A DNA stretch of 64,000 nucleotides from an uncultured delta proteobacterium (GCA_963790475.1 CAWBOS010000010.1:768001-832000); one strand, 5' to 3'; numbered from the stretch's first letter, positions 1-64,000 are shown. Program-made: numbers and translations. Notes: generated by a model not told the origin, from the letters alone.

Positions 1-591
1 ATAGTCTTAGAGGAATATCGACGCCAAGAAGTGAGCCCTATTTTAATAACGGTCAACATAACAACGAGGGCGACAGGACCGGTACTTGACGCGATAGGGC
101 GTGAATTAGAGATAGGTGTCCGTATAGGCACCCAAAGCCATTTTTTGGCAAAAATTATAAAGTTTCTCAGAATCTCGCCTCGTCTCTTGTTGTTTGATGA
201 AGTTCATCTTTTATCATGGGAGAGCCTTGAGCTTATCCGGACAATTCATGATGCTGCCCATGTCGGGATCGTCTTTTGTGGTCAGGAGCGGTTTTATGAG
301 CAGATGCGCGGATCGCGTCGATCCTATCTGTATGATCAATTCTCTTCAAGGATCGGTTGCCTTTGCCGCCTAACTTCAATTGAAAAAAAAGATGTTAGGA
401 TGCTCTGCGAGGCGATTTATTCAAATCTTGACAATAGATGTTTGGAATTTTTGTTTTCCAAAGCCTCTGGACCGGGAAAATTTAGAGTAATGACTAAAAT
501 TTTAAAGAGAGCGGTCTTTATCGCTGAAAAAGAAAAAGTTCCCGTGACCTTGGACCTTCTTAAAGAGGCTAATTCACTTCTTCTTCTATAG
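1..591 (+). CDS. MuB/TniB-like AAA+ transposition ATPase (5'-partial)
   Basis: Frame is open from base 1 (IVLEEYRRQEVSPIL...). Walker B LLLFDEVHLL, then LELIRTIHD-x-GIVFCGQ and QFSSRIG (arginine finger region), typical of Mu B-like AAA proteins. Walker A would lie upstream of the window. Confidence 0.8.
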   Translation: MVLEEYRRQEVSPILITVNITTRATGPVLDAIGRELEIGVRIGTQSHFLAKIIKFLRISPRLLLFDEVHLLSWESLELIRTIHDAAHVGIVFCGQERFYEQMRGSRRSYLYDQFSSRIGCLCRLTSIEKKDVRMLCEAIYSNLDNRCLEFLFSKASGPGKFRVMTKILKRAVFIAEKEKVPVTLDLLKEANSLLLL

Positions 592-600
592 GAGATTGTT

Positions 601-957
601 ATGGAAATGTCTGTTGAAGCCCGGCAGGTTTTTGATTCCCTTGATGAAAAAACGAAAAGGGTCATTCAGGGAAACTATTCTTTTAAAAAACTCCGGAATG
701 AAGCTATAGTTGACCTGGGGAAAAAAGGTGTTAATGGACGCCTTTTGGCTGAGATTACCGGCCTTAGTACTTCCAGTGTGAGCCGCATTTTGGAGACGGG
801 GGGGCAAACGAGATATAAACCCGACAGGAGAGAGGTAGAATTGTGGAAACTCAAGGAAATGATTGATGGACTCTATAAGCGATACAGGCGCTTTATCTTG
901 GCCAGAGACGAAAGGAAAGGAAAAGGGTTAGGGATGGGTAGGGGGAAGAAGAGTTAA
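601..957 (+). CDS. Small helix-turn-helix DNA-binding protein
   Basis: GVNGRLLAEITGLSTSSVSRIL is an HTH pattern; RBS AGGAG upstream. Confidence 0.7.
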   Translation: MEMSVEARQVFDSLDEKTKRVIQGNYSFKKLRNEAIVDLGKKGVNGRLLAEITGLSTSSVSRILETGGQTRYKPDRREVELWKLKEMIDGLYKRYRRFILARDERKGKGLGMGRGKKS

Positions 958-1001
958 ACGTTTTTAAACGGGTTTTAAACGGTTTTAAATAGGAGGAAGA
1001 C

Positions 1002-1283
1002 ATGAAGAGTAAAGTAAAGTCTGAAAAAATTATTCAATTTCCCTTAAATCAAAAGATTATAAAACAACAGAAGGAAATGAAAAACTTGATGTTTGTAGAT
1101 AAAGAAAAGGCATATAAATACATTCGATCTGTGTTTGGTTGGGGTGCCTTATTGATAGCAATGGGCAATCACTGGAAATCTCCCGAGATAACTGACTGGG
1201 GAAACAAAATTCAGCTCTTGGGCAAAGAATTGGCAGCATTATTCGATTTTTCAATAGAAGATGTCGGAAAATATTTTATATAG
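1002..1283 (+). CDS. Hypothetical phage-element protein
   Basis: Strong RBS AGGAGG, co-oriented; IIQFP motif is common in small phage proteins. Confidence 0.6.
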   Translation: MKSKVKSEKIIQFPLNQKIIKQQKEMKNLMFVDKEKAYKYIRSVFGWGALLIAMGNHWKSPEITDWGNKIQLLGKELAALFDFSIEDVGKYFI

Positions 1284-1293
1284 GTAATCCGAC

Positions 1294-1412
1294 TTGCCCT
1301 GGATAGGCTGATCACCGAAAAGGCGGAAACTCTCACCGCCCTGCCAGGGCAAAACAAATGAGAGGCAACTTAGAGAGGGTTGCGATAGCCGGATGCTATC
1401 CAACCCTTTTTT
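1294..1412 (+). promoter_or_regulatory. Structured cis-regulatory RNA candidate with antiterminator/terminator platform
   Basis: Stem TTGCCCTGG(1294-1302)/CCAGGGCAA(1344-1352). Inner stem GGCGG/CCGCC whose loop CTCTCA matches TGAGAG(1359-1364). Terminator AGGGTTG-C-GATAGC/GCTATC-CAACCCT plus T run. Confidence 0.6.
1376..1412 (+). terminator. Intrinsic terminator immediately before the tape-measure-like gene
   Basis: 13-bp stem with one bulge followed by TTTTTT. Confidence 0.7.
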
Positions 1413-1426
1413 ATTAGGAGAAGACA

Positions 1427-3766
1427 ATGGCCGAAGTAAAAATTGAAATCACCGCCCAAGATAACACGTCCGGGGTTTTTAAAAACATCCAGGCTTCGAG
1501 CAGCTCCGCCCTTAATACAATGGCCGCCGAAACCAGGAATTATACCGAGGGCAGTAAAAGCCTGGTCACGTCCCTGAAGGAACACTGGATCGCTGCTTCA
1601 GTCGCCGTTTACGGGGCCTGGAGGATGGTGAATGAGGCTATGGACCTGGCCAAGCTCGGGGCCAAGGCCCAGCAATCCGAAGAGTCGTTCCGCACTGTAA
1701 CCAGGGCCTATGGGGAAGATGCCAGCAGTCTTTTAGAAAAGATGAAACAGGTTTCCTCCGGGATGATCGATGACTCGGCCTTAATGCAGAGGGCAGTAAA
1801 AGGACTGCAACAGGGACTAGCCGGAGAGCAGATTACTTCCATCCTGGAAATAGCGCGGACCTCGGCTCGAACGGCTGGGAAGGACGTTGTCGAAGCCTTC
1901 GATCAGATCACCGATGCAACGGCCAATCAGATGACCCGCGGGCTGAAGGCGATGGGTATTGTGGTCGACCAGAATAAGGCTTTTGAAGACCAGGCTAAAG
2001 CATTGGGAACGGTAACAGCCGGTCTTACTGAACAGCAACAATCTCAAGCCCTGGCCAACGCCGTCATCGCTGAAGGCACCCGGCAAATGAAGGCGATGGG
2101 GGATGTTACTGAAAACGCCAGTGAGAAATTTCAAAAAATGAATGCTACGATCACAGGATTTAAAGAGAATGTGGGAAAGGAGTTATTGATCGGGATAGAG
2201 AAAGTCAAAAATATCCCGAGTCTGTTAGGGAAGGGAGCGCTTTTGGCTCTTGAGGGCCTGGGAAATCCAACCGTCGCAATGTGGGCAAATATAGAAAAAG
2301 CATCCGGCGATGCCGCAAAAAAAATAAGTGACGCAGAAAAGGCCTATATAAAGATGATGTTATCTATTCAGCAAAAGGTTGACACCTTTAATTTGCTTAA
2401 GGAGAAGATTAAGGAGGTCACTCTATCTGTTCAGGAATTCGATTATAAAATGCAGGACTTGGATCCCAATGCGAATGAAACGACCAAGAGGATAGCCGAG
2501 ATTACCTCTCAAGTCCAAAAAATGAAGGAGGAGATAAGGAAATCCGTAGGTGAAAATGTCTTGAGCCAACTGGCCCCAAAGATCGACATGGGAGCTATGG
2601 AGGGAATTCGGAATGTCTATAAACAGCAGCTTAAAGACTTCGACGACCTAATACTCTCCATGTCCAATGCCCGCAAGGAAGGGATTATTAAGGACCTAGC
2701 CGAAATCGACAAAACCGAAGCGGATGCATTTAAGAAATTCAGCAATAACCAAACGATGATTACGGCCATTGCCAAGGCCGAGGATCTGGCCCGGATCGAC
2801 AGCCTGAAAAAATGGAAAGATTCCCTGATCTCGATGCACAATGAGGCCATCGCCAAGGCGCGGGAATATTATAAGACGGTGGATGACCTTAATATGGCCC
2901 TGAGCAAGAGTGCCATCTTTATGGATCAGTGGAAGAAGGGATTTCCGACCGACCAGACATCGGTTTTCAAGAATGAACAGCAAAGTCTGCAACTGATCAT
3001 CGATCAGGCCAACAATAACCCTATCGCCGCCAACCTGCAGTCGGCCATGACGGCCATCGAGAGTTTCATGCAGAAGAATAATCAATTGCGGAATGAACTG
3101 GTTGACACTCCCGGGAAAGGGCTGCAATCGATTTTTTCAGATACCGACGCGGCCAATCTATACAATCAATATGCCGGTTTTCAGACTGCCCTGGCCGGGG
3201 TAAGGGACGCGGCCAAATCCGCGGGCGACGCCGAAATGTCCGTGGCCATGCAACTGGCTGATATGATCAAGCCGGTCGACACGGCGATGGATTTATTGAA
3301 ATCAAAATTCACCGATTATGTCGATATGATCTCGGTTCAAAGGCAGGTGACCCTGGACACTTCACCGGCCATCGATTCCATCCAGGCCATAATCACAAAA
3401 ACCACGGAGGCCCTGGGCTATATCCAGCAGCTTGGCCGCTATAATACCTCCTCTACTTCCGCCATGTCCCGTCTGGCGCCCTCGGCTCCGGCTGCCGACG
3501 TGGCGCCTCCTGATTTCCCGGTTACGGCAGTTGGTACTCCCTATGTGCGCCGCTCGGGACTGGCCTGGATCGACCAGGGCGAGCGGGTGATGACTGCCGA
3601 CCAGAATAAATCCTACAGCGGCGGATCGGGAGGAAAGACCTTGAGCTTTTCATTCGGAGATATCCATGTCCATGGAACAAACGACCCCGGCGAAATAGCT
3701 CGCAAGATCATGAAGCCATTGATTTCGGAACTTCGCGAATATAACCATTTAATCGGAGGAAATTAA
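1427..3766 (+). CDS. Phage tail tape-measure-like protein (779 aa)
   Basis: N-terminus MAEVKIEITAQDNTSGVF, long Ala/Lys/Glu-rich helical body, and C-terminal GTPYVRRSGLAWIDQGERVMTADQN plus IHVHG...EIARKI, as in tape measure proteins. Confidence 0.75.
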   Translation: MAEVKIEITAQDNTSGVFKNIQASSSSALNTMAAETRNYTEGSKSLVTSLKEHWIAASVAVYGAWRMVNEAMDLAKLGAKAQQSEESFRTVTRAYGEDASSLLEKMKQVSSGMIDDSALMQRAVKGLQQGLAGEQITSILEIARTSARTAGKDVVEAFDQITDATANQMTRGLKAMGIVVDQNKAFEDQAKALGTVTAGLTEQQQSQALANAVIAEGTRQMKAMGDVTENASEKFQKMNATITGFKENVGKELLIGIEKVKNIPSLLGKGALLALEGLGNPTVAMWANIEKASGDAAKKISDAEKAYIKMMLSIQQKVDTFNLLKEKIKEVTLSVQEFDYKMQDLDPNANETTKRIAEITSQVQKMKEEIRKSVGENVLSQLAPKIDMGAMEGIRNVYKQQLKDFDDLILSMSNARKEGIIKDLAEIDKTEADAFKKFSNNQTMITAIAKAEDLARIDSLKKWKDSLISMHNEAIAKAREYYKTVDDLNMALSKSAIFMDQWKKGFPTDQTSVFKNEQQSLQLIIDQANNNPIAANLQSAMTAIESFMQKNNQLRNELVDTPGKGLQSIFSDTDAANLYNQYAGFQTALAGVRDAAKSAGDAEMSVAMQLADMIKPVDTAMDLLKSKFTDYVDMISVQRQVTLDTSPAIDSIQAIITKTTEALGYIQQLGRYNTSSTSAMSRLAPSAPAADVAPPDFPVTAVGTPYVRRSGLAWIDQGERVMTADQNKSYSGGSGGKTLSFSFGDIHVHGTNDPGEIARKIMKPLISELREYNHLIGGN

Positions 3767-3802
3767 GACTCCGGAATTTTTGAACAGAAGAGGAGGAAAA
3801 TC

Positions 3803-5014
3803 ATGGATCGTATCACCAATAAAAGCCTTTTAAGTGACATCGAGAGGACCTTATTTTATCATGCTCATGGGCAAGGCATGGCCGGAAGAAACGAGGTTGA
3901 TAAGGCGCAGGATGCCCTTATTAAGACCTTTATTCCGGAATACGATGCTGGCGGTCTCGGCGGGTTTAGTGGAATCAGGGAGGCCTATATTCACTTAACC
4001 GGGGATGACGAGTTTAGAGGTAGGGCGGGCTTTAATCTCTCAAGGGTCTCAAGTGGCTTGAGGGCTTGTGCTGATTTTGATTCAGGCACTTTCTCCTTTG
4101 CCCTGCAAAATGCCCTTAATATGTACCTGTCCAAGGCTTATAAGTCCTTTCCTTATCACGAGGAAATATTCATCTCTGAAAAAAAGACGGCCACCGACTT
4201 CAGGACAATCCAGTCCCTTCAGTTGGGGTATCTCGGGGATCTTCCAGATATCGATCCGGAGACAGGCGATTATCAGTCTCTTGGTAATTATGGAGACACC
4301 GAGTCGCAATATAAAATTGGGCAGAAAGGTGGAATCACTTGGGTGACGAGAAAACACGTCATAAATGACTTGGTTGGATTGATAAAAGCATTGCTTGACA
4401 GGAAAGCGCGAGCGGCCAGGAGAACACATGCTAAATATGTCTGGAGCTTTTTTATCAACAACGCTATCTGTCCCGATGGAACGGCATGGTTTACCGCGCC
4501 GCACGGGAACTTAGGGTCAAGTGCCTTGGATTTTGATCCCCTGGCTGCTGCGATCACCGCCCTGGCCGATATGGTGGAACCGGGGTCAGGAGAAAAACTT
4601 GGAATGGACCTTCCCACTTTCAATTGGAATTTAGTTATCCCAGTCGCTTTGTGGAAGTTGGCTGTGTCAAAAAATCAGGCGGAGTATTATTATACCGCAG
4701 CAGATGACTTAACCACCAAAACGGAGAATCCAAATTGCCGGTTGTTTGGGGATCGCAATGAAAGAATTATTATTTGTCCCTTTTTCACAGATCTCAATGA
4801 TTGGGGGGTTATTAGAGATAAGGAGGATGTTCCGATAGTTGAAATGTCTTATCTTAACGGGCACGAGGAACCTGAACTTGTCCTTGCCCATCCTGACGAT
4901 TTACCGGGAACCGAAAGAGGTCTTCATGGTGATGATTATGGCTATAAGATTCGGCATGAATATGGTGGAACCCTGGCTGATCACCAAGGCGGATTTCGGT
5001 CCGTTGTGTCCTGA
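3803..5014 (+). CDS. Mu gpT-like major capsid protein without protease/scaffold domain
   Basis: FSFALQNALN..LSKAY, TDFRT...LG.LGDLP, VINDLVG, WFTAPHGNLGSSAL and YKIRHEYG resemble the capsid domain of Mu-like/protease-capsid fusion proteins; RBS GAGGAGG. Confidence 0.75.
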   Translation: MDRITNKSLLSDIERTLFYHAHGQGMAGRNEVDKAQDALIKTFIPEYDAGGLGGFSGIREAYIHLTGDDEFRGRAGFNLSRVSSGLRACADFDSGTFSFALQNALNMYLSKAYKSFPYHEEIFISEKKTATDFRTIQSLQLGYLGDLPDIDPETGDYQSLGNYGDTESQYKIGQKGGITWVTRKHVINDLVGLIKALLDRKARAARRTHAKYVWSFFINNAICPDGTAWFTAPHGNLGSSALDFDPLAAAITALADMVEPGSGEKLGMDLPTFNWNLVIPVALWKLAVSKNQAEYYYTAADDLTTKTENPNCRLFGDRNERIIICPFFTDLNDWGVIRDKEDVPIVEMSYLNGHEEPELVLAHPDDLPGTERGLHGDDYGYKIRHEYGGTLADHQGGFRSVVS

Positions 5015-5037
5015 AAATAATAGTTTCCCAAGGCCCC

Positions 5038-5117
5038 GCCCATAGTTTCCCTCCCGTTCTATGGGCTCCAGGAGGGAGCGGTTTCTGACCCAAAGCAGAA
5101 ATCGCTCTCTACCTGGA
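5038..5117 (+). ncRNA. Two-hairpin structured element downstream of capsid gene
   Basis: GCCCATAG/CTATGGGC (5038-5066) and a ~21-bp hairpin 5067-5117. Loop TCCCTCC is complementary to GGAGGGA (5071-5077). Confidence 0.45.
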
Positions 5118-5131
5118 ATTAAAGGAATCGA

Positions 5132-5554
5132 ATGAAAAAAAGTGAATTTTTAACCAATATTGCCCAAGGATATAATTCTAAAATTGAAACGGTGTTTTTT
5201 TGTAACGAGAAGCGTTTGCCAGATGGTGCCTGGGGTGTGGCAAACGCCCAACCCAACTTGGAATGGTATCGAATCTTGCTTAATGATAAACTTCTTTCCT
5301 GCCCAATCCGCGCCCTTGGGGTCTTGTTCCATGAGCTAGGCCATATTGTTCTGAATCATTTTTATTCGGTGGATACTGAAAGTGAGGAGAGAGCCGCAAT
5401 CGAATGGGCATTTAGGGAAATGGGAACAATCGACCAAGAGGGAAAGATAAAGAAGGAAAACTCCTTTTGCTATGTTTGTATATCTCTCTATTCAAAATTA
5501 TGCCTTAAGAAATTTCATGACCAAATACGACCCCAGAAAAGCAGAACAATATAG
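5132..5554 (+). CDS. ImmA/IrrE-like zinc metallopeptidase
   Basis: ILLND...LFHELGHIVLNH (HExxH) followed by EERAAIEWA. Confidence 0.7.
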   Translation: MKKSEFLTNIAQGYNSKIETVFFCNEKRLPDGAWGVANAQPNLEWYRILLNDKLLSCPIRALGVLFHELGHIVLNHFYSVDTESEERAAIEWAFREMGTIDQEGKIKKENSFCYVCISLYSKLCLKKFHDQIRPQKSRTI

Positions 5555-5726
5555 GGGACGGCCACATTCTCATTATCGGAACCAGGGCAAGCATAAATGC
5601 AGGTTATGTGGGAAGAAAACAGACAATCATTGGAACTGCCCGGCTTGCCTGGATAGGATGGCCAAGGGAGAGATTGAATCGCCGGTAACCGATGTCTTGG
5701 GCTATGATCTCGACGTGCCGCTATAG
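5517..5726 (+). CDS. Small zinc-ribbon protein
   Basis: CRLC-x9-CPAC; start taken at ATG 5517 (MTKYDPRK). Confidence 0.55.
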   Translation: MTKYDPRKAEQYRGRPHSHYRNQGKHKCRLCGKKTDNHWNCPACLDRMAKGEIESPVTDVLGYDLDVPL

Positions 5727-5782
5727 ATAAAGGGCCTTTTAAACCCCATTTAATGGCCCTTTTTCCCCCTCCGAATCCCAGT

Positions 5783-5831
5783 TTTTGGAAATTTCAAGTT
5801 ACATTTTGGCAAAATGAAGTTACACGTTATA
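5783..5831. repeat. Putative right end: two tandem 21-bp transposase binding sites
   Basis: TTTTGGAAATTTCAAGTTACA (5783-5803) and TTTTGGCAAAATGAAGTTACA (5804-5824), 17/21 identical, followed by CGTTATA. Confidence 0.65.
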
Positions 5832-6042
5832 AGAGGGGAATCCGGAAGATCGGCGTATTTTTGGAGATAATCTACCATATATTGTATACATTTTTTAAAT
5901 AGCTCCTTTCTATTGTATTTTTTTCTTTACAAAATGATTTTTTTCATTAAAATTAAAATGAGAATCGAATCGGATGACTGATTGGCAATAAACCGTAATA
6001 AGATAGGTGGACTCCTTTTATATTGGAAGGGAATATTCTAAA

Positions 6043-9000
6043 GTGAAACTTAAAAGATTAGAACTTAATGGATTTAAATCATTTTCAGAAAAGACAGTCG
6101 TTTCTTTCCCCAAAGGGATAAGTGGCGTTGTTGGGCCCAATGGATGCGGGAAAAGCAATATTGTGGATGCCATAAAATGGGTCATGGGAGAACAAAGCCC
6201 CAAGCAGTTACGAGGCAAAGGCATGGATGATGTGATCTTCGCCGGATCCAACGGCAAATCCTCAGTGGGCATGGCCGAAGTCTCCCTGGTTTTGGACAAT
6301 GACAACGGCTCCATCCCCCAAGAATACGCCGATTTCAGTGAGGTGGTTATAACCCGCCGATTGTTCCGGGACGGAGAAAGCGAGTACGCCATTAACAACA
6401 AGGCTTGCCGGCTTAAAGATGTTACTCATTTATTTATGGATACCGGGGTAGGGAGCAAGGCCTATTCGGTTATCGAACAAGGCCGGATCGGGGCCATTAT
6501 CGATTCGAAACCTGAAGACCGCCGACACTGGATCGAAGAAGCTGCCGGTATTTCCAGGTATAAGAGCAAAAAGAACGAAACCTTGCGTAAGTTGGAGCTG
6601 ACTCAACAGAATCTATTACGGGTTGGGGATGTTATCGCTGAAATCAAGAGACAGATGAACTCCTTGTACCGTCAGGCCAAGAAGGCTGAACGTTTTAAAG
6701 AGATCCGGAAACAATCCAAAGAAGTGGAATTAGTTCTATTAGCCAAGGAATATCAAGCGTTACTGGAAGGGAAAGGACTGAAAGAAGAAGAACTTGGCCG
6801 TCAGCAGGAACAAACCGTGGAGCTTAGAGAAGAATGTTATACGCACGAGTCCTCGTTGGAACAGCTTCAAGCGGAGCTAATGGCACTCGAAAGGCAGTTG
6901 AAAGAAAAGCAAGAGCAATTCTACCGGCAAAAGGGTGAGTTGCAGAGCCAGGAGGCCTTGATTCAACAATACCAGAAGGAATTGAAAAATCTTGGAGATG
7001 ATGCCGTTGAAATAGAAAGGGAAGTTAACGAAATCGAACAATGGTTGAATGAAAATGAAGCCAGGGAAAAGGTCCTGGCAGAAGAGGTGACTTCATTTAC
7101 CCAAACGGTGGCCCTGGAGGAAGACCAGGTTCGGGAGAAAGAACTATCACTTTCGGAATCCAAAAAAGAATTGGCCCAAAGTCAGGAACAAGGCGAACAA
7201 ACCAAAGATTTCTTAGTCACCAAGTTGACTGAGCTGACCCAGGTGAGGAATATGCGGGCCGGCTTGGTCAAACTGCGGGAAGATCGGGAGCGTCGGATTA
7301 TTCGTCAGGGTGAAGAGAAAGCGCAGTTAACAGCCCGCTTGGATTTTTTAAATACATCCCTTCTGGATATAGAGACCCGGTTGGCGGTGCAAAGGGAAGC
7401 CCTAAGAGAATTTAAAGAGAAAATAATTCAAGCTCAACAGCAGAAGATCGATATTGAAAAAATCCACAAAACCTTGGAGGGTGAATTAAGCGATTTGGAA
7501 CAGGGCTGGAAACAAGATCAGGCCCAAATCAGGAACCTGCAGGAGATCCGCGACAATTTCCAAAGTTATCAAAATGGTGTCCGAGCTTTGCTTAAGGCCG
7601 AATGGCCTGAAGAGATTAAGGAGTCCCCGACTTTCCGGCAGGTGTTGGTTGAAGGTCTGGAAACCGAACCGGGATGCGAGACGGCCGTAGAAGCAGCTTT
7701 GGGGGAAGCCCTGCAAGCCCTGATGATCCAAGACTCATCGTTCGCTGTTCAAGGAATCGACTATTTGAAAGATCAGGGTCAAGGCCGGGCCACCTTCCTT
7801 CCTATGAAACCTCCTGTATCCTCGATTAAAACAACTCCCGCGCCTTGGGAAGAAAATGGATTGGTTTCCTTATTGTCCAAAGTCTCTGCCCAACGGGAAT
7901 TTGAAGACTGGCTGAAGGTCTTATTAAGTCCTTTTGTTCTGGTTTCGGATTTAAGGGAAGGATTGGAGGTCTGGGGAAAAAACCCCGGGCAGGTCTGCGT
8001 GGTTAGCCTACAAGGAGACCTGATCGACTCCAAGGGGATTATTTCCGGCGGCAGTTCCAGAAACCCGGAGAGCGGCATCCTCTTCCAAAAGAACCTCATT
8101 CATAAACTGGAACTGAAAGTAAGGGATTGGCAGGAAAAGATCGATCAGAAAAAGGAGAGTATCCTGACCACAGAAAAAGACCTCAGTGATCGAATCCATC
8201 AATTCAAGGCCCTGGAGGACGGAAAACAAGAGAAAGAAGAGCTCATCCTGGAATTGGAGAAACGCCTGATCGGCTATCAGGAAGAAACCAAACCCATGCA
8301 GCGCCGGCTTCAATTACTCATTCTGGAAGAGGATGAATATCGGACACAGGAAGAGGATCAGGCCTTGGAAGAACAAGACCTATCCTTACAGGAAGAAACC
8401 CTGAATAAAGAAATTGAGGGGATCAGAGAAGACATTCATGACCATGAAGGAAAAAATAAAATTCTGGAAAACGACCTGGACCAAGAAAGGGAGTCTTTGA
8501 CTCTGGCCTATACCCGGGTGTCGGCCCTAAAGGAAAAGGGAGGACATATTGGACGGGAATGGGAACAATTGAAAGAATCCCTGAACGAAAAACGAAACCG
8601 ACAAAAAAGGCTTTGGGAAAAAATCCAGATCGGAAATCAGGCTCAGGCGGAATTGAGGGAAAAATCATCCTCTGGAGAGGCCTTGATTACGGGTTTACTT
8701 GCCTTGGTCAATGACTTTGAGGCTCAGATCCAGGCCGCTAATCAAAATTGGGAAAAGATGATCAAACAAAAAGAAGACTGGGAAACGGTTTTAAAAGAAA
8801 CCCGGGGTCTTCTGAATGAGGCCGAGCAGCAGGAAAACGAGCATAGAATGGAATTAGCCCAAATGGTGATGAAGATCGATCATGTAAAAGAACAGATTCT
8901 GGAACAGTCCGGACTGCCTGCGGAGGAAGTGGTTTCGACTTATTTAAAAGGCGGTGAAGATCTGGGGGCCTTAAGGGAGAGACGCAGAGAATTTAAAGAA

Positions 9001-9615
9001 AAGCTGGAACAATTAGGAGAAGTGAATTTGACCGCCCTGGAAGAATACAATGCTTTTAAGGAGCGGTATGATTTTTACCACACTCAGGAGGAGGATCTGC
9101 TTAAATCCATGGATTCCCTGAAACGGGCCATCCAAAAAATAAATTTCACTTCCAAGGAACTTTTTTTGTCCACCTTTAAAATGATTCAGGAAAAGATGAA
9201 CGAGGTTTTCCCCGTGTTGTTCGGAGGCGGCAGTGCCAAATTATCCCTGATCGATGAAGATGATCCTCTGGAATCCGGAGTAGACATTATGGTCCATCCT
9301 CCGGGAAAAAGAGTGACTAATATGACCCTTCTTTCCGGTGGGGAAAAGGCCCTTACTGCCCTGGCCCTTTTATTCTCAACCTATTTAGTTAAACCCAGCC
9401 CCTTCTGTCTATTGGACGAAATAGACGCTTTTCTGGATGAGGCCAACGTCGAACGATTCAAAAGTCTAGTCCAGAGTATCGTCCGGGATTCCCAGATTAT
9501 CCTGATTACCCACAACCGACGGATCATGGAAATGGCTGACACCCTCTATGGGGTGACTATGGAACAACCGGGGATATCCAAGCTGGTATCGGTCCGGTTG
9601 GATACCATACAATAG
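6043..9615 (+). CDS. smc: Chromosome segregation protein SMC
   Basis: GFKSF, Walker A GPNGCGKSN, long coiled coils, hinge GRATFLP, signature LSGGEK, Walker B LLDEID. Probable GTG start at 6043. Confidence 0.97.
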   Translation: MKLKRLELNGFKSFSEKTVVSFPKGISGVVGPNGCGKSNIVDAIKWVMGEQSPKQLRGKGMDDVIFAGSNGKSSVGMAEVSLVLDNDNGSIPQEYADFSEVVITRRLFRDGESEYAINNKACRLKDVTHLFMDTGVGSKAYSVIEQGRIGAIIDSKPEDRRHWIEEAAGISRYKSKKNETLRKLELTQQNLLRVGDVIAEIKRQMNSLYRQAKKAERFKEIRKQSKEVELVLLAKEYQALLEGKGLKEEELGRQQEQTVELREECYTHESSLEQLQAELMALERQLKEKQEQFYRQKGELQSQEALIQQYQKELKNLGDDAVEIEREVNEIEQWLNENEAREKVLAEEVTSFTQTVALEEDQVREKELSLSESKKELAQSQEQGEQTKDFLVTKLTELTQVRNMRAGLVKLREDRERRIIRQGEEKAQLTARLDFLNTSLLDIETRLAVQREALREFKEKIIQAQQQKIDIEKIHKTLEGELSDLEQGWKQDQAQIRNLQEIRDNFQSYQNGVRALLKAEWPEEIKESPTFRQVLVEGLETEPGCETAVEAALGEALQALMIQDSSFAVQGIDYLKDQGQGRATFLPMKPPVSSIKTTPAPWEENGLVSLLSKVSAQREFEDWLKVLLSPFVLVSDLREGLEVWGKNPGQVCVVSLQGDLIDSKGIISGGSSRNPESGILFQKNLIHKLELKVRDWQEKIDQKKESILTTEKDLSDRIHQFKALEDGKQEKEELILELEKRLIGYQEETKPMQRRLQLLILEEDEYRTQEEDQALEEQDLSLQEETLNKEIEGIREDIHDHEGKNKILENDLDQERESLTLAYTRVSALKEKGGHIGREWEQLKESLNEKRNRQKRLWEKIQIGNQAQAELREKSSSGEALITGLLALVNDFEAQIQAANQNWEKMIKQKEDWETVLKETRGLLNEAEQQENEHRMELAQMVMKIDHVKEQILEQSGLPAEEVVSTYLKGGEDLGALRERRREFKEKLEQLGEVNLTALEEYNAFKERYDFYHTQEEDLLKSMDSLKRAIQKINFTSKELFLSTFKMIQEKMNEVFPVLFGGGSAKLSLIDEDDPLESGVDIMVHPPGKRVTNMTLLSGGEKALTALALLFSTYLVKPSPFCLLDEIDAFLDEANVERFKSLVQSIVRDSQIILITHNRRIMEMADTLYGVTMEQPGISKLVSVRLDTIQ

Positions 9616-9741
9616 AGTTGGCCGCCTTTCCCATCAATAATCTGCGGCAAAGATAATATTTACACCTCTATTAAACCTATGCTAAGCTCTCTCCCATGCT
9701 ATTTAAAATTTTAATCTCCTTTTTGATAAGAGTTATCAGAA

Positions 9742-9938
9742 GGTCTTGTTATTGGAGTCAATCACCTATAAGGCATGAGCTTCTTTTGGCGAAGGACGAA
9801 ATTTGAACTAGGTTATAATAACCGGCCATTAACCTCTCCTGTGCCAGGTTGGGGTGAATGCTCTGCGGTCCATGAACTTAGCCCCCGGGCCGGGCTTGGG
9901 CGTTGGATTGTCTTTCGAACATTCCCAATAACAAGACC
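9742..9938. repeat. 14-bp perfect inverted repeat pair bounding 197 bp (possible MITE remnant)
   Basis: GGTCTTGTTATTGG (9742-9755) / CCAATAACAAGACC (9925-9938); no target duplication seen. Confidence 0.45.
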
Positions 9939-10021
9939 CCCAGGTATCCATCGCCTGCGGGTGAGAAATCCTAAAATTACAAAGGCCTAAGAATCTAGAA
10001 GAGTCTATTGATCTAACATCT

Positions 10022-10793
10022 ATGTTGCCACCTATGAACAGGCTAGAAGAAAAAAAAAGGATTCATCCTTGGGCAGGGGTACTTTTCCTGGCAGTCCTGC
10101 TTATCGGTCAGCAGGTCTGGGCCAAGGTCTACAGCGTTCAGATAGGAGTATTTCAAAAAGTTCAGAATGCCCAGCAGCAATTTAAGCGGCTGGAGAAATC
10201 GTTACCTACAAATTTGTTGGATCACCTCCGGATTGAAAAAACCGGAAAGGGTTATATTGTCAAGGTCGGGAAATTTAGTGACCTGGAACAGGCGCAGACC
10301 TTACTTTCAGCCATAACGCCTCTTTCTCCCGATGCCTTTATCTGGAAAGGAGATTTTATAAAGGAACAAATTTTAAAGACAGAAAAGAATCCAAACCCTC
10401 GCTGCGGATCGCTCTTCAACTGAGGGTAAGGTTTCTTCTTCCATTGAAAGGAAAAAAGATGAATCTCCCGGGAAATCCGAAATCCCCTATCCGATCAACC
10501 AAGCCCTCCTTAGAGGAACCATTCGTGAAATCAATTCCTTGGCCTCCGAAAAAATTGGATTGCCTCCCGGAAAGAAAATTTATCGACTGAAAATTCAGGT
10601 AGAAGAGAGTAAAGAAATAAAAGGGTTCCCGGATTTTTTAAAAGAAAAGGAGGGGGAGTTATTAACCGTGTTCTCGGAAACCAGTCCGCCTTTTTTCCAA
10701 CCCGGAAACAAAATTACGGCTGTCGCCGAATATCGAGGGGATCGTTTCAGCCGATTCACCTGGATCATTAAACCCCAGGCCGTCAAACCATGA
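10022..10793 (+). pseudogene. SPOR-domain exported protein split by a 1-nt frameshift
   Basis: Signal peptide plus YSVQIGVF..QNA...YIVKVGKF (SPOR) in 10022-10423. The +1 frame is open from ~10376 (QTLAADRSS...LLRGTIREINSLASEKIG) into ORF 10539-10793. Confidence 0.6.
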
Positions 10794-10852
10794 ATCTCCG
10801 AATTCCAACTTCAGATTTTCACAAAAAATAAAAGAAACCAAGGCAGGCCAAT

Positions 10853-11869
10853 ATGTTGAAATGGTTTACTCCAAAAGAACAAAAAAATAACATTGAAAAA
10901 ACTGAACCCCCCGGAGAAGACAGGGAAGGGTTTCCTGAATCCGGTGAGACCCCTGAAAATAAGAAGGGTTTTTTTGGCCGGCTGAAAGAAAGGTTGACCA
11001 AGACCCGGGAAACCTTTGTCACCCGAGTGGATCGTCTGGTTCTGGGGAAAAAAGAGATCGACGAAGACTTGTTGGAGGAATTGGAAGAAATACTGATCAC
11101 TTCGGATTTGGGGGTCATGACTACTCAAGTCCTGATTGATTCCGTTCAACAAAAGGTCAAACGAAAAGAGCTGGATGATCCCAATCGGCTGAAGGAATAT
11201 TTACAGCAAGAAATTCTTCGTTTTTTGGATGTGACCAAAAGGACGCTGGATTTTTCTAAAAAACCTTTCGTCATTCTAGTCGTCGGGGTAAACGGGGTGG
11301 GAAAAACCACCACTATCGGTAAATTGGCTCAGCGTTTTCAAGCCCAGGGGAAAAAGGTCCTATTGGTGGCCGGAGATACCTTCCGAGCAGCGGCCGGTGA
11401 ACAATTAGAGATTTGGGCCGGGCGGTCCGGAGCCGAAATCATCCGCCAGAAAGAAGGCTCCGATCCTTCGGCCGTAGTTTTTGACGCCGTTAAGGCCGCC
11501 CGGGCTCGGGAGATAGATATTGTTCTGATCGATACGGCAGGAAGACTTCATACCCGGGTAAACCTGATGGAGGAGCTGAAAAAGATTCACCGGGTAGTCC
11601 AGAAAGAGATCCCCGACGGTCCTCATCAAACCTGGTTGGTCCTGGATGCCACCATGGGGCAGAATGCCATCTCCCAAGCCCGAATTTTCAACGAGGCCAT
11701 GGAAATCAACGGGATTATCCTGACCAAATTAGACGGCACAGCCAAAGGGGGGATCATCGTCGGCATCTGCAATGAACTGAAGATTCCGATTGAATATATC
11801 GGTATCGGCGAAAAGGCGGAGGATTTACAACCCTTCAATCCTGAGGAATTCGTCCGGGCCTTATTCTGA
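10853..11869 (+). CDS. ftsY: Signal recognition particle receptor FtsY
   Basis: GVNGVGKTTTIGKLA, DTFRAAA, DTAGRL, TKLDGTAKGG. Confidence 0.97.
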   Translation: MLKWFTPKEQKNNIEKTEPPGEDREGFPESGETPENKKGFFGRLKERLTKTRETFVTRVDRLVLGKKEIDEDLLEELEEILITSDLGVMTTQVLIDSVQQKVKRKELDDPNRLKEYLQQEILRFLDVTKRTLDFSKKPFVILVVGVNGVGKTTTIGKLAQRFQAQGKKVLLVAGDTFRAAAGEQLEIWAGRSGAEIIRQKEGSDPSAVVFDAVKAARAREIDIVLIDTAGRLHTRVNLMEELKKIHRVVQKEIPDGPHQTWLVLDATMGQNAISQARIFNEAMEINGIILTKLDGTAKGGIIVGICNELKIPIEYIGIGEKAEDLQPFNPEEFVRALF

Positions 11870-11921
11870 TAGGTTCGTCTAAAATAGCCTACCTGGGGTT
11901 GTTACCCTTCAGGCAGATCTT

Positions 11922-13271
11922 CTACCACTTTTCTTTTAATTGGATCTCTTTTTGATCCCCTACCACGACCAGTAGAAAATTGTCGGGTTTGAGATAGGTC
12001 CGGGCCACGCGAAGTACCTCTTCAGCCGTCACCTGATTGATAAGTTTGGTGTATTTTTCCGGGAAATCCAAACCCAGGCCATACAATTCCATGGCTGATA
12101 GGAGCCGCACCATCTTTCCATTGGTATCCATTCGCAGCGGGAAGCTTCCGGTTAAATAGGCCTTAGCCTCGGAAAGTTCTGTCGGGGAAACCCCTTGTTC
12201 AATCATTTTCTTTATTTCTTTTAATATCTCGAAAAGGCCCTGGTTGGTATTTTTATTTTCCGTTTCCACGACAATTTGAAAAGAGCCGGGGTATTCCCGG
12301 GCATCAAAAAGACTGTATATCCCATAAGTCAAGCCCAGGTTATCCCTGATATTATCCACCAGACGGGAAACGAAACCTCCTCCCCCCAGAATATAATTCA
12401 TAACCTGGAGGGCATAATAGTCCGGGTTGGATCGGGATATACCCAGGTGCCCCCAAATGATATTGGCCTGGGTGATAGGCCGATCGATTTTTTCTATCAC
12501 CGGATTGGTTAATTTCGGGGGCGGAGACAGGATGGAGCGGGAGCCGGGGGCCGGCTTCCATTCTTTGAAAAGGGGCTCAAGCAGGAGAACCCCTTCTTCC
12601 AGGGATATTTGGCCGACCATAATGACGCTGAGATTGTCTGGCCGGTAGTAGGTCTTGAAAAAATGGACTATATCTTCTCTGGCGATCGAAGAGAGGGTTA
12701 CCGGAGATCCTTCTGACAGATTGGCATAGGGATGAGTCCCGAATAGTATTTTTGAAAATGCCATGCGGGCCACCTGCCTGGGCTCTTCGTCCATACGCTT
12801 CAAACGAGCTTTCAATTCCGAAACCTTACGTTCTATCTCCGGAGGGGCAAAAAGGGGACTCAAAAGGATATCCGAAAGGATAGATAGGCCGAGGGGCAGG
12901 TCTTTTTTTAGAATGGACAGGTTTAAGGCGGCATAGTCCGATTCGCAGGAGGCGGAAAGGGAACCCCCGACCGATTCGATCTCCCGGCTTATTTGAGTGG
13001 CCTTTCTTTGAGCCGTACCCCGGGTCAGCAATTCAGCCGTCAAATTGGCCAAACCGAGCAGGTGAGGGGGATCTTGCGATGATCCGGCCCGGATCATAAC
13101 CTGAAGATGGATGGTCGGGAGTTGGCTCCTTTCGGAAACAATTAAGACTATTCCATTGGAAAGGATGGTTTTTCGAGTCAGAGGCATGGCCCCGGTCAAT
13201 GAAGAAGAAGCAACGGCTCCGGTAGAAGTTATGAAAATAGGCATTATGGTTAAGACCTTTCGGATCATCAT
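11922..13271 (-). CDS. M16 family peptidase, non-catalytic-type subunit
   Basis: LSNG, GLANLTAELLTRGT (HxxEH absent), ILGGGGFVSRL...IRDNLGLTYG. Confidence 0.88.
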   Translation of the reverse strand: MMIRKVLTIMPIFITSTGAVASSSLTGAMPLTRKTILSNGIVLIVSERSQLPTIHLQVMIRAGSSQDPPHLLGLANLTAELLTRGTAQRKATQISREIESVGGSLSASCESDYAALNLSILKKDLPLGLSILSDILLSPLFAPPEIERKVSELKARLKRMDEEPRQVARMAFSKILFGTHPYANLSEGSPVTLSSIAREDIVHFFKTYYRPDNLSVIMVGQISLEEGVLLLEPLFKEWKPAPGSRSILSPPPKLTNPVIEKIDRPITQANIIWGHLGISRSNPDYYALQVMNYILGGGGFVSRLVDNIRDNLGLTYGIYSLFDAREYPGSFQIVVETENKNTNQGLFEILKEIKKMIEQGVSPTELSEAKAYLTGSFPLRMDTNGKMVRLLSAMELYGLGLDFPEKYTKLINQVTAEEVLRVARTYLKPDNFLLVVVGDQKEIQLKEKW

Positions 13272-13345
13272 TCGGTTTTTTAAAAAATCAGGCCATCGGC
13301 GATAGGCTAATCGGTAAGCAGGAATACTTTAAGACTCATAGTCTA

Positions 13346-14692
13346 TTACCCGTTGTTTTTTGGCTGATTGATGGGAATTAAAATACCCACGGTTTTATTC
13401 CGGTCCTTGAAATAGGTTTGATAGACCCGCAAAAGATCGGACTGTTGCACGGTCCGAATGCCGGGGAGAAAGGCATTCAAGTCCTTCCAGTTTCCGAGGG
13501 TTTGATATTTCCCGAGCAGGTTGGCCTGATAAAAGATGGAATCCTGGGCAAATATAAAGGCCGCTTCGATCTGGTTTTTAGCCCTTTTAATTTCCTCTTG
13601 GGTTGGGGGGACTTTTTCCCAGTCCTCCAGTTCCTGAAAAAGCCTTTTTTCAATTTGGTCCGGGGTATGACCGGGCATAGCCTGGGCATAAAAGAAGAAG
13701 AGAAAAGGATCTCTTGAAGAAAAGGCATAGTCTGCTCCCGCATCCAGGGCTTTTTGTTCCTGGTAGACTATTTTTTCATGCATCCTGGAACTTTTCCCTC
13801 CGGCCAGGATTTGGGACATGACTTCCAGCGCGAAGGAATCAGGATGGGGGAAGGATGGGACGTGATAGGCGAGGACCACAAATGGTAACTGGGCTTCCCG
13901 GCGAAGAACAACTCGTTTATCCGTCTCCTGAGACGGTTCTTTAATAGTAACGGGTCTAAGGTCTTCCCCCTTTGGAATCCGGCCGAAGGTCTTTTCAACC
14001 AAAGGTAAAAGGCTGTCTTTATCAATGTCACCGGCCACAATCAGGGTGGCATTGGCCGGTTGATAATACTTCCGGTAAAAAGAAAGAAAATCCGAGGGGA
14101 GGAGACCTTCCAGGTCTTCCATCCAACCGGTTATGGGTCTCTGGTAAGGATGAGAGTTGAAAGCCGTTCCAATGACTTCTTCAAACAGGGAAGCGGAGGG
14201 ATCGTCTTTGATCCTTAACCGGCGTTCCTCCTGCACCACCTTTCTTTCAGTATAGAAATTGACGTCATCGACCATGAGGCCGGTCATCCGATCGGATTCC
14301 AGATTCAGAGCAATTTCCAGACGGTTGGAAGCCATGTTTTCAAAATAGGCTGTATAATCCCGACCGGTGAAGGCATTGTCCTGCCCTCCATTCTTTTGAA
14401 CCAGGCGAGAAAACTGTTTGGGGCCGTATTTTTCTGTCCCCCTGAACATTAAATGCTCGGTTAGATGGGCCAATCCGGATTGCCCAGGGGATTCACTTCC
14501 TGACCCAACCTTGTACCAGACCTGAACGCTGACCACCGGTGCTTTGCGGTTGGGCAGCAAGAGGACCCGTAATCCATTGGGTAGTCGGGTTTCAGTTACC
14601 TGTTCCAGTTTTTCGGCCTGAATTCTGGAAATGGAGCCCCAGAGCAGGAAGCCTAGGGAAACAAGAGAGGCGATAAAAATAATTTTATTCAT
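13346..14692 (-). CDS. M16 family zinc peptidase, catalytic subunit
   Basis: Signal peptide, LPNGL, GLAHLTEHLMFRGT (HxxEH), NAFT, EERR. Start set at MNKIIF. Confidence 0.92.
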   Translation of the reverse strand: MNKIIFIASLVSLGFLLWGSISRIQAEKLEQVTETRLPNGLRVLLLPNRKAPVVSVQVWYKVGSGSESPGQSGLAHLTEHLMFRGTEKYGPKQFSRLVQKNGGQDNAFTGRDYTAYFENMASNRLEIALNLESDRMTGLMVDDVNFYTERKVVQEERRLRIKDDPSASLFEEVIGTAFNSHPYQRPITGWMEDLEGLLPSDFLSFYRKYYQPANATLIVAGDIDKDSLLPLVEKTFGRIPKGEDLRPVTIKEPSQETDKRVVLRREAQLPFVVLAYHVPSFPHPDSFALEVMSQILAGGKSSRMHEKIVYQEQKALDAGADYAFSSRDPFLFFFYAQAMPGHTPDQIEKRLFQELEDWEKVPPTQEEIKRAKNQIEAAFIFAQDSIFYQANLLGKYQTLGNWKDLNAFLPGIRTVQQSDLLRVYQTYFKDRNKTVGILIPINQPKNNG

Positions 14693-14876
14693 TTCATACC
14701 CTTGCTTGACAACTTTTTTTATTTGAATTATATCATAACATAGATAATCCCTAATTTGACAAGGCATTTTTGCGAGTCTATGAGTTAATAAAGTCAGGAC
14801 ACTGGTCCTATCTTAATTTTTTGACCAGTTAACATCAATATTGTTTGTCAGACGGGATCGACGGGAGAACCAGACG

Positions 14877-15362
14877 ATGCCTTTAGAAAAAAGAGTTTGG
14901 GATGTAATGGATCCGAATTTCCAAACGGTGACTCCGGAAACCCCTTTAAGAGAAGCTTCTGCCATTCTCGGCAGTCAGAACAGGGAAAAACAGGGAAGCC
15001 TTGGTTTGGTCATTATGAGGACTTCAGGGGAATTTCTGGGCCTTTTAACAACCAAAGAAGTATTAAAATATGTGATCTACCTCCATAATAAATCAAAACG
15101 AGAGGGCAATGAACAAGACTGGGCCACACCCCTCAGCGATCAGGGTAAGGACGGATCTTTAGTTACGGTCAATGATGTCCTGGTCTTCCATGAAGTTTTC
15201 GCTCGTCCCAATCAAAGCTTGTTCGAAGTGATCCAGATCATGGATGAAAATGATTTGGAAATAATACCGGTCATTGACGCCGGAAGGGTTATCGGGGTGA
15301 TTCATAGCGCAGATATACTGGGTGAGATAGCACGAAATATCCAAGTTAAACATCGCAACTAA
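14877..15362 (+). CDS. CBS-domain pair protein
   Basis: VWDVM..TVTPETPLREA and IPVIDAGRVIGVIHSADIL. Confidence 0.85.
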   Translation: MPLEKRVWDVMDPNFQTVTPETPLREASAILGSQNREKQGSLGLVIMRTSGEFLGLLTTKEVLKYVIYLHNKSKREGNEQDWATPLSDQGKDGSLVTVNDVLVFHEVFARPNQSLFEVIQIMDENDLEIIPVIDAGRVIGVIHSADILGEIARNIQVKHRN

Positions 15363-15390
15363 TTTTCAGAAAGGGTCCCGGCAACGGATT

Positions 15391-16149
15391 ATGGAACGTT
15401 CGCACATCAACACCAAATACGATGAAGAACTCAATCTGTTGAAACAAAAAATCCTGCGTATGGGGGAGATGGTAGAGAATAATGTAGTCTCGGCCATTAC
15501 CTCGGTCATGTATCGGGATCCTAATATGGCCCAAAGGATAATTGAATCCGATCACCAGATCAATGAGCTGGAAGTGGACACGGAAGAAATGTGCCTGCGG
15601 CTCATTGCCCTGCGTCAGCCGGCCGGAAGGGACTTGAGGTTCATTTCCACGGCCATGAAAATCATCACCTCTTTGGAACGCATGGGAGATTTGGCAACCA
15701 ATATTTCCAGTCGGGCTTTGGAGATGGTGGAAGAACCTCGCAGCGGCGTCTGTTTTCATCTTCCGATAATGGCTGAAGCCACTGAGGATCTGGTCCATCG
15801 CTCTCTGGAGGCCTTTGTCAACGAAGATATTGAAATGGCCTTGGGAGTCTGCCGTGATGATTCCTATGTCAATGACACCTATAAGAAGGTGATCGAAGAG
15901 CTTCTTAAGATGATGGGAGAGAAATCCATCCTCATCCCTCGGGCCATGAAGATCATGCTGGTTGCCAAATACCTGGAACGGATTGCCGATCATGCGGTGC
16001 ACATGTCTGAAATGGTGGTTTTTATGGTGGCCGGAAAAATCATCCGCCATCAGGAAAAGACCCTGGATTATTTGGATGAAGAGTTTCATAAAGACCCTCA
16101 TGCCGCTTCCTCTGCTGCCACAATTAAGGGGAATCGGAAGATAAGTTAA
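15391..16149 (+). CDS. phoU: Phosphate signalling protein PhoU
   Basis: LIALRQPAGRDLR, LERMGDLATNI, YLERIADHA. Confidence 0.95.
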   Translation: MERSHINTKYDEELNLLKQKILRMGEMVENNVVSAITSVMYRDPNMAQRIIESDHQINELEVDTEEMCLRLIALRQPAGRDLRFISTAMKIITSLERMGDLATNISSRALEMVEEPRSGVCFHLPIMAEATEDLVHRSLEAFVNEDIEMALGVCRDDSYVNDTYKKVIEELLKMMGEKSILIPRAMKIMLVAKYLERIADHAVHMSEMVVFMVAGKIIRHQEKTLDYLDEEFHKDPHAASSAATIKGNRKIS

Positions 16150-16251
16150 ATGTTCAAAAAAGTTCGAATGGTTGTTTCCATTCACTGATCCCGCCAGTAA
16201 CGGAGAATGCCCTTGCCGGGCATTTCCAAACAAAATCAAAGGAACTGGAAT

Positions 16252-17433
16252 ATGCCGGAAGAAGTGTATATCGTCAGCGGTGTGAGAACCCCGGTCGGGG
16301 CTTTTAATGGCAGTCTCAGTACTGTGGCGGCCACCGAGTTAGGGGCGTTGGTCATTTCCGAGGCTATTTCCCGGGCCGGGTTGGACAAAGGGCAGGTGGA
16401 TGAGGTTATTATGGGCAATGTCCTTCCTGCCGGACTGGGACAGAACCCGGCCCGCCAAGCCATGCTCAAAGCCGGTCTCCCTTATGATGTCGGAGCGATC
16501 ACGGTAAACAAGGTCTGCGGTTCCGGACTAAAGGCGGTGATGTTGGCCGCCCAGGCCATAGCCCTTAAAGATGCCGAGGTGATTGTGGCCGGGGGGCTGG
16601 AAAATATGAGTCGCGCCCCTTTTTATTTGGATCAAGTCCGAACGGGGTATCGTATGGGCAACGGGGTCCTGGTAGATTCCCTTGATCATGATGGGTTGCG
16701 GGATATCAATAACGATTTTCTGATGGGAGTCAGTGCCGAGTATTGTGCTGAAAAGCATGGGGTAAGCCGGGAAGAACAGGATTTGTTCGCCTTTAATTCT
16801 TATCAAAAGGCCTTAAAGGCCAAAGGGGATGGTAAGTTTAGGGCAGAGATATTACCCGTTTCCATCCCCCGGAAGGGGAAGGGGCCCGTGGTTTTCGATC
16901 AGGACGAAATAGTCAGGGAAACCCATCTTTCAGCCCTAACTGAATTAAAACCGGCTTTTCAAAAAAACGGGACGGTAACGGCGGGGAATTCTTCCAAAAT
17001 AAGCGATGGTGCAGCGGCCCTGGTCCTGATGTCCGGGACCAAAGTCCGGGAACTTAATTTGTCCCCTCTGGCCCGGGTAGGCGCTCAAGGTTCCTCCGGT
17101 TTGGACCCCAAATACGTTTTAGTAGCCCCCTTGCTTTCCATCCCCAAGGTCCTCAAAAAAGCCGGGTTATCGATTGACGAAATTGACCTTCAAGAGGTGA
17201 ATGAGGCTTTTTCAGCGTCAACCGTCGCGGTCATCAAAGAACTGAGATTAGATCCCGAAAAAGTCAACGTCCATGGGGGCGCGGTCGCCCTGGGACATCC
17301 GATCGGGGCCAGCGGGGCCAGGGTCCTGGTTACCTTACTTTTTGCCATGAAGGACCGGGGGGCCAAAAGAGGGATGGCTTCCTTGTGTCTGGGGGGGGGA
17401 GAAGCGGTTAGTTTGATAGTGGAAAAAGCATAA
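16252..17433 (+). CDS. Acetyl-CoA C-acetyltransferase (thiolase)
   Basis: [24 protein letters not shown]. Confidence 0.95.
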   Translation: MPEEVYIVSGVRTPVGAFNGSLSTVAATELGALVISEAISRAGLDKGQVDEVIMGNVLPAGLGQNPARQAMLKAGLPYDVGAITVNKVCGSGLKAVMLAAQAIALKDAEVIVAGGLENMSRAPFYLDQVRTGYRMGNGVLVDSLDHDGLRDINNDFLMGVSAEYCAEKHGVSREEQDLFAFNSYQKALKAKGDGKFRAEILPVSIPRKGKGPVVFDQDEIVRETHLSALTELKPAFQKNGTVTAGNSSKISDGAAALVLMSGTKVRELNLSPLARVGAQGSSGLDPKYVLVAPLLSIPKVLKKAGLSIDEIDLQEVNEAFSASTVAVIKELRLDPEKVNVHGGAVALGHPIGASGARVLVTLLFAMKDRGAKRGMASLCLGGGEAVSLIVEKA

Positions 17434-17606
17434 AAAAAATCCAGAATCCCGGAGTCTGAATTCAGAAGTGGAGAATTGTTTTGAAAAAATAATAGGGCGG
17501 GCATTATCGTCTGTTCATATTAGATAAGCCTGAGGCCGTGGTTTGATTATGATGACCACTCCTGACTTCTGGCTCCTGAATTTTTTTTTTAGAGGAGGTA
17601 TTAAAT

Positions 17607-18785
17607 ATGAAAGAAGTGGTAATCGTTGGTGCGGCCCGGACTCCGGTAGGACGGTTCGGAGGGGGTCTTAAAGATATTTCTGCGGTTCAATTAGGGGTGA
17701 TTGCCGTTAAAGAAGCCTTAAAACGGGCCTCGGTCCCTCCGGAAAGGGTTGAAGAGGTTATTTTAGGTAATGTCCTCCAGGCCGGCCAGGGGCAGAATCC
17801 TGCCCGGCAGGTGGTGATTCATTCCGGTATCCCCAAGGAAGTTCCGGCCACCACCATCAATATGGTCTGTGCTTCGGGGTTGAAATCAGTCATGATGGCG
17901 GCTCAAACCATCTTGTCAGGAGATGCCGATATCGTTGTGGCCGGTGGCATGGAAAGCATGAGTCAGGCCCCGTATGCCTTCAGGCAGGCCCGTTGGGGGT
18001 CGCGAATGGGAAACAGTGAATTAGTGGACCTGATGATCTACGATGGGCTCCAGGATGTATTCGGACAGGTCCATATGGGTATTACCGCTGAAAACGTGGC
18101 CGAACAATTTGGAATCTCGCGGGAGGATCAAGACCGGCTGGCCTTGCGCAGTCAGGAAAATGCCTTGAAGGCCCAGGCCGAAGGCAGGTTCAGGGATGAA
18201 ATCGTTCCGGTCCCGATTCCTCAAAAGAAAGGGGATCCCATTTTATTCGATACTGATGAGCACCCGCGAGCCACAACTTTGGCAGATCTGGCAAAACTAA
18301 AACCGGCTTTCAAAAATAATGGAACGGTGACTGCCGGTAATGCCTCGGGAATCAATGACGGGGGAGCGGCCTTGGTGGTGATGTCTTTAGAAAAGGCCAG
18401 GGAGATGGGTCTTCGGCCCTTGGCCCATATTCGTTCTTATGCCACCGCCGGAGTGGACCCGTCGATTATGGGTACCGGCCCCATCCCGGCCTCCAAAAAG
18501 GCTTTGAAAAAGGCGGGACTATTGGTGAAGGATTTGGACCTGATCGAGGCCAATGAAGCCTTTGCCGCCCAGGCGGCGGCGGTCAATCGGGAGATGGGCT
18601 GGAATATGGAGAAGGTCAATATCAGCGGCGGGGCCGTTGCCCTGGGACATCCGATCGGGGCCAGCGGGGCCAGGATATTGATTACCTTGCTTTATGGAAT
18701 GATTAGAAATAAGGCCGCCCTGGGCTTGGCCACCCTCTGTGTCGGAGGGGGCATGGGGGCGGCGATGATACTGGAAAGAAAATAA
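17607..18785 (+). CDS. Acetyl-CoA C-acetyltransferase (thiolase), second paralog
   Basis: [25 protein letters not shown]. Confidence 0.95.
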
Positions 18786-18796
18786 GGAGAAAATAT

Positions 18797-19945
18797 ATGG
18801 ACTTTAATCTAACCGAAGAACAGCAGATGGTTCGAGAGATGGCCCGGAAGTTTGCTGAGGCCGAGATCAAACCGGTAGCCGCCCGCCTGGATGCCACTCA
18901 TGAACATCCGGCCGAAATCTGTAAAAAGCTGGCCGAGCTTAAATTCCTGGGCATTGCCGTTCCTGAAGAATATGGGGGCGGCGGCATGGACTATGTCAGC
19001 TACGTATTGGCCTTGATCGAGATTTCCAAGGCCTGTGCTTCTACCGGGGCGATTATGTCAGTGAACAATTCCTTGTATTGCTTTCCCGTTATGGCCTTTG
19101 GAACTCATGAACAAAAGATGAAATACCTTTATCCGGTAGCCGCCGGAGAACAATTGGGTTGTTTCGGTCTGACCGAAGCCGGGGCCGGATCGGATCCGAG
19201 CCGCTTGAGGACAACAGCAGTTCTTGATGGCGATGAATGGGTCATCAACGGCGAGAAGAAATTCATCACCAGCGGGAACGTGGCCGGTTTTTGTGTCTTG
19301 GCCTCGGTCACCGACAAAGAGAAAGGTTCGAAAGGGATCAGCAGCTTTGTCGTCGATCTGAAAAACACCCCCGGTTATTCTCTGGGACGGGTGGAAGAAA
19401 AAATGGGGATCAACGCCTCCGGGACAGCGGAAATGATTTTTGATAATGCCCGGTTGCCCAAAGATGCCCTGCTGGGAAAGCTTGGTGAAGGTTTTAAACA
19501 GATGCTGACTACTTTGGACGGAGGACGGATCGGCATTGCCTCCCAGGCCATTGGAATCGGCCGGGCGGTCCTGGAAGAGGGCCTTGAATATGCCAAGACC
19601 CGTGAGCAATTCGGTCACCCGATTTCCGGTTTCCAGGCCATTCAATGGAAACTGGCTGATATGGCCACTCGGTTAGATGCCGCTGAGCTTTTGACTTTGC
19701 GGGCCGCCTGGATGGAAGACAATCACCAGCAATATGAGAAGGCGGCCGCTATGGCCAAGATGTATGCCTCGGACACAGCCATGCAAGCGGCTATCGAGGG
19801 TGTCCAAATCCTGGGAGGTTATGGTTATTGCAAGGAGTACCCTATGGAGCGCCATATGCGGGATGCCAAGATTACCCAGATCTACGAAGGCACCAACGAG
19901 ATCATGCGGGTGGTCATTGCCAATAATATTTTAAAGGGAAGATAG
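18797..19945 (+). CDS. Short-chain acyl-CoA dehydrogenase
   Basis: FGLTEAGAGSD, NGEKKFIT, REQFG, GGYGY, IYEGTNEI. Confidence 0.95.
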   Translation: MDFNLTEEQQMVREMARKFAEAEIKPVAARLDATHEHPAEICKKLAELKFLGIAVPEEYGGGGMDYVSYVLALIEISKACASTGAIMSVNNSLYCFPVMAFGTHEQKMKYLYPVAAGEQLGCFGLTEAGAGSDPSRLRTTAVLDGDEWVINGEKKFITSGNVAGFCVLASVTDKEKGSKGISSFVVDLKNTPGYSLGRVEEKMGINASGTAEMIFDNARLPKDALLGKLGEGFKQMLTTLDGGRIGIASQAIGIGRAVLEEGLEYAKTREQFGHPISGFQAIQWKLADMATRLDAAELLTLRAAWMEDNHQQYEKAAAMAKMYASDTAMQAAIEGVQILGGYGYCKEYPMERHMRDAKITQIYEGTNEIMRVVIANNILKGR

Positions 19946-19951
19946 GCTGAA

Positions 19952-20019
19952 AGTTCGGAGTTTAGAGTTCGGAGTTCAGATCCCCATTTTAACAGGCTCC
20001 GAACTCTGAACTCCGAACT
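19952..20019. repeat. Heptamer-built intergenic inverted repeat
   Basis: AGTTCGGAGTTTAGAGTTCGGAG (19952-19974) pairs 22/23 with 19997-20019. Confidence 0.7.
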
Positions 20020-20077
20020 AATACCCATCGGCCCGGGGACCTTTCTTAGTAAATAGGAAGTGTTGGAATAAATCATT

Positions 20078-21232
20078 ATGAATTTCGCCTTCACCGAAGA
20101 ACAAAAGATGATCCAGGGGATGTGCCGGGATTTTTCACGGACCGAACTGGCCCCACAAGCCACCCGGCTGGATGAGACCAAGGACCGGAATATCTTAAAG
20201 GCCAATTTGAAAAAAATGGCCGATCTGGGTCTGATGGGTGTGAATATTCCCGAGACTTATGGGGGGGCACGAATCGGGGTAGTGGCCTACAGTCTGGCCC
20301 TGACTGAGATCGGGGCCGGGTGTGCGGCCACGGCGGTAACCATGTCGGTGACCAATATGGTGGCCGAAGTACTGCTGGAATTCGGGACGGATGAAATTAA
20401 AAAGAAATATATCCCGCGTCTATGTTCCGGAGAATACCCGGCCGGGGCCTTCGGCCTGACCGAATCCGGTGCCGGATCGGACCCGGCGGGCATGAAGACC
20501 ACGGCGGTATTGGATGGGAATGAATGGGTCCTGGACGGCCAGAAGATTTTTATTTCCAGCGCTGAGTATGCGGGGGTGGTGGTGGTCTGGGCCGTGACCA
20601 ACAAGAAGGCACCGAAAGGCCGGGGGATCAGTGCCTTCGTCGTTGAAAAGGGCACGCCCGGGTATGTCGTTGGAACCGATGAAAAAAAGATGGGCCAGAA
20701 AGGGTCCAGCACCAATCAACTCATCTTCGACCGCTGCCGCATTCCCAAAGAGAACCTTCTGGGTTCGGTGGATGACGGCTTTCGGATTTCCCTGATGGAA
20801 CTGGCCGGAGGCCGAATCGGGATCGGGTCCATGTCCATCGGCATCGGCCGGGCGGCGATGGATTTTGCTGTGGAGTATGCCAAAAGCAGGGAACAATTCG
20901 GCCAGCCTATTGCTCAGTTTCAAGCTATTCAATGGATGATAGCCGATTCTTATACCGAACTTTCGGCGGCTCAGATGCTTGTTTTGCGGGCCGCCTTTCT
21001 TAAAGAATCAGGCCGATCCTTTACCCGGGAGGCTTCCATGGGAAAACTGCTGGCCTCCGAAGCCTGCAATAAGGCCTGCTATAACGCGGTTCAAATTCTG
21101 GGGGGCTATGGTTACACCACCGATTTTCCGGTGGAGCGGATGGCCCGGGATGCGCGGGTAACGACCCTTTATGAAGGGACCTCGGAGATTCAACGTTTGG
21201 TGATCGCCCGTTCCCTGTTGGAAGGAAGATAA
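20078..21232 (+). CDS. Acyl-CoA dehydrogenase, second paralog
   Basis: FGLTESGAGSD, REQFG, GGYGY, LYEGTSEIQR. Confidence 0.95.
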   Translation: MNFAFTEEQKMIQGMCRDFSRTELAPQATRLDETKDRNILKANLKKMADLGLMGVNIPETYGGARIGVVAYSLALTEIGAGCAATAVTMSVTNMVAEVLLEFGTDEIKKKYIPRLCSGEYPAGAFGLTESGAGSDPAGMKTTAVLDGNEWVLDGQKIFISSAEYAGVVVVWAVTNKKAPKGRGISAFVVEKGTPGYVVGTDEKKMGQKGSSTNQLIFDRCRIPKENLLGSVDDGFRISLMELAGGRIGIGSMSIGIGRAAMDFAVEYAKSREQFGQPIAQFQAIQWMIADSYTELSAAQMLVLRAAFLKESGRSFTREASMGKLLASEACNKACYNAVQILGGYGYTTDFPVERMARDARVTTLYEGTSEIQRLVIARSLLEGR

Positions 21233-21234
21233 AT

Positions 21235-21771
21235 TTGGCGGAAGATCGACACCAGGGCATGATTCAGGTTTATACCGGAGATGGCAAGGGAAAGACTACG
21301 GCCGCCCTGGGATTGGCTTTCAGAGCGGTAGGACACGGCCGTAAGGTAGTTATGCTGCAATTCATGAAAGGTCCGGAACAAACCGGGGAAATGAAGGCCG
21401 CCCAAAAGCTGGCCCCTTTGTTGACCATCAAACCGATGGGGCGCGCCGGATTTATCGATAAAGACCATCCGGATCTCGAGGATAAGACTTTGGCCCTTAA
21501 AGCCCTGGATTATGCCAGGGAAATCATGTTGAACCAGCCGATTGATATTTTAATCCTGGATGAAATCAATGTGGCCCTGGCCTTTGGGCTTTTGCCGATT
21601 GAGGCCGTTTTGGATCTAATCAAAATAAAACCCGATTCCCTGGAACTGGTTTTAACCGGCCGATATGCCGATCCGAGGATATCGGAGATGGCCGATCTGG
21701 TTACGGAAATGAAAAACCAAAAACACTATTTTGCCCAAGGGGTGCCGGATCGGGTGGGTATTGAGAGGTAA
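21235..21771 (+). CDS. cobO: Cob(I)alamin adenosyltransferase
   Basis: [30 protein letters not shown]. Confidence 0.92.
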
Positions 21772-21773
21772 AG

Positions 21774-23450
21774 ATGTTTAAAAAAGACCAGATGGATAAG
21801 GTCAGGAAAGGTAAAAAGGTCTGGCAAGGGGAATTAACCTCCCAGCTTTCCCAAATGCCGGAACGGAAAAATCGCTTTTCGACGGTTTCCGATTTGGAGA
21901 TAAAAGATTTATATACTCCGGAAGACCTGTCAGATATGGATTTTGAGAAAGATATTTCCTTTCCCTGTTCCTATCCTTTTACCCGTGGGGTGCAGCCTTC
22001 CATGTACCGGGGCCGCCTGTGGACGATGCGCATGTTTGCCGGACTGGGCTCGGCTGAGGATACCAATAAACGTTTCCACTACTTGGTGCAACAGGGTCAA
22101 ACCGGACTCTCCACGGCCTTTGATATGCCCACCCTGATGGGTTACGACACCGATTCTCCAATGGCCAGAGGGGAAGGCGGGAAATGCGGTGTGGCCATTG
22201 ATACCCTGAAAGATATGGAGATCCTTTTTGACGGTTTGCCCATTGACCGGATCACCACCTCGATGACCATCAATCCGCCCGCCTCGGTGATCTGGGCCAT
22301 GTATATCGCCATGGCCGAAAAAAGGGGCATCCCCAGAAATAAGCTGGGCGGAACCATTCAGAATGATATGTTAAAAGAATTTGCGGCCCAAAAGACTTTT
22401 ATGTGTCCCCCCCGGCCGTCGGTACGACTGGTGATCGACACCGTCGAATTCGGGACCCGAGAAGTCCCCCGCTGGAATACCATCAGCATCAGCGGCTATC
22501 ACATCCGGGAGGCCGGCTCCACCGCTGTTCAGGAACTGGCTTTTACCCTGGCCGACGGTTTGGCCTATGTACAGGCGGCGGTCGAGCGGGGTTTGAAAGT
22601 GGATGATTTCGCGCCCCGCCTTTCTTTTTTCTTCAATGCCCACAGTGATTTTTTTGAAGAAATCGCCAAATACCGGGCCGCCCGCAGGATGTGGGCCCGG
22701 TTTATGAAGGAACGGTTTAAGGCCGAAAACCCCAGGTCCTGGTGGCTGCGTTTTCATACTCAGACCGCCGGTTGTTCACTGACCGCCCAGCAACCGTATA
22801 ATAATGTGATCCGGACGGCCCTTCAGGCCCTGTCAGCCGTATTGGGCGGAACCCAATCGTTGCATACCAATTCTTTGGACGAGGTCCTGGCCATACCCAC
22901 CGAAGAAGCGGCCACCATCGCCTTGCGAACCCAACAAATCATCGCCGAGGAATCCGGTGTGGCCAATACCATCGATCCTTTAGGGGGATCTTATTTTGTT
23001 GAGTCATTGACCAATGAGATGGAAGCCCAGGCCATGGAATACATCCGGAAGATCGACGAGATGGGGGGCATGATCGAGGCGCTGGAACGGCATTATCCTC
23101 AAATGGAGATCGCCGATGCCGCCTATAAGTTTCAACAGCAGATTGACCGGCGGGAAAAGGTCATGGTCGGGGTCAATAAATATGAAACGGAAGAGGCCCC
23201 GCCGGTGGAAATCTTAAAGATCGATCCGGAATTGGAAAAACGGCAGATTACCCGTATCCAGGAGGTTAAGAATAATCGGAACAACCAAAAAGTCCGGGGA
23301 TGTCTGGATCGTTTGGGCAATGCCTGTGCCGGCCAGCAGAATGTCATGCCCTTTCTGATCGAGGCCGTAAAAGAACAGGCCACCTTGCAGGAATGTTGTG
23401 ATGTATACCGCAAGGTGTTCGGGGTCTATCGCGATCCGGGAATATACTGA
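21774..23450 (+). CDS. Acyl-CoA mutase large subunit, isobutyryl-CoA mutase type
   Basis: [37 protein letters not shown] (Phe) and [12 protein letters not shown] (Gln) occupy the positions that are Tyr/Arg in methylmalonyl-CoA mutase. Confidence 0.85.
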
Positions 23451-23531
23451 TTGCCGATTGCGGAATTAAAGACCTGGCAAAAGAATCCTGGCGATCCGGT
23501 AAATCCTGTCTAAGAAAAGGATAAAAATTAT

Positions 23532-23936
23532 ATGAAACAGGAACGAAAGATCCGTATATTGGTCGGAAAACCCGGACTGGATGGGCACGATCGAGGGGCG
23601 CGTATTATTGCCCGGGCCTTCAGGGATGCGGGGTTTGAAGTGGTCTATACCGGATTACATCAGACGCCGGAACAGATCGTTCAGGCCGCCATCCAGGAGG
23701 ATGTGGACCTGATCGGCTTGTCCAGTCTGGCCGGGGCCCATAACTATCTATTCCCTCAGGTCCTGGATCTACTGAAGGAAAAAGGGGCCGAAGATATCGC
23801 CTTGATCGGCGGCGGGATCTTCCCCGAAGAAGACATTCAATCCTTAAAACAAATGGGGGTCAAAGAAATCTTTACCCCCGGGGCCTCTCTTGACCGTATT
23901 GCCGATTGGGTTAGAGAAAATATCAAGCCGAGATAA
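23532..23936 (+). CDS. Acyl-CoA mutase cobalamin-binding small subunit
   Basis: [10 protein letters not shown] (DxHxxG), GLSSL, GGG. Confidence 0.93.
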
Positions 23937-23952
23937 TTTTTAAAGGTCTCTT

Positions 23953-26646
23953 TTATTTTTTCCCATCCTTCATTTGAATCAGAATTTGTTCCAAGTCCTT
24001 CAAGGCCTGTCCGTAGGCCGTCCAGTTTTCCTGCTTTAAAGCGTTTCGAGCCTTCTGATAGTATTCCCAGGCCTGATTACCCAGAGACGGAGAGGGTTGG
24101 GCTTTCCCCTGGGCTAAGGGCTGGGAGGGCTGCTCCTCCCGTGGCTTCTTGATTTCCTGTCCGAAGATGCGGCCCAGGGATTTTTCCAAAGTTTCTTCCA
24201 TGGCAATCTGGTTTTCATACGCCACAACAACTCGTTTGAGTTCCGGGATTTGTCCGCTCTCCGCTTTGATATACAAAGGTTGTACATAAATCAGGGACCC
24301 TTCGATAGGAATCACCAAAAGAGTCCCCAAGGTCACCTTGGAGCCTCGCTGGTCCCACAAGGAGAGTTGCCGGGAAATGTCCGGATCTTGGTTGATGCGC
24401 GATTCGATCTGTTTCGGACCGTAAACCAGTCGTTGCTTGGGAAATCGATAGACCACAAATTTTCCGAAATGAGGAAAATCACAATTAACGGACATCCAGG
24501 CGGCCAGGTTGTCTTTTTTCTGGGGGGTAAAAGGGATCATCAAAATAAATTCTTCCTTTTTTTCATTGGGAAGACGCATGATGGTGTAATAGGATTCCAT
24601 GTTTTTCGTCGTCGATTGTAGATTGGCCGGAATTTCCCAAACGTCTTCCCGGTTATAAAAGGTTTGAGGGTTCGTCATATGGTAGATGGCATAGATCCTT
24701 GATTGGATATCAAACAAGAAATGAGGATAGCGTAAATGACTTTTCAGGTCCGGATCCATGGCCTCCAACGGTTTGAAAAGATCCGGGAAAATTCGGGCAT
24801 AGGCTTTGGTCAAAGGATCCTTTCCATCTTTGATGTACAGTTGGACCGAACCTTCATAGGCATCAACCACGGCCACCACCGAATTACGGATATAATTTCC
24901 GATTTTTTTGACCGGCCGGGAATAGGGGAAATTGGAGGACATCGCATAGGCATCCAGGATCCAAAAGAGCCTTCCCCCCGAAACGACCAAGTAAGGATCC
25001 TGATCAACCTGAAGAAAAGGGACCAGCTTTTGAACCCGGGTTTGAATGGAGCGGTCAAACAGGATTCGGCTTTGGGGGGTAATATCCGAAGAAAGTAAGA
25101 TCTTAAAGGCGCCGAACCGTAGGGACCAGAGGGCTTTCTTGAGAAATCCTCCAATAGGAATTCCACCTCTACCCTGGTAACTGGCAAAAACATTTTGGTC
25201 CCCGGATGGATAGTTGAACTCTTTTTGCCGGCTGTTGACGATGATATAATCATTTTCAATCTCGCCGAAATAGATTTCCGGCTGAGTCACCTTCAGATCG
25301 GTTTTGGAAACCGGCGGGATATCCTGGATAAGCAGGTCCGGAAGCCCTTCCGGGGTGACCTGATTGACCACCCCGAGGGTCAACCCGTAGCCATGGGTAT
25401 AAATCAGGTGTTCATTGATCCAATTTTTGCTGGGCAGATCGGCATAGGATAGTTCCCGAGGGGAAAGCATGACCTGACGGTATTCCTTATTGATATAGTA
25501 GCGGTCATTATCCACGAATTGAAATTTATAGTAGGTTCTGATCTCCTGGAGCTGACTGAAGGTTTCCAATAACGGGCGGTGATCCCAGAGACGGATGTTA
25601 TTAACCGTCGGGCGGTTGGCCTCGATCAAGGCGGGTGTCAAAGTCGTTTCTGCGGCTAATTGACGTTCTTCCACCTGACTGAGACCAAACCCTTGAAGGG
25701 TCCCCTGGATGTACCGGGAAAGGTAGGATGATTCCTTTTGGATTTCATTGGGGGTGACAATAAAACGCTGAACAAATCCAGGTAGAAGATAGACCCCGAT
25801 AATATAGCATCCGATAAAAAGAGCCAGAACCCCGTAAATCCAGCGCCCTCCCGGCCTGAAGGCTCGAACCAAAAAGAGGAGCCCGGTCAAAAGGGAGACG
25901 AAGATCATAACGCCCAGAACAGGCAGGAGATAATTTTGATCAACAAAGCCGGGGCCAAAAACCACCCCTCGGCCGGTAAAGAGGAGATCAAATCGGGAAA
26001 GATAAAAATAATAGGTCAGATAAAGAAAAAGGACCCCAAAGATGGCGAAAAGGTAGCTTTTAACCCAGGGCTTGAGGACCACCCCTCTGGGGCCGACCTG
26101 GAATTGGAACCGGACAACAATGATCAACAAGGCCGAAAAGAGGGACAGGAACCACAGGCCGGTAAACCAGCCGCTTATGTATTGTAAAAAAGGAAGCCGG
26201 AACATATAAAAAGAAATATCTTGATTGAAAACAGGATCGGATTGCCCGATAGGCAAGGCATTGAGGAAGAGTTGGGAAGATTCCCATTGGCCGGCTGCCC
26301 CCAGACCCATGAAAATTCCTACCAGAATAGCCGCCGGTAATAAGAAGGAGAGGAGACGTCTTTCCAGCCAGATCGGGAGGTTAATGGGGAGGGCTTCGGG
26401 ATTTAGAGGGTAGGGGGTATGGGCTTGCCGAAACACCAGGCGGCCGTGTAAATAGAACAGGAGGGCCGAAAGGAAGCCGAAGATGCCCCCCAAGAGCAAT
26501 TTATAATTGATAAGACGCAGGAAGACCGAGGTGTATCCCAAGGATTTAAACCAGAGCCATTCGGTGTAGAATCCCAGGAGACTGGAACCGACAACGAAAA
26601 GAACCAAGAGGAGCAACACCAAGGACAGGATTGGTCGTTTTATCAT
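23953..26646 (-). CDS. UPF0182 family membrane protein
   Basis: EWLWFKSLGY, DPVFNQDISFY, NIRLWD, YTHGYG, NYIRNSV, PELKRV. Start set at MIKRP behind AAGGGGGA. Confidence 0.92.
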   Translation of the reverse strand: MIKRPILSLVLLLLVLFVVGSSLLGFYTEWLWFKSLGYTSVFLRLINYKLLLGGIFGFLSALLFYLHGRLVFRQAHTPYPLNPEALPINLPIWLERRLLSFLLPAAILVGIFMGLGAAGQWESSQLFLNALPIGQSDPVFNQDISFYMFRLPFLQYISGWFTGLWFLSLFSALLIIVVRFQFQVGPRGVVLKPWVKSYLFAIFGVLFLYLTYYFYLSRFDLLFTGRGVVFGPGFVDQNYLLPVLGVMIFVSLLTGLLFLVRAFRPGGRWIYGVLALFIGCYIIGVYLLPGFVQRFIVTPNEIQKESSYLSRYIQGTLQGFGLSQVEERQLAAETTLTPALIEANRPTVNNIRLWDHRPLLETFSQLQEIRTYYKFQFVDNDRYYINKEYRQVMLSPRELSYADLPSKNWINEHLIYTHGYGLTLGVVNQVTPEGLPDLLIQDIPPVSKTDLKVTQPEIYFGEIENDYIIVNSRQKEFNYPSGDQNVFASYQGRGGIPIGGFLKKALWSLRFGAFKILLSSDITPQSRILFDRSIQTRVQKLVPFLQVDQDPYLVVSGGRLFWILDAYAMSSNFPYSRPVKKIGNYIRNSVVAVVDAYEGSVQLYIKDGKDPLTKAYARIFPDLFKPLEAMDPDLKSHLRYPHFLFDIQSRIYAIYHMTNPQTFYNREDVWEIPANLQSTTKNMESYYTIMRLPNEKKEEFILMIPFTPQKKDNLAAWMSVNCDFPHFGKFVVYRFPKQRLVYGPKQIESRINQDPDISRQLSLWDQRGSKVTLGTLLVIPIEGSLIYVQPLYIKAESGQIPELKRVVVAYENQIAMEETLEKSLGRIFGQEIKKPREEQPSQPLAQGKAQPSPSLGNQAWEYYQKARNALKQENWTAYGQALKDLEQILIQMKDGKK

Positions 26647-26820
26647 AGCTATTTCCCCCTTCGTACTCATTGGCCGTCGTCCTATGCGTTTTTCGCGGCG
26701 GCCGAATCGGTAACGAGCCGCAAACAGAAAGAACGAATGTTTAAAGTATTGTATTCTTTTTGATTTTATATTAATAAAGAATACAACTATTGTCAACACA
26801 ATAGCAGGAGGTGTTTTACC

Positions 26821-27297
26821 ATGTATCTATTTAAACAAGTTAAAGTAGAAAAAGACATGATTCTGATTGGAAAACCCAAGCCGGAAGATTTAAAGAATCT
26901 CATGCAGCAGGGTTATCGGAAGGTGTTGGATATTATGCCCCTGGCCCTCAAAGATAGGGGACTGGCCCGCCGGGTTCGTTCAACCGGAATGAGCTATCAT
27001 CACATCCCGGTGGAGTCCTGTGATCTGGAGAGTTGTCACCTTGACGATGACTGGGTGGTCCGTTTTTTCCGTTACCTGGTCCGACATGGTCAAGAACCCA
27101 TGATCATCAATACCGATGATGAGACCCTGGGGATCAGCCTGGTCATGTTGTCCGCTTTGTTTTTGGAAGGGCAACCCTATCAAGAAGTAATTCGATCCGT
27201 CGAAGCCCTGGGAGTTTCCTTAAAGGGCAGGAAGGACATTAAACGATTCATTCGGGATTTCAATAAGCATTACCAGGGAAAAATGATAGCGCGATGA
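26821..27297 (+). CDS. Hypothetical protein, possible inactive phosphatase-like fold
   Basis: GKP...LKNL..QGYRKVLD...GMSYHHIPV resembles DUF442/PTP-like proteins but lacks CxxxxxR; RBS AGGAGG. Confidence 0.55.
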   Translation: MYLFKQVKVEKDMILIGKPKPEDLKNLMQQGYRKVLDIMPLALKDRGLARRVRSTGMSYHHIPVESCDLESCHLDDDWVVRFFRYLVRHGQEPMIINTDDETLGISLVMLSALFLEGQPYQEVIRSVEALGVSLKGRKDIKRFIRDFNKHYQGKMIAR

Positions 27298-28250
27298 TTG
27301 CCGGGCAAAAAGACTTTCTATGTATTCCCCCCTTTCAGGATGCCCATATTCACCTTATGATCGATGGGCATCCGGCAACCCTGGATGATTGCCCTTCTCT
27401 GTTCGCCGAATATTTTTCCAAAGGGATTGTGTCCCTGTCGGATATGGGGCATAAAAGCGGTCTTGGGTTGGAGGTTAAAAAAATCCCAGATCGTTTCGGT
27501 TTATTCCCACTGGAGTTTCACTCGGCAGGTTGGGCCCTTCATAAAAGAGGGGGGTATGGCGGATTTCTGGGAGAAGGGGTTTCAGGGAAAGAGGAAATCA
27601 GGTCAGCCATTCAGACCTTGTCCAAGACCGGCGCGGATTTTATCAAAATCATCAATTCAGGCATCGTTTCTCTGCAGGAAGAAAAACCTGTTACCAAGGG
27701 TGGCTTTTCCGGAGACGAATGGAAGCTGATTCAGGAAGAGGCCGGGGTTCATGGTCTTCCGGTCTGCTGTCATGCCAATTCGGACCGGGCCATCCGGCAG
27801 GCCGTTGATTTTGGGGTGTCCTCCATTGAACATGGTTTTTATATCAGCAGGGAGACCCTGCAGGTAATGTCTGAATTGGGTGTGGCCTGGACCCCAACGG
27901 CCTTTGCCCTCCTGAGTCTTAAGGCCTCTTTGTCCGGCGAAGAACAAAACCGGATTGATCGGATTGTAGATCTTCACCTGGAGGCCATTAATTATGCCGC
28001 CTCCATTGGAGCAAAATTGAAGGTCGGTACCGACAGCGGATCCAAAGGGATCAGACCGGGGGAATCCTTTTTTAGGGAATTGCAGCTTTTTCAGAAGGCC
28101 GGGTTATCCCTGGAGCAAATCCTGTCCGCCGCCTGTTTGGATCAGGCCGAGATTGACCAGGGAAATTATCTTCTGATTGAAAATAATTTCATCAAAATGA
28201 AAAAGGTGGAATCTGTTTTCATTAAGGGCGCTCCGATTTTCACAGAATAA
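27294..28250 (+). CDS. Metal-dependent amidohydrolase
   Basis: PPFQDAHIH, GADFIK, CHA, SIEHG, GTDSG; ATGA-coupled to the upstream gene. Confidence 0.88.
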   Translation: MIAGQKDFLCIPPFQDAHIHLMIDGHPATLDDCPSLFAEYFSKGIVSLSDMGHKSGLGLEVKKIPDRFGLFPLEFHSAGWALHKRGGYGGFLGEGVSGKEEIRSAIQTLSKTGADFIKIINSGIVSLQEEKPVTKGGFSGDEWKLIQEEAGVHGLPVCCHANSDRAIRQAVDFGVSSIEHGFYISRETLQVMSELGVAWTPTAFALLSLKASLSGEEQNRIDRIVDLHLEAINYAASIGAKLKVGTDSGSKGIRPGESFFRELQLFQKAGLSLEQILSAACLDQAEIDQGNYLLIENNFIKMKKVESVFIKGAPIFTE

Positions 28251-28614
28251 GAATAATCCAGGGACCTTTAAACTTTTAAGCTTTTAACGGGAAATCATCT
28301 TAAATTCTAAAAAGTTTAGAAGTTTAACAAAGAATGCCCCGTGAGATGACATTCCTGACTAGATTATCTTTGTCTGAGTTCCATTGTACGACCGGGGTCA
28401 TCTTCCCATCTGATTGTCTTGAAATGCCCAACACAAGAATCTTTTTCCATTCCAGTGATCATAGGTTGCGTCACCACCATGTTGATCATTTTTTACCTCT
28501 CCAATCCTTGATAAAATTTTTTTTTAATGGGTAGAGCGTAAAAGGAGAGAACAAAAAATTCAGACCCACGGTGTATTTTCTCCAGCAAAGCGATAACCTT
28601 AGGGGACACACGGA

Positions 28615-29169
28615 CTATTTTTTTATATTCTCCTTTTTGGGTTCATTGGCGAGTCTGATGACTTTCTCAGTGATCTCTTCGACAGGTTTATCGAAATAAA
28701 CCACCCCGCTCTTGGATTCCAGAATCATGGTATACCCTTCCTCTTTAGCCAGCTTTTTGGTTATATCAAATAACTCATTCAAAAGAGGCTGCATAGCGTT
28801 ATATTCATCCTTTTGCATCTCTTCTTCTTTTTTCCGACCCAATTCCCTTAGCTCCTCGTCCTTCCGGATCAATTCCTTCTCTCGTTCTCTCTTGGCATCG
28901 GCACTCAGGACATTGCTTTTTTCATTAAATTCATCATTCAGTTTTTTTAATTCTTCCCTCTTGGCCACCAAATCCTTTTTAATCCGGTCCGATTTTTCCT
29001 GTAGATCTTTAGAGGCTTTTTTACCGGACTCGGATTGATGGATGCACTTTTGCAGATCAATGACCCCGATTTTAAGGACCTCGCCGGCCCAAGAAGGGGC
29101 GGCAGTCCAAAGAAAAGCAAGTCCCCAAAAAATAACAGCCTTCGGTGAAAAAAGTTTATTCATATTCAA
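28615..29169 (-). CDS. OmpH/Skp periplasmic chaperone
   Basis: Signal peptide, KIGVIDLQ, coiled coil, AKEEGYTMIL, ITEKVI. Confidence 0.9.
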   Translation of the reverse strand: MNMNKLFSPKAVIFWGLAFLWTAAPSWAGEVLKIGVIDLQKCIHQSESGKKASKDLQEKSDRIKKDLVAKREELKKLNDEFNEKSNVLSADAKREREKELIRKDEELRELGRKKEEEMQKDEYNAMQPLLNELFDITKKLAKEEGYTMILESKSGVVYFDKPVEEITEKVIRLANEPKKENIKK

Positions 29170-29236
29170 TCTCCTAACTGATCGTAATATTAACTTCTAA
29201 TCCCCCCAAATGCGGGATTGGAATCATCGACCTCTA

Positions 29237-29563
29237 TTATCTGTTAAAAAGGCGCCCCGATGGAGAATGCCCAGGCACCTGTATATTGTCCAAAGACCAT
29301 GGGCTAACATTTCGCGTAGGAGGACCAATTTCTGGAGTGGGGCCTTGTGGGGTGGGATTGTTTGGATCAGGCACAGTATCCAGCTGGGTCCCTTTATCAA
29401 CATCGAATTGTGAAGGTGCAACTGCATCTTCCATAGGGGGGCATCAATCGGCAAAGGTCGTACCAGAAGCAAGCAACAGTAATGTAACTACTAAACAGAA
29501 AAACAGAACCCCTATGATTTCAATAGTGATGTCTTTTCTTTCTAACCATATTATTTTTACCAT
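29237..29563 (-). CDS. Small exported Pro-rich protein with in-frame TGA (possible selenoprotein or nonsense pseudogene)
   Basis: Manual translation: MVKIIWLERKDITIEIIGVLFFCLVVTLLLLASGTTFAD-TGA-CPPMEDAVAPSQF...LFNR. TGA is at 29446-29444 with a hairpin ~11 nt downstream. Confidence 0.5.
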
Positions 29564-29766
29564 AACAAATGCTCTAATAAATGTAGTACTTGGGGATATA
29601 CGCCAATCATTTCATTGTGCTGATTCATCTTTGGTTATAGTCAGTATTAGGCCTTAACCAAAGAATGCTCCGTGGGAATCACTATCCACTTCCTGCACTA
29701 AGACTTCAAAACTCTTTGAACTTCCAGGCATTTCAAAAGTGGTGCTATACAATCTTTCTTGTCTTA

Positions 29767-30234
29767 TTATCTTTGGTCTCTACCACCATGACCCCCATGT
29801 TCCCATCCACGGTCATCTCTCCAATGGCCGCCTCTCCAGTGTCGATCCAGGTCACCGTGAGGAATTGGATGATAATTCCACGGTTGACCCCGCCACATAT
29901 GGTTTCTATAGTTATCTCTCCAGTCATGAGGTATCCCTCTATACCAGACAGGAGAACCATGAAAATAAACCCATCCACGATCATGATATCTTGAACGATA
30001 CCAACGATTGTCCCAATGTCTCCACCACCAACCTCGTTGGAAGAATATTTCTGCTTCTACATCAGGAACTGCGTATACATCAGTTCCGGGCAGTACCACC
30101 ACGGGAGGTGGGGCAATAAATGGAATTGGCGGAGGTAAAGGAACGTTTATACGAACATTAACCCCTGCCATTGATATAACCGGGAGCATCGTTATCCCCC
30201 ATAAAATAATTGCACCCAATAATAACTTTTTCAT
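29767..30234 (-). CDS. Exported Trp/Arg/His-rich low-complexity protein
   Basis: Signal peptide, VNVRINVPLPPP, VYAVPD, GWWWR..RWYRS; RBS AAGGAGG. Confidence 0.8.
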   Translation of the reverse strand: MKKLLLGAIILWGITMLPVISMAGVNVRINVPLPPPIPFIAPPPVVVLPGTDVYAVPDVEAEIFFQRGWWWRHWDNRWYRSRYHDRGWVYFHGSPVWYRGIPHDWRDNYRNHMWRGQPWNYHPIPHGDLDRHWRGGHWRDDRGWEHGGHGGRDQR

Positions 30235-30593
30235 TTTTTTTATCCTCCTTTCAAAGGGATCTTATCTAATGTAAACTTACAAAACCCTTTCCATCTTTTT
30301 ATCTTTTGTCATTTGGACGTGTTAAAATAGAAAGAGTTAAATTTTTTTTGAAATTGAGAAATGGGGTCTGATATTCTTCCATGGAAATCCTTGGAAGATT
30401 TCTTTTCCGGCTTCTTCCTGTTCAAAATGAGTCAATAGACAAAAACGACAATACAGGAAGCTTCACTAATATTGCGAGGTTTGTCCGTTCATGGCCTCAT
30501 GCCCCGTTTGATTGGACCCAGTTGACTGGGGAGCAGGCGATAGGCGGTTTCCACCCATTCGCAGAGCAGGGGCCGGGTATCACGGGGAAGGCG

Positions 30594-31799
30594 TCAAGCC
30601 CCAAGGCCGAATTTTCGCATAAACCGCTTGAACCAACTGGCTTTGGATACGGCCCTTGGAGAAATGATATCCACTTTGCCGGCCCATTCATTGTCGACCT
30701 TGAAGATCAGTTCTCCGAGTTTTTGTCCTTGTTTGATCTCTCCTTTCAACTTTCCCGGTAACCGTATTTCCTTAGTGACGACCCCTTTATTAATGATGGG
30801 GATCGAATAAGAAACATTCGCTCCGGCTACCCCCTTGATCTTCCCCGGTTCACCCTCTGGTAAAACGATTTCCTGGTCGATCAGGTCTCCCTTTTTAATC
30901 AGGTCCACTGTTTTATATTGGGAAAAGGCCGTTTTAAATTTTTCCAGCACAAAATTGTCCCGCGTCCGGGCCCGGGAACTTCCCAGGACCACGACAATGA
31001 GTCGTAAATCTTTTTTTACGGCCGTGGCCACGATGTTAAACCCGGTTTCCCGGTAATAGCCGGTTTTCAGGCCATCCATTTCGGGCATTCGATACAGGAG
31101 TTTATTATGATTGTTCATGATGAACTGGTTATTTCTGAATCCTTCGGACTTGATCGAGGTCCATTCCAGGATTTTCGGAAATTTTAAAAGTTCCCGGGAC
31201 AGGATCGCCAAGTCGTTGCAAGAGCTGAGATCCTCCTGTTGACCTTGGGAGGGCGGGAGACCGTGGACGGAATGAAATTCCGTATCGGCCAGATTCAAGG
31301 CCTTGGCCTTCTGGTTCATCAGTTGAATAAAAGCATCCTTGGACCCGGCGATGTGTTCGGCCACGGCATAGGCCGCATCGTTGGCCGAGGCCACCATGAC
31401 CGCCTTCATCAATTGTTCCAGGGTGAAGGTTTCCCCCTCTTTGAGATAGACCTGGCTTCCCCCGATCTTGGAACTTTCTTTGGATACGGTTATCGTATCG
31501 GTTAATTTCACCTCCCCCCTGGAGAGTTTGTCCAAAACCACATAAGCCACCATGAGCTTGACCACACTGGCCGGAGCGCGTTTCAGTCGTATGTTTTCGC
31601 CCTCCAGGACCTTCCCGGTACGGGCATCCATAACCAGATAAGCCTTGTAGGGCTCTTCTTTGACTACAGAGGTTTTTTGGGTTTTGGCTGGGGAAGCCAC
31701 TTTTTTTGAGGCCCGGACATTCTTATGGGAGACCGGGCGGCCATCTACCAGGCCCGCACAGAAGAGGATGATGAACACTACTACCAAACATTTTTTCAT
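30594..31799 (-). CDS. D-alanyl-D-alanine carboxypeptidase (PBP5-like)
   Basis: PASVVK (SxxK), SAN, KTG, PBP5-like C-terminal domain. Confidence 0.93.
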   Translation of the reverse strand: MKKCLVVVFIILFCAGLVDGRPVSHKNVRASKKVASPAKTQKTSVVKEEPYKAYLVMDARTGKVLEGENIRLKRAPASVVKLMVAYVVLDKLSRGEVKLTDTITVSKESSKIGGSQVYLKEGETFTLEQLMKAVMVASANDAAYAVAEHIAGSKDAFIQLMNQKAKALNLADTEFHSVHGLPPSQGQQEDLSSCNDLAILSRELLKFPKILEWTSIKSEGFRNNQFIMNNHNKLLYRMPEMDGLKTGYYRETGFNIVATAVKKDLRLIVVVLGSSRARTRDNFVLEKFKTAFSQYKTVDLIKKGDLIDQEIVLPEGEPGKIKGVAGANVSYSIPIINKGVVTKEIRLPGKLKGEIKQGQKLGELIFKVDNEWAGKVDIISPRAVSKASWFKRFMRKFGLGA

Positions 31800-32010
31800 A
31801 ATTTTGATACTCCATAAAGTTTCTAAAAGGTTGACCGATTAGGCCCTGAAAAGTGTTTTGAATATAAAATGTAATAGTCCAATGGTCAAGGGCAAACTTC
31901 GATATGGTAATTTATGGTCGGTGATGAAGTGGACTCTTACCAGGCTGTGGAATTTTCCTTAGGAGCGGGAAGTGGGTAATCGGGGTGTTGCTCCCGGATT
32001 TGAGCGTGAT

Positions 32011-33024
32011 CTAATCCGATCCTTTCCTGTCCAGATCTCTAAAGGCGGTCATCAGGCCCAGGCTGGTGGCTTCGACAATCCCTCTGATAATAGCCCGGGT
32101 CAGACAGTCGGCCGCGGCCCGGCCGATCTCATTCAGGGCGGGGGCTTTGGGGGCGGCGAAGAAACCTTCGGTGTCCGGAAGTTCTCGATTGTTGGTTGCC
32201 AGACAGAAGATAGTGTCCCCATCAAACATGGTGTGGGCCGGCCGTATGGCCCGGCCTAATCCATCCTGGGCCATCTGGGCCACTTTTTGCGTTTGGGCTT
32301 TATTTAAAACCGCGTCAGTGGCTATGACCCCGATGGTGGTGTTTGTTGAAGAAGAGGGCAGGGGAGCAGCGGGTAGCCTCACCGATCTTTTCCCAATGGA
32401 TCCGAATTCTCCTTCCCTTTCCAATCGGATCTCCCAAGGACGGCCGTTCAGCGGATCGATAACCGAGCCGAGGGAATTGACGGCCACCAGGGCAGCCACC
32501 TTTATCCCCGATCCAAGAATCTCGCTGGCCGTACCTAACCCGCCCTTGATGCCCCCGGAAAGGGCACCGGTCCCGGCACCGACAGAACCCAGAGGAAATG
32601 TTGCGGCTGTAGCCGCTTCACAGGCCATCCTGCCCCAGTCGGGGTTGGCCGGAGGGATAAAATCTTTCCCCCGGCCCAGGTCAAACAAGGCCGCACCTGG
32701 GACAATCGGGGCCACATGACCTTCCGGTAAAGGAAACCCCCAGCCCTTTTTCGCGAGCCACCTTACGACACCATCACAAGAGGCCAGCCCATAAACCGAA
32801 CCGCCGGTCAGAACAATGGCCTGGGCCTTTTCCACCAGATTCAAGGGCTGTAAGAGATCGGTTTCGCGAGTACCGGGGGCAGAACCCCGTACATCAACCC
32901 CCGCCGTTGCCCCCTGAGGACATAGAATGACTGTTACACCGCTGGCCGCTTCACTATTCGTATAATGCCCGACCAGTATCCTTTCCACATCGGTAATTGA
33001 ATTTTTTCTGCCGATTACCGTCAT
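32011..33024 (-). CDS. DmpA-like (P1/S58) aminopeptidase
   Basis: ITDV..ILVGH, DVRGSAPGTRETD, GSVGAGTG, NTTIGVIATD, HTMFDGD. Confidence 0.92.
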   Translation of the reverse strand: MTVIGRKNSITDVERILVGHYTNSEAASGVTVILCPQGATAGVDVRGSAPGTRETDLLQPLNLVEKAQAIVLTGGSVYGLASCDGVVRWLAKKGWGFPLPEGHVAPIVPGAALFDLGRGKDFIPPANPDWGRMACEAATAATFPLGSVGAGTGALSGGIKGGLGTASEILGSGIKVAALVAVNSLGSVIDPLNGRPWEIRLEREGEFGSIGKRSVRLPAAPLPSSSTNTTIGVIATDAVLNKAQTQKVAQMAQDGLGRAIRPAHTMFDGDTIFCLATNNRELPDTEGFFAAPKAPALNEIGRAAADCLTRAIIRGIVEATSLGLMTAFRDLDRKGSD

Positions 33025-33140
33025 TGGGCAAGCCCCTTTCAACAATATCAAAAAAATCAGCTTCTACGCCCCGTCCGTGAGTTCACCCGGAAGAGGTGGC
33101 CCCTGACAGGGCTTAAATTCGAATATTGCGTCAAAACCCA

Positions 33141-33213
33141 TCTTCGTCCGGACTTGACCCGGAATCCAGGAGTTTAAATCTCTCCTGGACCCCGGCTTTC
33201 GCCGGGGCGACGG
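33141..33213. repeat. REP/RPE-like palindromic element
   Basis: TCCGGACTTGACCCGGAATCCAGG...CCTGGACCCCGGCTTTCGCCGGGGCGAC, nested hairpins. Confidence 0.7.
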
Positions 33214-33312
33214 CAAAGAGGACTCTTAGCGATATGATTAAATAGAACGGCAAAACTTTGTCGATGTTGATTTACTAAGCGACTAATCCGATGCGGAAAC
33301 ATCGCCTTAAAA

Positions 33313-34167
33313 TCAGCGCTTGATAATCCCGCTGGCCCGGCCTTTTACGTTTGCGGTGCCATCCACCTGCTGGATGCGGAAGGCAAGAATCAGCCGGGTG
33401 CCCTCTTTGCTCTCGATTTTCTCTGAGATTGAAGCCCGGATGGTTATGGGCTGCTTCTGATGAACCGCCTTAACAAAGGCCAGTTCGATTTCCCCGCCGG
33501 TAAACCAGTCAGACCCGAAAAAATCCTCAAAATACTTGGAGAGATAGCCGCAGAGGACATAACCGGAAAGCAAGGCGGCCGGGTAGCCCTTGGTGCGGGC
33601 GTACTCATCTTTGTGACTGGAATCGGCCAGGAAGGGAAAATCATCCAATGCCCGCTGGAAGGCGGTTCTGGTAACCGAAGGTATTTCATGACCGGGTTTC
33701 AAGTCCTCCATTTTAGCCGGAGAAGTCGATCCTTTCACCTCCTGAACATCAGACCTTTTTTCAAGGCTCAGCAGGAAGTGGTCGGTTGTCCGTCTGATCT
33801 CGAGACCGTCTTCGTCAGTCATGAGAGTCTCAATGGCCGCGTATTCAAGTCCCTTTTTGATGTATTTATCAACCAGCACGCCGCTCAGAAACAGCTTCTT
33901 GTCGAGCTTCGCCGGGTTGATGTTTTTCTGGGAAAGCCTTGCGGGTACAGTAGCATGGGAGTCGTATTTTGAACCGATCATTCTCAGTCCGAGGAGGGTT
34001 CCCATGTACATGGCCGGGTAAACCGGTCCGCCCCAGGGCGATTCCTTGGTATGAATCGGATCTAATTCATCCATTTCGCAGGTAAAGTATCGCTCGATGT
34101 AGGGTAACTCCAACGGTCCGTATTGGTCGCCGGTCTTCAGTTCTTCCCAGGGGATGTATTTTGACAT
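33313..34167 (-). CDS. Double hot-dog (MaoC-like) protein
   Basis: Two hot-dog repeats: DPIHTKESPWGG and SHKDEYARTKGY...LAFVKAV. Confidence 0.75.
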   Translation of the reverse strand: MSKYIPWEELKTGDQYGPLELPYIERYFTCEMDELDPIHTKESPWGGPVYPAMYMGTLLGLRMIGSKYDSHATVPARLSQKNINPAKLDKKLFLSGVLVDKYIKKGLEYAAIETLMTDEDGLEIRRTTDHFLLSLEKRSDVQEVKGSTSPAKMEDLKPGHEIPSVTRTAFQRALDDFPFLADSSHKDEYARTKGYPAALLSGYVLCGYLSKYFEDFFGSDWFTGGEIELAFVKAVHQKQPITIRASISEKIESKEGTRLILAFRIQQVDGTANVKGRASGIIKR

Positions 34168-34686
34168 ACTTTTTCCTTCACCAACGAATGTCGGCTATTA
34201 GCATTCGTTGGTACTTGCTAAAAGTTATTCTGCCTTAAAATTTTTACCGTGCTTCTTAATGGGAGTCAAGGGTAAATATCCGGTTAATAAAACCCTTCAA
34301 GTTTTTTCGAAAATTACTTCAACGCACTGAATTCAATGAGGACACTACCGATGCTTCAAATTGCATAGAAATGAGGGCAAGCAGTTTTTATTTTTGACAA
34401 AGCTCCTGACAGACGTTACTATAATATTGAAGCATTTGTTCTCCCAGATTGGGGATATGAGTTCATTCCGTCTGAGGTGAGACCAGCCAATCTAAGGCAT
34501 AGAAGTTTTTTTCTTGTCGGGGTCTTTGGATCAGCAGATGGTCTGGGATTCTTCTGGGAGATTAGGATATCCGTTCTTGGGCGGCGGCAAGGATTTCCAT
34601 TTATTTCTGGGATGGTTTCATCATCTCTAAGCAACCGAGTCAATGGAGGATGGACTTGGCAGAAGACCTGAACCGGAGGAAGGATT

Positions 34687-35880
34687 ATGATGCAGAGCAG
34701 AACGTTTGTTGCCGTTTTAGTGCTGACTTATCTGATTCTTATCGGTATTACAGCCGATGGGTACTCCCAGCAGCAATCAGACCCTCTTAAAACCCCTGGA
34801 AAAGAACAGCCGTCCACTGCCAAACAGCCCGCTTTGAGATCGCCGCGACGGGAGGGGATCGGGCTTCAGGTAATTGTGGACCTGAGTGTGAGCCCACTCG
34901 TCTATACAGGCTCGTGCCCGGCAGTTTTCACCTTCAAAGGTCGGATTTATGCGAACAAGGCTACGGAGGTTTTGTACAAGTTTATCCGGAGTGACAGTGT
35001 CCAGTCGCAGGTAAAATCTCTCGTCTTTGAGAAAGAAGGGCGTCAGGAGGTGACCTATACCTGGCAAGTGGGTGACCCGGCTAAGCTTCCGAAATTCAGC
35101 GGGGCTGTAGTCATGCAGGTCATCTACCCGCTGAATATGATGGTCCAATCGAACGAAGCTATTTTCAGGGGCAATTGCACGGGCCCGGGGAAGACTGGGC
35201 CGGAAAATCGTGCGGGTCAGCGAACAGTCCAGCAGGGGCCACCAACAGCCCCGAGCTCCTTTCCTTCGCCCACAGGGAAAGAGGGAGGACAACCTCCAAT
35301 GCCCTTTCCTTCAACCGCAGGTCAGCAGGGACAACCTGCAATGACCTTTCCTTCAACCACTGGCCAACAGGGACAACCTCCCATGGGCTTTCCTCCACCC
35401 TCGGGCCAGCAGGGAAAGCCGGCAACGGGAGACGGAGATTGCTTTACCTTCAACCCCGCTGCAACGAAGGTCCAGCAGAGTCAGGGGAGCTGGTCCTTAG
35501 TCGATGGCCCCCGCACCTTGTTCAGTTTTGGCGTAGACAGGATTGAGGCAGAGAATACCCTGGCCATCCTGAAACATTACGGGATGGACCGTTCATGTTT
35601 TGTGGGCCATCCCAGGCCCTCTTTTCATTATATGCTGGCCGGTGGTTCTCCGCCGGTGGGCCCTTTCCCGGGCGAGGATTGCCGTTCTTTCAACCCGGCC
35701 ATGACCTCTGCCCTGTGGATCAAGGGCTGGAGGCTTGTGGACGGCAACAACGCTCTGTTTGAGTTCGGCACGGATAAAGACGGCGCAGACCAGGCTTTGG
35801 CGATCATTAAGAGATACGGTTTCACGCACTCCTGCAGGATGGCCCGCGGCAAAGTCGATTTCCTCTATTTGCGCAAGTAG
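34687..35880 (+). CDS. Exported protein with Pro/Gln linker and two Cys-bracketed repeats
   Basis: Signal peptide; three 14-aa GQPxMxFPxxxGQQ units; two DC..FNPA...W.LVDG...LF.FG.D...LAI.K.YG....C domains. Confidence 0.75.
   Translation: MMQSRTFVAVLVLTYLILIGITADGYSQQQSDPLKTPGKEQPSTAKQPALRSPRREGIGLQVIVDLSVSPLVYTGSCPAVFTFKGRIYANKATEVLYKFIRSDSVQSQVKSLVFEKEGRQEVTYTWQVGDPAKLPKFSGAVVMQVIYPLNMMVQSNEAIFRGNCTGPGKTGPENRAGQRTVQQGPPTAPSSFPSPTGKEGGQPPMPFPSTAGQQGQPAMTFPSTTGQQGQPPMGFPPPSGQQGKPATGDGDCFTFNPAATKVQQSQGSWSLVDGPRTLFSFGVDRIEAENTLAILKHYGMDRSCFVGHPRPSFHYMLAGGSPPVGPFPGEDCRSFNPAMTSALWIKGWRLVDGNNALFEFGTDKDGADQALAIIKRYGFTHSCRMARGKVDFLYLRK
35287..35412 (+). repeat. 3 x 42-bp in-frame tandem repeat
   Basis: Units begin GGACAACCT and end CAG. 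Confidence 0.8.
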
Positions 35881-35952
35881 CGGGTAGGGTGTATAGAAAG
35901 TGGGTTCAAGTCCGTCCGAGGGCGGGAGGACCCATATTCGGCGCTACTGCTC

Positions 35953-38900
35953 CTATGGGGTTATTTCTTTGGCCAGCGATCTTTTTCTCCAGAGTATGTA
36001 GATGGCGGGATAGATGGTGAGCTCGAGGACGGTGGAGGTCACGAGACCGCCTATCATCGGCGCAGCGATACTCTTCATGATCTCCGAACCGACCCCGGTG
36101 CTGAAGAGGATGGGAACGAGGCCAAAGAGCATGGTCCCTACTGTCATGATCTTGGGCCGGAGCCTTTTTACCGCACCATGCCTGACGGCTTCCTCCAGGT
36201 CGGAAAGGCCCTTCAACCTCCCTTCCTCTTTCCAGCGGTCGTAGGAAAGATCGAGGTAGAGCAGCATCACTACTCCGGTCTCCGCATCCAGCCCGGCCAG
36301 GGCGATGATACCCACCCAGACCGCGGTGCTCATGTGGTATCCGAGGAGGTAAAGGAGCCAGAAAGAGCCCACCAGGGAGAAGGGGACGGCAAGAAGGATA
36401 ATAGCGGTCTTCACATACGACCTGGTGCTGAGATAGAGGATGATGACTATCAGGAGGATGGTAAGGGGTACGACGGTCTTGAGATGTTTGCGGATACTCT
36501 GGATGCGCTCGTAGTCGCCACTCCATTCGAGGCGATAGCCCTCGGGAACCTTGAAAGAGGCCAACCGTTTCTTGGCTTCCTTGATATAGGTTCCGGCATC
36601 CCCCGCGGCGTAATCTATGTAGATGTACCCGGTGAGCATCCCTGCCTCGCTCTTGATCTGGGTTGGTCCGTTGACAATCCTGATATCCGCCAGTTGCGAA
36701 AGGGGTACCTGGGCGGAACCGGGGGAGGTAGCCGCGGGCAGGTCGGGCTGACCGGCCGGAAAAGAAACGGGGACAAGGACCCTCTTCAGGGTATCAACAT
36801 CGCCACGTAGTTCCCGGGCATAGCGGATATTGACGGGATAACGCCCTCTCCCCTCGATGGTGGTGGTTACATTGAGGCCCCCGACGGATGACTGGATAAT
36901 ATCGTTGACGTCATCCACGGTAAGGCCGTAACGGGCAGCTTTTTCCCTGTCGACGGTGATGTCGAGAAAATAGCCCGTATTTACCCTTTCGGCATAGACG
37001 CTTCTGGTATTGGGTACCTCCTTCAGGAGTTTTTCAACGGCAATATCGATTTTTTCGATCTCTTCAATACTGGGGCCGAAGATTTTCATCCCCAGGGGCG
37101 TTCGTATGCCTGTGGAAAGCATGTCGATTCTCGCTTTGATGGGCGAGGTGAAGGAATTGACCACTCCGGTCATCGTCAGAGCCTCATTCATCTCCATGGT
37201 CAGTTCCTCGACGGTCATCCCTTTTCGCCATTGCGACTTGGGTTTCAGGTTGATGATCGTTTCGAACATCTCCAGAGGGGCCGGGTCGGTGGCGGTCTCG
37301 GCGCGGCCCGACTTGCCGAACACTTGGGAGACTTCAGGGAAGCCCTTCAGTATTTTGTCCTGTTTCTGAAGCAGGGAAGAGACCTCCGAAATGGCCACGC
37401 CGGGGGCAGTGACCGGCATGTAGAACAGGGCTCCTTCGAAGAGAGCGGGCATCGACTCGTATCCCAGTCTGAAAAGCGGATAGGCGGTTATTCCCATGAG
37501 GATCAGCGCCCCGATGAGCACTTTTTTAGGGGACCCGAGGCTGAGACGTACCACCGGATCATAGATTCTCTGAAGCAGGCGATTCACCGGGTTGTCCTGC
37601 TCCGGCCGTATGTGTCCTCTAATGAAAATGGTCATGAGGGCAGGGGTGAGTGTGATCGGCCAGGCAGGACGCGGCCAGCATGGCGAAGGTCTTGGCATAG
37701 GCCAGAGGCCTGAAGAGCCTTCCTTCCTGGCCCAGGAGGGTAAAAATAGGCAGAAAGGCCACGGTAATGACTATGAGCGCGAAGAACAGCGAAGGCCCCA
37801 CCTCTTTGGCGGCTCCAACGATGATGTCGATCCGGTTGACGGTTGTCGGTTGCCGGTCCTGCGTCCCCGGGGCCTGACCATTGGCTTTAGGTCCGTCGTT
37901 GGACGGTGATAACCCGTAACCGGCCTGTTCCAGCTTCTTGTGTGCGTTTTCCACCATAATGATGGAGGCATCCACAAGTACACCTATGGAAATGGCGATT
38001 CCGCTGAGGCTCATGATGTTGGAGGTGACTCTCAGGTAGTAGAGGAAAATAAAGGAGATGAGAACCGCGCCCGGGAGCGTGAGGATAACGACCAAGGCAC
38101 TGGGAAGATGAAAGAGAAAGACTATGCAGATAATGCTGACCACAACGAAGAGGATAATGATCTCGTTACGCAAGGTACCGACTGACTTGTATATGAGATC
38201 GGAGCGGTCATAGGTGGTGACAATCTTCACTCCTTTGGGGAGGCTGGGGGCGATATTATTATTGATCCTCTCCTTTACACGGTCAATGACGTTGAGAACG
38301 TTCTCTCCATACCTGATGACGACGATGCCTCCGGCCACTTCCCCTCTGCCGTCGAGATCGGCAATCCCCCGCCTTATCTCAGGTCCCAGCTGAACCCGGG
38401 CAACATCCTTCAAAAAAACCGGGGTTCCCGATCCGTCGCTGCCCACGGGAATGGTCTCCAGGTCCTTGATGTCCCGGATGTACCCCCGTCCCCGCACCAC
38501 ATACTCCGCACCTGAGAATTCCACTACCCGTCCCTCGACATCGCTGTTGCTTTTTCTTACCGCTTCAAATACTTTGTTGATCGGTATACCGTATGACAGG
38601 AGCCGGTTCGGGTCGACGATGATCTGGTATTGTTTCACGAAGCCGCCAATGCTGGCCACCTGGGCGACTCCGGGCACGCTCTCCAGGGCCAGCTTCAGGT
38701 TATAATCTTGAAGCGAGCGCATCTCCGATGGATCCCGATCCCCCTTTTCATCCACTAAAGCATAGCAGAATCCCCACCCGACACCCGAGGCATCAGGGCC
38801 GAGCACGGGGTTTACGTCAGCGGGTATCTTCCCTTTTACCGCCTGAAGATATTCCAGCACCCGGCTTCTCGCCCAGTAGATATCCGTTCCGTCTTTGAAT

Positions 38901-39187
38901 ATGACGTAGATGAAGGAGCTTCCCAGGAAGGAGAAACCCCGCACCGCCTTCACCCGTGGCGCGGCCAGGAGCGTGGCACTTATGGGGTAGGTTATCTGAT
39001 TCTCCACCAGGTCGGGGCTTCTGCCCTGCCAGTCCGCGTAGACGATGACCTGGGTGTCGCTCTGGTCGGGCAGGGCATCGAGGGAGCATTCACTGAGGGC
39101 CCAGTATCCCCAGCCCACCAGGATAACGACAAGGAGGATCGTTACCAGCCTGTTTTTGGCGCAGAGCTCGATGATCCGCGCTATCAT
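35953..39187 (-). pseudogene. cusA: CusA-type heavy-metal RND transporter, frameshifted near 37660
   Basis: ORFs 37619-39187 and 35953-37698 are the N- and C-halves. Removing one base gives MLAASCLA-ITLTPALM. DPAPLEMFET, IKARIDML and RLRPKIMT are present. Confidence 0.85.
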
Positions 39188-40392
39188 TGACCCGCACCCT
39201 TCAGCTTCGACTCTGAATCGATGAGGAAGACTGCCGACGAGGCCACTTTCTCTCCGGCTTTGAGACCGCTGAGGACTTCAACCATACCGTTGCCCCTGAC
39301 CCCGGCTTTGATTTGGCGGGCGGAGAAGGAGCCATCCCCCGTATCTACGTAGACGACCTGCTTCTTTCCCGTATCGAGGACGGCTGTTTCAGGTATGGTG
39401 AGTCTATTTCCCAGATCGAGCTCCATCTCCACGTCGGCAAACATCTGGGGCTTGAGGAGCAGGTTGGGATTGGGGATTACGAACCGTGCCTTGGCCGTCC
39501 GCGTCTGGCCCGACAAGGAAGGATAGACGAAATCGACCTTGGACGAGAATTCTTTCTGAGGATAGTAACTCAGTGTGATTTTGGCATTCTGACCGGCCTT
39601 AACAAAGGGTATCTCGTATTCATAGATATCCGCAAGCACCCAGACGGTCGAGAGGTCCACCACGTCGAATATCTTATCTCCCGGCGCCACCCGGGTCCCC
39701 TTGAAGACGGGCTTCTGAAAGACATATCCGTCGGCCGGGCTCTTAACCGTCAGGGTTCTTATCGGTTTCTTGCTGGTCTCTATCTCTTTCACCTGCTCGT
39801 CGGTGAATTCCCAGAGAGAGAATTTTTGTCTGGCGACATTAAACAGGCCTTCCAGGTCAAAGGTGGTCACCCTTCCCACAGTGCCATAGCGATCTCCCCA
39901 GCTGAACTCGACGTTTCTCTGGGAACGAAAACCCACGTTGGCCTGCATGGCCAGGAGATTGAGATATTCAAGCTGGACAGACATCAGTTCCGGACTGTAT
40001 ATTTCTGCCAACGGCGCGCCCTTTTGCACGTATTTTCCCGTGTAATCGGCATAGAGCTTTTCGATCCACCCTTCCACCTTAATGTTGACGGTGGTCAGTT
40101 TTCTCTCGTCGAATTCCACACGCCCCACGGTCCTGAGCGTCTTCTTCATTGGCAATATGGCCGCCGTAAAGGTTCTTATTCCCATCATCTGCTTCTTATC
40201 AGCCGAGACTTCTACTGATGGGGTTGGCTCCGGTTGGGCCGTGGCTGGTTGAGAAGCGCCGGCTGAGTTTGCCTCAGCCTTCCCCCCTGAGACCGGAAGG
40301 GATGGAGAGGGACCAGCGCCGTGTGAATAGAAGAGGTAAGCTCCGACGGCGATAAGAATTACCACTAAACCCGCGACATATGTTTTTTTCAT
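39184..40392 (-). CDS. cusB: CusB-type RND periplasmic adaptor
   Basis: KVEGWIEKLY, IYSPEL, DLSTVWV, LKPQMFA, FLIDSES; ATGA-coupled to cusA. Confidence 0.85.
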   Translation of the reverse strand: MKKTYVAGLVVILIAVGAYLFYSHGAGPSPSLPVSGGKAEANSAGASQPATAQPEPTPSVEVSADKKQMMGIRTFTAAILPMKKTLRTVGRVEFDERKLTTVNIKVEGWIEKLYADYTGKYVQKGAPLAEIYSPELMSVQLEYLNLLAMQANVGFRSQRNVEFSWGDRYGTVGRVTTFDLEGLFNVARQKFSLWEFTDEQVKEIETSKKPIRTLTVKSPADGYVFQKPVFKGTRVAPGDKIFDVVDLSTVWVLADIYEYEIPFVKAGQNAKITLSYYPQKEFSSKVDFVYPSLSGQTRTAKARFVIPNPNLLLKPQMFADVEMELDLGNRLTIPETAVLDTGKKQVVYVDTGDGSFSARQIKAGVRGNGMVEVLSGLKAGEKVASSAVFLIDSESKLKGAGQ

Positions 40393-40481
40393 CTCAGGAC
40401 ACCTCTCAGATAACAGGGTTGAAGGTTAACAGGGTTCCAAGGTTCAATGGTCGAGAACAACCCAGGGATTTCTGGTCAAAG

Positions 40482-40877
40482 TCACCTCACGTCGATGAGG
40501 ACCGTCATCCTGAGTTGCTTACTGCCTACGCCTCCCCTGATGACTATATTCCAGGGGCCTTTCATGATCAAGTTCATGGTTGTGCCATATCCTGAGCTGC
40601 GAGGGGATGCCTTCACCGTATAATTCATGGGCGGCATACCCGGCATGGGAGGCATAAAATAATTGACCGTCACCAGGGCATCAACCACATATTTTCCGGC
40701 GAAATCCTTGATTTCAACCCATAGGTCGTTCTTCCCCAGGATAGGAGGGTTCTGATTGATAGCCACATCCAGGGTGTAGCCGTCCACGGTTCGACGCACC
40801 GAAAAGTTTTTTCCATAGGTCGGGGTGACCAGGATCAGGATCAGGAGCGCAAGGGCCAATATCTTTATTTTATCCAT
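40482..40877 (-). CDS. YtkA/FixH-like periplasmic protein
   Basis: Signal peptide, NPPILGKN, YFMPPMPGMPPM, MKGPWN. Confidence 0.75.
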   Translation of the reverse strand: MDKIKILALALLILILVTPTYGKNFSVRRTVDGYTLDVAINQNPPILGKNDLWVEIKDFAGKYVVDALVTVNYFMPPMPGMPPMNYTVKASPRSSGYGTTMNLIMKGPWNIVIRGGVGSKQLRMTVLIDVR

Positions 40878-40889
40878 CTATCCACCGCC

Positions 40890-41891
40890 TCACCGGATAC
40901 CCAGCGTAAGGTTTGCCGTCACTATCTTCCAGATGGAGACGGCCGCGAAGAGCAGGTAACAGATTATCGAAATCAGGGCCAGATTTCTGCTGACCGCCGG
41001 AACGATACGGACGAGACTCTTGACGTCTCTGAACGGCTGCAGCAAGCCCACCCCGGCGCCGAAGACTACTCCTCCGAGGAGACTGCCATAAAGCAGGTAG
41101 CCGACATAGCCGTATTCTCTCTGAAGAATGCAGAAGGGGCAGTGGTGGGTGGGGAGCTCGTAAAAATAGAGGGATATGAACGAGAGTAAGGACAGGGCCA
41201 TGACGGGAAAGGCGGCAACGGCAAAAACAGAGAAAAGCAGGCTACCCCGCCCGCTTATCCGGTAGCGAAGGCCGGTTAAGGTAACCAGGATCAGGCTGGC
41301 ATAGAAAGCGATCATCATCGGGCCGGGCGGAAGCGCTGCCAGGTCACCGGAGACCGACCCCTGGCCGGAACCGAAGAGGCTGCCGCAACAGGAAGTGATG
41401 ATGTCCGGCCTCAGCTTCAAAAAGTAGCCCGTCTGCAGGACCGCCTCGGAAACTACGAAAGGGACGATGGCCAGGAGCAACATGAACTTCTTCCGTATCA
41501 GCGGGTAATCATAGGCGCGGCTGTCGGCGTAGTTCATGATGAGCCAGAGGCCTGCCAGGATACAGCTAAAGATCTTGAGCAGGAATGTCGGATAGCCATA
41601 GGAATTGACGTTGAGACTTCCGGCGGCGCACATGGCGCCCACGAAACGGGAATGGAGATCGTCCGCGGTGTAAACATAAAGAAAGAGTGAGGTTATTTGA
41701 AAGGCAAAGGCGCAGGCCAGGAGAGTCGAAATAAGGTAGGTGCTTCTTTCCAGTGTAAGCTGCTTCGCGCTCCCGTTACCGATATCCCAATATCGGATAA
41801 TCCTGGCGCCGAAGAAGGCGGCGTAGACAACCATAAAAGTGACCAGACCGGAGGTGAGGAGGAGGGCGACAATGGCGGGGTGGAGGATCAT
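40890..41891 (-). CDS. Polytopic membrane protein with Cys/His motifs
   Basis: Multiple TM segments; GAMCAAG, ITSCCG, YELPTHHCPFC. Confidence 0.8.
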   Translation of the reverse strand: MILHPAIVALLLTSGLVTFMVVYAAFFGARIIRYWDIGNGSAKQLTLERSTYLISTLLACAFAFQITSLFLYVYTADDLHSRFVGAMCAAGSLNVNSYGYPTFLLKIFSCILAGLWLIMNYADSRAYDYPLIRKKFMLLLAIVPFVVSEAVLQTGYFLKLRPDIITSCCGSLFGSGQGSVSGDLAALPPGPMMIAFYASLILVTLTGLRYRISGRGSLLFSVFAVAAFPVMALSLLSFISLYFYELPTHHCPFCILQREYGYVGYLLYGSLLGGVVFGAGVGLLQPFRDVKSLVRIVPAVSRNLALISIICYLLFAAVSIWKIVTANLTLGIR

Positions 41892-42631
41892 CCCCTCTTC
41901 CCCTCCACCCTGCCGTCCCGGATGGTGACCACGCGGTCTATAACCGGTGCATCGTACACCAGGGGGTCATGACTGGCTATGATCGCCGTCTTTCCCTCGT
42001 CTTTCAGCTTGCCCATTATGGTCATGAACTCGCGGGAAAGGGCGGAGTCAAGATGCGCGGTCGGCTCGTCGGCGATGATAACCGGTGGTTCGTTGATGAG
42101 GGCTCTGGCGATCGCTACCCTTTGAGCCTCACCGCCGGACAGCCACTCCACACGCGCCAAGGCCCGGTGGGACACGGAGAGCATTTCCATGATCTCGAAG
42201 GCTCGCCTTTTCGTCGCCCCGAAGGGCTCTCCCAGGGGATAGGAGGGCAGCATGACATTGTCCAGCGCCGAGATTCCCCTGATGAGATGATATTGCTGAA
42301 AAATAAACCCGAAAGTCTTCCTCCGTATCCCCGTCAGGAATCGTTCAGGCAAACTCGTCACGTCGAGCTCGGCGGGTTCGCCATGTCCTGAAGAGGGACC
42401 GTTGCCTGAAAACCCCGGTATCCCTCCCGTCAGGCAGAGTCTGATCCTCCCCGATGTCGGCCGGGCCATGCAGCCGATCAGGGAGAGGAGAGTAGTCTTG
42501 CCGGATCCGCTCGGCCCCTTCAGCACGGTGACCTTGTTCTCTTTGAGAGACAGGGTCACACCGTTAACGGCCGTGTACTCGTTGGGCTGCCCGGCGTTGA
42601 AAGTTTTTTTCACGTTGACCAACTCGACCAT
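41888..42631 (-). CDS. ABC transporter ATP-binding protein (LolD/MacB-like)
   Basis: GPSGSGKTT, LSGGEAQR, ADEPT. Confidence 0.93.
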   Translation of the reverse strand: MVELVNVKKTFNAGQPNEYTAVNGVTLSLKENKVTVLKGPSGSGKTTLLSLIGCMARPTSGRIRLCLTGGIPGFSGNGPSSGHGEPAELDVTSLPERFLTGIRRKTFGFIFQQYHLIRGISALDNVMLPSYPLGEPFGATKRRAFEIMEMLSVSHRALARVEWLSGGEAQRVAIARALINEPPVIIADEPTAHLDSALSREFMTIMGKLKDEGKTAIIASHDPLVYDAPVIDRVVTIRDGRVEGKRG

Positions 42632-42632
42632 G

Positions 42633-43763
42633 TTATCCCCTCATTATCGAATCCGGGTCCACGATTGACGCTTTCCAGGAGGGTATGATCGTGGCTACAA
42701 CGTAGGGAACGACCGTGAGGAAGAAGAGGGTCACCACTTCGTAAGGGCTGATGAACGGAGTGAGCCGGAATTCGGGGTAGAGGATCGACCAGCCCTTCAA
42801 GACTGGTTCAAAGAGGGTCGCCGAGGCAAAGAAGACATGGAGGTAAGCGAGCAGGCTGCCGAGGAGAAACGCGGTCAGAGAGATGGCGATGGCTTCCCAG
42901 AATTTCATCACGATGATGTCCCCTGTCTCCCAACCGATGGCCTTCAAGGTGCCTATCTCCCTTTTTTCCTCGGCGCTCAAACCGGAAGCCTTATCGAGTG
43001 CGAAGATGACGAAAGCGAGCAGGGCGATCACGATGAGGATGACGATCACACCGGCGCGCCAGTCAAAGACGGCGTCGTAAGTCCTCAGAATCTCATCTCG
43101 TACAATGGGCCTGGTATCGGGAAGGAGTTCGGCAACTTTGGTGGCGACCGTCTCTATCTCCTTCGGGTTTCGCACTTTTACGGTCAGATCGGTGGCCACG
43201 TTTTTTTCCAGGCCGAAAAGATTTCTGAAGTCTTTTTCAGACATGAGAATGAGGTCAGCGGAGACCAACTCGGATGTCGCGGGAAGGATCTCCTTCACCT
43301 CGAAATCGGAGACTGTGCCATCGGGGCCTCGAAAGGCAAAGGCATCCCCTTTCTTGATCTGGAGGGTCCTGGAGATGCCTTGCCCTATGGCGATACCTTT
43401 CTCGCCGTAGGGGGATTCGTTCCGGGCCATTACCGTAAAGTTGGCGCCCGCCAGGTAATAGTATCCCCAGAGCCTGGGCTCGACTGAGATGACCCCCCGG
43501 ATGCCCTTTATCCGTTCGGCGTACTGTACCGGTATCAGGTCGTGCCTGCCGACGATCTGTCTCTGGACCACAATCTCGGGGGCTTCCCTGAGGACCATCT
43601 TGGCTTCCTTTTTCAGCGCGCCGGTAAAAAAGACGACTGAAGCCAGGAGCATTACCACGAAGGCAAAGACGGCTATCAAAGTAAGGTTCTTTCCCTTTCT
43701 CCTGGCCAGGCCAGCGATGGTGAAGTCAATGATATTCCTATGTTTTTCAATCCACTTTTTCAT
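42633..43763 (-). CDS. FtsX/LolC-type ABC permease
   Basis: One TM, periplasmic domain, then EKREIGTLKAIGW and three TMs. Confidence 0.88.
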   Translation of the reverse strand: MKKWIEKHRNIIDFTIAGLARRKGKNLTLIAVFAFVVMLLASVVFFTGALKKEAKMVLREAPEIVVQRQIVGRHDLIPVQYAERIKGIRGVISVEPRLWGYYYLAGANFTVMARNESPYGEKGIAIGQGISRTLQIKKGDAFAFRGPDGTVSDFEVKEILPATSELVSADLILMSEKDFRNLFGLEKNVATDLTVKVRNPKEIETVATKVAELLPDTRPIVRDEILRTYDAVFDWRAGVIVILIVIALLAFVIFALDKASGLSAEEKREIGTLKAIGWETGDIIVMKFWEAIAISLTAFLLGSLLAYLHVFFASATLFEPVLKGWSILYPEFRLTPFISPYEVVTLFFLTVVPYVVATIIPSWKASIVDPDSIMRG

Positions 43764-44055
43764 GTTTCATCCTTATGCTTCCCGGGGGTCGGGTCAGGGA
43801 ACCGGCCGGGAAGTGCTCTGGCGACATGGGATAGTCCTGGAACGGCGAATGGAGATCAGCCTGCGACAGGTGGCGTGCATAACGGGCCTCGGTAAAGAGG
43901 CAGAGGTCGGTGAGCTGCAGCTTCTTTACCAGGGCAGCCCTGCTTTCGATCAGGGTCATGTTGGCCTGCCGTCGAAGATGCGCATCGACGAAGAGAAGCC
44001 CGGAAAGCACCAGGCCGGTGGCCAGACACAAAAGAAAAATATCCGATTTTCTCAA
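43747..44055 (-). CDS. Small membrane-anchored hypothetical protein
   Basis: N-terminal TM, LTDLCLFTEARYARH, HFPAGS; overlaps the permease start. Confidence 0.65.
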   Translation of the reverse strand: MRKSDIFLLCLATGLVLSGLLFVDAHLRRQANMTLIESRAALVKKLQLTDLCLFTEARYARHLSQADLHSPFQDYPMSPEHFPAGSLTRPPGSIRMKHEKVD

Positions 44056-44098
44056 TTAAGCCTCGTGCCCCCTGTCAGACGTTTTCTCCGAGGCCCCG

Positions 44099-44575
44099 TC
44101 ACTGGTCCAATCCCCTTAAGGTCTGTCGGGTTACCTCGGTAAACCTCAGGATGCCTTTCCCCTTGTGATCTTTGAGAAACCCCTTGGCGTCGGACTCTTT
44201 TGTAAAGGGGATGAGTTCCTTGCCCATCGGTCCGAATATATCGCTGCCGATCACGTAATAGGCCTCTTTGCCATCTACTGGCGTGAGGGTGTAATAATCC
44301 ATTACCCGGAAGGACACCATGTCGGACGAGCTCTTTGATGGGGCATAGTGCATTACATCGTGATAGTATTTGAACATATCCTTAGGGCCGTCGAAAAAGG
44401 CCTGCGACCCGTCACGGAAGCGTACTACCGTGATCCAATCGGGATACCTGGCCACGAACATGCCGCAGACCGGGCACTTGTCCCTGGCGGAGGGTTTATA
44501 CGATCCCGTTTCCTCGGCAACCAGGGAGGGAACGAAGAGGAATAAAGCCAGGAGGACAACATAAAGTTTTCTCAT
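44099..44575 (-). CDS. NosL-family metal-binding protein
   Basis: Signal peptide, KCPVCGMFV, FFDGPKDM, YVIGSDIFGPMGKELIPF, FLKDHKG. ATG overlaps the amidase stop. Confidence 0.88.
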   Translation of the reverse strand: MRKLYVVLLALFLFVPSLVAEETGSYKPSARDKCPVCGMFVARYPDWITVVRFRDGSQAFFDGPKDMFKYYHDVMHYAPSKSSSDMVSFRVMDYYTLTPVDGKEAYYVIGSDIFGPMGKELIPFTKESDAKGFLKDHKGKGILRFTEVTRQTLRGLDQ

Positions 44576-46008
44576 GTTTGGTCTATCTCTTTCATTATTT
44601 TTTGTGACCCAAAGGCTTCTAATTTGAGACTTACCCACTCGGGCAGACTTTTGGGGAAGGCCAGGCTCTCCTCAATAATCTCGGCCACATCCAGGAGCAA
44701 AAATTCATGAAAGGGCGCCGCAATAATCTGAACTGAGACCGGGAGCTTTTCCTTGGTCAATCCGCTGGGAATGGCAATAGCTGGAAATCCCAAGAGGTTG
44801 ATGGGTCCTGTAAATTGGGCATTGCGAGGATCCATTACTTCCCCGACGCGGGTGGCCGGGTTTGGTGTGGTCGGTACTATCCAGGCGTCCACCCTTTCAA
44901 AAAGTTTTCGGGCTTCATCAACGAGTTTCGCACGTACTCTTTGGGCCCGAATATAATCCACGGCACTGAGGAGATGCCCCTGCTCAAGAAAAATCCTAAC
45001 ATCCTCACCGAAGCCGTCCGGGTTTTGAATCAGGCGTTCATGGTGGATTTCACTGGCCTGGGCCAGGGTCATAGTAAAGGCGGCCGTCAATGCCGTTTCA
45101 AAACCCGGGATTTTCTCCTCCACCAGGATAGCCCCTTCTTCCTCGCCAATGGTCAAGGTTTTCAGATACTGCTGCCAGACATTTTTGTGACATGAGTTTT
45201 CCGGAACCATAGACGGTATGCGGGCAATTTTCAGACCTTTCAGCCTTTTTGAGGCCAAGGGAGTGGGACTATTTGCTCTTCTGATTGATTCAAGTTTTTG
45301 TAGTTCCTGCGGGGTCAATAAGGCCCTAAAAAGCAACTTGGCATCCCCCACGCTTCGGGTCAAGGGCCCGACATGGTCCAAGGTATAACCCAGGGGGAAA
45401 ATACCTGCCGTAGGGAGCAGACCATAGGTGGGTTTTAGCCCCACAGTTCCGCAGAGGGCGCTGGGAAGACGTATGGAACCCAAGGTGTCGGTCCCCAGGG
45501 CCCCGGGAACCATATGCGCAGCTACGGCCGCTCCGCTGCCGCCGGATGACCCCCCGGGAATATAATCAGGGTTCCAGGGATTACGGCATATCCCGAAATG
45601 GGGATTGGACGAGGTACCCCCCCAGGCAAATTCATGAAGATTGGTCTTCCCAAAAATAATAGCGCCGGATTTTTTAAGACGATCGACAATGGAAGCATCT
45701 TTATCCGCGGGCAAGGCGTTTCGAAAAAAGGAGGACCCTTGAGTGGTCACCACTCCGGCTACATCGATAAGGTCTTTAACGGCGATGGGGATCCCCTCCA
45801 GCAACCCATCAGGGGCGCGGCCTTTGGAATTCAGGGTACGGGCTTGCTTGAGGATTCGCTCTTTATCAATGGAAATAAAGGCTGATAATTGATCGTTCAA
45901 AACGTCGAATATTTTCAGACAGCTTTCAATGATCTCCTCGGGTTTCAGCACTCCTTTTTTAACCAGTTCACACATTTCTGTCAGAAGGAGATCCCTGGGT
46001 TCGGTCAT
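44572..46008 (-). CDS. Amidase-signature family protein
   Basis: IAVKDL, GKTNLHEFA, PGGSSGGS, GTDTLGSIRLPS. Confidence 0.93.
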   Translation of the reverse strand: MTEPRDLLLTEMCELVKKGVLKPEEIIESCLKIFDVLNDQLSAFISIDKERILKQARTLNSKGRAPDGLLEGIPIAVKDLIDVAGVVTTQGSSFFRNALPADKDASIVDRLKKSGAIIFGKTNLHEFAWGGTSSNPHFGICRNPWNPDYIPGGSSGGSGAAVAAHMVPGALGTDTLGSIRLPSALCGTVGLKPTYGLLPTAGIFPLGYTLDHVGPLTRSVGDAKLLFRALLTPQELQKLESIRRANSPTPLASKRLKGLKIARIPSMVPENSCHKNVWQQYLKTLTIGEEEGAILVEEKIPGFETALTAAFTMTLAQASEIHHERLIQNPDGFGEDVRIFLEQGHLLSAVDYIRAQRVRAKLVDEARKLFERVDAWIVPTTPNPATRVGEVMDPRNAQFTGPINLLGFPAIAIPSGLTKEKLPVSVQIIAAPFHEFLLLDVAEIIEESLAFPKSLPEWVSLKLEAFGSQKIMKEIDQT

Positions 46009-46205
46009 GAGGCCACCTCGTCAAGATCGAATTGGAGATCGTCATGAGGTCTGAATCCGGTTACATTCAACTGAAAAAGTATCGCTCGAATCAATTGGAC
46101 CATATCGAATACGCCGCCCTTTTCGGTTATCCTTTCCGCCCGCTCCCGGGAGAACCTCAGTCCCTGCTGCTCTCCAAGGGTAATGATAAATTCTTTTCTA
46201 TCCAT
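46005..46205 (-). CDS. Small protein coupled to amidase (GatC/AtzG-like position)
   Basis: RBS GGGGAGG; ATGA overlap with amidase; 66 aa. Confidence 0.6.
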   Translation of the reverse strand: MDRKEFIITLGEQQGLRFSRERAERITEKGGVFDMVQLIRAILFQLNVTGFRPHDDLQFDLDEVAS

Positions 46206-46233
46206 AGGGCCTCCCCTTTCATTGATTCAATGG

Positions 46234-46375
46234 CTATTGAAGGTCTGAATTCGTTTTGGTATTTCCACCATGGCAGACACCGCAATTGGCGGTAAAATCG
46301 GCTTCCCCATCGCCCTGGGGCCAGAGCCGGAAATACGAATCCAACGAGGCTGATCAAGATCAATATTTTTCTCAT
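46234..46375 (-). pseudogene. Frameshifted, truncated c-type cytochrome
   Basis: MRKILILISLVGFVFPALA, then after removing one C: QGDGEADFTANCGVCHGGNTKTNSDLQ-stop (CxxCH). Confidence 0.6.
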
Positions 46376-46567
46376 GGATATCTTCCCGCCTGATTGATTT
46401 GATATTTTTAACATCAATAAAAACAAAGAGCAAAAAATAAAAATCCTTGCCCTCTGGAGTATGAAAAGACGGCCGGACCAAGAATCACTAAGAGAGCGGT
46501 CATTCTTTTACTCATTGGACTTTCTCCTTAAATGCACTAACTAACCGATCGGCTGTAAACGATTGGA

Positions 46568-47089
46568 TCAGGATTTAGGCTCGGACATCTTCATCCGGTT
46601 CATTTTTCTTTTTTCCCTGATCATTTTAGTGTCTTCGGCCATATCTTCATAGGCCGCTTTCATGGCTTCTTCGAAAGCAGCCGGCTGGCCCATGTTGGTC
46701 TTCAAGAAGGCTTCGGCGTCCCCCTTTTTCTCAAAGGCCCACTTCCCTCTCTTGGACATAACCCCCGGCCTCTTGCCCCCAACCACCCAGAAGGCCGTTT
46801 CGGCATTAATAAGCTGTCGGCTGTCATAATCACCGACTTGGATTGATATCGGAGTCTTGTCAATGTGGTTGGCCAGATCAACAGCAGCACAATGCAGACT
46901 GCATAAAGCGCTTATGGTCCCGTCTTCATATTTGATCAACATTCGAGAAAAATTGAATTGCCCCCGGTCCATGCCGCAAAGGGGGCAGGCCTTATGGGTA
47001 GAGAGGTCATCAGCGGCCTGGGCCAAAAGCATACTTCCTGAGATTAAAAAAGCAGCTGATATGATGGCCAAGATACTTAGTCGTTTCAT
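46568..47089 (-). CDS. NosL-family metal-binding protein, second copy
   Basis: Signal peptide, CPLCGMDR, CSLHC, AFWVVGG..GVMS..KWAF. Confidence 0.85.
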   Translation of the reverse strand: MKRLSILAIISAAFLISGSMLLAQAADDLSTHKACPLCGMDRGQFNFSRMLIKYEDGTISALCSLHCAAVDLANHIDKTPISIQVGDYDSRQLINAETAFWVVGGKRPGVMSKRGKWAFEKKGDAEAFLKTNMGQPAAFEEAMKAAYEDMAEDTKMIREKRKMNRMKMSEPKS

Positions 47090-47565
47090 CTTCTTCCTCC
47101 TTTATCGTCAGTTCATTTTTTGAATATCAGGCAAATCCTTAATAATTTTACTGTCAGGGTCCATTTCTCAGATGATACTAACAAAAATGACCCTTGAAGT
47201 TAATAAAGTAAAGACTATATTTTGAAGGGGAAAAGGCCTTATTTATGATCGATAAACAAGGGTTTTTTCCCAAAAGGATATTTATTTTAACCGATTGTTT
47301 GAGATGTTCTTTTAGCAGAGGGATCAAATAGAATCAATTAAATTTTGATTAGAAGTCGTTTTTCATGGAATGGGAAGTGTATAAGGGGGGGGAGAGACAA
47401 GATCAAGAATAAAAAGAAGAAAATGGAATAGTGAGGGACAGACGGCCATGTTTTGAGGATCACTTCCGAGGCGATGGGAAAGACAAAAGACCGAATAAAA
47501 AAGATTGACTTATAAGGCATCCGATCGATATTATATCCTGGAAGTGTTTTAAAAAGGATTCAAGC

Positions 47566-47865
47566 ATGAAGAAAACGAATCATCTACCACGCGCCCTCTT
47601 GGTCATAACCATAGTCTCTATTTTGTTATGGCTCCCTTTATTTATGAACTATTACTGGTTAATGGAAGCTGATTTTTTAGCGACTAACCTGTCTTTTGAA
47701 AATACGGATTTGGATATTCTCCCGGCGGCCCAGAAATCCCAATTATGGTCATGGGGGTCCGCTATAGTTTTTTCCCAATGGATGAACCATCTGTTTAAAG
47801 ATTTCCTGGTTTTTCACAGTCAAATACCCGCGATCGAAAATAAAAATAATGCCCTTCGGTGTTAA
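47566..47865 (+). CDS. Small membrane hypothetical protein ending in LRC
   Basis: N-terminal TM, EADFL, C-terminal LRC; promoter-like TTGACT...TATATT upstream. Confidence 0.55.
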   Translation: MKKTNHLPRALLVITIVSILLWLPLFMNYYWLMEADFLATNLSFENTDLDILPAAQKSQLWSWGSAIVFSQWMNHLFKDFLVFHSQIPAIENKNNALRC

Positions 47866-48004
47866 CATGCCCCTCTTTTTATCCAATGATAATCATTAAA
47901 ATCCTGAAAGGGAAAGGCGCTTTTTTAAAAGCGCATTCTTCATAAAAACAGGGTGGTACTAAATTTTGGATTGAAAGAATTTATGGGTTGCACAAGGAGG
48001 GAAT

Positions 48005-48199
48005 ATGATCGGAATAAATCAAGATCTAATTGTCATTTTAATAATAGCCGGATTTATTTTCGGTGCCAAAAAATTACCGGAAATAGGCAAAGGGCTGGGA
48101 AAAGGGATTAAAGAATTTAAAAGCGGGCTGTACGGTCAAGAGGAAGAAGAGACGGCCGCCAAACCTAAGGAGATTGAAGGTAGTAGTAAGGGCCAATAG
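48005..48199 (+). CDS. tatA: Twin-arginine translocase TatA/E
   Basis: FIFGAKKLPEIGKGLGKGIKEFK; RBS AAGGAGG. Confidence 0.92.
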   Translation: MIGINQDLIVILIIAGFIFGAKKLPEIGKGLGKGIKEFKSGLYGQEEEETAAKPKEIEGSSKGQ

Positions 48200-48428
48200 A
48201 AATAACCGGCAAATCAAAGGCTGACCTGCTTATCTCCTCCTCGAAAAGAGAACTCCTCTCCTTAGCCGGAAACGAGGGGGCGAGGGGGATGAAAGCGGTC
48301 AGCCAGCCTTAAGGCTGTCTATGAATACCTTTTATTTGCCATATCCTATCAGACTTCTTTACTTTAATCGGACCCGAATCCAGATACCTGTATGAAAAAA
48401 CTGTGTTGTTAAACAAACCGACGGCAGG

Positions 48429-49001
48429 ATGACTTCACTCCCCACTTTAGAATATCTGATCAGTACCTATGGTTACATTGCCATACTGCTGGGTACCTTT
48501 TTTGAAGGGGAGACTATTCTAATTGTGGCCGGATTCATGGCCCATTTAGGATACCTGAAATTACCTTATGTTATGGGAATGGCCTTTATTGGAAGCCTTA
48601 CCGGGGATCAATTTTTTTTCATCCTCGGGCGCATAAAAGGCCAGCCTCTCCTGCTAAGATTTAAGCATATCCAGAAACGGGTGGAGAAGATCCATATCTT
48701 TCTGGAACGTTACAAAGATTTGATCATGATCGGTTTCCGATTTGTCTATGGTATCCGCATCCTGACTCCCATCGTCTTAGGCATGAATCATAAAATCAAG
48801 GCCAGACGGTTTCTCTTGTTTAATGCGGTCGGGGCCATCGTTTGGTCCATAGTGGTTTCTCTGGGAGGCTATCTTTTCGGGGAAGCGCTTCACCTGATCA
48901 TGAAGGGCATCAAACAGTATGAACTGAGGATCATTATTGGAATAGTGATCATAGGGGTGCTGGCCTGGATCCTCAATCGGCTCACCGCGAAGATGCCATG
49001 A
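48429..49001 (+). CDS. DedA family membrane protein
   Basis: YGY, FFEGET, GDQFFFILGR, RFVYGIR, FLLFNAVGA. Confidence 0.92.
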   Translation: MTSLPTLEYLISTYGYIAILLGTFFEGETILIVAGFMAHLGYLKLPYVMGMAFIGSLTGDQFFFILGRIKGQPLLLRFKHIQKRVEKIHIFLERYKDLIMIGFRFVYGIRILTPIVLGMNHKIKARRFLLFNAVGAIVWSIVVSLGGYLFGEALHLIMKGIKQYELRIIIGIVIIGVLAWILNRLTAKMP

Positions 49002-49068
49002 GCTGGAGGCCGGATATCTCAAGTGGTCTGACTTCTAATAAAGGCCGACACAAAAATGCGACAACAGA

Positions 49069-49096
49069 GTGGTGCGCCGGTTGACCGGCGCACCAC
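49069..49096. terminator. Hairpin between convergent dedA and SBP genes
   Basis: GTGGTGCGCCGG-TTGA-CCGGCGCACCAC, perfect 12-bp stem; U-tract weak. Confidence 0.6.
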
Positions 49097-49104
49097 CTGA
49101 TAGG

Positions 49105-50850
49105 TTAAAATCCCATCTTTTTCTTCATCTCCTGATCGATCCAGACACGGGCCATGATCGGGCCGCCTCTCTGGGCACCCACATAGAGCTCTCCATTATA
49201 GTTTTTCAGCCAAGGCCACCAGCCCAAATAGTAGTAGGAAGTGGGAAGGATAATGCAGGGGGCCTGGTTGAGGGCATAAACTGCCAGTTTTTTCATGGTT
49301 TCCATAACTTGTTTGTGAGTAAGTTTTGGGTTTTCGATAGCGTCCTGCCAGGTCTTGTCCATGTAGGGATCAGACATCATGTGAGGATTCCAGGTCTGGC
49401 CGGTGAGGAAATTTTTTCGGATGCCGGCCGTAGGGTTGCCGTGGTCGTTGTCGAAGAAATAGCCTTCCGAATGATTTTTTTTCAACATCCTGGTGAGGTA
49501 GAGGCCGTAATCCAGGGGTTCCAGTTCCATCTTGACCCCGATCTTGGCCAGGTAGGCCACTACCAAGGCGGCCAGATCCTGTTGAGTCTGACTGGCATTG
49601 GATATTTGGGCCTTGAAAGTGAAACCATTGGGGTAACCGGCCTCGGCCAGAAGCTTTTTGGCCTTTTCCGGGTTGTAGGTAAAAAGTTCCCGGGCGGAGG
49701 GAGGGAGTTTATCCAGCGGGGTATAGACCTCTTTAAAGGAGGGAGGAAAGGGATAGGTGTGCAATTCGGCATTGCCGCCGTAGAATTTATCGATGATCTC
49801 CTTTTTGTTGACAGCCAGATTCAGGGCCCGTCTGACCCGGATATCAGTAAAAGGTTTCCTGTCCATGCGCAAGGCAACCGTAAAATTGCCGCCGCTCAGT
49901 ATGCGTTTCCAAGTCACTTGAGGAAGGCTCTTTCTGAGCTCGTCCACATACTTCCAGTTTACCGGTATTAGATCGAGCTTGCCGGATCTGAAGGAAGAAA
50001 TCGCCGTTTGTTCATCCTTGATGATCGGTAGATATACCTTGTCAACAAAGGGCAACTTGTACTTTTTCCCGCCGATGACCTCCGAATCCCAATAATTGGG
50101 GTTCTTGGTATAGGTCTGGGAATGGCCGTCTTTGTACTCGGTAATCATGAACGGTCCGGTGCCGGTGGCGTTTTCCCATCTGTTGGGACCACCGGGGGCT
50201 TTTTCCTGCTCCGGGGCCTGGATGGCATCATAATATCCCCAACCGATACGGTAGGGCCAATCCGCGCACCACTCGGTCATATTGATGACCACCGTATATT
50301 TGTCGGGGGTTTCCATTTTACCGATAAAATCCAAATACAGGGGGATGGCCTTTTTGGATTCTTTTAAACGGGTAAAGCTGTAAACCACATCATCGGCCAC
50401 CAGCTCCCTGGCCTTCATGATTCCCGGCCTTTCCTGCCACATGACACCTTTCCTCAAATGCAGGATAATCTGCATAGGGTTTTTCTTAACTTCCCACTTC
50501 TCTAATAGCTCGCCTCGAGTAACCTCAGGGGGGATCCAACCGAGAGTGTCGAAAGCGAACTGATTGGTTCCCCTGGGTCCTTTCTGGAGATCGCCCATCA
50601 TCAGGTGTTCCATATAGAATCCGGTGTCGTTGCCGTGCTTCCAGGTCCATTCACCGATATCCCAGGAGATCGGATTTATGACCCTATGCATAGTAACCGT
50701 TCCGCCGTACTGGGGTGCCTTGGCGCTGGCGCTGGGACCCTGGGCTTTGACCGCTGTCGCCTTGGAAGGGGCTCCATAGGCGGATAATCCGAGGAACAAT
50801 ACCGAGATGACCAACCCTGCTATCATGAGAACATGAAAAAACTTTTTCAT
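49105..50850 (-). CDS. Orphan ABC transporter solute-binding protein (family 5)
   Basis: PQYGGT, LRKGV.W, ADDVVYSF, GTGPF, NPNYW, DIRVRRAL, YNPEKAKKLLAEAGY. Confidence 0.92.
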   Translation of the reverse strand: MKKFFHVLMIAGLVISVLFLGLSAYGAPSKATAVKAQGPSASAKAPQYGGTVTMHRVINPISWDIGEWTWKHGNDTGFYMEHLMMGDLQKGPRGTNQFAFDTLGWIPPEVTRGELLEKWEVKKNPMQIILHLRKGVMWQERPGIMKARELVADDVVYSFTRLKESKKAIPLYLDFIGKMETPDKYTVVINMTEWCADWPYRIGWGYYDAIQAPEQEKAPGGPNRWENATGTGPFMITEYKDGHSQTYTKNPNYWDSEVIGGKKYKLPFVDKVYLPIIKDEQTAISSFRSGKLDLIPVNWKYVDELRKSLPQVTWKRILSGGNFTVALRMDRKPFTDIRVRRALNLAVNKKEIIDKFYGGNAELHTYPFPPSFKEVYTPLDKLPPSARELFTYNPEKAKKLLAEAGYPNGFTFKAQISNASQTQQDLAALVVAYLAKIGVKMELEPLDYGLYLTRMLKKNHSEGYFFDNDHGNPTAGIRKNFLTGQTWNPHMMSDPYMDKTWQDAIENPKLTHKQVMETMKKLAVYALNQAPCIILPTSYYYLGWWPWLKNYNGELYVGAQRGGPIMARVWIDQEMKKKMGF

Positions 50851-51157
50851 TTATAGCCTCCTGTCTAAAATTAACCGATTATTTTTGGTGCTTATTCCAG
50901 CTTTAAATCTTACACCCTTGTTGTGCAATGGCTTAACATCTTGTGTCGATTAGCCAAGTTCACTCCATATTTCCCTGGTAGGCATTCCCCCTTCCGGTTT
51001 TTTTAAAAATACTGGAAACTGCTGGGGAGAATATAAGATATTACAAGTCAGGGTCAAGGGAAAAAAGGCTCAATTCCGATTTTCCCTTTGACGAAAATTA
51101 TGGGAAAAGTTAGTATGAAATAAATCTTTTTGACCGAATTTTCTTTAAGGAATTAAA

Positions 51158-53431
51158 ATGAAAAATTTCAGAACCACGGCCGCGGACAGCGACATTTCCA
51201 TCATCAACACTGGATGCTGCCATGACTGCGGCGGCCGATGCGTGCTCAAGGCCCATGTTAAAGACGGCAAAATTATCCGCTTCGAATCCGATACCGGGAG
51301 AGCGCCCCAGATCCGGGCCTGCCTGCGTGGCCGGGCTTACCGCCAGCGTCTTTATTCGTCCGACCGTTTGAAATATCCGATGCGCCGTATCGGGGAACGG
51401 GGACAGGGAAAATTTGAACGGATCACCTGGGACCAAGCCCTGGACACGGTGGCGGAGAATCTGAATAGAATCAAGGCGACCTACGGGAATTCGGCTATCC
51501 TATTTTTACCGGGCGCCGGTAACCAGGGCCTGCTCCACGGCCCGACGGCACCGGGTATGCTCCTGCAGGAGTTCGGCGGTTTCACCCGTTTCTGGGGCGC
51601 CCCTTCCTATGAAGGTGCCCTTTTCGCTTCCATGGCCACTTATGGCACCATTCGCACCGGCCACTCCCGCCAAGACCTGATGAACAGCCGTTTGATCATT
51701 CTATGGGGCTGGAATCCGGCCAACACGATCTGGGACCCGGAAACCAGTCTGTCCCTGGCCAAAGCCCGGGAAAACGGGGCCCGTTTAGTGGCCGTCGATC
51801 CCCGCTATACCGATTCGGTGTCTACCTTTGCCGACCAATGGATCCCCATCCGGCCCGGTACGGATGCGGCCATGCTCATTGCCATGGCTTATGTCATCAT
51901 CAAAGAACATCTCCAAGACCAGCCCTTTATAGATAAGGTTACCCAGGGTTTTGATCAATATAAAGATTACCTTCTGGGAAAGACAGACGGGGAGCCCAAG
52001 ACGCCCGAGTGGGCTGAATCCATTACCAAGGTCCCGGCCCAGGTCATCACCGATCTGGCGCGCGCTTATGCCACTCAAAAACCGGCGGCCCTGATTGCCG
52101 GCTGGGGACCGGCCAGGTCCGCGATGGGCGAGCAGTATTCGCGCAGCGCTGCCGTGTTGTGCGCCCTGACGGGCAATATCGGCATTCCCGGTGGGTATGC
52201 CGCCGGATTCATGCGGGCCTATTCCAGCCGGGAAACCGGTCATCTGCAGAAAAAAGATACCAACCTGCAGGTCGACAAGTCCAAAGGCATTCCCTCAGCC
52301 AATCCGGTTGAAGACGGGGCCAAGCCACGGCCCAACAGCCTATATAAGTTGAGCGGGGGCACCAACGCTACCAGCGCCCGGATTCATCAATGTAAAATTT
52401 GGGAGGCCATCCTGCACGGCCGGAAAGGAGGATATCCGGCTGATCTGAAGATGGCCTACATCGTAGCCAGCAACTGCCTCAACCAGTATCCCAACAGCAA
52501 TCGCGGAGCCCAGGCCCTCAAATCGCTCGAGTTCGTTGTTGTCCATGAACAGTTTATGACCGCCACGGCCCGCTTCGCCGATATCCTTCTGCCGGTCAAT
52601 ACCTTCATGGAACGGGAGGATATTGCCCCTCCCTGGCTTGGATCGCCCTATTATCTCTATCTGAATAAAGCGGTTGATTCACTTTATGAATCCAAATCCG
52701 ATCTTGAAATCTGCCGAATGCTGGCCCCACGCATCGGCGTATCCCCTGATTTTTTTAGTCAGTCCGATGAGGCCATTTTGCGGATGTTTACCTCCCGCCG
52801 AAAGGACATTAAAGACTTCGACCTCCTGAAAAAGGACGGCGTAACGAAAATCCGTCTCTCTGAACCGGTTGTCGCCTTTAAGGACCAAATCGCCGACCCG
52901 CAGCACCATCCTTTTCCCACCCTGTCCGGAAAAATAGAGATCGCCTGTGACCATCTGGCGGAAATGAATAATCCGCGTATTCCTTCCATCCCCAAATATC
53001 TGAGCCACCCTGAGCACTATGATGCACCTCTGGCGCAAAAATATCCGTTGCAGCTCCTGACCACCCACTCCAAGATCCGCACCCATTCCACCCTGGAAAA
53101 GGTCCCCTGGCTCAAAGAACTGGAAGGTCAGGGCGCCTGGATCAATCCCCTCGACGCACTACCCAGAAAGATCAAAAATGGAGATCGGATCGATATTTTT
53201 AATGATCGGGGAAGGATTCGTACCTCCGCTTATGTGACCGAACGCATCATGCCGGGCGTGGTCAATGTCTGCCAGGGAGCCTGGTACAACCCGGACGAGG
53301 CGGGCGTCGATATCGGAGGCTGCGCCAACACGCTGACTTGTGACGAACCTTCCCCCGGAGGGGCTCTCCCGATGAACAGCGCTCTAGTTCAAATGGAACT
53401 TTCTCCCCGCAGTCAAGAGAAGGAAAAGTAA
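51158..53431 (+). CDS. Molybdopterin oxidoreductase catalytic subunit (DmsA-like, no Tat signal)
   Basis: CCHDCGGRC..C, RLKYPMRR, ITWDQALD, WGWNPANT, IRPGTDAA, TARFADILLP, RTHST. Confidence 0.92.
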   Translation: MKNFRTTAADSDISIINTGCCHDCGGRCVLKAHVKDGKIIRFESDTGRAPQIRACLRGRAYRQRLYSSDRLKYPMRRIGERGQGKFERITWDQALDTVAENLNRIKATYGNSAILFLPGAGNQGLLHGPTAPGMLLQEFGGFTRFWGAPSYEGALFASMATYGTIRTGHSRQDLMNSRLIILWGWNPANTIWDPETSLSLAKARENGARLVAVDPRYTDSVSTFADQWIPIRPGTDAAMLIAMAYVIIKEHLQDQPFIDKVTQGFDQYKDYLLGKTDGEPKTPEWAESITKVPAQVITDLARAYATQKPAALIAGWGPARSAMGEQYSRSAAVLCALTGNIGIPGGYAAGFMRAYSSRETGHLQKKDTNLQVDKSKGIPSANPVEDGAKPRPNSLYKLSGGTNATSARIHQCKIWEAILHGRKGGYPADLKMAYIVASNCLNQYPNSNRGAQALKSLEFVVVHEQFMTATARFADILLPVNTFMEREDIAPPWLGSPYYLYLNKAVDSLYESKSDLEICRMLAPRIGVSPDFFSQSDEAILRMFTSRRKDIKDFDLLKKDGVTKIRLSEPVVAFKDQIADPQHHPFPTLSGKIEIACDHLAEMNNPRIPSIPKYLSHPEHYDAPLAQKYPLQLLTTHSKIRTHSTLEKVPWLKELEGQGAWINPLDALPRKIKNGDRIDIFNDRGRIRTSAYVTERIMPGVVNVCQGAWYNPDEAGVDIGGCANTLTCDEPSPGGALPMNSALVQMELSPRSQEKEK

Positions 53432-54000
53432 TGGCTCAGATGGGCATCTATTTCGACCAGACCCGTTGTACCGGCTGTTACACCTGTGTGGTAGCCTGTA
53501 AAGATTGGTACGACCTTGACACCGGCCCGGTGAATTATATGCGTGTCCGGGCTATCGAAAAGGGGACCTTTCCGGATCTTTTTGCTGCCTACCTGGCCTC
53601 ACCTTGCTACCATTGCCTCAAGCCGCCCTGTGTTCAGGTCTGCCCGGCCCAGGCGATTTCCAAAAGAAGCGGAGACGGTATCGTCGTGGTGGATTCAGAT
53701 CGATGCCTGGGCAAAGACGAATGCCCTGAAAAATGTCTGAAGGCCTGTCCCTGGAAGGCTCCCCAATTTGGACCGCAAGCGAATGCAAAAATGCAGAAAT
53801 GCGAATTGTGCCTGGAACGCCTGGAAGAGGGCCGGCAGCCCATCTGTGTGGAAGCCTGCCCCATGTTCGCCCTGGAGGTCGGGCCGTTGGATGAACTCCG
53901 CCGGAAATATGGTGAAATCACGGAAGCTGAAGGATTCAAAACCCTCAAACGATTTGGGCCTGCGGTGGTATTCAAGCCGAAAAAAGACTTATCCGTTTAG
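53431..54000 (+). CDS. 4Fe-4S electron-transfer subunit (DmsB-like)
   Basis: CTGCYTCVVAC, CYHCLKPPC, KCELC, PICVEACP. Confidence 0.92.
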   Translation: MAQMGIYFDQTRCTGCYTCVVACKDWYDLDTGPVNYMRVRAIEKGTFPDLFAAYLASPCYHCLKPPCVQVCPAQAISKRSGDGIVVVDSDRCLGKDECPEKCLKACPWKAPQFGPQANAKMQKCELCLERLEEGRQPICVEACPMFALEVGPLDELRRKYGEITEAEGFKTLKRFGPAVVFKPKKDLSV

Positions 54001-54198
54001 TCCAACCGGAAGAACTCAGACCCAGTATCTCCCAACCTTTACTCTAGCATATTAAGTGTCCTGAACAGAAGTTGGGTTGACGGATTGTGTCAAAAAAACC
54101 CTTCTTGCGACTTCACCTACAAGTCTTGTTCTGGAATGGTTCGGAGATTTAACGATTATCGTTTGAAGGGGCATAGAAAAAGCAGGGCCATTTCTGAC

Positions 54199-54385
54199 GA
54201 GCCGATAGCTTAACGTGTTGATAATACCGTTATGATATAACATTAAAGCCTATAATTATAAATAGTTAAATCATTGCCATTTGTAAGAAGATAATTTCTC
54301 AGAAAGAAAAAGCCTCTAACTCAAAAGAATTAGAGGCTTTTCGAATCATTGCAAATCCGTTTTCAACACGTTAAGCTATCGGGTC
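54199..54385. mobile_element. 187-bp MITE with 23-bp TIRs and 12-bp target duplication
   Basis: TIRs GAGCCGATAGCTTAACGTGTTGA / TCAACACGTTAAGCTATCGGGTC (22/23). GCCATTTCTGAC occurs at 54187-54198 and 54386-54397. Confidence 0.85.
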
Positions 54386-54486
54386 GCCATTTCTGACCCT
54401 GCTTTCGTCCAGCTTACCAGATATTGATTTACGTTTTAACCTCGTGCTTGTAAGGAAGAACGGAGTGGGTCTCAAGTATTTCTTGT

Positions 54487-54678
54487 CTATTTATTAATAC
54501 TTACTGGAATAAAATAAATGTCTTTAACACTTACATCATGACCAAAAACTTTTTCTGCCCAACCCATGACTGATTCCCGGGTAATTCTGGAAGGATTCTT
54601 TCTTCTTTCCTCCAGAACTCCAAGCAACTCTTCTATTTTTGTTACCGGGTTACTCCTGTAAAATTCATATGCGATCAT
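54487..54678 (-). CDS. Small hypothetical protein
   Basis: MIAYEFY...LLGVLEERRKNPSRIT; protein-like composition, co-oriented with neighbours. Confidence 0.55.
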   Translation of the reverse strand: MIAYEFYRSNPVTKIEELLGVLEERRKNPSRITRESVMGWAEKVFGHDVSVKDIYFIPVSINK

Positions 54679-54864
54679 TTCTGATTTCTCTCAATCTGGT
54701 TAATAGATATTAAACCTTAAAAAAGAGCAGACCCTCTCTTCTCTGCTTCTTTTAATAAAAGCTTTTTTGTCCGCCTCCAATTTTTAAACCAAAAAGATCC
54801 ATAAAATCATATGCCTTTATGTTTTCACCAATTTCATATTTAGTGTTATAGAAGAAAACTTCGG

Positions 54865-55641
54865 CTAAGCAACCCTCTTTTTCCCCAGCGCCCTTAACGG
54901 GGTCAATATCTTATTCTCTAGGGGGACCCTTAAAAAAACAGGGTATCCATTTCCATTTGTCTGGATGGCTTTTTTTTCTTTGGGCAGTCGCAAGGGCACC
55001 TCCTTACCCGCTTGCTTTAATGAGTTGGAGGATGCTTCCAGGATGGCTACCACCCTCAATCCGTCATTTCCGTCGGATGGAGGATGAATCTCTTCTTTTA
55101 TACATTCCAAAAAGGTATCACACTGTTTCCTGAGGGGTTCATATTCGTCAATTCTTGGGCTATCAGTATCTCCTGACCGGTAGGCGAAATGGAACTCAGC
55201 AAAGGTATCATAATAAGGGGGTATTTCCAACCCCTTGTCATATATCTTTATCTTTTCCTGCAATTTCATGTCATCGTAAACCAACATCTTCCTTGTTCCG
55301 ACAATTGTTGTCTCCCGGATTTTTTTCGGATCAAGCCAACTGTTATGTATAAAGGCTATTAAGCCATTATTGAAGTTGAGCGAGGTGATCGCCACATCTT
55401 CAATATCAGATTTATAATGCGCTTTCCCTTGGCAGTTGACCGAAACCGGAAATTCGCCCAGGACATAAAGAATGATGGATATATCGTGGGGGGCAAGATC
55501 CCAAACCACATTGATATCCTTTTGAAGGAGTCCCAAGTTTGTATGGGTACAACTAACATAGAGTATCTTCCCCAATTCCCCACTTTCGATGATCTCTTTA
55601 ATCTTGTTTACAGCGGCTGTATATTCAAAGGTGTGGCCCAC
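54865..55641 (-). pseudogene. Gfo/Idh/MocA oxidoreductase lacking its N-terminal Rossmann domain
   Basis: Starts at VGHTFEY; GELGKI, VVWDLAPHDISI, SWLDPKK; no GxGxxG or EKP upstream. Confidence 0.75.
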
Positions 55642-55792
55642 TTTCGTTACCTATCGCAATGTTAATCGCCTCTTCACCGGAATTCGCTGTGATGACTTTG
55701 TAGCCGAAACTCTTGATCCTCTCCTTCTCGACCACCTCGATAAAAATCTCGTCTTCAACGAGAAGAATGGTTTTCTGTTCCTGGGTGCTCAT
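55625..55792 (-). pseudogene. N-terminal fragment of a response-regulator receiver domain
   Basis: Manual translation MSTQEQKTILLVEDEIFIEVVEKERIKSFGYKVITANSGEEAINIAIGNE...; ends before the phospho-Asp. Confidence 0.7.
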
Positions 55793-56378
55793 GGTTATTT
55801 TTCCGTTTCAAAAAGGCTCTTCCCGTTGGTTGCCAATATACTTTTTTCACATAATCTTTTTACTGTTAAAATCTAAAAAAGTCAAGATAAAACTCAACAT
55901 ATGGTATGTTTTTTATATTCGCTACAAGATATAGGTCAATCCATCCAAGGCCTGGCTGATCTTATCGGATTCGGATAATTCGAAGGGAAACCATCCCAGG
56001 ACTTGGCTCAGTCAAAAGATTTGGAATAGAAATCCGTCGACATTTTGTCATGAGACCGTCAATAACTTCACAAACCCGTTCATCGCTTCGGCAAGAAGGA
56101 AGAGGTCTTTTCTAAAGGTTTTTTTAGGGATTAATCGAGTTAGTCTCTTAGGGGAACGATGGCAGACTACTTGCTTTTTGAAAGCCTTGAGATCTCTTGC
56201 CGTTTCTAAGGCCAAGAAATATCAAGACCCTTTTATCGACGATTACGATTTGAACTCTTGTCTTTTTCCAAAAATTGGATTTAGAGGACTTCAGGAAGCT
56301 ATACGTACTAAAGTCTGATTTTCTTATTGAAGTTAATGGGTTAGGTACTGTTTAAAATTTCATAGTTTAGTTCTTTTG

Positions 56379-57266
56379 TCAAGGATTATTTGGGTTGCCA
56401 GCCGTTTGTAGCCTGATCACCTCCATGGCCTTGAAGTAGTCTCTCTGCACTTTCAGGTTTGATATCCGGCAGTACCGTTGCGTGGTTTTCACATTGCTAT
56501 GACCCAAGAGATCCTGGATGGTGCAGAGATCGGCATCAGCGTTGAGCAGCTGGGTGGCCATGGTGTGTCGAAGATGATGACAGGACACCTTGAGCTTCGC
56601 TTGGCGGCCATAATATTCCATGCGCCTCTGAATGCCACGAATGGAAATGGGCTGTCCCTTACAGGGAGCCTTTTCCGCCAGAAAGATCCTACTGGCTCTG
56701 GATAGAGGCCTCACCCTCAGATAGGCGGTCAGGGCCTGAAGGGCATCATGACTCATATAGACGACCCGGTCTTTTCCACCCTTGCCGTCTTCCACCAGGA
56801 TGGTCCTGCGCTTGACGTCGATGACGCCTATGGTGAGATGGGCGACTTCTTCCACCCGTAACCCGCATCTAAGCATAAGCATGAACATGGCCCGGTCGCG
56901 GGCCCCCTTGATGGCCTGGAAGAAGGTCTCCACCTGTTCATCTCTCAGGTGCCGGGGAAGGGGCCTGGACATCTTCTGGAAGTGATGCTTCCTGATGGGA
57001 TTGGTGATGGTCAGACCTTCTTCCTCCCGCAGATAATGGTAGAACTGGCGGATGCCGTTTAAGTGACAGTTGACTGTCTTGGGCGCCAGTCTCTTCCTCA
57101 TCAGATGCTCAATGTAGCGGGAGACGACCGCAGAGGTAACCTCCTCCACCGGCACATCCAACCAGATGACAAAGTGTTTAATGAGGTTCAGATAGTTCTT
57201 CAGGCAATGGGGCGAACAGTTCCTTCGCTTCAAAAATCGCCGCCAGTTCAGGATCGCATCGATCAT
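56379..57266 (-). CDS. Tyrosine recombinase (XerC/D-like)
   Basis: CGLRVEE, GKGGKDR, HHLRH, LLGH, TQRY catalytic set. Confidence 0.93.
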   Translation of the reverse strand: MIDAILNWRRFLKRRNCSPHCLKNYLNLIKHFVIWLDVPVEEVTSAVVSRYIEHLMRKRLAPKTVNCHLNGIRQFYHYLREEEGLTITNPIRKHHFQKMSRPLPRHLRDEQVETFFQAIKGARDRAMFMLMLRCGLRVEEVAHLTIGVIDVKRRTILVEDGKGGKDRVVYMSHDALQALTAYLRVRPLSRASRIFLAEKAPCKGQPISIRGIQRRMEYYGRQAKLKVSCHHLRHTMATQLLNADADLCTIQDLLGHSNVKTTQRYCRISNLKVQRDYFKAMEVIRLQTAGNPNNP

Positions 57267-58317
57267 GACTCTTCCTCCTCTCGATCTTCGACATGGCCTT
57301 AAAATACTCCTCCTCCCGGGTCTTATCGGTCAACCGGGCATAACGTCGCGTCTCCTCGATGCTCCGGTGTCCCAGCAATACCTGGAGGCACTCCAGACGC
57401 ATGCCGGCGTTGAGCAACTCCGTGGCAAAGGTGTGACGCAGGGTATGCAGGGAATATCCCTTGCCCTCTAATCCCGCTTTGGATATATATCGCAGAAAGA
57501 TGATCCGGGCGGTGCTGTAACACAAAGTCTCGACGTTCTTCCCATAGAACAGGTACTCCTCTCCGGGATTCCTCTTCTTCAACCACTTCCGCAGGGCTAT
57601 AACTGCATCGTCGCTGAGATAGACCACCCTCCCCAGGCGGTTCTTCTCCCCTTCGTAAATCTCTATCTTCCGCTCCTGGAGATGGACGTCGGTCATCTTG
57701 GTCTGAAGCAACTCGCCGATCCGCAGGCCAGTCCGCAACAAGACCAGGATCAAAGCTCGGTCACGGATATCATGAATAACGGAAAGCAGCTTCTGCAGAT
57801 CGTCAGGATCCATGGCCCGCGGCAGCCGCTCCGGTAACTGCAACCGTATCCTCCGACTGCGGAATATATCCCCAGAAACGATCCCTTCCTCCACCAGATA
57901 GCGGAGAAAGGCCTGCACACTCACCAGCCTGGTCCTGATCGTCGTTATCTTAATCCCCCGGTCCTGCTCTCGCTCGATAAAGGCCTCTACATCACTTCGG
58001 GTAATGGCTTCAAAGCCTTTGCCGGTGTCCCGTATCAGTCCCAGAAAAAGAACGAGGGTGCCAAACCGACTGTACAGGGTTCTCGGTCGGCGATTGCCGT
58101 GAGTTAAGTGGCGAAGATAGGCGGCTACCTGATCTCTCCCCGGGAGGTCCATTCCGGCCAACCGTTTCAAAATCTTTCCGAGCGCTTCTAAACTTCCTTC
58201 AAGATGGGAGGTGAATCGTAACCGCGTCTGATAGTAACGGGGTGGGGTTGGGGTGGGACTCTTAAAATGATCTGAAGTTATATCTGCCTTCTGTATATCA
58301 CTATATAGGCTCGTCAT
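57178..58317 (-). CDS. Tyrosine recombinase (XerC/D-like) with N-terminal extension
   Basis: TGLRIGE, HTLRH, LLGH, TRRY; RBS AAGGAG. Confidence 0.92.
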   Translation of the reverse strand: MTSLYSDIQKADITSDHFKSPTPTPPRYYQTRLRFTSHLEGSLEALGKILKRLAGMDLPGRDQVAAYLRHLTHGNRRPRTLYSRFGTLVLFLGLIRDTGKGFEAITRSDVEAFIEREQDRGIKITTIRTRLVSVQAFLRYLVEEGIVSGDIFRSRRIRLQLPERLPRAMDPDDLQKLLSVIHDIRDRALILVLLRTGLRIGELLQTKMTDVHLQERKIEIYEGEKNRLGRVVYLSDDAVIALRKWLKKRNPGEEYLFYGKNVETLCYSTARIIFLRYISKAGLEGKGYSLHTLRHTFATELLNAGMRLECLQVLLGHRSIEETRRYARLTDKTREEEYFKAMSKIERRKSHDRCDPELAAIFEAKELFAPLPEELSEPH

Positions 58318-58519
58318 CTCTGTCTCCTTTTCTTAAATCAATAAGAAAATCAGACAGATGATGATCAAAATCTCCTTATCTGTCAATCATCACTTTGGTA
58401 CGTATAGCAGGAAGAAACGTTGCCATCAAACTTGACATCGTCCGTATAGTCGTATCCTGATTTTTACATATTAAGGTCTCATAATAGTCTTGACCTAAAA
58501 CTAAAGAGCTCGCATATCC

Positions 58520-59221
58520 CTATGATTTGGGTGGAAGGGTGATTTTCCGGTAATACGAATTGGAAAGATAGATGGCGGCCAGGGGGTTGTGGCCGGTCAC
58601 CCGGTCCTTGACCGCCAGGACCGTTGTGGGGGCCTTGGCATATTTGAAAAAAAGGGAATCATGGCCGACACACAGACCCAGGAGGACATTGAATTCCGTC
58701 TTGGCCTTGTTCAGGACCTTGGCCTGATAGATGGGATTGCACATGGCCTCATCCGTACCCTGGAAAATTTTTTCCTTATCTTTGACCCCGATTTTTTCCT
58801 TGGAAATTCGTCCGGCCTTGCAGACCACCGAGATCACTTCGAACCCCTGTGATTTGAAAATCCTTTCCACGGCTTTGGCCTCTTGGACCAGGCCGATACA
58901 AAAAGCCAATCCCAGGCGCTTATAACCCATCTTTTGGGCAAACTCGCAGATTTCCACGATGCGGGTCTTGGTGGGCTGCAGAACATAAGGCCGTTGGTGG
59001 CGATTGGCATAACATTCCCCCTCCTGGATGGAGGCCTGTCGGGCAAACTCTTTGGTCTGCGGGTTCTCATATTCCTTTAGGGCCTCGATTAAACTATTTT
59101 CTTTCAGCAGGGTAGGGCAGCCCTTGGAGCCGATTCCATCCGAAGAAAAGCAGATTCTCTTCGGGGTGATGATTTCACAGGAGGCACAGGAGGGGAGGGG
59201 AGTATCTTTTTTTATAGTCAT
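58520..59221 (-). CDS. DUF1847-like Cys-rich protein
   Basis: CASC, LGLAFCIGL, VVCKAG, MCNPI, GLCVGHD, KDRVTGHNP. Confidence 0.8.
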   Translation of the reverse strand: MTIKKDTPLPSCASCEIITPKRICFSSDGIGSKGCPTLLKENSLIEALKEYENPQTKEFARQASIQEGECYANRHQRPYVLQPTKTRIVEICEFAQKMGYKRLGLAFCIGLVQEAKAVERIFKSQGFEVISVVCKAGRISKEKIGVKDKEKIFQGTDEAMCNPIYQAKVLNKAKTEFNVLLGLCVGHDSLFFKYAKAPTTVLAVKDRVTGHNPLAAIYLSNSYYRKITLPPKS

Positions 59222-59499
59222 GACGGATTCCTTTCCTAATTTTGATCGCTTAATATTTCTTCTTACAATGGCACCTGTTGTTTGTCGTCCAGTGAAAAAA
59301 GATGTTGTGACAAGAAGTTTGCGTTTGATTGTTGGGTAAATTTATTCATTTAAATATGCTTCAATCAGTTTCCCGAGTCCATTTAAACGAACTTGAAAAT
59401 CCTCGGCCTTCATGGCGCTGATTATTGATTTCCCCTTATCCGAAATTGAGATGAATGAATGAATGAAAGTCAATTCACATAAATTGGATTCAATTTCCC

Positions 59500-59868
59500 T
59501 CATTTCGCTGCCCCTTTGGGCGATATTGAAGGGCCTGGTTGAGCGGCCTGTGCCGCGATTTCCGCGAGAGTCCGGGCCACGGCATCCACGTGGGTCGTGG
59601 TCAGGGCGTGGGTGGCCTTTTCGATCTGCAGGAGCGAGCCGGACGGCGCATAAGCGGCAATGACCTGCGCTATCCGGTGCGTCATCTCAGGGCTTCTCCG
59701 GCCAACGATCGTGACGACCGGCATGGACAACCGGCGGAACGACTCAGGCGTATAGCGTTCCCGCCAGGACTTGGCGTTGCCGGGGGAACCATGAATGAGT
59801 AAGGCCACAGGGCCGGCCCCATAATCTTCATAACTTACCTTACGGCCGTCTCTATCGAGTATAGGCAT
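59500..59868 (-). pseudogene. Alpha/beta hydrolase with internal in-frame deletion
   Basis: N-terminal YEDYGAGP.ALLIHG joined directly to C-terminal MPVVTIVG...ATH; no GxSxG. Confidence 0.7.
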
Positions 59869-59881
59869 GATAAATTACTCC

Positions 59882-59978
59882 TTCTAACGTTAAATGAGGC
59901 CTGGACCATGGCACGTGGTTTGCGGGGTCGAAGGCCCATGCAGACATAAGACATCGGTGTCCAATGACATGATTGGGC
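59882..59978 (-). other. Degenerate attC-like site
   Basis: On the minus strand, GCCCAAT lies just after a stop codon and GTTAGAA ~97 bp later, directly before an RBS/ATG; internal pairing is imperfect. Confidence 0.4.
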
Positions 59979-59981
59979 GAC

Positions 59982-60168
59982 TCATTTACAGGCCAGAATC
60001 ACCTCAGAGGGAAACAACATCTGTTGATGGTACTCCCTGGTTTCGACTTTGAAGCCATGTTGCTGCGATTTTGTCGTACACGGCTCCAATTCTGTCCTGC
60101 GCTACTCTCGCATCCAGTATCTTTTTTTCACCATGGCCGAAAGTGAAGCCGCAACATGAACATACCAT
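59982..60168 (-). pseudogene. Internally deleted gene remnant (probably a methyltransferase)
   Basis: MVCSCCG...DRIGAVYDKIA, then out-of-frame HGFKVETREYHQQMLFPSEVILACK-stop; preceded by GCGTTAGG and an RBS. Confidence 0.45.
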
Positions 60169-60189
60169 TCTCCTATTTCCTCCTAACGC

Positions 60190-60840
60190 CTATTTTTTCC
60201 TGAGGGTCACTCGAAATAACTTTCTTGGAAGGCCCCCTTCTTCAAATTCATCGACACTGATTATCTCGTAGCCCTTGGCGAGATGTTCCACTTTTTCCCG
60301 GTTGAGAAAGTGAACGATAAATCCCCCGACCTCATACAGGTCCTCACCTCGGTGAGTTCCCGTCTGATAGTGGACATCTCTTATGTTCCTGACGGTGTAA
60401 ATATGGAGTCCATTTGGCCGCAAGACCCGTCTAATCTCTCCGGAAAGAAACTCAAGCTCTGACGTTTTAAGGGCCATGCAGTAGAGCATATGCGAATAAC
60501 ACGCGTCAAAAGATTCGTTCTCAAAAGGGAGGGGGTCGCGTACATCATGCTGAAGTGCGGTTATGAAACCAGATAAATTCAGGTTCTCTGCTTTGTCGGT
60601 AATCGCCCTGACTGCACTGTCGGAATAGTCGAGCGTGTAGACTTGGAAGCCCTTTTGGGCAAAGAAAAGTGTATCCCGCCCCTGTCCGCCGCCCAGTTCA
60701 AGAATCTTAGTTTTGCCTTCTTTCTTGAACATTTCGACAGCGATCTTAGCCGGGTTGCTGGGTTCAGTGCCAAAAATGTCGGGCTTCTCCCCAAACGTCT
60801 TCTCCCAGTGTTGGCGCTGGGCATTCAAGGGCTCTTTCAT
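60190..60840 (-). CDS. Class I SAM-dependent methyltransferase
   Basis: ILELGGGQGRD, LDYS, LPFENESFD, RVLRPNG. Confidence 0.9.
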   Translation of the reverse strand: MKEPLNAQRQHWEKTFGEKPDIFGTEPSNPAKIAVEMFKKEGKTKILELGGGQGRDTLFFAQKGFQVYTLDYSDSAVRAITDKAENLNLSGFITALQHDVRDPLPFENESFDACYSHMLYCMALKTSELEFLSGEIRRVLRPNGLHIYTVRNIRDVHYQTGTHRGEDLYEVGGFIVHFLNREKVEHLAKGYEIISVDEFEEGGLPRKLFRVTLRKK

Positions 60841-60876
60841 TTCGATTGCCGTTTTATCTATTGTACCCATTTTCAA

Positions 60877-60901
60877 GTGTCCGTCAAACTGGGGAGGTTC
60901 A
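60877..60901 (-). mobile_element. Isolated IS3-family-like terminal inverted repeat
   Basis: Minus strand TGAACCTCCCCAGTTTGACGGACAC resembles IS3-family TG...CA ends; no transposase nearby. Confidence 0.5.
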
Positions 60902-60933
60902 GGTTAACCCCTATGTTCCTTTTATTAAGCCAG

Positions 60934-61210
60934 TTATCTTGAGCTCAAATAGCCATCCAGCCAGCCCAAGACTTTCTCCCAGATTTCGGCATTCCCGTAT
61001 GCTGCCTGGGCGCGCCCGATGAAGCCTTCATCTCGAACGGTCACGAGCGTGCCGTTTGATGGTAGACGCCGGGATATTTCCACCATTGCTCTACCTCATT
61101 CGTAGTGAGAGCACGGAAGACCTGTTCCGGTGTTCCAGCCACTTCGGCGACTGCCAGGATCATCCCACCGATGCCATCAGCTACTGCTTTGGGACTTTTC
61201 TTGGATTCAG
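60934..61210 (-). pseudogene. SRPBCC/Aha1-like remnant with internal deletion
   Basis: EVAGTPEQVFRALTTNEVEQWW, then in another frame GTLVTVRDEGF...WEKVLGWLDGYL; no start codon. Confidence 0.6.
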
Positions 61211-61213
61211 TTC

Positions 61214-62332
61214 TTATCGATTATCAAGAGCGGCTTCTATCTCTTCGCGTACCAGGCCCTGGGAATTTGGCAGGGCAGCCGATAAGACCTTCTTGGCTTC
61301 CGGACCGCCGATGCGCCCCAGGGCCCAGGCGATCATACCCTGAACCCGTTCGTCGCTATTTTCCCGGAAGGCCCTGGCCAGTTCCGGAATATATTTTTCA
61401 TCCAGGCTGTTGCCCATGGCCCGGGCGACATTCATCTTCCACCGCCAGAGTTCGTTTTCCGACATATAGAACATATGGGGCCAGATGAGGGATTTAAAAT
61501 ATTCCCTGTCCATATGGAGAAGTTTTTCCAGCTTGAAGTCTTCCACCATGGCTTCCACCTTTTTGTTTATAGGCAGTTCCCTGGCCAGCCAGGGGGCATT
61601 CCGGGGACAGACGTTTTGGCAGTGGTCGCAGCCGTAAACCCTTAAGCCCATGGGTTCCCGCAATTCCAGGGGGGTGATGCCCTGGCCGTAATAACTCAGA
61701 TAGGAGATACACTTACGAGGGTCGAGATGACGGGGGCCTCTCAAAGCCCCGGTCGGGCAGGCGGTCAGGCAGGTGTTTTTGCACCAGTCCGGACAGCCGA
61801 TTTCCATCGTAGGTTCATTCGGAGGAAATTCTTGATCCACTGCCAGGGAAATCAGCGTCACCCATGACCCTCTGGCGGCCAGTTTATTGGAATAGAACAA
61901 GCAATTTTTCCCGTAGGTTCCCAAGCCGGCTCGGGCAGCGGCGATCTTTTGAGGAAGTTGGGGCGGAATCTTGGAGACTATTCCATTCTCGGTGAGGAAA
62001 TCGCGAAAAGTCTTTGTCCGTTTGGAGAGATCTTTCTTGATGATCCGGTCGTCATCCAGGTAGCAGCGACCAAAATATCGTTCCAGGATGTCGGGAAAGG
62101 CCTGGCTGAAATAGGACTCCACCAGTACGATGACGGATTTCGCCTGGGGGAAAACGGCCTTTGGATCGGTACCGGCCCACAGGTCCAGTCCGGATTTGGC
62201 TACCCATTCATAGGCCGGCCGCCGTTCACTCAAAACAGTTTTCTGAACGTCAAAGGGTTCAGCCGTAGTAAAGCCGATATCCCCGAAGCCGCATTCGTAG
62301 GCCTTTTCGATGATTTCTTTTTTGCTGACCAT
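61214..62332 (-). CDS. QueG-like epoxyqueuosine reductase family Fe-S protein
   Basis: AARAGLGTYGKN, CPDWCKNTCLTACPTGAL, CISY, YGCDHCQNVCPRN, C-terminal HEAT-like repeats. Confidence 0.85.
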   Translation of the reverse strand: MVSKKEIIEKAYECGFGDIGFTTAEPFDVQKTVLSERRPAYEWVAKSGLDLWAGTDPKAVFPQAKSVIVLVESYFSQAFPDILERYFGRCYLDDDRIIKKDLSKRTKTFRDFLTENGIVSKIPPQLPQKIAAARAGLGTYGKNCLFYSNKLAARGSWVTLISLAVDQEFPPNEPTMEIGCPDWCKNTCLTACPTGALRGPRHLDPRKCISYLSYYGQGITPLELREPMGLRVYGCDHCQNVCPRNAPWLARELPINKKVEAMVEDFKLEKLLHMDREYFKSLIWPHMFYMSENELWRWKMNVARAMGNSLDEKYIPELARAFRENSDERVQGMIAWALGRIGGPEAKKVLSAALPNSQGLVREEIEAALDNR

Positions 62333-62485
62333 TGATTAATTCTCCGTTCATAAATAGTAGAGACTCTATCAGATCGGGCTTAACTTTTCCTCTTTTTTTT
62401 ATCCTTGACTCCTTTTCCACCGTCCTCTTATAATCTCAACCGACCTATATCGTTAATTTTCCCTTATAAAGCAGAGTAGAGGGTT

Positions 62486-63400
62486 ATGCCGACTTCATCA
62501 AAAGCATGGGGAGGGCTGTTGGTTGTTTTGCTGGTCCTTCTGCTTATTCCCTTGGTGGTGTATTTTCGGGTGCCGAAGCCTTGCCGGGATCCGATAACCT
62601 ATCACATCGGGAAAGTGGATGAAAGATTCACCCTGACCCGTCAGGAATTCGAGAGGATCATCCATACGGCCGCGGCCATGTGGGGGAAACCCATTTTCCG
62701 CGATCTATTTCGAGAAGACCCCAATGGCAGTATTGAGATCAATCTCGTTTATGACTACCGGCAAGAAGCAACCAACCGTTTAAAAAAGCTTAATTATAAG
62801 ATCGATTATTCGAAGAACTCTTATGAAGAACTCAAGACACGCCTGGAAAACCTAAAGACTGAATTTGAACAAAAGGACGCCACCCTGATCAATGACCTTA
62901 ATGACTACCAGGCACGGGTAAACGCTTTTAATACGGAAGCGGAGTCCTGGAACCAGCGCGGCGGAGCGCCTGAAAGTATCCTTCCGAAGCTGACCAAAGA
63001 GAAAAATGAATTGGATGCCCTGCGCGACCCTCTGAACCTTCGCCGGGAAGAGTTGAAAGAATTGACGGATACCATCAACAGCCTGATTGTGGTCATCAAT
63101 GAAATCGCTTCCAATTATAACCTGGATTTAGTAGACCAACAGAACACCGGAAAGACATTGGGCCGAGAGTTTTACGAAGGATTATATGAGAATAAAAACG
63201 GCCGCCAGACCATCACCATTTATCAATTCGATGACTCCGATCGCTTGGTCCGCGTCCTGGCCCATGAATTCGGCCATGCCCTGGGTTTGGAGCACAGCAA
63301 CAATGAGGAGGCCGTGATGTACCGGCTGAATAGATCCCATTCTCTGGAGCTTGACCCGGATGATGTGGTCTTGTTGAGGAGACGATGTAAAATTCAGTAG
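62486..63400 (+). CDS. Matrixin-like (M10) metalloprotease with coiled-coil insertion
   Basis: N-terminal TM, HEFGHALGLEH, Met-turn AVMY. Confidence 0.88.
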   Translation: MPTSSKAWGGLLVVLLVLLLIPLVVYFRVPKPCRDPITYHIGKVDERFTLTRQEFERIIHTAAAMWGKPIFRDLFREDPNGSIEINLVYDYRQEATNRLKKLNYKIDYSKNSYEELKTRLENLKTEFEQKDATLINDLNDYQARVNAFNTEAESWNQRGGAPESILPKLTKEKNELDALRDPLNLRREELKELTDTINSLIVVINEIASNYNLDLVDQQNTGKTLGREFYEGLYENKNGRQTITIYQFDDSDRLVRVLAHEFGHALGLEHSNNEEAVMYRLNRSHSLELDPDDVVLLRRRCKIQ

Positions 63401-63489
63401 GCTGAAGACTGAAGTCCGAAGGTTGAAGGACTTGGTTGAAAACCATTTTGCTTCCTTTCTCCCGGCCTTCCACCTTCAGTCTTCAGCCT
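63399..63489. repeat. Heptamer-built inverted repeat between convergent genes
   Basis: AGGCTGAAGACTGAAG (63399-63414) / CTTCAGTCTTCAGCCT (63474-63489). Confidence 0.7.
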
Positions 63490-63493
63490 GTTT

Positions 63494-64000
63494 TTATTCT
63501 CCAACTGCCACTGGAATCCCTGATCTTTCCAGATGCGAGCGGACTTCCTCTACCTTTTTTTTGCTGAACATTTTGACGCCTGGCATCGGTATTTTCCGGC
63601 CCAGATTCAAATATTTCCCATCCCCGTAACGATTAAAGGGTAAAAGAGAAATTTTTTCCGCCCCTGTTTCCCGGGCCAGGGCAATCACCTTGTCTAAGTT
63701 TTCTTGGGAATCGTTATACCCGGGGATGATCGGCAGTCTTAGCCAGATTTTGATGTTCCCGGGGATCCGGCGCAAATTGGAAAGGGGCAAGGCATTGCTT
63801 TTCCCGGTGCCCCGGGTATGGGCTTTGGGGTCCATATGCTTGATGTCAAACAAAACCAGGTCCAGATACTCGAGCAGCTTTTCTAAAACAGACCAGGACC
63901 CGTAGCCGCTGGTATCCAAAGTAGTGTGCAACCCCCGTTCCTTGCAGGCCCTTAATAACTCGAGGACAAAAGGGCCTTGGGACAGCGGTTCTCCGCCGGA
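63494..64000 (-). CDS. Glycyl-radical enzyme activating protein (5'-partial)
   Basis: SGGEPL at the window edge, HTTLDTSG, FDIKHMD, RLPIIPGYND, LLPF..G..KY. Confidence 0.88.
   Translation of the reverse strand, partial: SGGEPLSQGPFVLELLRACKERGLHTTLDTSGYGSWSVLEKLLEYLDLVLFDIKHMDPKAHTRGTGKSNALPLSNLRRIPGNIKIWLRLPIIPGYNDSQENLDKVIALARETGAEKISLLPFNRYGDGKYLNLGRKIPMPGVKMFSKKKVEEVRSHLERSGIPVAVGE

Follow-up and report, generated by a model that had tools for sequence, protein, structure and literature searches.

The window analyzed here comprises 64,000 nucleotides of DNA from an uncultured delta proteobacterium. Its positions 1 to 5831 correspond to the right two thirds of a Mu-type element of ∼9.1 kb overall, designated element A, and contain the following features (numbered from the first nucleotide of the window):

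1 to 591, + strand: MuB-like AAA+ transposition ATPase, C-terminal 196 of 325 amino acids (aa), in an open reading frame (ORF) open at its 5′ end
601 to 957, + strand: small helix-turn-helix (HTH) protein, 118 aa (family C6), likely regulator; weak HTH matches only in Pfam and PHROGs
1002 to 1283, + strand: 93-aa ORF (orf93); 0 families in Pfam or PHROGs
1296 to 1365, + strand: int-alpA RNA (Rfam RF02996); 47.8 bits versus a gathering score of 35.8, E = 3.9e-07
1427 to 3766, + strand: tape-measure protein (TMP) homologue, 779 aa, with both end modules; family profile compared with solved TMPs
3803 to 5014, + strand: stand-alone HK97-fold major capsid protein, 403 aa; Pfam PF25209 (Phage_capsid_4), E = 2.6e-25
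5132 to 5554, + strand: HExxH metalloprotease-like protein, 140 aa (ImmA/IrrE-type); phrog_87 (metallo-protease), E = 1.3e-07
5472 to 5726, + strand: Zn-ribbon protein, 84 aa; weak zinc-ribbon matches; overlaps the 3′ end of the protease gene
5786 to 5831, no strand assigned: right end, with two transposase-site-like repeats and a terminal inverted repeat; inner CA at 5824, probable terminus at 5831

All six ORFs within 601–5726 are present and uninterrupted. An earlier note on this DNA had placed six intact ORFs between a MuB-like ATPase and an apparent right end, and both boundaries were recovered. The ATPase matches PF09077 (Phage-MuB_C, E = 2.8e-08) and PF13401 (AAA_22, E = 6.2e-09) in Pfam and phrog_296 (DNA transposition protein, E = 2.7e-27) in PHROGs; its full length was obtained by tblastn of the organism's own genome, which places the gene start 387 nucleotides upstream of the window. 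MuA, also upstream, is a 570-aa protein matching Mu-transpos_C (PF09299, E = 4.2e-08) and rve (E = 1.6e-04), and its DDE triad (D169/D174, D233 and E290) falls in columns that are invariant across 29 family members. The order of element A is a MerR-like regulator, a small HTH protein, the MuA DDE transposase, MuB, the HTH regulator, the int-alpA RNA, the TMP, the capsid protein, the ImmA-like metalloprotease, the Zn-ribbon protein and the right end. Insertion was between a chemoreceptor gene on one side and smc on the other, and host genes flank the element on both sides. The 20 kb upstream of the window, where the earlier note had considered that missing head and tail genes might lie, hold MuA and the MerR-like gene, followed by host genes (MCPs, glyS and recO).

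The two ends are paired by a 20-nucleotide inverted repeat, in which positions 5805–5824 are 85% complementary to a left-end site (L004:1711–1730) located 3.3 kb upstream of the window, the arms being 9.1 kb apart. In addition, positions 5786–5814 are directly repeated at an internal site, ∼215 bp in from the left end. The right terminus is probably at 5831, by analogy with element B (a second copy described below), whose termini are 7 nucleotides outside its TG/CG; the earlier note gave the same coordinate. MuA, a regulator and an inverted left end had been predicted for the upstream sequence and were found there, but a clean 5-bp target duplication, also predicted and looked for at the ends of element A, was not. 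Element-free flanks lie close together in four genomes of the same genus (G004, G005, G008 and G010). With a MuA-type DDE transposase, a MuB partner and inverted ends bearing repeated sites, element A shows these features of a Mu-type element, and we are confident that it is a complete transposon of ∼9.1 kb, positions 1–5831 being its right part.

The 118-aa HTH protein is likely to be a regulator, and was found at 18 of the 27 loci of the family described below. An atlas comparison matched it to small phage HTH proteins with a score of only 0.83. The 93-aa orf93 may not be a real gene, because no relative was detected in any locus examined; no tblastn match was obtained in element B, and its profile found itself only. 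The int-alpA RNA lies immediately 5′ of the TMP gene and occupies the equivalent position in element B (45.6 bits). The 140-aa protease-like protein gives weak Pfam matches to SprT-like, M48 and M78 families; its gene, whose place directly 3′ of the capsid gene is conserved in the family, is found at 19 of the 27 family loci and at none of the fused-capsid loci (see below). The 84-aa Zn-ribbon protein is 86% identical to its element B counterpart and weakly resembles C4, a protein of ∼190 aa that comes after the protease in other members (E = 0.0095 in element A and 0.0048 in element B with the C4 profile).

Identification of the 403-aa protein as an HK97-fold capsid protein is solid, in keeping with the gpT-like capsid of the earlier note. 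In addition to the PF25209 match, phrog_29592 is matched at E = 3e-47, covering only positions 526–890 of the 893-position profile; the protein lacks the protease-scaffold part carried by full-size relatives. The AlphaFold model (pLDDT 92.7, pTM 0.88) gave 356 PDB matches at E ≤ 0.001 with Foldseek. Among the matches listed, the top ones are almost all HK97-fold capsids of phages and satellites (LME-1, DT57C, HK97, GTA, P4, SaPI1 and Mu among them), with a few encapsulin shells that share this fold.

The 779-aa protein is likewise solidly identified by profile comparison as a tape-measure protein, as had been proposed: its family profile matches solved TMPs (8hqo_x, E = 2.9e-14; T5 pb2, 7zqp_j, E = 7e-10). 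Residues 4–254 share 37% identity with the TMP (760 aa) that full-size phage L100 encodes within its tail module, and the C-terminal module also occurs at the C-termini of TMPs in L119, L113, L111 and L130, so that both end modules are common to TMPs of the fused-capsid relatives. Whereas the L100 homologue is inside a tail module, the TMP gene of element A is outside any, preceded by a small ORF and an RNA motif and followed by the capsid gene.

Element B is a diverged second copy on another contig of the same genome, 9605 bp in length and flanked by a 5-bp target duplication (CCCAA). It has the same gene order and end plan as element A, both termini being 10 nucleotides outside a conserved site, and the DDE triad of MuA is kept in both. 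Identities between the two copies are 26% for MuA, 37% for MuB, 59% for the TMP, 74% for the capsid protein and 87.5% for the 118-aa HTH protein. Values of dN/dS, a test proposed in the earlier note, indicate purifying selection (capsid 0.12, TMP 0.16 and HTH 0.19, with dS above 0.6–1.8).

In total, 27 distinct loci join a stand-alone capsid to MuA/MuB. The earlier note had proposed looking elsewhere for the arrangement seen in the window, and recurrence holds for the architecture (element B and 26 further distinct loci) but not for the TMP, which was found in only 6 of the 27; what the family conserves as cargo is a capsid gene together with the ImmA-like protease, not a TMP–capsid pair. TMP lengths are 711–814 aa in six elements and 1255 aa in L011, overlapping the 760–1402 aa of full-size relatives. 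Both observations weaken the earlier suggestion that the element reshapes tail length. A portal-like gene is present in two stand-alone loci and a MuF-like gene in one. Many members also encode a divergent CI-like repressor, a Ner-like HTH_35 protein and GemA. Four compact elements could be delimited, at 8.7–9.6 kb; a few others appear larger. Those in G153 (9364 bp) and G044 (8747 bp) have clean 5-bp duplications (TTGGG and TATGT), with uninterrupted empty sites in the sister species G271 and G085. Such independent recent insertions with intact duplications show that the compact form transposes actively. Element termini read TA...TA, with TG/CA 7 nucleotides inside. The elements are sporadically distributed, occurring in 1 of 21 genomes of the order and in 3 of the 401 that make up a phylum sample, and sequence comparison reveals them to be mosaic. 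Decay also occurs: a relative in the same genus (G009) has frameshifted MuA and MuB genes and no capsid gene.

Forty of 41 stand-alone capsids, that of element A among them, fall in one clade (SH-aLRT 99), whose sister clade (SH-aLRT 98) contains 44 fused capsids and five end-truncated rows. The fused capsids are protease-scaffold-capsid proteins of ∼40-kb transposable siphoviruses. Their genes follow TerL, portal and MuF and are succeeded by a tail module that includes a TMP, and a MuA-type transposase was found near one end in 5/5 fused-capsid records tested (33–43 kb). C5, a small gene upstream of the stand-alone capsid gene, likewise stands before the fused one at 23 full-size loci. The protease and C4 genes are specific to the compact family, with none at fused-capsid loci. 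The compact elements very probably constitute an undescribed monophyletic family derived from transposable siphoviruses. We have equally high confidence that the family keeps the Mu early region (immunity, A, B and often GemA) and, of the virion module, the capsid domain only, some members having a TMP, portal-like or MuF-like gene as well. There is also little doubt that this domain was freed from the fused protease-scaffold part of the ∼40-kb relatives. The possibility that the locus is a unique deletion derivative, raised in the earlier note, conflicts with the recurrence at 27 distinct loci and with purifying selection.

As the earlier note had reported, Pfam and PHROGs searches of positions 1–5831 detected no terminase, portal, protease, tail tube or sheath, baseplate or lysis families, and no full virion module (terminase, portal, protease/scaffold, tail and lysis) exists within the 9.1 kb of element A. 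TerL was found at none of the stand-alone loci versus 34 fused loci. The organism's own genome, 100% complete by marker genes, gave no matches for four terminase families, two portal families or HK97 Phage_capsid. A co-resident complete Mu-like helper, which the earlier note had proposed to look for, was not found in three carrier genomes (G000, G153 and G044): neither Terminase_6N nor a fused sister-type capsid was detected in them, and a sister-lineage TerL protein gave no match there, a query that matched nowhere and was run without a positive control. Four assemblies contain both kinds, a sister-type capsid as well as a compact element, as read from contig-name prefixes (L162/L188/L224 with L205, L177 with L203, L179 with L204, and L191 with L194). 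Public sequencing runs gave no sign of packaging, yielding only low-depth contigs without joints or heterogeneous flanks.

Compact elements resemble Mu and Mu-like siphoviruses and myoviruses in having MuA with Mu-transpos_C, MuB with MuB_C, inverted multi-site ends and 5-bp target duplications (element B, G153 and G044), as well as, in many members, the repressor, Ner-like and GemA genes. Both the capsid protein and the TMP have homologous counterparts in ∼40-kb transposable phages. They differ in size (9 kb versus 33–43 kb), in lacking terminase, protease, tail tube, baseplate and lysis genes, in having a stand-alone capsid domain instead of the fusion, and in their termini. Element A additionally lacks portal-like and MuF-like genes, and in elements A and B a co-oriented MerR-like gene stands where Mu-type relatives have a divergent repressor. 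With no full virion module and host genes on both sides, element A was rejected as a complete Mu-like virus. Laboratory mini-Mu, a few kilobases comprising the Mu ends with A and B, transposes and is packaged by helper Mu with adjacent host DNA. Compact elements share this plan but occur naturally, constitute an old clade, and add a capsid gene of their own as well as a dedicated protease/Zn-ribbon module; a literature search found no natural packaged mini-Mu elements.

P4 is about 11.6 kb and integrates by means of a tyrosine integrase. It too is compact, it diverts the assembly of helper heads towards a smaller capsid (as proposed below for element A), and its procapsid (7jw1) is among the structural matches of the element A capsid. 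Element A, however, brings its own capsid protein and transposes, whereas P4 relies on capsid protein from the helper and on the external scaffold Sid, encoded in an int-psu-delta-sid module, according to passages of PMC13612085. The cf-PICIs are likewise small chromosomal elements with their own HK97-fold capsid that use a helper phage for the remainder, as element A would, and the EcCI2 capsid (9gyi_B) is among the structural matches. They differ from element A, which has MuA/MuB mobility and no detectable integrase, AlpA or primase families, and from its family, in which it is usually the capsid gene alone that is present. P4-like elements, PICIs, cf-PICIs and PLEs integrate by integrases and are defined by core genes (int, alpA, pri and psu/delta/sid in the parts of PMC13612085 that set out definitions); element A has neither, and assignment to these groups was rejected.

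The best reading of element A, to which we give about an even chance, is that it is a phage satellite, a hitch-hiker of full-size transposable phages. It fits one part of the definition of a satellite, being without the genes for autonomous virion production and carrying capsid and TMP genes that would act on helper morphogenesis. The earlier inference of a DDE-transposing satellite is borne out in its transposition machinery and in the absence of a virion set of its own, but not in a resident helper. On this reading, a compact element would be unable to make virions alone and would ride full-size transposable phages of the sister lineage. Infection or induction of the helper would cause the protease/regulator module to lift repression, and the derepressed element would replicate by MuA/MuB transposition. 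Helper terminase would then package it starting at its Mu-type end, while the element's own capsid protein would co-assemble with, or replace, the helper's fused subunit. The resulting smaller head would suit about 9–10 kb plus short host flanks, a scaling estimate only, and the TMP, where present, would enter helper tails.

An unlikely alternative is that the element is never packaged and serves in interference or defence, its capsid protein and TMP acting as dominant-negative subunits that poison assembly of related transposable phages; the host, and hence the element, would be protected, with spread only by transposition and other vectors. A capsid protein without the protease-scaffold part found in all sister-clade phages could plausibly disturb assembly, the TMP retains both end modules needed for entering a helper tail, no resident helper was found in the three carrier genomes searched, and strong purifying selection is compatible with any protein-level function. 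Nevertheless, sporadic distribution and mosaicism imply that horizontal transfer is frequent and therefore that a vehicle is required, and the narrow range of delimited sizes is unexplained by a pure defence cassette. Known satellites also interfere with their helpers, so interference is compatible with the satellite reading.

Less probable still is a helper-free function, in which portal-less shells would form an encapsulin-like compartment or virus-like particle of use to the transposon or the host, one that sequesters, for example, a partner protein or DNA. The HK97-fold shell protein without portal or terminase, in the element or its genome, is similar to encapsulins, with good matches to 9fy6_B (TM 0.60 on target) and 6nj8. 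Encapsulin cargo genes usually lie directly upstream of the shell gene, where these elements have a conserved small gene or the TMP. However, the best structural matches among those listed are phage capsids, PF25209 is a family of phage capsids, complete phages supply the closest relatives in the form of virion proteins, and two members carry a portal homologue. Because C5 precedes the fused capsid at 23 full-size loci, it is a head-module gene and no cargo. The neighbours of the 403-aa protein are a TMP and an ImmA-like protease, with no adjoining enzyme of the cargo kind, and encapsulin identity was rejected. Most improbable, and largely refuted, is that element A is what deletions have left of a full-size transposable phage, with its capsid and TMP genes en route to loss. 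The patchy TMP, portal-like and MuF-like genes, the frameshifted relative and the missing target duplication are all consistent with decay. Against this, all ORFs are intact, a point that the earlier note had raised against random decay, dN/dS is low across substantial dS, two copies with transposases only 26% identical have the same layout, and stand-alone capsids form one deep clade apart from the fused forms; recent insertions retain 5-bp duplications, and the protease and C4 are missing from fused-capsid loci.

Several observations also weigh against the satellite reading. Hijacking with nothing more than a capsid protein would be unusual. The capsid-forming satellites described so far possess portal, adaptors and small terminase as well, according to the passages of PMC13612085 that deal with them. 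The variable gene content can be read as stages of reduction, no helper was found in G000, G153 or G044, the public runs gave no sign of packaging, element A lacks a clean target duplication, and the G009 relative is decayed. Note that our literature searches found no transposase-based satellite, and that the main text of a satellite census paper contains no occurrence of "transposase", "transposable" or "Mu-like". If the satellite reading is true, element A may represent the first phage satellite to depend on transposition for its movement.

Element A is a compact Mu-type element whose right two thirds occupy positions 1-5831 of the window. The upstream 20 kb hold the remainder of MuB, a 570-aa MuA-type transposase (Mu-transpos_C, 4.2e-08; rve; HTH_28), as the earlier note had expected, and a 113-aa MerR-like gene. 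Beyond the MerR-like gene only host genes were found (two chemoreceptor genes, a periplasmic binding protein, glyS/glyQ, recO, aspS and a surA-like gene), and the proposal that missing head and tail genes might lie upstream of the window therefore falls. Within the window, the ORF listing agreed with the earlier reading of six uninterrupted ORFs behind the MuB-like ATPase. The main genes were assigned as follows.

Window 1-591, 5'-open ORF: C-terminal part of MuB (PF09077 MuB_C, 2.8e-08; AAA_22; phrog_296, 2.7e-27)
Window 1427-3766: tape-measure protein (TMP), 779 aa (PHROG tape-measure match initially weak, 7.1e-06)
Window 3803-5014: stand-alone capsid, 403 aa (Pfam PF25209 Phage_capsid_4, 2.6e-25)
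Downstream part: 140-aa protease-like protein with an HExxH motif (phrog_87 metallo-protease, 1.3e-07)
Downstream part: 84-aa protein, a zinc ribbon by Pfam/PHROG comparison

A 20-nt inverted repeat pairs L004:1711-1730, in an upstream stretch, with window 5805-5824, and supplies the inverted left end that had been anticipated. The termini were placed by analogy with element B, a diverged second copy in the same genome whose termini both lie exactly 10 nt outside a conserved site; those of element A would lie 7 nt outside TG and CA, giving a right terminus at window 5831 and a size of 9128 bp. The predicted target duplication of about 5 bp was not recovered, the boundary-pair scan giving only chance-level 5-mers at element A. 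In four genomes of the same genus (G004, G005, G008 and G010) both flanks lie close together and the element is absent. Other species' empty sites have diverged so far in the intergenic region that they do not place the junction to the base. A 1202-aa co-oriented ORF with SMC-like sequence (window 6007-9615) starts 176 nt past the right end. Upstream of the window, glyQ lies in two overlapping ORFs of 158 and 124 aa (L001:5869-6575) and the periplasmic binding-protein gene is in pieces (L001:9333-10536); these are either pseudogenes or assembly indel errors, which bears on how frameshifts in this genome are judged.

To identify the capsid, an AlphaFold model built from a 112-sequence alignment (pLDDT 92.7, pTM 0.88) replaced an earlier, poor one built from 22 sequences (pLDDT 57). 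A Foldseek search of the PDB with this model found 356 matches at E<=0.001. Those ranked highest are mostly HK97-fold capsids (LME-1, DT57C/T5, HK97, RcGTA, the P4 procapsid, SaPI1, the cf-PICI EcCI2, Mu and JBD30), with a few encapsulins also among the matches; the HK97 fold proposed earlier was thus borne out by structure prediction. The 403-aa protein aligns solely to the C-terminal 365 positions of the fused PHROG profiles named “major head and protease”, and its best identity in a named-phage collection is at most 29%.

The TMP had no match in the same collection. A profile built from the 779-aa protein together with five relatives matched solved TMPs (8hqo_x, 2.9e-14; T5 pb2, 7e-10). Over its first 254 residues the 779-aa protein shows 37% identity to the 760-aa TMP encoded in the tail module of L100, a full-size phage contig, and the C-terminal module also stands at the very C-terminus of TMPs in four other full-size relatives. 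These matches, with both end modules common to full-size TMPs, uphold the earlier identification and show that the protein is a complete TMP, neither a fragment nor a scaffold. The TMP C-terminus was also considered as a relative of C5, a small protein that precedes the capsid elsewhere; the similarity test gave no match. The HTH protein yielded weak leads only in an atlas search.

Element B (L003:4568-14172, 9605 bp, on contig C12) has the gene order of element A and is bounded by the 5-bp duplication CCCAA. Amino-acid identity between A and B is low in the transposition backbone (MerR-like 30%, MuA 26%, MuB 37%) and high in the cargo (HTH 87.5%, TMP 59%, capsid 74%, protease 75%, Zn-ribbon 86%), so the cargo module has been swapped between very different transposition backbones. 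Values of dN/dS (NG86) between the two copies were 0.12 for the capsid, 0.16 for the TMP, 0.19 for the HTH protein, 0.33 for the protease and 0.31 for the Zn-ribbon, with dS ranging from 0.24 to 1.79. Directly after the left terminal site, both elements carry a G-rich run in which GGGATG-like units recur about every 10 nt (L004:1731-1768 in A; L003:4594-4632 in B). This run, common to both left ends despite transposases only 26% identical, could be a packaging or host-factor site.

Just 5' of the TMP gene, A and B both contain the Rfam int-alpA RNA motif above gathering score (window 1296-1365; L003:9460-9529). The motif recurs at L151:7623-7741 in the same-genus genome G009, at 94% DNA identity, where different small genes follow it (140, 242, 72 and 204 aa). 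Possibly it acts as a portable leader for the cargo module. No Mu-gpT-DE motif was matched in element A in the Rfam comparison (E<=1), window 5020-5117 behind the capsid gene included. Note that “int-alpA”, in the available part of PMC13612085, denotes a gene order and not the RNA motif. The G009 element itself (L151, G009:C27:8001-24000, minus strand at about 5600-13200) lacks capsid and TMP genes and has MuA split into 285 and 402 aa and MuB into 183 and 177 aa. It is either a decaying family member or a product of assembly indels.

Database relatives of the capsid numbered 161 in the searched length class (221-706 aa), the best 120 of the 161 being 270-429 aa long. Contig scans supplied 80 genome, 60 viral and 80 metagenome loci, which were annotated with profiles built from elements A and B. 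At 27 distinct loci, where distinct means a capsid less than 98% identical, one contig carries both MuA/MuB and a stand-alone capsid gene. Counts in the following gene order are out of these 27 loci, several contigs of which end early.

1. Divergent CI-like repressor and Ner-like HTH_35 protein, or MerR-like gene and small HTH
2. MuA (26/27) and MuB (27/27)
3. GemA
4. HTH protein (18/27)
5. Protein of about 100-170 aa (14/27)
6. C5, about 95 aa (19/27)
7. Capsid gene
8. Protease (19/27)
9. Zn-ribbon protein C4, about 190 aa (17/27)

Helper-derived parts vary from member to member. A TMP is present in six of the 27 loci, either 5' or 3' of the capsid gene, and also on two short contigs without MuA/MuB. 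Two stand-alone loci have a portal-like gene (L010:11245-12759, 504 aa; L005:5043-6488, split 351+124 aa) and one has a MuF-like gene (L090:5427-6371, 314 aa). TerL was found in no stand-alone locus, compared with 34 fused-capsid loci; the protease and C4 are confined to stand-alone loci. In 23 full-size loci C5 likewise stands ahead of the capsid gene in its fused form. L005 was considered as a circularly permuted element and rejected, its 613-aa ORF being TMP-like and not MuA. Both ends of a 9543-bp metagenome contig (L165) lie inside MuB and overlap by 102 nt at 94% identity; a right and a left terminus, read by eye from the sequence, are about 62 nt apart. The contig is better read as a tandem pair of copies at a single hot spot than as a circle.

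The capsid domain forms the C-terminal part of 750-900-aa proteins on viral contigs of 33-43 kb, at 41-46% identity. There the fused protein follows TerL, portal and MuF and precedes the tail module, and a MuA-type transposase was found near one end in all five such records tested. A rapid maximum-likelihood tree was computed for 168 capsid domains, without identical rows or rows shorter than 340 aa; 14 rows cut off by a contig end carry the label “edge”. With midpoint rooting only, 40 of 41 stand-alone capsids and 4 edge rows form one clade (SH-aLRT 99), and its sister, likewise dependent on the midpoint root, holds 44 fused and 5 edge rows (SH-aLRT 98). The remaining stand-alone capsid falls in a distant acidobacterial group. 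This grouping points to a compact state that is old and diversified.

Among 401 genomes sampled from the phylum, the stand-alone clade occurs only in the genome under study and in G153 and G044, two genomes of one genus that are 97-98% complete; within the order it occurs in 1 of 21 genomes. The G153 element (9364 bp, L237:3089-12452) is flanked by the duplication TTGGG and the G044 element (8747 bp, L238:3606-12352) by TATGT. Both lie directly upstream of mraZ-rsmH-ftsL-ftsI-murE-murF, just ahead of the mraZ promoter region, and two sister species retain the uninterrupted empty site. Complete compact elements have inserted here twice independently, at points 8-9 bp apart; this shows the compact form to be mobile and indicates a regional target preference. 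DNA identity between the two is 94-98% in the flanks, 94% at the capsid end and 76% across MuB-HTH-GemA (about 6402-8795 of L237), and about 4816-6402 of L237, most of the MuA gene, gave no DNA-level alignment. This mosaic pattern is the same as in A and B. Three further compact elements (L010, L157 and L180) are each followed by nrdD, and two of the three by a 229-aa gene as well; either nrdD is part of the cargo in these three, or the family favours promoter-proximal sites in front of co-oriented host operons.

A co-resident complete Mu-like helper, which the earlier note had advised looking for, was not found. In the genome under study (completeness 100% by markers, contamination 9.68%) no match was obtained to any of Terminase_6N, TerL_ATPase, Terminase_3, GpA_ATPase, Phage_portal and Phage_capsid; Portal_Mu also gave 0 matches there, a family likewise absent in all control genomes. 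In tblastn, seven full-size relatives' genes were not found in this genome except for capsid and TMP. Terminase_6N is absent from G153 and G044. The L100 TerL query had no match in any of the three genomes, although this query, run without a positive control, matched nowhere. By these searches the compact elements persist where no helper is resident. In four metagenome assemblies, judged by contig-name prefixes, a compact element occurs together with a sister-type capsid, which is weak support for a helper link. Assembly of three DNA read sets yielded nothing beyond short contigs of low depth, without joints (the best run contained 0.28 of the sampled words), and no RNA data set was listed as containing the element.

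The observation of a Mu-type element carrying only capsid and TMP among virion genes was confirmed as a whole by the intact ORFs, MuA/MuB, the host genes upstream, the HK97 fold and the TMP. More broadly, this transposon family keeps one virion gene under purifying selection, without a packaging motor. Decay of a prophage, with this copy a unique deletion derivative under relaxed selection, was an alternative; we reject it on the existence of element B and 27 distinct loci, the single old clade, and the low dN/dS of capsid and TMP. A satellite is the best available explanation, though one reached by inference. Shortening of the helper's tail is not supported, because the TMP is not shorter than helper-type TMPs.

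In its full form, which we hold tentatively and at somewhat below even probability, the proposal is that this is the first satellite family to live and replicate as Mu-type transposons. Its own scaffold-less HK97 capsid would build heads, co-assemble with the helper's capsid or resize the head; the terminase of a full-size transposable siphovirus would package the element starting from the transposon end; further helper parts (TMP, portal, MuF) would be gained by recombination; and a preference for promoter-proximal insertion, together with transposon-style packaging that includes host flanks, would make the elements transduction vehicles for adjacent host DNA. The four delimited elements (8747, 9128, 9364 and 9605 bp) would fit a T=3-4 head, an estimate from our own volume scaling of a T=7 head of about 40 kb. 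The ImmA-like protease adjoining a DNA-binding Zn-ribbon protein suggests, by analogy with ImmA/ImmR systems, a derepression switch.

P4-like, PICI, cf-PICI, PLE and PICMI satellites are described with integrases in the available portions of the sources (e.g. PMC13612085, PMC10085698), and the accessible part of a 2026 paper defines the first three by integrase-based cores (PMC13612085). The main text of a 2023 satellite census contains 0 occurrences of “transposase”, “transposable” or “Mu-like”, and its supplements could hold exceptions (PMC10085698). A 2024 essay on hitcher elements, in its available part, names transposases only for IS and MITEs (PMC11389934). No transposase-based satellite was found in the accessible portions of the literature on satellites, Mu-like or transposable phages, transposase and capsid.

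If true, a satellite that is a replicative transposon would be a new way of parasitising phages. It would join Mu transposition to satellite capsid redirection, both of them well-studied fields, and would account for a class of “viral” contigs of 8-10 kb that recurs in metagenomes from sediments and anaerobic settings. The family includes members that are precisely delimited, recently mobile and open to testing, and it is a natural experiment on an HK97 capsid domain freed from its protease-scaffold fusion. Should the satellite reading be wrong, it would still be a clean case of a transposon retaining a single virion gene over the long term.
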